DNA from: Candidatus Nanogingivalaceae bacterium
Lineage (GTDB): Bacteria > Patescibacteriota > Saccharimonadia > Saccharimonadales > Saccharimonadaceae
NCBI GenBank assembly: GCA_015257795.3
Contig: CP072208.2
Coordinates: forward strand, 60,001 to 92,000
Length of the DNA: 32,000 nucleotides
Reading direction: 5' to 3'
Made by a program: the position numbers and the translations under genes. Of the stretch, positions 1 to 32,000 are shown piece by piece. The notes beneath the pieces are model-generated. The model made no database searches, was not told the DNA's origin, and was given only the letters and a program-made list of their open reading frames with translations. How positions within the stretch are numbered: position 1 is the first letter of the stretch; each line of letters starts with the position of its first letter.

Positions 1-296
1 AAGAATCAACATTGGGTGATTTTATTGAAGACGAAGATACTGCAAGCCCAGAAGAATCAGCGACAGTTCAACTTCTAAAAGAGCAAGTTCGCGATATTCT
101 TTCAACACTTTCAGACCGTGAGCGTAAAATCCTCGAAATGCGTTTTGGACTGAACGGCACAAAGAGCCATACGCTTGAAGAAGTTGGTCTTGAATTTGCA
201 GTTACTCGTGAACGAATCCGTCAAATTGAAGCAAAGGCATTAATGAAGTTGAAGAAGCATAAAGATTCGAAAAAACTTCATGAATATTTGGATTAA
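1..296 (+). CDS. rpoD: RNA polymerase sigma-70 factor, C-terminal part; the 5' end lies outside the window
   Basis: The frame is open from base 3 ([12 protein letters not shown]...). The region 4 HTH is present: [15 protein letters not shown] ... [24 protein letters not shown]. Stop is TAA. Confidence 0.9.
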
Positions 297-317
297 AGTG
301 GTGGAGAAAGGTTTAAA

Positions 318-956
318 ATGAAGGAAAAACTTATACGAATTGCACCAATCTTGCTAATTATCGCGATTGCGATTCTTTCGATCATAACTGTTGTTACAGT
401 AGTGAATGCGCTTATGAATGGTGGAAATAATAATCAATCACAGCAGGCTGGAGATGATTCTTCGAAAGAAGAAGATAAATCGGTTAAAGATTTATTAAGT
501 GTTGAACAGAATCGTAGTGTTAAAATGGCGGTTCGAGGACCAATTGTGGCTCAAGAAAACTTTCGATCTTATACTGTTGAAGTGTCTCCAACTTATCGTA
601 AGCTAATAACTTATAAAGGCTATCTTGATGAAGTTATTAAGGAAGTGAATTTGGGGAATAATTCAGAGTCGTATACTCAATTTGTGAATGCACTCAATAA
701 GGCTAACATGATGAAGGGTGTTGCATTTAGTGGTGCGGCTGATGATCTTGCTGGGGTTTGTGCTACAGGACACCTTTATGATTTCTCAATTTTAAAAGAT
801 GATAATGTACAAAAACATCTTTGGACTACAACTTGTGCAGGCTCTAAAGGTTCATTATTAGCAAACAATAAACAGCTTCAGAATTTGTTTATTTCGCAAG
901 TTCCAGGAAATGAGCAAATTGTGCGTGATCTTGGGATTAATGAGAATAAGCGCTAA
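318..956 (+). CDS. Hypothetical membrane-anchored or secreted protein
   Basis: 212-aa ORF with an N-terminal hydrophobic helix (IAPILLIIAIAILSIITVVTVV) followed by a polar linker. GGAG-like RBS sits upstream (gtggagaaagg). I recognise no family motif. Confidence 0.6.
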   Translation: MKEKLIRIAPILLIIAIAILSIITVVTVVNALMNGGNNNQSQQAGDDSSKEEDKSVKDLLSVEQNRSVKMAVRGPIVAQENFRSYTVEVSPTYRKLITYKGYLDEVIKEVNLGNNSESYTQFVNALNKANMMKGVAFSGAADDLAGVCATGHLYDFSILKDDNVQKHLWTTTCAGSKGSLLANNKQLQNLFISQVPGNEQIVRDLGINENKR

Positions 957-1374
957 AGTTCTATTTTTCGATTGTTTTGGAGTGCTGGTTTTACGCCAGC
1001 CTTCTTCAGAACATATTTTTGAATATGTCTGGAAAAAAGATAAAAATCTTTTAAATTTTATCCGTCAACAGAAGACTAATGGCCTAAAAATTGGAATTAT
1101 TTCTAATGTCGCACAATATCAATTTGATGAGTTTTTTTCCAGAAAAGAGCAAGCAGAACTTTTCGATTTTTTAGTATTATCTGGTGAAGTTGGGTGTGCT
1201 AAACCAAATTCAAGAATTTTTAAAATCGCAATTGAAAAGAGTAATGTTCTACCGAGCGAAATAGCTTTTTTCGATGATTCGATTTTAAATGTTGAATCCG
1301 CCCAAAAAGTGGGGATTCAGGGATTTTTATATAAAAATTGGGAAGATTTTTCAAAGGAATTTAAGGAGGATTAA
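940..1374 (+). CDS. HAD-superfamily hydrolase (subfamily IA-like)
   Basis: Motif I is FFDCFGVL, i.e. D-x-F-G rather than DxDG, which resembles the dehalogenase-type DxYGTL. Motif II is ISN, motif III is AKPNSRIF and motif IV is FFDDS. The start is ambiguous: ATG 910 or ATG 940. I chose 940 because it puts the nucleophile Asp about 11 residues from the N-terminus. Confidence 0.7.
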   Translation: MRISAKVLFFDCFGVLVLRQPSSEHIFEYVWKKDKNLLNFIRQQKTNGLKIGIISNVAQYQFDEFFSRKEQAELFDFLVLSGEVGCAKPNSRIFKIAIEKSNVLPSEIAFFDDSILNVESAQKVGIQGFLYKNWEDFSKEFKED

Positions 1375-2258
1375 TGCCAGAATTACCAGAGGTAGAGACT
1401 GTTGTCAGAGGATTGAATCGATTAATCTTGAAAAAGAAAATTTCGAAAGTAAAACACGATTGGCCTAAAAGTTTTCCAAATGCACCAAAAGATGTTGAAG
1501 ATTTTATGGTTGGTGCTGAGATTTCGAAAGTTAGTCGTCGAGGAAAAGCTATTATTTTAAAATTAAATAATGAATATACGCTTGTGACTCATCTTCGAAT
1601 GACGGGTCAAATGGTTTATCGGGGCGAAGAGAACTGGGGAGCCGGTCACCCGAATGAAGACTTTCTTAATGATCTACCGAATAAATCAACTCGTGTTGAA
1701 ATTGATTTTGAAGATGGAACTAAATTATTTTTTAATGATCAACGCAAATTTGGCTATATGAAATTGTTGCCAGATTTTGAAGTTGAACTTTTACCATTTT
1801 TCCAAAAATTAGGGCCAGAACCGTTAGAGGATAATTTTACGGTGGAAGTTTTAAAGAAGCAACTTTCAAGAAAAAGAAAAAGTATGGTCAAGCCAGTAAT
1901 TTTAGATCAAAGTGTTATTGCCGGTGTGGGGAATATTTACGCCGATGAAGCTTTGTGGCGAGCGAAAATTCATCCTGAAACTCGAATCGAAGATCTTTCG
2001 GAATCTGATTTTGTAAAACTGCACGAAGCTATTCGGTTTGTGATGAATAAATCGATCGAAAAGGGCGGTTCAACAGATCGAAACTATGTTAATGCTGATG
2101 GTTCACGTGGAAATTATCTTGAATATGCTGCAGTTTATCACAAGGATGGCCAACCTTGCAAAAGATGTGGAACGGAAATTTCGAAAATCCGAGTTGGCGG
2201 TCGAGGCACACATTTTTGCCCAAATTGTCAAAAAATAAAGAAAGGGCTTGAAAAATAA
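1374..2258 (+). CDS. mutM: Formamidopyrimidine-DNA glycosylase (Fpg/MutM)
   Basis: N-terminal MPELPEVETV catalytic motif, an H2TH region and a C-terminal zinc finger (CKRCGTEISKIRVGGRGTHFCPNCQ). RBS is aaggagga. The start overlaps the upstream stop (TAATG). Confidence 0.93.
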   Translation: MPELPEVETVVRGLNRLILKKKISKVKHDWPKSFPNAPKDVEDFMVGAEISKVSRRGKAIILKLNNEYTLVTHLRMTGQMVYRGEENWGAGHPNEDFLNDLPNKSTRVEIDFEDGTKLFFNDQRKFGYMKLLPDFEVELLPFFQKLGPEPLEDNFTVEVLKKQLSRKRKSMVKPVILDQSVIAGVGNIYADEALWRAKIHPETRIEDLSESDFVKLHEAIRFVMNKSIEKGGSTDRNYVNADGSRGNYLEYAAVYHKDGQPCKRCGTEISKIRVGGRGTHFCPNCQKIKKGLEK

Positions 2259-3214
2259 TGCTTGGCGGAAAAACAACAATTCTTTATGGCGAAAATTCTT
2301 ATGAGCGAACTGCGAAACTCGCTCAAATGAAAAAGGATGCTGAAAAATCTGGATTTGAGATTCAAAAACAAGAGATCGATGGGCTTTCGAAAAGTGATTT
2401 TGTTAATTTAATTTGCGGAATTAGTCTTTTGGCGGAAAAGCGGTTTGTTTACATTCGAAATCTAAGTGAGAATTCTGAAATTTGGCAAAATCTCGGTGAG
2501 ATTCTCCCGCGGATTTCTACCGATGTTCATTTGTGCATTATTGAAGATAAAATCGATAAACGTTCAACTGTTTATAAATCAATTTTGAAAATTGTTGAGC
2601 TTTATGAATTTAAAGCTATTGCCGCAAAAGATTCGAAGAATTTGGCTGAATTTGCGCGCGCTTTCGGTAAAAAACTTGGGTTGAAAATTGATAACAAAAC
2701 GGCAAATTTCTTAATTTCGTGGGTTGGATTGAATGAATGGTCGATTCGTGATGCGATCGAAAAAATGGCGCTAATTGGTGAAGCGAACGAGCAAAATATT
2801 CGTGAATTCGTACCGCAAAATGTTGAAAGTAATGCTTTTGCAGTTTTCGAAATGATGCTTTCGGGCGATGTTTTAGGTTTGCAAAAAGAAATTTCGAAAT
2901 TAAAAATAACAGATAGGGAAGAAGGTGCTTATAAGTTTTTAGGTTTAATTTCAACGCAAGTTTTTAATTTTTCAGCCTTAAAAATTGGCAAAAGTTCAGG
3001 TAAAACAACGGCAGAAATTGCAAAAGAGATCGGTGCGAATTCTTGGGCTTTAGGAAGACTCGATAATTTTGCGCAAAATATAAGCAATCAACAACTTACA
3101 GCAATTGTTTCGAAAATCTCGCAAATTGATGAAGTTATCAAAAGCGAAAATGTTGATGTTTGGGCAATGATTGAATCAACATTAATTGAGCTTGCAATAT
3201 TTTTAAACCGTTAA
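2258..3214 (+). CDS. holA: DNA polymerase III delta subunit (HolA)-like
   Basis: 318 aa with an N-terminal LYGENSYERT motif. Size and helical C-terminal half are typical of HolA. The start overlaps the mutM stop (ATAATG). Confidence 0.6.
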   Translation: MLGGKTTILYGENSYERTAKLAQMKKDAEKSGFEIQKQEIDGLSKSDFVNLICGISLLAEKRFVYIRNLSENSEIWQNLGEILPRISTDVHLCIIEDKIDKRSTVYKSILKIVELYEFKAIAAKDSKNLAEFARAFGKKLGLKIDNKTANFLISWVGLNEWSIRDAIEKMALIGEANEQNIREFVPQNVESNAFAVFEMMLSGDVLGLQKEISKLKITDREEGAYKFLGLISTQVFNFSALKIGKSSGKTTAEIAKEIGANSWALGRLDNFAQNISNQQLTAIVSKISQIDEVIKSENVDVWAMIESTLIELAIFLNR

Positions 3215-3242
3215 AAATAAGTTTTCGAAAAAAATATTTTTG

Positions 3243-3251
3243 TGATATAAT
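3243..3251 (+). promoter_or_regulatory. Extended -10 promoter element (TGaTATAAT) upstream of ftsK
   Basis: tgatataat at 3243-3251, 11 nt before ATG 3263. No Shine-Dalgarno lies between them. Confidence 0.5.
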
Positions 3252-3262
3252 ATAAAAAGATT

Positions 3263-5518
3263 ATGGCTAAAAAACAAGTGAAAAAAAGCAAAGCTAAAAA
3301 AGCCCCGGCTCCAAAACAAAGTGTTTTACCGGCTGGATTTTGGCCGCAAGTTAGTGCGGTTCTTTTGATTGCGTTTTCATTTTTCTTAATTTTGAGCTGG
3401 TTTGGTGCTGGTGGTGCGGCGCTTACAGCAATTCACCAAGGATTTCTTGGATTCATGGGCTGGGCTGCATTTTTTGTGCCGGCAGTTTTAATCTTTATTT
3501 CGGTTGAAATTTTTCGTGATGAACAAAACCGTTTTCCAGGCTTAAACACTTTTGGTCTTGTACTTATTCTATTCTGGCTTAGTGGTTTCTTTGGGTTATT
3601 TAGAGCTTCTGCTGGAATGCATTATGGCGGTTGGAGCGGTGAAATTTCGAATAAAATTATGTTAGCAATGGTGAACTCTGTTGTTGCGGCGATTATTTAT
3701 TTACTTTTGATTTCAATTACATTGCTTTCGATTTTGCGAGTTTCGCCAATAGTTGTGATTAAGAAAATTAGTGAGATGCTCAAGACTAGCGATTTTGCTA
3801 ATGAATCTAAGAACGCTAAAGTCTTCGAGAAAGCCAAAGAAGCAATGCTTTCGAAAAAGGCTGAAGATTTGAATAATACCGAAAAGCCAGAAATTAAACT
3901 AAACGCAGGTGTTGCGGTTTTGGATAAAAAATCACGTGAAAAGGCTGAACAAAAAGAGAAGAAAGGTTTGATGCGAATTTCGAAAGCCAAGGAAACTTCT
4001 GCTGAAGATTCGAAAAAAGCTGAAAACCACGCGCCAATTTTTGATGATTCAAAATGGCAAGCGCCAGGTTTCGATTTGTTGGAGCATTCACAAAACCCGG
4101 CCGATGCTGGTGATGTTGAACAAAATGCACGAACAATTAAAGATACGCTTAGCGAATTTAATATTGATGTTGAAATGGAAGCCGCAAATATTGGTCCACG
4201 AGTAACACAATATACTTTAGTTCCGCAAAGTGGTGTAAAGCTAAGCCGAATCGAAAATCTTAGCGATAATATTGCGCTAAATTTAGCCGCAGAATCAATT
4301 CGTGTTGAAGCACCGATTCCGGGAAAACGAGCAGTTGGTGTGGAGATTCCAAATTTAAAATCTGCTGATGTTCGACTTTTTGGAGTTTTAGATTCTAAGG
4401 AATGGCGAAACGCTCGAGATCCATTAACTTTTGCAATCGGTAAAGATATCGCTGGTCACCCAGTTGTGGGTAATCTTTCGAAAATGCCGCATCTTTTGAT
4501 TGCTGGTCAAACAGGCTCTGGTAAGTCTGTTATGATGAACGCATTGCTTACAAGCTTGCTTTATCGACATTCACCAAGTGAGTTAAAGCTAATCATGGTT
4601 GATCCGAAAGTTGTGGAAATGACAGCTTACGAGGATATTCCGCATCTGTTAACGCCAATTATTAATGATTCCGAAAAAGCGCTTTCGGCTCTTAAGTGGG
4701 CGGTTAACGAAATGGAACGTCGTTATCGTGTTCTGGCTGACGAGAAAATCAAAGAAATTAAAAGCTATAACAAGCATGTGATTTCTAAAAATGAGAAGAT
4801 TAAAAAATCAACACCGGAGGGTGAAGAGCCTAAATTGCTTGAGCCACTACCCTATATCGTAATTGTTGTTGATGAGCTTGCCGACTTGATGATGGCGGCA
4901 TCAAAGGATGTTGAAGCTATGATTGTGCGAATTGCACAGAAGGCTCGTGCTGTTGGAATTCACCTTGTTCTGGCGACTCAAAAGCCGGTTGTTAGTGTTG
5001 TGACTGGTTTGATTAAAGGAAACGTTCCTAGCCGAATTGCGTTCAAAGTTGCAGCGAACGGTGATTCTAGAACAATTCTCGATCGCGGTGGTGCTGAAAA
5101 GCTTCTTGGAAATGGTGATATGCTGTTCTATATGAATGGTGCGCCAAACTTAAAGCGTGTTCAGGGTGCTTGGGTTACGGACGAAGAAGTCTTGCGAGTT
5201 ACAAACTTTATTCGTTCGCAAGGACCACCTCAATATAATGATGAGGTTATATCGCAGCAAGTTCAACCTGGAGCTATGGGTGGAGTAGTGATGAGTGGCG
5301 GAAGTTCTTCTACGGATGAAACTTTTGAAACAGCTGTTAAGCTTGTCATTGAGGCAAGGAAGGCTTCAACAAGCTATTTGCAACGACGCCTTGGAATCGG
5401 CTATGGTCGTGCTGCGAAATTAATTGACGAAATGGAGGATCGTGGAATTGTTGGTCCACCAAATGGCTCAAAGCCACGCCAAGTGCTTGTTTCTAGCTAT
5501 GAAGAAATCGGTGAATAA
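3263..5518 (+). CDS. ftsK: DNA translocase FtsK/SpoIIIE
   Basis: N-terminal multi-TM region and a charged linker. Walker A is LLIAGQTGSGKS and Walker B is IVIVVDELADLMM. A C-terminal gamma wHTH is present (YLQRRLGIGYGRAAKLIDEMEDRGIVGP). Confidence 0.95.
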   Translation: MAKKQVKKSKAKKAPAPKQSVLPAGFWPQVSAVLLIAFSFFLILSWFGAGGAALTAIHQGFLGFMGWAAFFVPAVLIFISVEIFRDEQNRFPGLNTFGLVLILFWLSGFFGLFRASAGMHYGGWSGEISNKIMLAMVNSVVAAIIYLLLISITLLSILRVSPIVVIKKISEMLKTSDFANESKNAKVFEKAKEAMLSKKAEDLNNTEKPEIKLNAGVAVLDKKSREKAEQKEKKGLMRISKAKETSAEDSKKAENHAPIFDDSKWQAPGFDLLEHSQNPADAGDVEQNARTIKDTLSEFNIDVEMEAANIGPRVTQYTLVPQSGVKLSRIENLSDNIALNLAAESIRVEAPIPGKRAVGVEIPNLKSADVRLFGVLDSKEWRNARDPLTFAIGKDIAGHPVVGNLSKMPHLLIAGQTGSGKSVMMNALLTSLLYRHSPSELKLIMVDPKVVEMTAYEDIPHLLTPIINDSEKALSALKWAVNEMERRYRVLADEKIKEIKSYNKHVISKNEKIKKSTPEGEEPKLLEPLPYIVIVVDELADLMMAASKDVEAMIVRIAQKARAVGIHLVLATQKPVVSVVTGLIKGNVPSRIAFKVAANGDSRTILDRGGAEKLLGNGDMLFYMNGAPNLKRVQGAWVTDEEVLRVTNFIRSQGPPQYNDEVISQQVQPGAMGGVVMSGGSSSTDETFETAVKLVIEARKASTSYLQRRLGIGYGRAAKLIDEMEDRGIVGPPNGSKPRQVLVSSYEEIGE

Positions 5519-5581
5519 TTCGCCGATTTTTTATTTTCGAAAGATATGTTTTTAAAAAAATTATAGTTTAGCAATGTTTTC

Positions 5582-5610
5582 TTGATTTTTCTCTTTTAAA
5601 GTGATATAAT
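5582..5610 (+). promoter_or_regulatory. Sigma-70 type promoter of the rpsF-ssb-rpsR operon
   Basis: TTGATT (5582-5587), a 17-nt spacer, then TGaTATAAT (-10 at 5605-5610). Confidence 0.6.
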
Positions 5611-5668
5611 TTAAAGGAATATTAGCTCAGCTTATTTGAAAGAATAGGCTTTAACCAAAGGAGTAAAA

Positions 5669-5980
5669 ATGAAGGATTACGAACTTACAGTTCTTATTCA
5701 TCCAGATTTCGAAAACGATCTTGATAAAGTTCTAGATAAAATTCGAGGTTTGGTTGCTGCTAACGGCGGTGAAATTGCAAAAGAAGACAACTGGGGTAAG
5801 AAAAAACTTGCTTACACAATTAAAGGTCAAGATTTTGCAATTTATGTTGCTATGGATCTAAAACTTCCAGCAACTGCACCACTAAAAATTAGTAACACTT
5901 TGAATATTACTGACGAAGTTTTGCGATATTTGCTTGTTAAAGCAGAAGAGCGACCAGTTGTAGAATCAGAAGAAAAATAA
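5669..5980 (+). CDS. rpsF: 30S ribosomal protein S6
   Basis: MKDYELTVLIHPD... is a typical S6 N-terminus. RBS is aaggag. The rpsF-ssb-rpsR order is conserved. Confidence 0.93.
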   Translation: MKDYELTVLIHPDFENDLDKVLDKIRGLVAANGGEIAKEDNWGKKKLAYTIKGQDFAIYVAMDLKLPATAPLKISNTLNITDEVLRYLLVKAEERPVVESEEK

Positions 5981-6003
5981 TTTTTTAAGAATAGGATAGA
6001 ATT

Positions 6004-6435
6004 ATGGCTTTTAATAAAGTAATACTAATGGGAAATCTAACTGCAGACCCAGAACTTCGAACAACTCCAAGTGGCCAAAACCTAGCAAGTTTCACTCTTG
6101 CGATCAACCGAACTTGGAATAATGCCAGTGGTGAACGCCAAGAAGAAACAAGTTTTATTAACTGTACTGCTTGGGGAAAAACTGGTGAAACAATTTCGAA
6201 ATATGTTTCGAAAGGTCGCCAATTGCTAGTGAGTGGTCGTTTGCAACAACGAACTTGGCAAGATAAAGATACTGGAAAGAATCGAAGCGCAATTGATGTT
6301 GTAGTTGAAGAATTTAGTTTTGTTAGTGATGGTAGTCGTGGTGGAAGTTCTGCTCCTACTACTAAAGCTGAAGAACCAACTGTTAGCGACGACTTTTCAG
6401 ATGAGCCAATTGATCTATCTGATATCCCATTCTAA
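6004..6435 (+). CDS. ssb: Single-stranded DNA-binding protein
   Basis: NKVILMGNLTADPELR OB-fold N-terminus and an acidic C-terminal tail ending DLSDIPF. Confidence 0.95.
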   Translation: MAFNKVILMGNLTADPELRTTPSGQNLASFTLAINRTWNNASGERQEETSFINCTAWGKTGETISKYVSKGRQLLVSGRLQQRTWQDKDTGKNRSAIDVVVEEFSFVSDGSRGGSSAPTTKAEEPTVSDDFSDEPIDLSDIPF

Positions 6436-6453
6436 ATTTAAAAAGGAGTTAAA

Positions 6454-6654
6454 ATGGCTAAACGATTTAAACGAGAAATCCCAGCGTATTTTGATTACCG
6501 AGATGTTAAAACTTTGCAAAAATTTGTAAACATCTATGGTCAAATTGAGCCAGCTACAAAAACTGGTTTGAGCGCTAAACAACAACGACAATTGACAGTT
6601 GCTATCAAACGTGCACGTCATTTGGCATTGTTGGCATTCGTAACAAATGCTTAA
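6454..6654 (+). CDS. rpsR: 30S ribosomal protein S18
   Basis: 66 aa with [14 protein letters not shown]...[23 protein letters not shown] motifs. RBS is aaaggag. Confidence 0.93.
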
Positions 6655-6727
6655 TTAAATTTTCGAATCTTCCTTGCTCAAAACTGGGTGGGGAAGATTT
6701 ATTTTAAAAAATATTTTAAGGAGGAAA

Positions 6728-7288
6728 ATGTATCAACCAACTGATTTGAAAAAGGGTGTAGTTTTTCAGCTTGATGGTCAACCATATCGCGTAGTCGAAT
6801 ATAACCAAAAAGTTGTAGGTCGTGGTGGAAGTATTGTAAGCTTAAAAATTAAAAACCTTATCACAGGTGCTTTGCTGCCTAAAACTTTTAAAGGTCAAGA
6901 TAAAGTTGAACCTGCAGAAGTTACAAACAAGAAAGTTCAATATCTTTATAATGATGGTGAAGATTTCCATTTTATGGATCCAGAAACATTTGAACAATTT
7001 CAACTTTCGAAAGATATTATTGACGATGCTGCAGGTTATCTAAAAGAAGCAGAAGAACTAAATCTTCAATTCTTTGATGGAAAAGTTATCAATGTTGAAT
7101 TACCTAAAAATGTTTGGCTTAAAGTCGTTTATACTGAGAATGTGGTGAAGGGCGATACAACTTCAAGCGTCCTAAAAGATGCTGAACTTGAGACTGGTAT
7201 AACGGTTAAAGTTCCTGCATTTATTAAAGAAAATGATATTATTTCAGTTGATACTTCGACTGGCGAATATCGAGAACGACAAAAATAA
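6728..7288 (+). CDS. efp: Translation elongation factor P
   Basis: I set the start at ATG 6728 (MYQPTDLKKG), preceded by aaggagga. The TTG at 6674 given in the ORF track is unlikely. All three EF-P domains are recognisable (DGQPYRVVEY..., HFMDPETFEQ, KVPAFI). Confidence 0.9.
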   Translation: MYQPTDLKKGVVFQLDGQPYRVVEYNQKVVGRGGSIVSLKIKNLITGALLPKTFKGQDKVEPAEVTNKKVQYLYNDGEDFHFMDPETFEQFQLSKDIIDDAAGYLKEAEELNLQFFDGKVINVELPKNVWLKVVYTENVVKGDTTSSVLKDAELETGITVKVPAFIKENDIISVDTSTGEYRERQK

Positions 7289-7300
7289 TTAGATTAATAT

Positions 7301-7335
7301 AAAATAGGCTCAAATTTCAGCCTATTTTATTTTGT
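7301..7335 (+). terminator. Rho-independent terminator after efp
   Basis: aaaataggct / agcctatttt stem with loop caaatttc, followed by a T-rich run. Confidence 0.7.
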
Positions 7336-7386
7336 ATAAAAATATTGAACAGCATGTGATTGCTGGAAATTATGTTAGAAATATAG

Positions 7387-7392
7387 TATAAT
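7387..7392 (+). promoter_or_regulatory. -10 box (TATAAT) 7 nt upstream of the tlyA ATG; likely a leaderless transcript
   Basis: gtataat at 7386-7392 and ATG at 7400. No SD in between. Confidence 0.4.
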
Positions 7393-7399
7393 ATAAGAT

Positions 7400-8122
7400 A
7401 TGAAAATCAGATTAGACAATCTATTAGTAGACAGAAAAATGGTCGAGAGTCGCTCTCAGGCTGAAAGCTATATAAAGCTTGGTAAGGTTGCAGTTGACGG
7501 TATTAAGAGAACTAAACCGGGTTTTTTTGTTGATGTCAATTCTGAATTAAAAATCCTTCAGCAAGTTCAATACGTATCACGAGCAGGATTGAAGCTAGAA
7601 AGTGTGGCTAAAAAAATGCGAATCGATTTTCGTAATAAAACGGTTCTAGATGTTGGCTCGAGTACGGGAGGGTTTACGGATTATTCTTTGAAGAATGGTG
7701 CCAACAAGGTTATTGCTGTTGATGTTGGTACAGATCAGTTACATCCAAAATTAAGGTTGAACAAAAAAGTTGAACTACATGAGAAAACCGATATTCGAAA
7801 CTTTAAAACAGATCAGAAAATCGACGTGGTGGTTATTGATGTTAGTTTTATATCTATAAAGGAAATTCTTCCAAGTGTCGTAAACCTTTCTAATAAGAAC
7901 ACAAAAATAGTGGCAATGGTTAAACCGCAGTTTGAAGCGGGAAGAAATGGAACTGTCAATGGTGTTGTAAAAAATAACTCTTACCGTAGGAAAATTCTTC
8001 AAGATTTTGAAAATTGGTGCCGTTCAAATAATTTATACATAGAGAATAAAAGGGATAGTGAAGTTAAAGGAACAAAAGGTAATCAAGAAAGATTTTATAT
8101 CCTAAGGAAGACTAGCAAATAA
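7400..8122 (+). CDS. tlyA: TlyA-family rRNA 2'-O-methyltransferase (S4 domain + FtsJ fold)
   Basis: S4-like N-terminus (RLDNLLVDRKMVESRSQAESYIKLGKVAVDG). SAM motif VLDVGSSTGGFTDYSL..GA.KVIAVDVG. Confidence 0.88.
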   Translation: MKIRLDNLLVDRKMVESRSQAESYIKLGKVAVDGIKRTKPGFFVDVNSELKILQQVQYVSRAGLKLESVAKKMRIDFRNKTVLDVGSSTGGFTDYSLKNGANKVIAVDVGTDQLHPKLRLNKKVELHEKTDIRNFKTDQKIDVVVIDVSFISIKEILPSVVNLSNKNTKIVAMVKPQFEAGRNGTVNGVVKNNSYRRKILQDFENWCRSNNLYIENKRDSEVKGTKGNQERFYILRKTSK

Positions 8123-8123
8123 A

Positions 8124-8144
8124 AAGACCGAATTTATCGGTCTT
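8124..8144. terminator. Bidirectional terminator hairpin between convergent tlyA and ychF
   Basis: aagaccga / tcggtctt perfect 8-bp stem with a 5-nt loop. A-run upstream and T-run downstream. Confidence 0.7.
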
Positions 8145-8150
8145 TAGTTT

Positions 8151-9227
8151 TTATACATTGAATCTAAATTCAACAACATCATTTGGAGACATCACATAGT
8201 CCTTGCCTTCGGTTCGGATTTTACCGTGGTTTTTAGCTTCTAGTTCGCTACCGCACTCCACTAAATCATTATAGTCTACGACTTGTGCAGCAATGAAACC
8301 TCTTTCGAAATCTGTGTGGATAACGCCAGCTGCCTGTGGTGCAGTCCAGCCTTTTTTGATTGTCCAGGCGTGTACTTCTTTTGGCCCAGCAGTCATGTAG
8401 CTTTGTAATCCTAGGGTGTCGTAAGCTGCGTGGATCATTTGATTGAGCCCAGTTTCTTTTACTCCATAGCTTTCGAGTAAATCTTTTGCATCATTTTCGT
8501 CTAATCCTTTCAATTCTTCTTCAAGTTTTGCGCAAACAAAGATAGATTTTGCAGGTAGAACCATTTTTGCAAGTTCACTTTTTTTCGCGTTATCGACTAA
8601 TGTGTTTTCGTCAACGTTAAAGGCATAAATTACGGGCTTAGCTGTTAATAAGTGCAAATCAGCAATAGCTTCTAAATCTAAATCTTTTATACTTGATAAT
8701 ACATTTCCAGATTGAAGTTGTTCAAGTAATTTGTTCAAGTAATCGGCTTGTTTTCTGAGAGCTGGCTTAGCTTTCGCTTCTTTTTGAAGCTTTGGCAGCC
8801 GGTTTTCGATAGTCTGGATGTCTGCTAGGATTAGTTCAGTATTAATAACTTCAATATCATTTTTTGGATTAACTTCATTTGATACGTGGACGATATCGTT
8901 ATTCACGAAAGCTCGGACGATATGAACGATCGCGTCGCATTGGCGAATATTTGCGAGAAATTTATTTCCTAATCCTTCGCCCTTTGAGGCTCCGGCCACC
9001 AATCCGGCAATATCAACAAAAGTTACTGTTGCTGGAATAATTTTTTGTGAGCCATAAATTTCGGCTAACTTATTTAGACGAGTGTCTGGAACTGGAACAA
9101 TTCCTGTATTTGGCTCAATTGTTGCAAAAGGGTAGTTTGCAGCTAAGATATCATTATTTGTTAGTGCGTTAAAGAGTGTTGATTTACCAACATTTGGCAA
9201 CCCAACGATTCCAATACTTAGACTCAT
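8151..9227 (-). CDS. ychF: Ribosome-binding ATPase YchF (Obg-family GTPase fold)
   Basis: [19 protein letters not shown]-loop, DIAGLV..AS.GEGLGN, and a C-terminal TGS-like domain ([13 protein letters not shown]). Confidence 0.95.
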
Positions 9228-9322
9228 ATTTCTCCTTGTTTAATAAAAAATTCTTAATGATTATTATATCATATTTTAGCTTTAACTTATAATTTTCAGG
9301 TTATTAATAGTCGTTAAAACTC

Positions 9323-9352
9323 TTGATTTTTTAATTATGTTTATGTTAAAAT
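9323..9352 (+). promoter_or_regulatory. Promoter of the pilus operon
   Basis: TTGATT (9323-9328), an 18-nt spacer, then TGtTAAAAT (-10 at 9347-9352). ATG 9359 is only 6 nt downstream, so a leaderless pilM mRNA is predicted. Confidence 0.55.
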
Positions 9353-9358
9353 GTAAGC

Positions 9359-10408
9359 ATGATTAATATTAAAGGTGTGGGCGATTTCTTCTCGTTAGAT
9401 ATTGGAACGAACGCGATTCGTGCCGTCCAGCTTTCGAAAGCTGGAGAAAATTCTTGGAATTTAATTGGTCTTGGATATACTCCAGTTGACCCTCAATTAG
9501 TTTTGAGTAATTCTGATGAAAGTCGTCGTCGTTTGGGAGAAATTATCTCAACGATGATCGGTCAGAGCGATATTAAAACGAAAAATGTAGCGATTAGTCT
9601 TCCGTCCCAAAAGACATTCACAACAATTTTCGAAGTTCCTAAACAAGATGTTAAGGAATTGCAAAAAAACGTTAGTTATCAAATCGATCAGTATATTCCA
9701 ATGGCTATCGATGACGCTCAGGTCGACTGGGCTCTTCTTGGAGAATCTCTTTCAAATCCAGATTCATTAGAGATTCTACTTGCAAGCACTTCTAAAAACT
9801 TCAGCGAAGAAAAAATGGAATTTGTTGAAGGTTTAGGCTTAAATGTTGTTGCAAGCGAACCTGATTCATTAGCAATGACTCGAGCGCTTTATTCAGGCAA
9901 CCAAAATGGTCAAGCACAATTGATTATTGATATGGGTGAAATTTCAACCGACTTATCAATTGTATACCAAGGTGCTCCAAGACTTGTTCGAACAATTCCA
10001 ACAGGTATTTCAAGCTTAGTTAAATCTGCAACGCAAAACTTAAATATTAAAGAAGATCAAGCGCGACAATTCATTATGAAGTTTGGTCTTGCTCAAGATA
10101 AACTTGAAGGTCAGGTTTTTCATGCTATCGAGATTACACTTGAAAACTTCGTCCAAGAAATTGCCAAGTCAATCAAATTCTTGGGAACAAAATATCAAAA
10201 TGTTCAAGTTGGATCAATTGCGCTTTCAGGTTATTCTGGAATTGTACCGCAAATGCCTGAATATGTTTCTTCAAAGACAGGAATTCAGTCATACTCAGCA
10301 AATCCATTCCAAAATATAAATGTCCCAGCAAAATATCAACAACAAGTTGCAAGTGTTGGTAATGAGTTTGCCGTAGCGATTGGTTTGGCGGAAAGGAACA
10401 ATAAATAA
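9359..10408 (+). CDS. pilM: Type IV pilus assembly protein PilM (actin-like ATPase fold)
   Basis: 349 aa. N-terminus FSLDIGTNAIRAVQL, size, and position directly upstream of a PilN-like gene. Confidence 0.85.
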   Translation: MINIKGVGDFFSLDIGTNAIRAVQLSKAGENSWNLIGLGYTPVDPQLVLSNSDESRRRLGEIISTMIGQSDIKTKNVAISLPSQKTFTTIFEVPKQDVKELQKNVSYQIDQYIPMAIDDAQVDWALLGESLSNPDSLEILLASTSKNFSEEKMEFVEGLGLNVVASEPDSLAMTRALYSGNQNGQAQLIIDMGEISTDLSIVYQGAPRLVRTIPTGISSLVKSATQNLNIKEDQARQFIMKFGLAQDKLEGQVFHAIEITLENFVQEIAKSIKFLGTKYQNVQVGSIALSGYSGIVPQMPEYVSSKTGIQSYSANPFQNINVPAKYQQQVASVGNEFAVAIGLAERNNK

Positions 10409-10409
10409 T

Positions 10410-11177
10410 ATGGTTGAAATTAATCTTTTGCCAGATGTTAAGCGTGATCTTCTTAAAGCGCAACGCCTTCGAAATATTGTTACTTTCGCATCAATTATTA
10501 TTGGTGCTGTAATGCTTGGTGGTGTAGTTTTACTATTTCTAGTAACGCAAGGTCAACAAATTTTTATGGGCTTGAAAAAAGATGAAATTTCAAGCAAATT
10601 TAGCGATATGCAAAAAATTCAAGATGGTGAAACTGCAGCAACGCTTCGAAATCAGCTTAATGCTATTCAAAAAATCCGTGAAGCATCTCCGAATGTTTCG
10701 CGATTGCTCAGCACAGTCATTCCAGCGATTAAAACTACTGGTGAAAATGAAGTTAAGTTTTCATCAGTAAATTATGACCCAGAAACACGGATGGTTTCAG
10801 TTGAAGGTGAAACAAGTAATGGATTTACTGCTCTTGAAGCTTTCATTAAAACAATCAAATACTCACAAGTAATTTACAATAGTGATGATTCAAAATGTAA
10901 ATCATCAGATATTGAAAACAATGCTGATATCTGTAAGCTTGCCGAAGAAGGTTCTGTTGTGCGAACTGAAAGTTCAATTGGCGTAAACGACCAAGGTCAA
11001 AATATTCTACGATTTGCTGTAAAGTTTAAGATTAACGAAGATGCTCTAAAATTCTCATCAAAAGATTTTGCAATCAAATCTCTTGGAAAGAAGAATGTTA
11101 CAGACTCAACAGTTCAAATTCCTGCTGGAATCTTTACGCAAAGTTCAAAGAAAGACTCTGAAAAGGAGAACAAATAA
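10410..11177 (+). CDS. pilN: PilN-like pilus assembly protein
   Basis: Start set at ATG 10410 (MVEINLLPD, the canonical PilN INLLP motif), followed by a single TM helix. The upstream ATG 10380 would overlap pilM. Confidence 0.75.
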   Translation: MVEINLLPDVKRDLLKAQRLRNIVTFASIIIGAVMLGGVVLLFLVTQGQQIFMGLKKDEISSKFSDMQKIQDGETAATLRNQLNAIQKIREASPNVSRLLSTVIPAIKTTGENEVKFSSVNYDPETRMVSVEGETSNGFTALEAFIKTIKYSQVIYNSDDSKCKSSDIENNADICKLAEEGSVVRTESSIGVNDQGQNILRFAVKFKINEDALKFSSKDFAIKSLGKKNVTDSTVQIPAGIFTQSSKKDSEKENK

Positions 11178-12016
11178 TGGGTGAAAATAAAGAAGTAGCT
11201 TTTTTGAAACGAAACGCTATCAATAAAGCGAATCAAACAATGTTTTTAGCTGTTGCTGGCGCAGCGTTGATTGCTGGCGCTTCAGTAGTTGGAATGGTTT
11301 ACCTTTTCAGAATTTATAGCTTTAATACTAAAGTTTTGACTGAACAAGATAAAAGTATTTCAACAATTACACAAAATATTGATAACATTAATGATCTAAA
11401 GAAACGATTAGGATCTTTAGAGACTAACGAAAATCTAAATAAGAAAAATTTGAAATCAAATGCTGATGATGGCGGTTTGCGTGTTATTGCTGACGCGCTT
11501 CCAGATAGTGAAAATGCATCAGGGCTTGGTTCAGCTTTGCAAAAGAAGATTTTTTCTGACGGTGTAGTACTTGATTCATTTAATATTGAATCTTCAGATT
11601 CGAACAGTTTAAGCTCATCAAGCTCAGTGTCGACAAGCTCTTCTAGCGAAAGTAGTAGCATCCCAGATGGTGTAAAAGATATTCAATTTACAGCATCAAT
11701 CTCTTCATCTTTCCCAAATGAAGGATCTCCAGAAGATATTAAAAACCGAGAAACTGCAGCTTATAACAATATAATTAATACTCTTCAGAAGATGGAAAAA
11801 TCTATCCGTGCTATTAACGTTACAAGCTTTAAATTCGAACGATCAATAAATAAATTCACTATAACACTTAGTGCTAAGGCTTATTACTATCCTAAATATG
11901 TAATGACGCTGGATAGCAATAAAGTTAAGGCCGATGATGCTGCAAACCCAGCTACAACTACAAGTGGAACTGGCACGCAGACTAATTCAACAACAACATC
12001 TGGAGGATCAAAATAA
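11177..12016 (+). CDS. PilO-like or unknown bitopic pilus-assembly protein with Ser-rich and Thr-rich low-complexity tracts
   Basis: Single TM helix (FLAVAGAALIAGASVVGMVYLF) then a coiled segment. The PilO assignment rests on position and topology only. Translationally coupled (ATAATG). Confidence 0.5.
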   Translation: MGENKEVAFLKRNAINKANQTMFLAVAGAALIAGASVVGMVYLFRIYSFNTKVLTEQDKSISTITQNIDNINDLKKRLGSLETNENLNKKNLKSNADDGGLRVIADALPDSENASGLGSALQKKIFSDGVVLDSFNIESSDSNSLSSSSSVSTSSSSESSSIPDGVKDIQFTASISSSFPNEGSPEDIKNRETAAYNNIINTLQKMEKSIRAINVTSFKFERSINKFTITLSAKAYYYPKYVMTLDSNKVKADDAANPATTTSGTGTQTNSTTTSGGSK

Positions 12017-12234
12017 TGAAGAAAACTGATATCGCAATGATTGTTTTGATTGCCGGCATTAGCGTTCTTGTGTCATATCTTGTGATTAACTCGATTGCAC
12101 AAGGTGGTTTTAGTGAACAAAGCTATGAAGTTAAAACAACCAAACCAATTTCTAAGGAATACGTTGAACCAAGCAATGAAATCTTTAATGATAACGCTGT
12201 TAATCCAACGGTTCAAGTTAATATTGGACAATAA
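12016..12234 (+). CDS. Small single-pass membrane protein in the pilus operon
   Basis: 72 aa with TM helix IAMIVLIAGISVLVSYLVI. Coupled start (ATAATG). No recognised family. Confidence 0.5.
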   Translation: MKKTDIAMIVLIAGISVLVSYLVINSIAQGGFSEQSYEVKTTKPISKEYVEPSNEIFNDNAVNPTVQVNIGQ

Positions 12235-12267
12235 TTAAAAAAATAATAATTTTTTAGAAGGAATATA

Positions 12268-14037
12268 ATGACATTACTAACCAATGATATTCAAGATAGG
12301 CTTGCAAAACTCCTTGTAGAAGAGGGGCTTGTTCAAGAATCTAAAATTGAGTTGGCTATTAAAGAGGCTGGTTTAAACAATCAGTCTCTAATGTCGTATA
12401 TGATTGAACACAAACTTCTAGATAATGAAATTCTTGTTCATGCAACTTCTCATGTCTCTGGAATTCCATATGTAAATCTTGAGAATACAACAATTCCGCA
12501 AGAAACACTTGATTTAATAAATGTTGATATTGCGGAAAGAAATATGGCCGTGCCGATTGCGGAAGTACAGGGAAGAATTGCTGTGGCGATGCTTGATGCA
12601 ACAAATATTCAGGCCGTCGATTATCTTTCGAGTTTAATTCAGCGTCCATTAAAAGTATTTATGGCGAGCCAAAACTCCATTAAGCATGTTTTGGATCAAT
12701 ATAAAACCGACCTTTCAGGCGTGGATGCTCTAGCTGAAAATGTTGACGCGCAAAAACAAGCCGAGGCGGAATCGAAACGTCAAGTTCAGACGATTGTTCA
12801 AGATTCACCAATCTCAAAAGCGTTAAATACGATTTTAGAATATGCGGTTCGTGCAAAAGCGTCCGATATTCACATCGAGCCACTCGAGAAATCTCTAAAA
12901 ATTCGCTGTCGAATCGATGGCGTTCTGCGTGAGATAATGAATCTTCCGAAAGCGATTGAGCCAGCTTTGATTTCACGAATTAAAATTCTTTCGAATTTAA
13001 AGATCGATGAACACCGAATTCCGCAAGACGGTCAGTTTGCTGTGGCAGTTGGCGGAAAAGAAGTCGACCTTCGTATCGCTATCTCTCCAGTTGTTTGGGG
13101 TGAGCAGGTAGTGATTCGTTTGCTCGATAAAACAGGTAATTCATTTAATCTTGAAGATATGGGTTATGCTGGTCGAGCGCTTCGAACAATCCTAAAAGGA
13201 ATCTCGGCACCAAATGGAATGGTTTTGACCTCTGGTCCAACAGGTTCTGGTAAGTCAACATCGCTTTACGCCTTGATTAAAAAAATTAAAGATGATTCGG
13301 TAAATATTATTACACTTGAAGATCCGGTTGAGTATAAGATGGATGGAGTTAATCAAATTCAGGTGAACGCCGAAGTTGGCCTAACTTTCGCTGCTGGTCT
13401 TCGTTCGATTTTGCGTCTTGACCCAGATATTGTGATGGTCGGAGAAATCCGTGACGGTGAGACTGCGAACCTAGCCGTACAAGCAGCACTTACGGGACAC
13501 TTGGTTTTCTCGACATTGCACACTAACTCTGCTGCTGGAATTCTTCCGCGTTTGATTGATATGGGAATCGAACCCTTCTTAATTGCTTCGACGGTGAATA
13601 CGATTATTGGTCAGCGTTTGGTACGTCGGGTTGCGCCAAAAAGAAACACTTACCAATCTTCGCCACTTCAAACACAAAGTATTATTGAAACCGTTGGCCA
13701 TTTATTGCCAAAAACGCCAGAAGAAGTTGAGAGAGTTTCTGCCGATCTTGGTTATAAAAATCTACCGCTCGCAAATCAAAAATCTTATACTCTTGTGAAA
13801 GGTCGCGATACGCCACAAACACCGGGTGGATATCAAGGTCGTGCAGGTTTGTATGAGGTTATGGAGGTGACAGAAGAAATTCAGCAGCTGATCATCAAGC
13901 ACGCAACTTCACATGAGGTTCAAAAAGTTGCGATGCAACAGGGAATGATTACGATGCGCCAAGACGGTTATCTCAAAGCATTAACAGGAATCACTACAAT
14001 AGAAGAAGTAAACAGGGTTGCGTCTGATAGCGCATAA
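12268..14037 (+). CDS. pilB: Type IV pilus extension ATPase PilB (GspE family)
   Basis: N-terminal GSPII_E_N-like domain. Walker A is GPTGSGKSTSLYA, with an Asp box, Walker B (DPDIVMVGEIRD) and His box (GHLVFSTLHTN). Confidence 0.92.
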   Translation: MTLLTNDIQDRLAKLLVEEGLVQESKIELAIKEAGLNNQSLMSYMIEHKLLDNEILVHATSHVSGIPYVNLENTTIPQETLDLINVDIAERNMAVPIAEVQGRIAVAMLDATNIQAVDYLSSLIQRPLKVFMASQNSIKHVLDQYKTDLSGVDALAENVDAQKQAEAESKRQVQTIVQDSPISKALNTILEYAVRAKASDIHIEPLEKSLKIRCRIDGVLREIMNLPKAIEPALISRIKILSNLKIDEHRIPQDGQFAVAVGGKEVDLRIAISPVVWGEQVVIRLLDKTGNSFNLEDMGYAGRALRTILKGISAPNGMVLTSGPTGSGKSTSLYALIKKIKDDSVNIITLEDPVEYKMDGVNQIQVNAEVGLTFAAGLRSILRLDPDIVMVGEIRDGETANLAVQAALTGHLVFSTLHTNSAAGILPRLIDMGIEPFLIASTVNTIIGQRLVRRVAPKRNTYQSSPLQTQSIIETVGHLLPKTPEEVERVSADLGYKNLPLANQKSYTLVKGRDTPQTPGGYQGRAGLYEVMEVTEEIQQLIIKHATSHEVQKVAMQQGMITMRQDGYLKALTGITTIEEVNRVASDSA

Positions 14038-14051
14038 AAAAGGGGAGAAAT

Positions 14052-15119
14052 ATGAATCAAAATTTAAGAATTGAAATTTTACTTGAAGAAATCGTTCGAA
14101 AAAATGCGAGCGACCTTCATTTACAAGTTGGTTTGCCACCAATGATGCGTTTAGACGGTGTTTTGACGGCATTTCCAGGGTATAATCCGCTAAATGCTGA
14201 AGAGGTTGAACGGTTAGTTTTTGCTATTCTTGACGATGATCAACAAAAAATCTTGATCAAAGATAAAGAATTTGACTTTTCTTTCGCTTTTGGTGATCTT
14301 GGTCGTTTTCGTGTGAATGCTTTTCATGAGCGCGGAAATTTAGCAGCTTCATTGCGTTTGATTCCAAATCAAATTAAAACAATTGCTGAGCTAGGTATGC
14401 CACCAGTTATTCAATCTTTTGCGGATTTCCCACGAGGATTAGTTTTGGTTACAGGTCCAACAGGTTCTGGTAAGTCAACAACTTTGGCTGCATTGATCGA
14501 TAAAATCAATAACGAAAAAGCTCAGCACATCATTACAATTGAAGACCCAATTGAATTTACGCACAAATCAAAACGCTCTGCAATTGTTCAGCGTGAAGTT
14601 CATTATGATACATATTCATTCTCGGCCGCACTTCGAAGTGCACTTCGTCAGGACCCGGATGTTGTTTTGATTGGTGAGATGCGTGATCTCGAAACTATTT
14701 CTGCAGCGATTACAATTGCTGAAACTGGACACTTAGTATTTGCAACTCTTCACACCAACTCCGCTTCGCAATCTATCGATCGTATGATCGACGTTTTCCC
14801 GCCACACCAACAACCTCAAATTCGTTCACAACTTGCAAACATTATTCAAGGAATTTGTGCTCAACGGCTTGTGCCTGCGATTGGCGGTGGTCGAGTTGTT
14901 GCGGCTGAAGTTATGGTTGCAAACCCTGCAATTCGAAATATTATTCGTGAAGGTAAATCTCACCAACTTGATACAATAATCCAAACTGGTGGAGATCAGG
15001 GAATGCAGACAATGGATCGTACGCTTGTTAAACTTGTGCAATCTGGTGTAGTAACTTATGATGATGCGCGTGAGTTCGCAGTTGATTTAGTTGAATTTGA
15101 AAGATTAATGAGAGGCTAA
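14052..15119 (+). CDS. pilT: Twitching-motility retraction ATPase PilT
   Basis: 355 aa. ASDLHLQVGLPPMMRLDG, Walker A GPTGSGKSTTLAA, DPDVVLIGEMRD, GHLVFATLHTNSA, and a PilT-type AIRNIIREGK motif. Confidence 0.93.
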   Translation: MNQNLRIEILLEEIVRKNASDLHLQVGLPPMMRLDGVLTAFPGYNPLNAEEVERLVFAILDDDQQKILIKDKEFDFSFAFGDLGRFRVNAFHERGNLAASLRLIPNQIKTIAELGMPPVIQSFADFPRGLVLVTGPTGSGKSTTLAALIDKINNEKAQHIITIEDPIEFTHKSKRSAIVQREVHYDTYSFSAALRSALRQDPDVVLIGEMRDLETISAAITIAETGHLVFATLHTNSASQSIDRMIDVFPPHQQPQIRSQLANIIQGICAQRLVPAIGGGRVVAAEVMVANPAIRNIIREGKSHQLDTIIQTGGDQGMQTMDRTLVKLVQSGVVTYDDAREFAVDLVEFERLMRG

Positions 15120-15120
15120 A

Positions 15121-16326
15121 ATGAAAAAATTTTCTTACAAAGTAAAAGATAAAGTTACTGGAAAGATTGTTAAGGGTGAAATTTCGGCAGACAGCAAGCG
15201 CGCTGCCGGAAAAGCCTTGATTGATCAAGGGTATATTCTTCAAGATGATATCTATGAAGTTGGTCAAGAAAATCCGTTAAATCGATTTTTAAATCGAATT
15301 ACAACTAAAGATAAAATTGTTTTCACTCGTCAGTTTGCCACTCTGATTGGTGCTGGTTTGCCACTAGCCCAAGCTCTTCGAACAATTTCAGAACAGACTG
15401 AAAATAAAAAAATGCGTTCAGTTATTGATGAAATTTTAGCTTCTGTTGAGAGTGGCTCGAGTTTGAAAGATGCTTTTTCGAAATTTCCAGAAGTGTTTGA
15501 TAAGGTTTATCTTGCCTTGATTGCTGCCGGTGAAATGTCGGGAACGCTTGACGAATCTCTTCGCCGTATTGCAACACAACAAGAAAAAGATGCTGCAATG
15601 ATGAGTAAAATTCGGGGAGCTTTAACTTATCCAATTATTGTGCTTGTAGTTATTGCGCTCGTGATGGCTTTCATGATGGTTCAAGTTGTGCCACAAGTTA
15701 AACAGCTCTATAAAGATATGCACCAAACTTTGCCAATGGCGACAGAAATCCTTATAGGTATTTCAGATTTTATGATTAATTTTTGGTGGCTTGTCATTAT
15801 TATCGCTGGTATTGGTGGATACTTCTTCCGTCAATATCTTAAAACTGAACCAGGAATTAAATTCGCTGCGAACTTCAAATTGAATGTTCCGCTATTTAGT
15901 CCGCTTTTTCGAAAGCTTTATATGGCTCGATTTACGCGAACTGGCCAGCTTTTGCTTTCAACTGGCGTTCAAATGCTTGATATGTTGAATATTTGTGGCG
16001 ATGCGATGAATAACGTTGTTGTTAAGAAAAGTGTTGATGACGCCGCTAAGCTCGTTCAGGGTGGTAAAAGTCTTTCTGAATCACTAAAAGGCAAGGATTA
16101 CATCTTGGATATGGTTCCACAAATGATTAATATTGGTGAACAATCTGGTAAAATCGATGAAATGCTTGGCAAAACAGCTCAAGTTTATGAAGACGAACTA
16201 GACGAACAAATTAAAGCAATTTCAACTTTGATTGAACCTATCTTGATGGTTGTAATGGCATTAATGGCCGGTGGTTTGATTGGTGCAATCTTGTTCCCAA
16301 TCTACTCATTGGTTACAAAAGTTTAA
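15121..16326 (+). CDS. pilC: Type IV pilus platform protein PilC (GspF family)
   Basis: 401 aa with two GspF repeats (FTRQFATLIGAGLPLAQAL ... ; FTRTGQLLLSTGVQMLDML) and three TM segments. Confidence 0.92.
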   Translation: MKKFSYKVKDKVTGKIVKGEISADSKRAAGKALIDQGYILQDDIYEVGQENPLNRFLNRITTKDKIVFTRQFATLIGAGLPLAQALRTISEQTENKKMRSVIDEILASVESGSSLKDAFSKFPEVFDKVYLALIAAGEMSGTLDESLRRIATQQEKDAAMMSKIRGALTYPIIVLVVIALVMAFMMVQVVPQVKQLYKDMHQTLPMATEILIGISDFMINFWWLVIIIAGIGGYFFRQYLKTEPGIKFAANFKLNVPLFSPLFRKLYMARFTRTGQLLLSTGVQMLDMLNICGDAMNNVVVKKSVDDAAKLVQGGKSLSESLKGKDYILDMVPQMINIGEQSGKIDEMLGKTAQVYEDELDEQIKAISTLIEPILMVVMALMAGGLIGAILFPIYSLVTKV

Positions 16327-16343
16327 TTTTCGAAAGGAAGAGA

Positions 16344-17243
16344 GTGGAGAATTTTCTATTAAGTTTATGTTTTGGGGCGCTCGGTACTGTTTTTGGCAGT
16401 TTTGCTGTAGCTCAAGTTTGGCGGTTACGTGCCAAGCAGCTTCAAGATGAAAAAGCTTCTGGCGAAAAAATCGACGCCGTCGAATGGAAAAAACTCCGCT
16501 CGCTCGTTTCGGTTAGCCCAAAAAATGATCGTTCGCATTGTTTAAATTGTGGCTATCAACTAAAATGGTATGATTTAATTCCGATTATCTCTTGGCTTTC
16601 ACTTGGTGGAAAATGCCGTAAATGCCGCTCAAAAATTGGTGCAACTGAATTTTTAGCTGAAGTTTCAATGTTCGCGCTTTTTGTAATTATTTTCCTAGTT
16701 TTTAGTCCATTATCTGGTACAGGATTTTCGCTTTTTGGATTATTTAGGCTTTTGATTCTGTTTTTGGCGTTTATTCCGCTCGCAATTATGTTTATTTATG
16801 ATGCAAAATGGTCGCTCCTACCGACTAAAGTTATTTGGATTTTTAATTTTCTTGCATTCATTTATTGGATAACAGCATTCGCTAACACCACAAATGGTTT
16901 TAATCTTTTCTCGATATTTAATATCGCAATCTCAATGGCGCTTTTTCCACTAGTTTATTTTGTGCTAGCCAAAATTTCGAAAGAAGAATGGGTTGGTGGT
17001 GGCGATTGGATTTTAGCGATCGGTTTGATTTTTCTTTTACCAAATCAGCCAATCTTTGCAATGCTTTTATTGTTCCTTTCGAATTTTGTCGGTTTAATTT
17101 TTGCGCTGCTCCAATCAATCCTGCAATTTAAAAAAGTTAAACGGGGAATAAGAATTCCTTTTGGCCCAGCTATGATTTTGGCTACATTGATTTTGTTAAT
17201 CTTCCAGCAATTTTTATTAATTTTTACAAGTTTTATTATGTAA
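16344..17243 (+). CDS. pilD: Prepilin peptidase (A24 family, PilD-like)
   Basis: GTG start with RBS aggaag. N-terminal Cys-rich DiS_P_DiS region (CLNCGYQLKWYDLIPIISW...CRKCRSKI). Polytopic, with catalytic-type Asp contexts (YDAKW, GGGDWIL). Confidence 0.88.
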   Translation: MENFLLSLCFGALGTVFGSFAVAQVWRLRAKQLQDEKASGEKIDAVEWKKLRSLVSVSPKNDRSHCLNCGYQLKWYDLIPIISWLSLGGKCRKCRSKIGATEFLAEVSMFALFVIIFLVFSPLSGTGFSLFGLFRLLILFLAFIPLAIMFIYDAKWSLLPTKVIWIFNFLAFIYWITAFANTTNGFNLFSIFNIAISMALFPLVYFVLAKISKEEWVGGGDWILAIGLIFLLPNQPIFAMLLLFLSNFVGLIFALLQSILQFKKVKRGIRIPFGPAMILATLILLIFQQFLLIFTSFIM

Positions 17244-17258
17244 AATTAAAAAAGCTTA

Positions 17259-17267
17259 TGGTATAAT
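17259..17267 (+). promoter_or_regulatory. Possible internal extended -10 element (TGgTATAAT) ahead of the first pilin gene
   Basis: tggtataat at 17259-17267, 10 nt before ATG 17278. An aggag SD lies between them, so it would only serve read-through transcripts. Confidence 0.4.
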
Positions 17268-17277
17268 AGGAGTAATT

Positions 17278-18174
17278 ATGAAAAACTTAAAGACGAAAAA
17301 AGCTTTTACAATTATTGAAGTAATGCTGGTTGTTAGCATTTCTGGTTTAATGTTGGTAACAATGCTAGTTGGTTGGAATGCTAATATTGAACGCCAACGC
17401 TATAACGATTCTGTGAACACTTTTAAATCAGATATTCAGGGAATTTTTAGCGATGTCGAAAATCAAACAAACGACAAAAACCAACGAATTAACTGTAACA
17501 CAAACGGTGATAATATTAGCATTAGTAAGAGTGAAGGTAATAGTGGTGCATTAACTGGTGCAAGTGATTGTATTATCTTAGGTAAATATATCTCATTCTC
17601 TAGTGATGGAAATGCAACGAATGGCCAGGACACCTATCAGGTCTATGATGTCATTGGTAAAGATATTAATGTTAATCGAGATTGTAATAATAATGGTCCT
17701 TGCAATAATAACTTGGATGCTCTAAGAGCTACAAAGTTTGTTTTGGATGGGGGAATTAACCAAATTAATGGCCCTAAAAATATGGAACTTCAATGGCGTG
17801 CACAATTTAAGAATGTTACAGATAGTCGAGTAGGTATTTTAATCTTAAGGTCACCATTAGATAATTCAATTGTGGTTTTTGGTGCTTCGGGAACTATTAA
17901 CAATACTACTCTTAATAATCCAAGAATTATCTTTAGTTTTCGAGATTTTAGTCTTAATCAAAGCTGGGTTGTTACTGATAGAAATACTATGAATATTTGC
18001 GTTCGACCTACTAGTGCGGGGTCTGGTGGATTTAACTTTTTTGGTGGTAGAAATAAGATTGTTAAAATTGGTTCTTCAGCTTCTTCAGTTGAAATTGCAC
18101 CACTAGATGGACCAAACGGCTCTTCTTGTGGAAGCGATTTTAATGATGTAATAATTAATGGAGCGAAATTATAA
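17278..18174 (+). CDS. Prepilin-type N-terminal cleavage/methylation domain protein (large pilin or pseudopilin)
   Basis: Class III signal MKNLKTKKA|FTIIEVMLVVSISGLML with Glu at +5. 298 aa with an Asn/Cys-containing globular part. Confidence 0.85.
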   Translation: MKNLKTKKAFTIIEVMLVVSISGLMLVTMLVGWNANIERQRYNDSVNTFKSDIQGIFSDVENQTNDKNQRINCNTNGDNISISKSEGNSGALTGASDCIILGKYISFSSDGNATNGQDTYQVYDVIGKDINVNRDCNNNGPCNNNLDALRATKFVLDGGINQINGPKNMELQWRAQFKNVTDSRVGILILRSPLDNSIVVFGASGTINNTTLNNPRIIFSFRDFSLNQSWVVTDRNTMNICVRPTSAGSGGFNFFGGRNKIVKIGSSASSVEIAPLDGPNGSSCGSDFNDVIINGAKL

Positions 18175-18776
18175 TGAAAACTCAAAAAGGTGATACACTA
18201 GTTGAAGTTCTTCTTGCTATGGCAGTTTTTGCTGTAGTAATGATGATTGGGCTATCAGCAATGAATAATGGAATGTCACGAGCTTTAGCAAGCTTGCAAC
18301 TAACAATGGCACGCAACACAATGGATTCACAGGCCGAAGCTTTACGCTTTGCAAATGCAGCATATATTTCAGAATTTCGTTCCGACGGGGGAGCTGTAAC
18401 TAGTGCGGCAGCTCGGGTTTGGCAAGAACAGCTAACTAAAGGAGCGAAAGGCGCAGCTACTCGACTTGCCGATTGTAAACGGGACGATGCGAATGCATTT
18501 GTGCTATCGCGTAGTGATTTATCTTATCATAGTAATGGGATAACAAATGCAGTAACCTATCCGCGAATAGCTTATGGAGATGATGCGGATTCAAACGCAA
18601 TCACAAATTCAAATACTGATTATAAGAGGGCTGAAGGTATTTGGGTTGAAAAAGTTCATCTGGCTAATACAAATTATTATGATTTTCATATCCGTGCTTG
18701 TTGGTCTGCACCGGGAAGCAATGTTAATACAACACTTGGAACGATTGTGAGGTTATATGATCCAGCAAGCAAATAA
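18174..18776 (+). CDS. Prepilin-type protein (minor-pilin-like)
   Basis: MKTQKG|DTLVEVLLAMAVFAVVMMIGL has Glu at +5 but Asp at +1. Coupled start (ATAATG). Confidence 0.75.
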   Translation: MKTQKGDTLVEVLLAMAVFAVVMMIGLSAMNNGMSRALASLQLTMARNTMDSQAEALRFANAAYISEFRSDGGAVTSAAARVWQEQLTKGAKGAATRLADCKRDDANAFVLSRSDLSYHSNGITNAVTYPRIAYGDDADSNAITNSNTDYKRAEGIWVEKVHLANTNYYDFHIRACWSAPGSNVNTTLGTIVRLYDPASK

Positions 18777-19458
18777 AAAAGGTTTTACAATTATGGAATT
18801 GATGCTCGCAATGGGCGTGATTGCTTTTTTGCTGCTTTCGGTTGCGGGTTTAATTATCCAAATGACAAATACTATTACACGGGGAACAACTTATAAAGAT
18901 CTAAATGCAGCTTCTCGAACGATTAATGCAGATCTAACAAAAACATTTAACTCAACATCTGTTCTTGACGGTTGGGATGGTCGAACCAACACTAATGAAT
19001 ATTATAGAGTTGTTGGCGGTTCGGGTGCATTTTGTACAGGGTCAGTGAGCTATCTGTGGAACACTAATCTTAAAGATCCGGATGCAGCATTAATTATTTA
19101 TGTTGGAGATAAAAATCCAGTTCGGTTTGTTAAAATTCGTGACACCGCAAAAAATTATTGTTCAAATAATGCTCAAAGTACGGTTTGGACGAAAGTTCCT
19201 CATGATGATACAGTTACTGAAATTTTAAGCAACAGTGAAGTTAATCTTCAGCTTCACAATATATCATTTACTTCAGGTGGTAATTTGATTAGTTCATCTT
19301 CAAATCAAATGATTGTAAATATCGCCTATGTTTTAGGTACACCAGATAATAACGATATTCGAATGAATGCTGGAAGTAAAAACTGTGAGGGGAATGTTAA
19401 AAGCAACTATTGCGCAGTTAATAAATTCGAACTCACCGTAAGAACTCTTGGTAGATAA
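18757..19458 (+). CDS. Prepilin-type protein (minor-pilin-like)
   Basis: MIQQANKKG|FTIMELMLAMGVIAFLLL is a canonical G|FT..E motif. Overlaps the upstream gene by 20 nt. Confidence 0.8.
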   Translation: MIQQANKKGFTIMELMLAMGVIAFLLLSVAGLIIQMTNTITRGTTYKDLNAASRTINADLTKTFNSTSVLDGWDGRTNTNEYYRVVGGSGAFCTGSVSYLWNTNLKDPDAALIIYVGDKNPVRFVKIRDTAKNYCSNNAQSTVWTKVPHDDTVTEILSNSEVNLQLHNISFTSGGNLISSSSNQMIVNIAYVLGTPDNNDIRMNAGSKNCEGNVKSNYCAVNKFELTVRTLGR

Positions 19459-19461
19459 ATA

Positions 19462-19490
19462 AAAAAGCGACTTTTTCGAAAGTCGCTTTT
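19462..19490. terminator. Bidirectional terminator between the pilin genes and the convergent xer gene
   Basis: agcgacttt / aaagtcgct 9-bp stem with loop TTCG. A-run on one side and T-run on the other. Confidence 0.75.
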
Positions 19491-20406
19491 ATTCTGTTTC
19501 GCTATGGAATCGCTCGTGGATTTCTTTTAAATGTTGATCAGTAATATGTGTATAAATTTGTGTTGTTGCAATACTTGCGTGTCCAAGCATGCCTTGAACT
19601 GAACGTAGATCGGCACCATTCACGAGTAAATCTGTTGCAAAAGAGTGGCGCATTGTGTGTGGGGAAACGTGCTTTGTGATTCCTGCTAGGCGCGCGTATT
19701 TTTCAACCATTCGCTGGACTGAGCGGGCGGTAATTCGGCGGTAATTTCCATCTGTTGACGGTTTTTTATAGCGTTTCGAATAATTCAAAAACAAGGGTTG
19801 AAGGTTGTCTTCTCGTGCTTGCAAGTAATTTTCAATATGTTCGGCGGCCTTTTTCGAAATAAAAATTGGGCGATCTTTGTTTCCTTTTCCGCGAACCGTA
19901 AACTCACGCCGTTTTGTGTTGATGCTTCCGCGATTTAAACTTACAAGTTCTGAAACACGGAGTCCGCTAGAAAAAAGCAGCTCAATAATTGCACGATCAC
20001 GCAAGTCGCTTTCAGTTTCATTTGGAATTGCCGAAATTAAACGTTCAATTTCTTCGTAGTGCAAAAAATTTACCTGGGGTTTAACAATTTTTGGTAGTTC
20101 AATTTTTGAGGGTTCAAGACTTTTAATATCTCGACGCGAAAGGTAAGTTAAAAATCTTCGAAGCGCAATAAGATGATATGCTTGGGTAGTTCTACTTAAA
20201 CTTTTACCAGAATCGTTTTCGTAACGGTTAAGCCACAAGCGATATTTTCGAACAAGTTCAGAAGTGATTTCTTTAACGGGAATATCTCCCGAAAATTCCA
20301 CAAGGCGCTCTAAATATAGCTGATAATTCTCGGCAGTTTTTTTCGAACGACCACCTTCAACTTCGAGCGACTCAATAAAATCTTCAATTCCTTCAGAAAT
20401 ATACAT
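19489..20406 (-). CDS. xerD: Tyrosine recombinase XerC/XerD family
   Basis: N-terminal SAM-like domain (AENYQLYLERLVEF), catalytic R (GLRVSEL), HxxR (HTMRHSFAT), LGH and the Tyr motif (TTQIYTHI). The C versus D assignment is not resolvable by eye. Confidence 0.85.
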   Translation of the reverse strand: MYISEGIEDFIESLEVEGGRSKKTAENYQLYLERLVEFSGDIPVKEITSELVRKYRLWLNRYENDSGKSLSRTTQAYHLIALRRFLTYLSRRDIKSLEPSKIELPKIVKPQVNFLHYEEIERLISAIPNETESDLRDRAIIELLFSSGLRVSELVSLNRGSINTKRREFTVRGKGNKDRPIFISKKAAEHIENYLQAREDNLQPLFLNYSKRYKKPSTDGNYRRITARSVQRMVEKYARLAGITKHVSPHTMRHSFATDLLVNGADLRSVQGMLGHASIATTQIYTHITDQHLKEIHERFHSETE

Positions 20407-20475
20407 AATCTTATTATAGCATTTTTTTCGAAAAAAGAGTATAATTTTAAGTATAAGCTTTAAGGAGGATTTTTT

Positions 20476-20985
20476 ATGTCGAAAGAGTTGATTCAGCGAA
20501 CACTAATTTTGTTCAAGCCCGACGCAGTTCAGCGTGGAATTGTGGGCGAAATTTTAACACGTTTCGAAAGAGTTGGCTTAAAAATCATCGGCACAAAAAT
20601 GATCTTCCCAAATAAAGAGCATTATCATAAACATTATGAAGGAATTGGTAAAATGGTGACGCGCCGTGGCGAAAAAGCTTTTGATATGGCGTTGGAATTT
20701 ATGACGCAAGGGCCTGTGATCGCGATGGTTCTCGAAGGTGTTGAATCGGTTGAATTGGTACGAAAACTCGTTGGTGGCACCGAACCAAAAGCTGCGCTGC
20801 CGGGAACGATTCGAGGAGATTATTCGCACATGAGTTTTGGCTATGCGGATGAACACAATGTTGGAATTCCGAACTTAATTCATGCATCGGGAAGTGTTGA
20901 AGAAGCGAAACAAGAAATTGAACATTGGTTTGCTGATCATGAAATTTACGACTATCATTCACCTCGAGAAAAATTTACGCGTTAA
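20476..20985 (+). CDS. ndk: Nucleoside diphosphate kinase
   Basis: RTLILFKPDAVQRGIVGEILTRFE, GTIRGDY and the active-site context NLIHASGS. Strong RBS (taaggagga). Confidence 0.9.
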   Translation: MSKELIQRTLILFKPDAVQRGIVGEILTRFERVGLKIIGTKMIFPNKEHYHKHYEGIGKMVTRRGEKAFDMALEFMTQGPVIAMVLEGVESVELVRKLVGGTEPKAALPGTIRGDYSHMSFGYADEHNVGIPNLIHASGSVEEAKQEIEHWFADHEIYDYHSPREKFTR

Positions 20986-21028
20986 AATCTCGCTATTTTT
21001 GTAAAAATCTGTTAAAATAGAGAAGTGA

Positions 21029-21105
21029 GCCTCGGTAGCTCAATTGGATAGAGCAGTTCCGTCCTAAGGAAAAGGTTATAGGTTCGATTCCTATCCGGGG
21101 TACCA
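21029..21105 (+). tRNA. tRNA-Arg (anticodon CCU), CCA encoded
   Basis: Hand-folded cloverleaf: acceptor GCCTCGG/CCGGGGT, D arm GCTC..GAGC, anticodon loop GTCCTAA, T arm ATAGG-TTCGATT-CCTAT. One A:G mismatch closes the anticodon stem. Confidence 0.85.
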
Positions 21106-21117
21106 CTGATTTTATTT

Positions 21118-21633
21118 ATGAAAGAACAAATTTTTAAAGGTCAAAGAGAAGGTGAAGAATTTCTCTTTATGTTTCGAAAGCATATCATTGCGATGCGCAA
21201 GGGTTTTTACCTTTTTTTGGGCGTTTTTGCAATTTCTTGTTTGCCGACTTTTTTTATGTTAACTTCAGAAAATCTAATGAATGCGCTTTGGGTTGCTTGC
21301 GGCGGTTTTCTGGTTGGGCTTATGCTGTTTTTGTATCATTTTATGCTGTGGTATTATTCAATCTATATTGTTTCGAATCAGCGCATTCGTCAAATTACGC
21401 AAAAAGGATTTTTTGGGAGAAGAATGATGGATTTGCCGCTTTCGAAAATCCAAAGTGTTAATTTCGAAATTCCAGGATTTTTTGGCGATATTTTCCATTT
21501 TGGAACAATAAATATTTTTACAATCGTGGGAGATTTAGAGATTAAAAATGTTGAACACCCAGAAGATGTTTATAATAGACTTCAGGATGCGATTTCGAAA
21601 GTTGAAGTAGAGGAGGAAGATGAAGAATTTTAA
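21118..21633 (+). CDS. Membrane protein with a bacterial PH (bPH_2/YdbT-like) domain
   Basis: Two TM helices followed by YIVSNQRIRQITQKGFFGRRMMDLPLSKIQSVNFEIPGFFGDIFHFGTINI, which is typical of bPH. Confidence 0.7.
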   Translation: MKEQIFKGQREGEEFLFMFRKHIIAMRKGFYLFLGVFAISCLPTFFMLTSENLMNALWVACGGFLVGLMLFLYHFMLWYYSIYIVSNQRIRQITQKGFFGRRMMDLPLSKIQSVNFEIPGFFGDIFHFGTINIFTIVGDLEIKNVEHPEDVYNRLQDAISKVEVEEEDEEF

Positions 21634-22669
21634 AGAAAAGCGAAAGAGTTTGAAGAAAAAGATTTTGAAAAAGTCGAATACTCAAGAAACTCAAGTTGCA
21701 AAAATCACAAACACAACACTTGAAGAACAACGCAAGGAAATTTTAAACAAGGGTAAAAAATTTAAATATCCTGTCCAATATAGTAAAAATCGACTAGTTG
21801 GAAACGCTTTAATTATTGCTTTGGTGATTTTAATTACTGGTTCAGGGTTGTTGTGGTATCAACTATATCAAGCGCAAAATACTGGTGAATTTATTTATCG
21901 TTTTACAACTGTTATACCATTTCCAGTTGCAAATGTTGATGGCGAGAACGCACTTTATCGCGACTATTTAATGGAATATCGCGCAAATATGCAAATTGCG
22001 AATGCTAAAAAAGATGAAATTGAAAGTGCTAATAATGTAAAGGCTCTTTCAGTTTTAAATAAAAATAAGGCAATGAAAAATGCGATTGCGAATGCTTATG
22101 CTCAGAAAAAAGCCCGAGAAATGGGAATTTCTGTATCAGAGAAAGAGATTGACGAAGCTTTTGATGCTCAGAGAAAGACTCAAAATACCGAGCTTACTGA
22201 AAGTGCATTATATAAAATTGCCGCCGATAACTACGGTCTCTCACCAAGCGAATATCGTCGAATGTTTATTGAACTTCCACTTCTTCGCCGAAAAGTTACC
22301 GCAGAAATCGATAAAAATGCTGCTAAGACTAGAGATGAAGTTGTAAAATATTTGAACGATAACTCAAATGATTTCTCAAAGGCTGCTGAGCAATTTGGTG
22401 ATAAGATTGAGTATAATAAGCCTGGAAAAGTTCGAAAAACAAATATTGACGGCGGTCGTTCGAAGGTAGCTTCACAATTAAATGTTGGCGAAGTTTCGAA
22501 ACCATTCATCTCGAACGCTGGTGATGGCTACTATATCGTAAAACTTATCGAAAAAAGTGACAATGAGATTAGTTATGAATCGATAAAAATTAAGTTTACC
22601 GAGTTTAATTCACAGCTAGAAAAGCTTGAAAAAGAAGGTAAGGTTAAAAAATATATCAAGGTTGATTAG
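21620..22669 (+). CDS. Membrane-anchored peptidyl-prolyl isomerase (parvulin/PpiC type, PrsA/SurA-like)
   Basis: N-terminal TM helix and a helical chaperone-like region. The C-terminal motif GEVSKPFISNAGDGYYIVKLIEK is typical of rotamase domains. RBS is gaggagga. TAG stop. Confidence 0.65.
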   Translation: MKNFKEKRKSLKKKILKKSNTQETQVAKITNTTLEEQRKEILNKGKKFKYPVQYSKNRLVGNALIIALVILITGSGLLWYQLYQAQNTGEFIYRFTTVIPFPVANVDGENALYRDYLMEYRANMQIANAKKDEIESANNVKALSVLNKNKAMKNAIANAYAQKKAREMGISVSEKEIDEAFDAQRKTQNTELTESALYKIAADNYGLSPSEYRRMFIELPLLRRKVTAEIDKNAAKTRDEVVKYLNDNSNDFSKAAEQFGDKIEYNKPGKVRKTNIDGGRSKVASQLNVGEVSKPFISNAGDGYYIVKLIEKSDNEISYESIKIKFTEFNSQLEKLEKEGKVKKYIKVD

Positions 22670-22680
22670 TCTATAATAAA

Positions 22681-22710
22681 AAAGATACCCGTGAAAACAG
22701 GTATCTTTTA
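22681..22710 (+). terminator. Rho-independent terminator after the PPIase gene
   Basis: aaagatacc / ggtatcttt stem with a 10-nt loop and a T-rich tail. Confidence 0.7.
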
Positions 22711-22753
22711 AAATAAATAAAAAACGCTAGAAAGCGATTTTTAAAGTCTAAAT

Positions 22754-22831
22754 TGGCGCGCCCGACCGGATTCGAACCGGCGATCTCCTCCGTGACAGGG
22801 AGGCGTACTAGGCCAGCTATACCACGAGCGC
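22754..22831 (-). tRNA. tRNA-Asp (anticodon GUC), CCA encoded
   Basis: The reverse complement folds as GCGCTCG...CCTCC-CTGTCAC-GGAGG...GCCGG-TTCGAAT-CCGGT-CGGGCGC-G-CCA. Confidence 0.9.
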
Positions 22832-22909
22832 ATCGCTAGACTAATACAATTCTATCAGACTTCGAGAATAAAATCAAGGCCTTTTTTAGTTTATTTTTCA
22901 AAAAGTTTG

Positions 22910-22918
22910 TGCTATAAT
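22910..22918 (+). promoter_or_regulatory. Extended -10 (TGcTATAAT) for tRNA-Thr
   Basis: tgctataat at 22910-22918, ending 11 nt before the mature 5' end of the tRNA. Confidence 0.5.
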
Positions 22919-22929
22919 ATTAAGCATAT

Positions 22930-23005
22930 GCCGATGTAGCTCAGTTGGTAGAGCAACGCACTCGTAAAGCGTAGGTCAGCAGTTCAATCCTGCTCATCGG
23001 CTCCA
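22930..23005 (+). tRNA. tRNA-Thr (anticodon CGU), CCA encoded
   Basis: Acceptor GCCGATG/CATCGGC, D arm GCTC-AGTTGGTA-GAGC, anticodon loop CTCGTAA, T arm AGCAG-TTCAATC-CTGCT. Confidence 0.9.
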
Positions 23006-23020
23006 AATAATTTTATTCTT

Positions 23021-23392
23021 ATGAAAACAATAACTAATTTATTTAAACCAATTATCAAAGATCGCCGAATGTTATTAGCAATGGTTTCGGTGTTTTTAGC
23101 AGGAATTATATTTTTTATTTTCATGATTTTGAATGTAAAATCATACGATTATTTATTAAATGTTCGATATACTGTTTTTGGTACCAGTGAATTTTATAAA
23201 GATTCTTGGATGTACCGTATTATTTTAGCTATTTTTGGATTAATTGTTGCTTTTATTCATAATATTTTGATTGCGAAAGTCTATAATATTTCCGGTCGTC
23301 GTGTTGCTATTGCTTTTGCGGTCTTAAGCGTCGCCCTAATGGTTGCTAGTATGTTTATTATTGGCGCTTCAATTCGAGAGATTCCAAACTAA
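23021..23392 (+). CDS. Small polytopic membrane protein (3-4 TM), unknown function
   Basis: 123 aa and very hydrophobic. The stop overlaps the start of the GT2 gene (TAATG), so the two are probably functionally linked. Confidence 0.55.
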   Translation: MKTITNLFKPIIKDRRMLLAMVSVFLAGIIFFIFMILNVKSYDYLLNVRYTVFGTSEFYKDSWMYRIILAIFGLIVAFIHNILIAKVYNISGRRVAIAFAVLSVALMVASMFIIGASIREIPN

Positions 23393-25086
23393 TGAAGAAA
23401 CAAAAGATTGACATTGAAATCCCACTAGGTAAGCGAACCCTGAAGTATCGCTTTTTTGAGATTTTGCCAGCATTTTTAAGTTTTGGTGCAATTATTTTAA
23501 TGTTTATACTTTCGTTCTTTTCACCTTTTTTGGCCTCGGTCTACCTTCTAACAATTATTACAACTCTTCTAGTTAAAGCAATCGGAATTGCTTACCGAAT
23601 GATAACGGGACATATACAAATTGAAAAGGCTCAAAAGGTTAATTGGAATAAGCGACTGTCTGAACTTAAAAATCCAAAAAAAGCGCTTGAGAAGATAAAA
23701 AATCAGGAAAAAAGTAAGGAATATGATTTTAAACAGCATATTCAAAATTTGCATGATATTATAGATAGACCAGAGGCTTTTCCGGATCCATTCTCGGTAA
23801 AAAATGCTGTGATTATAGCTGCTTATAATGAACCTTACGAAGTAATTCAACCGACAATTAAATCTGTTTTGGCCTCAAATTATGACGCTAAAAATCTTTT
23901 AATTTTCCTGGCTTATGAGGAACGTGGCGGTGAAGGCATTGAAAAAACTGCAATTCGGCTCAAAAAAGAGTTTTCGAAAAGTTTTGGTGCTTTCGAAATT
24001 GTAAAACATCCAAAAAACTTACCGAATGAGGTTGTTGGGAAAGGTGGAAATATCACTTTTGCTGGCCGAGCATTGCAAAAATATTGCGAAGATAATAAAA
24101 TTCCTTTCGAGAGCGTACTGGTTACAACTTTAGATAGCGACAATAAACCACATAAAGAATATTTTGCTGCTGCAACCTATGAATTTGTTGTCCATGAAGA
24201 TCGTAAAAAGTTATCATATCAGCCGGTTTCGTTGTTTTTGAATAATATTTGGGATGTTCCAGCACCAATGCGCGTGGTTGCAACTGGTAATTCATTCTGG
24301 AATATCGTCTCGACAATGCGGCCGCACCTTTTACGAAATTTTGCCTCACACTCTCAACCTCTAGATGCGTTGGTTGAAATGGATTTTTGGTCAACTCGCA
24401 CAATTGTTGAGGACGGACATCAATTTTGGCGCAGTTATTTCCATTTTGGTGGCGATTATTACGTTGTGCCAATTCGTGTGCCAATCTATCAAGATGCGGT
24501 TTTAAGTGAAACTTTACCAAAAACACTAAAAGCCCAATTTATCCAGCTTCGTCGTTGGATGTATGGTGCGAGCGATATTCCTTACGTTGCAAATTTGTAT
24601 TTTTCGAAAAATCGAAACGTTCCACTTATTGATGGGCTAATGAAATTGATTCGTTTGATTGATGGCCACGTTACGGCTGTATTCCAATCACCAATGGCTG
24701 CCTTTGGTGGTTGGGTTCCGTTGATTGTTTATGCGGCATCATCTCGTAGCGTGATCGTTCATCAATTGCCGAACGTTATTAGTACGCTTCAGCAAATTGC
24801 AACAATTGGTATTTTTATCACAATTTTGATTAGTTTAAAGATGTTGCCGCCACGTCCAGAACGCTATAAGAAACGTCGTTCTTTCTGGATGGTTGCACAG
24901 TGGGTTTATATGCCTGTAACTTCAATCTGTTATAATGCTGCAGCAGCGGCGTATTCACAAACTCGATTGGCTCTTGGCAAATATCTCGATAAATTCGACG
25001 TTACCGAGAAAGGCCGAATTGAAGATGTTGAACGCGCTAAAGCAGAAAAAGCTAAAAAGCGAGCATTGAAAAAGCAAAAAAAATAA
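23392..25086 (+). CDS. Processive family-2 glycosyltransferase (cellulose/chitin/PNAG-synthase-like)
   Basis: N- and C-terminal TM bundles flank a GT-A domain. Motifs seen: IIAAYNEP, TLDSDNKP, VEDGHQFWR and QLRRW (the QxxRW processivity motif). Confidence 0.8.
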   Translation: MKKQKIDIEIPLGKRTLKYRFFEILPAFLSFGAIILMFILSFFSPFLASVYLLTIITTLLVKAIGIAYRMITGHIQIEKAQKVNWNKRLSELKNPKKALEKIKNQEKSKEYDFKQHIQNLHDIIDRPEAFPDPFSVKNAVIIAAYNEPYEVIQPTIKSVLASNYDAKNLLIFLAYEERGGEGIEKTAIRLKKEFSKSFGAFEIVKHPKNLPNEVVGKGGNITFAGRALQKYCEDNKIPFESVLVTTLDSDNKPHKEYFAAATYEFVVHEDRKKLSYQPVSLFLNNIWDVPAPMRVVATGNSFWNIVSTMRPHLLRNFASHSQPLDALVEMDFWSTRTIVEDGHQFWRSYFHFGGDYYVVPIRVPIYQDAVLSETLPKTLKAQFIQLRRWMYGASDIPYVANLYFSKNRNVPLIDGLMKLIRLIDGHVTAVFQSPMAAFGGWVPLIVYAASSRSVIVHQLPNVISTLQQIATIGIFITILISLKMLPPRPERYKKRRSFWMVAQWVYMPVTSICYNAAAAAYSQTRLALGKYLDKFDVTEKGRIEDVERAKAEKAKKRALKKQKK

Positions 25087-25113
25087 GCACTCTGAAAGGA
25101 GTGTTTTATTTTT
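25086..25113 (+). terminator. Rho-independent terminator after the GT2 gene
   Basis: agcactc-tgaaag-gagtgtt stem (one G:U pair) followed by ttattttt. Confidence 0.65.
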
Positions 25114-25300
25114 CGCTTTGGAATTTGAATATTTATAAAATAATTTAAAAGCGGCCACTTAGACCGCCTAATGTAGGGACATTTGTAAGATTTTCCTAAA
25201 TCTTACTAAAAGTGCGTCGTTGTTTGGGTAACGAAAAGAAGAGATAGAGAACCTAACAGATAATATACTAGAGAATTTCCGATTTTTTACGCCCAAACCT

Positions 25301-25340
25301 GGTTGAACTTTTTCCGCAATTCAACCTCGTTTTTTTATTT
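25301..25340 (+). terminator. Orphan intrinsic terminator with no upstream ORF; possible 3' end of a small RNA
   Basis: ggttgaa (25301-25307) pairs with ttcaacc (25320-25326) across a 12-nt loop. It is followed by tcgtttttttatttt. Confidence 0.5.
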
Positions 25341-25600
25341 TAACGCTTTTTGTGAAAAAGTTCAAGTATAACCATAAAGATGCTAATTTTCAAAGATTAA
25401 AATTTTGTTCGCTTTTGCTAAGAAACGTATTTTTATAACTAAAACATTTCACGCGAAAGTCAAATAAGATAAGGCGAACAAACTTAAAGTAAATATATCA
25501 TCAGATAAATAAAAATTTTCAAAAGCCAAAAACTATCTTGTGGAAAAGATTTTAGAAAATGTGCAAAACTAAAAAAACAATATAACGCTATATGTAGTGA

Positions 25601-25629
25601 TTGAAAAAAGAGGTGAAGTATGATAATAT
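25601..25629 (+). promoter_or_regulatory. Near-consensus promoter for the methyltransferase-nuclease operon
   Basis: TTGAAA (25601-25606), a 17-nt spacer, then TGaTAATAT (-10 at 25624-25629). The predicted TSS near 25636 gives a roughly 185-nt leader. Confidence 0.55.
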
Positions 25630-25691
25630 TGAGATGTCTATAAACAATTTAAAATGTATTTTCGGCGATTTTTTGTTGCTGGATTTCGTAA

Positions 25692-25712
25692 ATAGAGCTC
25701 CCAGTCTGGGAG
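25692..25712. repeat. Palindromic box 1: ATAGAG-CTCCCAG-T-CTGGGAG
   Basis: Perfect 7-bp inverted repeat with a 1-nt spacer (25698-25712). It shares ATAGA-n2-CCCAG(n)CTGGG with box 2, which lies 59 nt downstream. Confidence 0.6.
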
Positions 25713-25750
25713 AATTTGTGAAATTCAGTTTCTGAAAATACATCAAGTTT

Positions 25751-25776
25751 ATAGACGCCCCAGCTGGGCGCTCTAT
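25751..25776. repeat. Palindromic box 2: ATAGACG-CCCCAGCTGGG-CGCTCTAT
   Basis: Perfect 10-bp palindrome CCCAGCTGGG (25759-25768) nested inside an imperfect 26-bp palindrome (ATAGA...TCTAT). Confidence 0.6.
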
Positions 25777-25819
25777 TTATTTGATGTTTATTTTTTCGCC
25801 AAAAATAGAAAGGTTTTTC

Positions 25820-26764
25820 GTGGCGAATAAAAATCTCACACGAGCAAAAAAGGTCAAAAATGATGAATTTTACACACAATACGATGATATTGAAAAAGAG
25901 TGTGAAAGATATCGTGATCAATTTTATGGCAAAATAATTTACTGTAATTGTGATGACCCTGAAAGTAGTAATTTCTTCTTGTATTTTGCGAATAATTTCA
26001 AGTTTTTTGGCTTAAAAAAGCTTGTGACTACTCATTATGATGCTGAAAAGCCAACTTATAAGCTAGAATTAACAGAAGAAATGATCGAAGATGGCGCTGT
26101 AACTGCTGAATGTGCTAAGAAAACTCTACTTAAGGGTAACGGAGACTTTCGCAATGAAGAGAGTATTGAACTATTGAAAGAAGCCGATATAATCATAACT
26201 AATCCACCGTTTTCACTTTTTAGAGAATATATTGCTCAATTGATTGAATATGGAAAGCGATTTTTAATTATGGGAAATAATAACTCAATCACCTATAAAG
26301 AGATTTTTAAATTAATAAAAGAAAATAAAATTTGGCTTGGTTATGATGTTAATAAAACTATGGAGTTTGCTTTAAGTGATAGTTATGAGAAATGGAGTCG
26401 TATAGAAAATGGCGTAAAGTACGGAAAAGTTCCTGCAATATCTTGGTTTACGAATCTTGAAACAGATAAACGCCATCAAGAGTTGATTTTATATAAAAAA
26501 TATACCGCTGAAGAATTTCCAAAATATGATAATTATGACGCAATTGAAGTTTCGAAAGTTGTTGATATTCCGCAAGATTATGACGGTGTTATGGGAGTAC
26601 CGATTACTTTTCTTGATAAATTTAATCCAGATCAATTTGAATTGATAGGTTCTAATCGTTGGGTTGGTCAAGACGAAGATGGAGTGTATGGTAGAAGTTC
26701 GTATTTGAATGGAAAAGAAACTTTTAAAAGGCTATTCATAAAGAACAAGAAAGTGAGTAAATAA
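25820..26764 (+). CDS. N6-adenine DNA methyltransferase, M.EcoRI family
   Basis: Motifs KNDEFYTQYDDIEKE, IYCNCDDPESSNFF, catalytic IITNPPFSLFREY, KENKIWLG, PKYDNYDAIEV, GVMGVPITFLDKFNP and RLFIKNK. These match my recollection of M.EcoRI nearly block for block. I propose the start at GTG 25820 (VANKNLTRAKK, RBS gaaagg), by analogy with the M.EcoRI N-terminus. The ORF track starts at TTG 25781. Confidence 0.85.
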   Translation: MANKNLTRAKKVKNDEFYTQYDDIEKECERYRDQFYGKIIYCNCDDPESSNFFLYFANNFKFFGLKKLVTTHYDAEKPTYKLELTEEMIEDGAVTAECAKKTLLKGNGDFRNEESIELLKEADIIITNPPFSLFREYIAQLIEYGKRFLIMGNNNSITYKEIFKLIKENKIWLGYDVNKTMEFALSDSYEKWSRIENGVKYGKVPAISWFTNLETDKRHQELILYKKYTAEEFPKYDNYDAIEVSKVVDIPQDYDGVMGVPITFLDKFNPDQFELIGSNRWVGQDEDGVYGRSSYLNGKETFKRLFIKNKKVSK

Positions 26765-26766
26765 TT

Positions 26767-27861
26767 ATGAAAATTGAACTTCATAAAATAAAAATCAAAG
26801 ATATTTTTGAAGGCTATCGAAACAATAATGAAGAAGGTGTTGCTGGTTTTGGTGGAAAGTTAAATATTCGCCCAAAATATCAACGAGAGTTTGTTTATGA
26901 TGATCGCAAACGAAATGCTGTGATTGATACGGTTCGAAAGGGTTTTCCGCTAAATGTGATGTATTGGGTAAAAAATTCTGACGGAACTTTTGAAGTTTTA
27001 GATGGGCAACAACGAACAATTTCAATTTGTGAATATTTAAATAATAAATTCTCAATTTTGGATGAAGGAAATCGGCGGAAATTTTTTAATTTGACAGATT
27101 TTGAAAAAGAGCAGATTGAAAATTATGAGTTGATGATTTATTTTTGTGAAGGTAATGATAAAGAAAAACTTGACTGGTTTAAAATTATAAATATTGCAGG
27201 AGAAAAACTTACAGATCAGGAACTTCGTAATGCTGTTTATACTGGTGAATGGCTGACGCATGCAAAGAGTATTTTTAGTAAAAATAATTGTCCAGCTTGG
27301 AATTTAGCAAAAGATTATTTGAACGGTTCACCAATTCGGCAAGATTATCTTGAAGCTGCCCTCGATTGGATATCAAACGGTGAAATTGAAAAATATATGT
27401 CTGAAAATCAGAATAAGCAAAACGCAAACGAGCTTTGGTTATATTTTCAAAATGTTATTTCTTGGGTGAAAATGACATTTGTGAATTATCGCAAAGAAAT
27501 GAAAGGTGTTAATTGGGGCGAGCTCTATAATAAATTCAGTAGAGAAAATTTTGATACTACTAAAATTGAAAATCAAATTGTTGAATTATTAAAAGATGAT
27601 GAAGTTACTAAAAAATCTGGAATTTATAAATATATTTTAACGGGTGAAGAACGTTGGTTGAGTTTACGAGCTTTTACAGAAAATCAAAAAAGAGAAGTTT
27701 ATGAACAGCAAAAGGGAATTTGCCCAATTTGTCATGAGCACTACACAATTGAAGAAATGGAGGCTGATCATATTCAGCCATGGAGTAAAGGTGGAAAAAC
27801 GGTGGCCGAAAACTGCCAAATGCTTTGCAAAAAAGATAATCGCGAGAAGAGTGATAAGTAA
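26767..27861 (+). CDS. DUF262 (ParB-like NTPase, DGQQR) - HNH nuclease fusion protein
   Basis: N-terminal IRPKYQREFVY...VIDTVRKGFPLN...VLDGQQRT (DGQQR at 27001-27015). C-terminal McrA-type HNH: CPICHEHYTIEEMEADHIQPWSKGGKTVAENCQMLCKKDNREK (from 27721). The ATG lies 2 nt after the methyltransferase stop. Confidence 0.85.
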   Translation: MKIELHKIKIKDIFEGYRNNNEEGVAGFGGKLNIRPKYQREFVYDDRKRNAVIDTVRKGFPLNVMYWVKNSDGTFEVLDGQQRTISICEYLNNKFSILDEGNRRKFFNLTDFEKEQIENYELMIYFCEGNDKEKLDWFKIINIAGEKLTDQELRNAVYTGEWLTHAKSIFSKNNCPAWNLAKDYLNGSPIRQDYLEAALDWISNGEIEKYMSENQNKQNANELWLYFQNVISWVKMTFVNYRKEMKGVNWGELYNKFSRENFDTTKIENQIVELLKDDEVTKKSGIYKYILTGEERWLSLRAFTENQKREVYEQQKGICPICHEHYTIEEMEADHIQPWSKGGKTVAENCQMLCKKDNREKSDK

Positions 27862-27875
27862 TTTTTATAAAACTA

Positions 27876-27903
27876 AAATACCGCATGATAAGTGCGGTAT
27901 TTT
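27876..27903 (+). terminator. Terminator after the DUF262-HNH gene
   Basis: aaataccgca / tgcggtattt 10-bp stem with a 7-nt loop and a T-rich tail. Confidence 0.7.
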
Positions 27904-27925
27904 AAAGATGATTATAAAACAATAA

Positions 27926-27951
27926 TATTACACATAACTAAAGGTGTAATA
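27926..27951 (-). terminator. Terminator hairpin downstream of tRNA-Val (minus strand)
   Basis: tattacac / gtgtaata 8-bp stem with a 10-nt loop. It is followed on the minus strand by ttattgtttt. Confidence 0.5.
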
Positions 27952-27960
27952 ACTATAAAG

Positions 27961-28037
27961 TGGTGGGCGATAGAGGACTCGAACCTCTGACTTTCACAAC
28001 GTCAATGTGACGCTCTAGCCAACTGAGCTAATCGCCC
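27961..28037 (-). tRNA. tRNA-Val (anticodon GAC), CCA encoded
   Basis: The reverse complement folds as GGGCGAT-TA-GCTC-AGTTGGCTA-GAGC-G-TCACA-TTGACGT-TGTGA-AAGTC-AGAGG-TTCGAGT-CCTCT-ATCGCCC-A-CCA. Confidence 0.92.
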
Positions 28038-28058
28038 GTGGTTTTATTTTAGCAAAAC

Positions 28059-28087
28059 TTGCAAGAAAAGTCTAGTGGTGATAAAAT
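28059..28087 (+). promoter_or_regulatory. Promoter of thrS
   Basis: TTGCAA (28059-28064), a 17-nt spacer, then TGaTAAAAT (-10 at 28082-28087). Confidence 0.55.
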
Positions 28088-28126
28088 AAAAAGTAGTTAA
28101 AAATATTATTTTCGAAAGGAATTTAA

Positions 28127-29944
28127 GTGGAGAATAAAGAGGAGAAACTTTTTAAGATGCGCCACAGCCTCGCTCATATTATGGCGGCGGCAGTTCAGCG
28201 AATCTACCCAGACGCGAAGTTTGGTGTTGGTCCAGCAATTAATGATGGATTTTATTATGATATTGATTTAGGCGATAATAAAATTTCGGAAAATAATTTT
28301 GGTAAAATTGAAAAGGCTATGCGTCGAATTATCGCTGAGAGCCAAGATTTTGTGCGAAGCGAAGTTTCAATTGAAGATGCAATTAATTGGGCGAAAGAAA
28401 ACAACCAGCCTTATAAATTAGAACTTTTAAATGATTTAAAAAATGCAGGAACCACTAACGCAAAAATTCTCGCTGAGGGTGATTTTGAATTGGGTGATGG
28501 TGCTGAAACTGTAAGTTTTTATACGAATGGAAACTATAAAGATCTATGTCGTGGTCCGCACCTTTCAAACACTAAAGAAGTTGGTGCATTTAAACTAATG
28601 CGTGTAGCTGGTGCTTATTGGCGTGGGGACGAAAAAAATCCACAAATGCAACGACTTTATGGCGTGGCTTTCGAAACTCAAGAAGAACTTGACGATTATC
28701 TTCGAAAAATGGAAGAAGCTAAAAAACGCGATCACCGCAAGCTGGGTAAAGAGCTCGATTTGTATACAGTTTCACCACTTGTAGGAATCGGTTTGCCACT
28801 ATTTACGCCACGCGGAACAATTTTGCGTGATGTTTTAGCGAACTATTCAAATCAATTGCGTCAAAAATACGGTTTCGAAAAAGTTTGGACTCCACACATT
28901 ACTAAAAAAGATTTGTACGAAAAATCTGGCCACTGGGCAAAATTTGGTGAAGAACTTTTCTTGGTTAAATCGCAAGTTACTGGCGGTCAATTCGCACTAA
29001 AACCAATGAACTGTCCACATCACACGCAGATTTTCGCCTCAAACCCAAGAAGCTATAAAGATTTGCCAATTCGCTATCTTGAGACTACAACAGATTATCG
29101 TGATGAGCAAACTGGTGAACTTGGTGGATTGAACCGTGTTCGTTCTTTGACTCAAGATGATTCACACATCTTTTGTCGAACAGATCAAATTGAGAGTGAG
29201 ATTCAAAACTTATTGGCGGCTGCTCACGAACTTTATTCTGGAATTGGTATGAAATTGCGCGTACGTCTTAGCTATCGTGATGAATCTGACAGTTATCTTG
29301 GTGATCTAGCTGTTTGGGAAAGTGCGCAAAAGCAACTTAAAAAAGCGGTTATTTCAAATAATCTAGAATATTTTGAACAAGAAGGTGAAGCTGCATTCTA
29401 TGGCCCAAAGATTGACTTTATGGCGACAGATGCAATTGGTCGTGAGCACCAAGTTGCGACTGTTCAGCTTGATTTCGTTCAACCTGAACGTTTCGAACTT
29501 TCTTACAAAAACTCTGAAGGTCAAGATGAGCAACCTGTGATGATTCACTGTGCTTTGCTTGGCTCAATCGAGCGATTTATGAGCGTTTATATTGAACACA
29601 AAGCCGGCTGGTTTGATTTTTGGGCAGCTCCAGAACAAGTTCGAATTCTAACAATCAACGATACTTTAAATGACTATGTTGAAGAAGTTTCGAAAATCCT
29701 TTCTGGTGTTGTTTTGGATTCACCAGTGAAATTTAATGAAGTTCGTTATTCTGTCGATAACCGAAACGAATCTCTAGGAAAGAAGATTCGTGAAGCAACC
29801 TCAATGAAGATTCCGGTTCAACTAATTGTTGGCCCTAAAGATAAGGAAAACAATGAGGTGAGTGTTCGCTTTAGGAAAGACGGTGAATTTGTTGAAGAAA
29901 AAGTTGCGCTTAACGATCTAGCTACATTTATTCAAGAAATTTAA
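28127..29944 (+). CDS. thrS: Threonine--tRNA ligase lacking the N-terminal TGS domain
   Basis: Editing-domain motifs MRHSLAHIMAAAV and CRGPH. Class II core (RDHRKLGKELDL, NCPHH, GLNRVRSLTQDDSHIF, FYGPKIDF). A C-terminal anticodon-binding domain is present. GTG start with RBS aagga. Confidence 0.93.
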   Translation: MENKEEKLFKMRHSLAHIMAAAVQRIYPDAKFGVGPAINDGFYYDIDLGDNKISENNFGKIEKAMRRIIAESQDFVRSEVSIEDAINWAKENNQPYKLELLNDLKNAGTTNAKILAEGDFELGDGAETVSFYTNGNYKDLCRGPHLSNTKEVGAFKLMRVAGAYWRGDEKNPQMQRLYGVAFETQEELDDYLRKMEEAKKRDHRKLGKELDLYTVSPLVGIGLPLFTPRGTILRDVLANYSNQLRQKYGFEKVWTPHITKKDLYEKSGHWAKFGEELFLVKSQVTGGQFALKPMNCPHHTQIFASNPRSYKDLPIRYLETTTDYRDEQTGELGGLNRVRSLTQDDSHIFCRTDQIESEIQNLLAAAHELYSGIGMKLRVRLSYRDESDSYLGDLAVWESAQKQLKKAVISNNLEYFEQEGEAAFYGPKIDFMATDAIGREHQVATVQLDFVQPERFELSYKNSEGQDEQPVMIHCALLGSIERFMSVYIEHKAGWFDFWAAPEQVRILTINDTLNDYVEEVSKILSGVVLDSPVKFNEVRYSVDNRNESLGKKIREATSMKIPVQLIVGPKDKENNEVSVRFRKDGEFVEEKVALNDLATFIQEI

Positions 29945-29947
29945 GTT

Positions 29948-30820
29948 ATGAAAAACAGCAATACATTAATTGTTATTACTGGCCCCACGGCAAGTGGAAA
30001 AACAGGCTTGGCTATTAAGTTAGCCAAGCTTTTTGGCGGTGAAATTATTTCTGCTGATTCGCGCGCTATCTATAAAGATATTGATATTGCCTCCGCTAAG
30101 CCTACTATTGAAGAACGGGAGGGAGTTCCGCATTGGGGATTTGATCTAGTTGAACCGGGTGAACGTTTTACGGCGGCAGATTTCAAAGAATACGCTTATT
30201 TAAAAATTGAGGATATTTTAAGTCGAGGAAAAATTCCATTTTTAGTTGGTGGGACTGGCTTATATATTGATGCTGTATTATATGATTACGAATTTGGCGG
30301 CGAAGTTGATGACGCCTTTCGGCAAAAAATGAATTCAAAAAGTCTTGAAGAACTTCAAAGATATATTTTAGAAAATAAAATTCGAATGCCTGAAAATTCT
30401 AAAAATAAGCGTTATTTAATAAGGGCTATAGAAAAAAGCGTAAGCGTAAAGAGAGAAGATTGTAAAAAAGTCAACAAATATAACACTATTGTTGTGGGAA
30501 TAACAACGCCACGCAACGAATTGAGACAAAGAATTTTTCAAAGAAATGAACTATTTTTTAGTTCAGGTATTATTGAGGAGTTTAAAAAAAATGAACAGAA
30601 ATACGGAATGGATTCGGAAGCAGCAACAGCAAACGCCTATCCACTTGTACAAAAATATTTAGCAGGTGAATTAACGCAGCAGGAGTTGATTGAAAAAATG
30701 AGTGTTCGTGATTGGAGATTAGCTAAGCGTCAAACAACCTTCATGAAGAGGAATAAAGATATAATTTGGCTTAATTTAAAAGATGCTGAACAATTTATTA
30801 TTTCAAAAATTAAAAAATGA
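29948..30820 (+). CDS. miaA: tRNA dimethylallyltransferase
   Basis: P-loop VITGPTASGKTGLAIKLA, ISADSRAIYKDIDIASAKPT and LVGGTGLYI. This is the only TGA stop in the window. Confidence 0.9.
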   Translation: MKNSNTLIVITGPTASGKTGLAIKLAKLFGGEIISADSRAIYKDIDIASAKPTIEEREGVPHWGFDLVEPGERFTAADFKEYAYLKIEDILSRGKIPFLVGGTGLYIDAVLYDYEFGGEVDDAFRQKMNSKSLEELQRYILENKIRMPENSKNKRYLIRAIEKSVSVKREDCKKVNKYNTIVVGITTPRNELRQRIFQRNELFFSSGIIEEFKKNEQKYGMDSEAATANAYPLVQKYLAGELTQQELIEKMSVRDWRLAKRQTTFMKRNKDIIWLNLKDAEQFIISKIKK

Positions 30821-30860
30821 ACAAAAAAATTATAAAAGGCTAGTTGATTTTTAAAAAGTG

Positions 30861-30869
30861 TGGTAAAAT
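30861..30869 (+). promoter_or_regulatory. Extended -10 (TGgTAAAAT) 6 nt upstream of ATG 30876; leaderless candidate
   Basis: tggtaaaat at 30861-30869. No SD before the start codon. Confidence 0.45.
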
Positions 30870-30875
30870 ATAGAT

Positions 30876-31490
30876 ATGGAACAGAGTATTAATGCACTAT
30901 TTGGTTCAAAAACTAGAGTTAAGCTTTTAAACTTGTTTTTTAATAAGCCAGATGAAAAATTTTATGTTCGAGAAATTTCTAGAATAATTGATGAGCAAGT
31001 TAATTCTGTTCGAAGGGAGCTAACAAATCTTGAAGGCGTTGGCGTTGTGAAAAGTTCTACAGAGGATCGAAAGATTTTTTATAGAGCAAATCAGCGATTC
31101 AAATATTATTTGCCGTTAAGAGTTATTTTTGCGGGGGTTCAATTCTCAGAGAAAGAACATGATGTTAAAAATGCTACAGTATCAGATAACTGGCAAAATA
31201 AAATTTCTAACGTAAAAAATTCTTTAGATCTGCTTATACTATTCGGTGTATTCACTGACGATGAAAAATCGGATATAGATCTATTGATTGTGGGTAATAA
31301 TTTTAATGGCTCCTTATCTAAATGGGCTGCAGACCTTGAAAAACAAGAGGGCCGAGAACTAAACTATATGATTCTATCGATGGAAGATTTTTATTATAGG
31401 TACACGACTCAAGATACTTTTGTGAAACAATTATTTAATGGTAAGTATAATATAGTTTTCGACAAAGAAAATCTTCTTGAAAAATTATAG
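30876..31490 (+). CDS. Winged-helix (ArsR-like) DNA-binding domain fused to a minimal nucleotidyltransferase-like domain
   Basis: N-terminal LFGSKTRVKLLNLFFNKPDEKFYVREISRIIDEQVNSVRRELTNLEGVGVV. C-terminal LLILFGVFTDDEKSDIDLLIVG resembles the G[SG]..x..DxD NTase motif. Confidence 0.6.
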   Translation: MEQSINALFGSKTRVKLLNLFFNKPDEKFYVREISRIIDEQVNSVRRELTNLEGVGVVKSSTEDRKIFYRANQRFKYYLPLRVIFAGVQFSEKEHDVKNATVSDNWQNKISNVKNSLDLLILFGVFTDDEKSDIDLLIVGNNFNGSLSKWAADLEKQEGRELNYMILSMEDFYYRYTTQDTFVKQLFNGKYNIVFDKENLLEKL

Positions 31491-31503
31491 AAAGTGAGAG
31501 AAA

Positions 31504-32000
31504 ATGTTTGATATTGAATATAAGGGTGGAAATACTGTTGTAATTTCAACGAAAAAATCTTCACTAGTAACTGATCCGAAAATGTCAGTTAACGGGGAGA
31601 AGGATATAGTTATTAAAGATGGAGTAGAACTGGTTACTGAAGAGCGATTCGCAACTCGTAACGATAACTATAAGCTAACAATTAGCTACCCAGGTAATTA
31701 TGAGATTTCGGACTTTACAATTGCGGGATATCCTGAAAAACGACATATAGATGGTGATTCTGAAGGTAAAAAATCAGTAATATATGGTATTGATATTTCA
31801 GGAGTTAAGATTGGACTCCTAGGAAATATTGGTCCTAATATCTCAGACGATCAACTCGAGAACCTGGGGGTGCTTGATATCTTAATTTTGCCTATTGGTG
31901 GCGGGGGATATACACTTGATGCAACATCGGCCGCAAGTATTGCTAGGAGATCTGATGCAAAAGTTATTATTCCTGTACATTATTCTGATGATGGAATAAA
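31504..32000 (+). CDS. MBL-fold (Lactamase_B_3-like) protein, 3' end outside the window
   Basis: Not in the supplied ORF track because it runs off the end. My translation from ATG 31504 is MFDIEYKGGNTVVISTKKSSLVTDPK...ILILPIGGGGYTLDATSAASIARRSDAKVIIPVHY. The PIGG..T.D and IPVHY blocks are typical of the family. No HxHxDH motif appears in the visible part. Confidence 0.55.
   Translation, partial: MFDIEYKGGNTVVISTKKSSLVTDPKMSVNGEKDIVIKDGVELVTEERFATRNDNYKLTISYPGNYEISDFTIAGYPEKRHIDGDSEGKKSVIYGIDISGVKIGLLGNIGPNISDDQLENLGVLDILILPIGGGGYTLDATSAASIARRSDAKVIIPVHYSDDGI

Follow-up and report, generated by a model that had tools for sequence, protein, structure and literature searches.

An EcoRI-family methyltransferase and a DUF262-HNH nuclease of an oral Saccharibacterium form a probable two-gene restriction-modification operon

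Results

Layout of the locus

We studied a window of 32,000 nucleotides from Candidatus Nanogingivalaceae bacterium, in which a first-pass annotation, made from the sequence alone, had described a methyltransferase (methylase) gene translationally coupled to a nuclease gene. Both open reading frames are present on the plus strand with the boundaries that it gave, see Table 1. The coupling is supported as well: the TAA stop codon of the methylase ends at 26764 and the ATG of the nuclease follows at 26767, leaving a spacer of 2 nt.

A mechanical list of open reading frames starts the methylase at TTG 25781. The correct start is GTG 25820, as first annotated, since it is preceded by GAAAGG and the block of ribosome binding site and start codon is conserved in two orthologous loci (L001 and L002). 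The resulting protein of 314 residues exactly matches a called protein on 106 public contigs.

Table 1. Features of the gene pair and its surroundings, in positions of the window.
Feature	Position	Strand	Remarks
Intrinsic-terminator-like hairpin	25085..25106	+	9-bp stem, then T-run; ends upstream 564-aa gene; left edge of the restriction-modification (R-M) unit
Intergenic block	25440..25585		Identical to orthologous locus L002; flanking coding DNA ~81% identical
Best sigma-70-like promoter match	25601..25629	+	TTGAAA-17-TAATAT, TG-extended; 9/12 match
Structured 5' leader	25690..25779	+	Long stem of two inverted arms (AAATAGAGCTCCCA ... TGGGCGCTCTATTT), then T-run
Methylase ribosome binding site (RBS), GAAAGG	25808..25813	+	Conserved with the start codon GTG in both orthologous loci (L001, L002)
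EcoRI_methylase-family methyltransferase gene	25820..26764	+	314 aa; gamma-class N6-adenine; catalytic TNPPF motif
Restriction nuclease gene (probable)	26767..27861	+	364 aa
DUF262 / GmrSD_N (ParB/Srx-fold) domain	26824..27240	+	aa 20-158 of the nuclease; Pfam, Foldseek
Zinc-binding HNH nuclease domain	27721..27858	+	aa 319-364 of the nuclease; Pfam; aligns to Gme HNH 4h9d and McrA 6ghc
13-bp hairpin	27873..27905		Between the convergent nuclease gene and tRNA-Val; scored on the minus strand; A-run/T-run symmetry
tRNA-Val(GAC)	27961..28037	-	Right-hand neighbour, outside the R-M system; convergent with the nuclease gene

The pair had also been credited with its own promoter, leader and terminator. 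The terminator part of this holds, with a terminator-like hairpin at the left edge and, beyond the nuclease, a second hairpin that by its symmetry is likely a bidirectional terminator. The promoter is a weak consensus match: the region holds 21 sites of the same quality, where chance alone would give 12.8. The intergenic block is possibly a promoter or operator region. A noncoding RNA in this block was considered and rejected, as it has no Rfam match and no excess of RNA structure on either strand.

The 5' leader is strongly structured. Its stem and T-run lie about 30 nt ahead of the methylase ribosome binding site, and the segment 25636-25822 folds with -58.5 kcal/mol (z -6.0). The stem is retained in both orthologous loci, with nine pairs changed on both sides, and is a candidate attenuator or terminator.

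The methylase belongs to the EcoRI family

The methylase matches the Pfam family EcoRI_methylase (PF13651) over positions 1-344 of the 345 in the profile, with an E-value of 1.3e-116 and a score of 390 bits, where the curated cut-off is 26.4. It also matches the PADLOC profile MTase_II (PDLC03297) with an E-value of 6.5e-113. The catalytic NPPF motif is present and conserved, as TNPPFSLFREY.

For a direct comparison we used as genuine M.EcoRI the gene on an E. coli plasmid that adjoins a gene annotated as "type-2 restriction enzyme EcoRI". Overall identity is 49.6%. Among nuclease-linked methylases, 95 columns are conserved to at least 90%, and the two proteins share 87 of these. The blocks from which kinship to M.EcoRI had first been recognised (KxDEFYTQY, CNCDDP..SNFF, TNPPFSLFREY, KENKIWLG, YDNYDAI, GVMGVPITFL and IKNK) are all found in the genuine protein. 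Other members of the methylase family adjoin EcoRI-family restriction endonuclease genes, and in a neighbour-joining tree (midpoint-rooted, without support values) the methylases beside EcoRI-type nucleases form their own clade.

The nuclease combines DUF262 and HNH domains

The N-terminal part of the nuclease matches GmrSD_N/DUF262 (PF03235; E 1.6e-19), and the C-terminal part matches HNH (PF01844; E 2.2e-11) and also HNH_5 (PF14279). DUF1524 (PF07510) was not matched in the Pfam search, and neither Pfam nor PADLOC gave any match to the EcoRI-like PD-(D/E)XK nucleases (R.EcoRI, RsrI or MunI). The domain calls of the first-pass annotation for both proteins, and its statement that the nuclease is not of the EcoRI-like PD-(D/E)XK type, are thus borne out by profile searches.

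The three DUF262 motifs, as defined in PMC4619093 and PMC8565348, are all present: QR (Q39 R40), DGQQR (79-83) and FxxxN (F138..N142). They are invariant in 31 diverse homologues, as are the HNH and zinc residues C319, C322, D334-H335, N349, C350, C354 and N358. Conservation in these homologues spans the whole protein, including a helical region at 160-300, which is a candidate for reading DNA.

In a structure model, the N-terminal domain matches ParB, Noc, Srx and BrxU in Foldseek, while the C-terminal domain matches Gme-HNH, McrA and Cas9-HNH. The model is confident over the HNH domain (pLDDT >90), and below 50 at 38-62 and 142-159, around the motifs of the N-terminal domain. Sequence and profile searches of the PDB returned no solved structure for either full-length protein.

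The two genes are linked and co-evolve

To study the linkage we used 80 genome loci with nuclease homologues of 65-91% identity, from Saccharibacteria and other CPR, DPANN and Methanosarcinales archaea, Clostridia, Chloroflexota, Bacteroidota, Campylobacterota and Planctomycetota. In all 77 loci with upstream DNA, an EcoRI-family methylase lies upstream of the nuclease on the same strand. Three apparent exceptions were rejected: in L008 the contig stops directly ahead of the nuclease gene, and in L030 and L037 it stops beyond genes inserted upstream of the nuclease, RhuM in L030 and AbiJ with RhuM in L037. The two genes overlap or are at most 30 nt apart in 66 of 76 loci, and usually they overlap.

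The linkage extends well outside this set. The methylase is present in 25 of the 25 best plasmid matches to the nuclease, the pair is found on 10 IMG/VR viral contigs, and it is retained at about 40% nuclease identity on E. faecium megaplasmids and in one Flavobacterium phage. Thousands of DUF262-nuclease genes stand behind EcoRI-family methylases, and one protein of 688 residues carries EcoRI_methylase, DUF262 and HNH in a single chain.

Further, the divergence of the two proteins is correlated (Mantel r = 0.68, a value reached by none of 2000 permutations). The co-occurrence check suggested with the first-pass annotation is therefore strongly positive, both in the 77 loci and in co-phylogeny. 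The pair also decays as R-M systems do: the methylase is kept and the nuclease lost or broken in L087 and L055, while an intact nuclease with no methylase gene upstream was never seen among the surveyed loci. In L012, L040, L048 and L065 a split or degenerate methylase frame stands beside an intact nuclease, and these frames may be assembly errors.

The nuclease is unusually constrained. It is conserved beyond its own methylase, being the more conserved of the two in 98.6% of the pairs, and is 65-70% identical between archaea and bacteria.

Recognition site

The methylase likely targets a site with an AATT core, GAATTC or similar, given its identity to M.EcoRI and the conserved columns that the two share. 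Other AATT-core specificities exist in the EcoRI_methylase family, for instance RAATTY.

Palindrome avoidance was calculated as Markov-corrected observed/expected ratios for all palindromes of four and six letters, in the window and 80 host loci. No avoidance pointing to the target was found in these sequences: the ratio is 1.0 for AATT and 0.72 for GAATTC, which ranks 31 of 64 palindromes. CATG has the lowest ratio in the window (0.46), but it is generally depleted. The first-pass count of 12 GAATTC sites in the window is correct, and so is the statement that the site is not depleted (16.8 +/- 4.5 expected).

History and distribution of the locus

The GC content of the pair is 31.5%, compared with 36.4 +/- 2.3% in windows of equal size, which places it among the lowest 3.3%. 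The low GC noted initially is thus real but modest. The recent acquisition that was proposed along with it does not hold: the pair is not a recent arrival, since it is found at the same position and between the same flanking genes in two related Saccharibacteria genomes (those of L001 and L002), with flanks that are only 67-81% identical.

The exact protein of the system occurs on 139 contigs, and the carriers are common human oral Saccharibacteria. Resistance plasmids of enterococci and of staphylococcal relatives also carry the system. Carriers in culture include Macrococcoides canis (pMiCAN82a), E. faecium (megaplasmids) and Gordonia KTR9 (pGKT1).

The family is catalogued

The nuclease matches the PADLOC REase_II profile PDLC03418 from end to end (residues 1-364 on 1-372 of 372, E 9.7e-140), so that standard defence annotation would already call an R-M system of type II. 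Just one other REase_II profile gave a match, PDLC03566, and it covers the HNH part alone (E 1.3e-4). Public annotations of relatives of the nuclease read "GmrSD restriction endonuclease domain-containing" or "McrA".

In the full-text literature, including reviews and papers on GmrSD, BrxU and HNH enzymes, we found nothing on an EcoRI-type methylase paired with a DUF262-HNH nuclease. A REBASE-style name (e.g. ApoI) was sought through the homologues of the copy on an Arthrobacter-group plasmid, which gave generic names only. MluCI was considered as a named member of the nuclease family and rejected, as one review implies that it is EcoRI/MunI-like.

The pair had been called undescribed, and a characterised and named system had been listed as a finding that would count against the proposal. 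The family is in fact catalogued, at full length, in PADLOC; no enzyme name or paper was recovered for it. Nor is the combination paradoxical, as had been thought: fusions of DUF262 to classical HNH and to other nucleases were noted before (PMC3632139), and such genes stand behind EcoRI-family methylases in their thousands. As a find, the pair is ordinary: it is very widespread, and the catalogue already lists it under Type II. The enzymology of the DUF262-HNH nuclease family seems never to have been studied.

Discussion

A proposed methylation-blocked restriction system

We propose, with a probability of roughly 80%, that the pair is a two-gene, methylation-blocked (Type II-like) R-M operon of this oral Saccharibacterium. 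This was the first of the readings offered in the first-pass annotation, methylation-blocked restriction by a ParB-like domain with HNH, and with linkage in 77 of 77 loci and co-phylogeny it is the best fit.

In the proposed mechanism, the EcoRI-family N6-adenine methylase would mark a short site in host DNA, and the core of this site is most likely AATT. The nuclease would be translated just behind it, so that the methylase is made first. The nuclease consists of an N-terminal DUF262 domain of ParB/Srx fold, a helical middle part and a zinc-HNH domain at the C-terminus, which would cut the DNA. Incoming unmethylated DNA would be cut and methylated host DNA spared; that m6A from the partner methylase blocks cleavage we infer. 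It is plausible that the DUF262 domain gates the cleavage by binding or hydrolysing NTP, given that all DUF262 NTPase motifs and the zinc-HNH site are kept, and by analogy with BrxU. In BrxU, mutants of DGQQR bind NTP but do not hydrolyse it, and DNA is not cut.

Comparison with known systems

The EcoRI system is similar in that M.EcoRI and the methylase are homologous over their full length and both systems are two-gene, Type II-style operons. However, the nuclease is unrelated to R.EcoRI, which is a PD-(D/E)XK enzyme, and the methylase gene comes first here, while the order is the reverse in EcoRI-type plasmids.

With GmrSD, BrxU and SspE, the nuclease shares an N-terminal DUF262 domain with QR, DGQQR and FxxxN, and a C-terminal His-Me-finger nuclease. 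It differs from the GmrSD family in having a classical zinc-HNH (PF01844) and not DUF1524, and from BrxU in length, with 364 residues compared with 580. The nuclease gene also differs from those of GmrSD, BrxU and SspE in its obligate coupling to a protective methylase. This implies a reversed polarity, in which modification blocks the cleavage and is not a requirement for it. The polarity of the characterised enzymes, GmrSD, BrxU and SspE, which are modification-dependent or modification-sensing, speaks against a methylation-blocked reading.

KpnI, Hpy99I, PacI and SphI resemble the nuclease in their beta-beta-alpha-metal/HNH site, Cys4 zinc motif and cognate methylase, but as described in PMC4081073 they are without a ParB/DUF262 NTPase-like domain. 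In PADLOC, PDLC03418 (with PDLC03297) is the same protein family as the nuclease, and the tool lists no enzyme name, recognition site or literature with the profile. NsnA and PD-T4-2_A also match in the DUF262 domain (E 2e-27 and 3e-13, residues ~30-210); they match in the N-terminal domain only, and belong to other, non-R-M candidate systems.

Alternative explanations

It should be considered whether the genes act independently, the nuclease being a Type IV, GmrSD-like enzyme against modified phage DNA and the methylase an unrelated orphan or epigenetic one. The biochemically characterised DUF262 nucleases are all modification-dependent or modification-sensing (PMC12707154, PMC8565348), BrxU is among the fold matches, and the public names of the relatives point the same way. 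Nevertheless, a single methylase family is linked to the nuclease at every informative locus, in bacteria, archaea, plasmids and phages; the stop and start codons usually overlap, the two proteins diverge together, and a fused protein exists. Further, the HNH domain is of the classical kind and not DUF1524, and the best PADLOC match is a Type II and not a Type IV profile. The obligate linkage makes both of these first-pass readings, the Type IV enzyme and the independent genes, unlikely, and we consider this explanation very improbable. An even smaller chance is given to a non-specific or structure-specific HNH nickase, recruited or licensed otherwise, with the methylase as a general self mark or unconnected to the cleavage. 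Stand-alone HNH proteins are in many cases nickases that cut frequently and are tolerated in the absence of a methylase (PMC3592412), and avoidance of a target site is not detectable here. The nuclease family pairs exclusively with a single methylase family, in which the known members recognise AATT-core sites. This argues instead for a shared, conserved recognition sequence, and the conservation of the whole protein, including the helical region, is also against a nickase of this kind.

Another matter is whether the pair is primarily a selfish addiction or mobility cassette, in which the nuclease kills cells that have lost the methylase (post-segregational killing) or favours the spread of the cassette, with phage defence as a secondary role. 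The nuclease identity of 65-70% between archaeal and bacterial phyla implies frequent horizontal transfer; the pair is frequent on phages and on plasmids, small as well as conjugative, often adjoins toxin-antitoxin genes, and has the nuclease as its more conserved member. However, such a cassette would use the same molecular mechanism, and methylation-blocked cleavage is still required. In the present lineage the pair lies on the chromosome, in synteny between diverged flanks, which suggests that it has been kept stably by vertical descent, as a useful defence gene would be. Elsewhere the operon is interrupted by defence-type genes (AIPR, AbiJ and RhuM), as happens in defence islands. All in all, we find a primarily selfish role improbable.

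Implications

For annotation, the pair is a routine R-M call of the kind that PADLOC-type tools already make. A further-reaching version, which we hold tentatively and judge rather doubtful, is that the pair represents a global R-M family in which GmrSD-type machinery, with a ParB/Srx NTPase-like domain and a His-Me nuclease, is reversed: a biochemically uncharacterised, NTP-gated, sequence-reading enzyme for an AATT-core site that is switched off by m6A, and a counterpart of EcoRI with an unrelated fold. If the DUF262 domain does gate methylation-blocked cleavage through NTP, bound or hydrolysed, the ParB/Srx-HNH scaffold could serve modification sensing of either polarity. Such an enzyme would open a mechanistically new class within Type II, and might be a non-homologous isoschizomer of EcoRI or ApoI. 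Finally, since oral Saccharibacteria carry it, as do resistance plasmids of enterococci and of relatives of the staphylococci, the system is a likely barrier to genetic manipulation and gene flow in its carriers.

The gene pair and its surroundings

The gene pair in the window belongs to a catalogued and extremely widespread family of Type II-style restriction-modification (R-M) systems. It consists of two neighbouring ORFs on the forward strand, a methylase followed by a nuclease. The methylase covers the entire Pfam profile EcoRI_methylase (PF13651, E 1.3e-116), and the nuclease matches GmrSD_N/DUF262 at residues 20-158 (E 1.6e-19) and HNH at residues 319-364 (E 2.2e-11), so the first-pass annotation was correct in pairing such a methylase with a DUF262-HNH protein. 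As start of the methylase we prefer GTG to the TTG at 25781 of a mechanical ORF list: the GTG and GAAAGG, 6 nt 5' of it, form a block kept in two orthologous loci, and the resulting protein is an exact match to a called protein on 106 public contigs.

Features of the window and of related loci, with positions in each sequence
Sequence	Feature	Position	Remark
Window	tRNA Arg-CCT, Asp-GTC, Thr-CGT	21029-23005	3-5 kb upstream of the pair
Window	Terminator of upstream gene	25085-25106	Own terminator of that gene
Window	Intergenic block	25440-25585	Identical in L002
Window	Methylase 5' leader (+)	25636-25822	-58.5 kcal/mol, z -6.0 against shuffled sequence
Window	Methylase (+)	25820-26764	314 aa, GTG start
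Window	Nuclease (+)	26767-27861	364 aa, ATG start
Window	13-bp hairpin	27873-27905	Between nuclease gene and convergent tRNA-Val
L004	AIPR	3285-4967	Between methylase and nuclease genes
L042	RhuM-Fic	2658-3662	Between methylase and nuclease genes
L030	RhuM	430-1464	Directly upstream of nuclease, at contig end
L037	AbiJ+RhuM	155-2266	Directly upstream of nuclease, at contig end
L087	Region with methylase and optrA	2486-5556	optrA directly 3' of methylase
L090	Helix-turn-helix regulator	5238-5459	3' of nuclease
NZ_CP116586.1	Methylase	76-978	Related E. dispar plasmid
NZ_CP116586.1	Nuclease	3593-4690	About 2.6 kb from methylase

In the leader, the inverted arms AAATAGRGCGCC and GGYGYCCTATTT form a long stem in the window and in the Saccharibacteria loci L001 and L002; nine of its pairs are compensatory, and a T-run lies beyond the stem, about 30 nt 5' of the RBS. 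The leader may serve as an attenuator that controls expression of the R-M genes. The block further upstream is identical to that of L002, where neighbouring coding DNA is only about 81% identical. A search of Rfam gave no match for this block, and neither strand shows excess RNA structure.

Pairing of the two genes

We compared 80 genomic loci encoding nuclease homologues of 65-91% identity, from Saccharibacteria and other CPR, from DPANN and Methanosarcinales among the archaea, and from Clostridia, Chloroflexota, Bacteroidota, Campylobacterota and Planctomycetota. An EcoRI-family methylase lies directly upstream on the same strand in 77 of them. L008, L030 and L037 are not true exceptions, because their contigs stop short: the first ends 150 nt upstream of the nuclease, the others directly beyond RhuM or AbiJ genes inserted before it. 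No intact nuclease without an upstream methylase gene was seen among the examined loci. Of the 76 loci where the spacing could be measured, 66 have either overlapping genes (by 1, 4 or 11 nt) or a gap within 30 nt; the larger gaps examined (L004, L042) contain inserted AIPR or RhuM-Fic genes.

The methylase also accompanies the nuclease on each of its 25 best plasmid matches, and the pair is found on Arthrobacter-group and Gordonia plasmids and on ten IMG/VR viral contigs. At about 40% nuclease identity the genes are still together, on E. faecium megaplasmids and in a Flavobacterium phage. Their pairwise divergences are correlated (Mantel r 0.68, reached by 0 of 2000 permutations). One 688-residue chain of the representative library, P0293, contains EcoRI_methylase, DUF262 and HNH, and represents a natural M-R fusion or else a read-through in gene calling.

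Decay of the pair follows the usual R-M pattern: an E. hirae plasmid (L087, NZ_CP088184.1) retains the methylase alone, with optrA after it, and at L055 the methylase persists next to a nuclease gene interrupted by a stop codon. At four loci the methylase ORF is split or degenerate while the adjoining nuclease is intact; these could be assembly errors.

Three readings of the pair had been offered at first: NTP-dependent restriction blocked by methylation, a co-opted Type IV enzyme, or two independent genes. Across genomes the pair behaves like a methylation-blocked R-M system, and the first reading is the one that fits. The obligate coupling makes a Type IV enzyme unlikely, since it would attack the product of its partner methylase, and the co-evolution, the overlap and the fusion of the nuclease with its neighbour speak against an unrelated hitch-hiker. 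The combination is not the paradox that it had seemed.

Some further observations concern individual loci. The R-M operon seems to be an insertion point for defence-type genes, and in L087 the oxazolidinone/phenicol resistance gene optrA occupies the expected place of the nuclease. In L056 and L067 (Gracilibacteria) both genes look fragmented under translation table 11, a pattern consistent with a lineage that reads UGA as sense, rather than with pseudogenes. The regulator of L090, an actinobacterial copy on a Pseudarthrobacter plasmid, is small and may act as a controller protein; it has no counterpart in the window.

Residence in Saccharibacteria

GenBank proteins annotated Candidatus Nanogingivalaceae have exactly the nuclease sequence of the window, which occurs on 139 contigs, the longest of 691,584 bp; relatives in its cluster (at least 90% identity) are annotated Candidatus Saccharimonas. 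The GC of the pair is 31.5%, about 2 SD below the window mean and within the lowest 3.3% of equal-sized windows. Recent acquisition, as proposed earlier, is not borne out: in L001 and L002 the pair has the same place between the same flanking genes although the flanking DNA is only 67-81% identical, and therefore it is a stable resident of the lineage. With three tRNAs upstream and tRNA-Val just downstream, the operon lies in a tRNA-rich stretch.

Methylase family and recognition site

An E. coli plasmid supplied the genuine M.EcoRI for comparison; its neighbour there is "type-2 restriction enzyme EcoRI". This M.EcoRI is 49.6% identical to the window methylase and contains every M.EcoRI sequence block that the first-pass annotation had listed. 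Among the 95 columns at least 90% conserved in nuclease-linked methylases, 87 are common to M.EcoRI, and its differences are confined to segments also variable among those methylases. At 50-57% identity M.EcoRI is no more distant from them, roughly, than they are among themselves.

The EcoRI family is the sole methylase partner of the nuclease family, which argues for a single conserved target. Together with the shared columns and the comparable identity, this makes GAATTC or another AATT-core site the candidate target. However, the methylases that accompany EcoRI-type nucleases group apart as a clade of their own in an NJ tree (midpoint-rooted, without support values), and restriction-site avoidance statistics gave no signal for the target site. 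The most depleted 4-bp palindrome in the window is CATG (27 observed, 58.9 expected, O/E 0.46), which might reflect another R-M system elsewhere in the genome.

A catalogued nuclease and its proposed mechanism

The PADLOC profile "Type II restriction enzyme" PDLC03418 matches the nuclease end to end (residues 1-364, 372 of 372 profile positions, E 9.7e-140), so the suggestion of an undescribed family is not supported. The methylase matches MTase_II (E 6.5e-113), and RM type II is therefore the label expected from standard defence annotation. Such PADLOC profiles presumably derive from REBASE sequences. Thousands of public homologues are named only "DUF262 domain-containing", "HNH endonuclease family", "GmrSD domain-containing" or "McrA". 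A full-text literature search found no description of the pairing, the nearest statement being on frequent fusions of DUF262 to nucleases, HNH among them (PMC3632139), and we found no solved structure of either full-length protein. As far as we found, the nuclease family is catalogued without being characterised.

Across 31 diverse homologues the HNH residues D334-H335, N349 and N358 do not vary, nor do four zinc cysteines; the Gme HNH nickase and McrA align with this part of the protein. Invariant in the homologues are also Q39-R40, D79-R83 and F138...N142, the DUF262 signature motifs QR, DGQQR and FxxxN defined in GmrS (PMC4619093). The nuclease retains every residue expected for activity. 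In BrxU, residues Q101 and R102 of DGQQR are required for nucleotide hydrolysis and DNA cleavage, and nucleotide binding turns the dimer into monomers (PMC8565348). The AlphaFold model of the nuclease (mean pLDDT 74, above 90 in the HNH part) matches the nucleotide-binding domains of ParB, Noc and sulfiredoxin as well as BrxU at its N-terminus, and HNH domains at its C-terminus. From the invariant motifs, the BrxU precedent and the fold matches we propose that unmethylated sites would be cut by the nuclease in an NTP-gated manner.

Among the 73 loci with both genes, the nuclease is better conserved than the methylase in 98.6% of locus pairs; the median identities are 69% and 58%. The usual Type II pattern is the reverse. 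What remains of interest in the family is first the enzymology, so far unstudied, of a ParB/Srx-HNH restriction enzyme, and secondly this unusual conservation of its nuclease.
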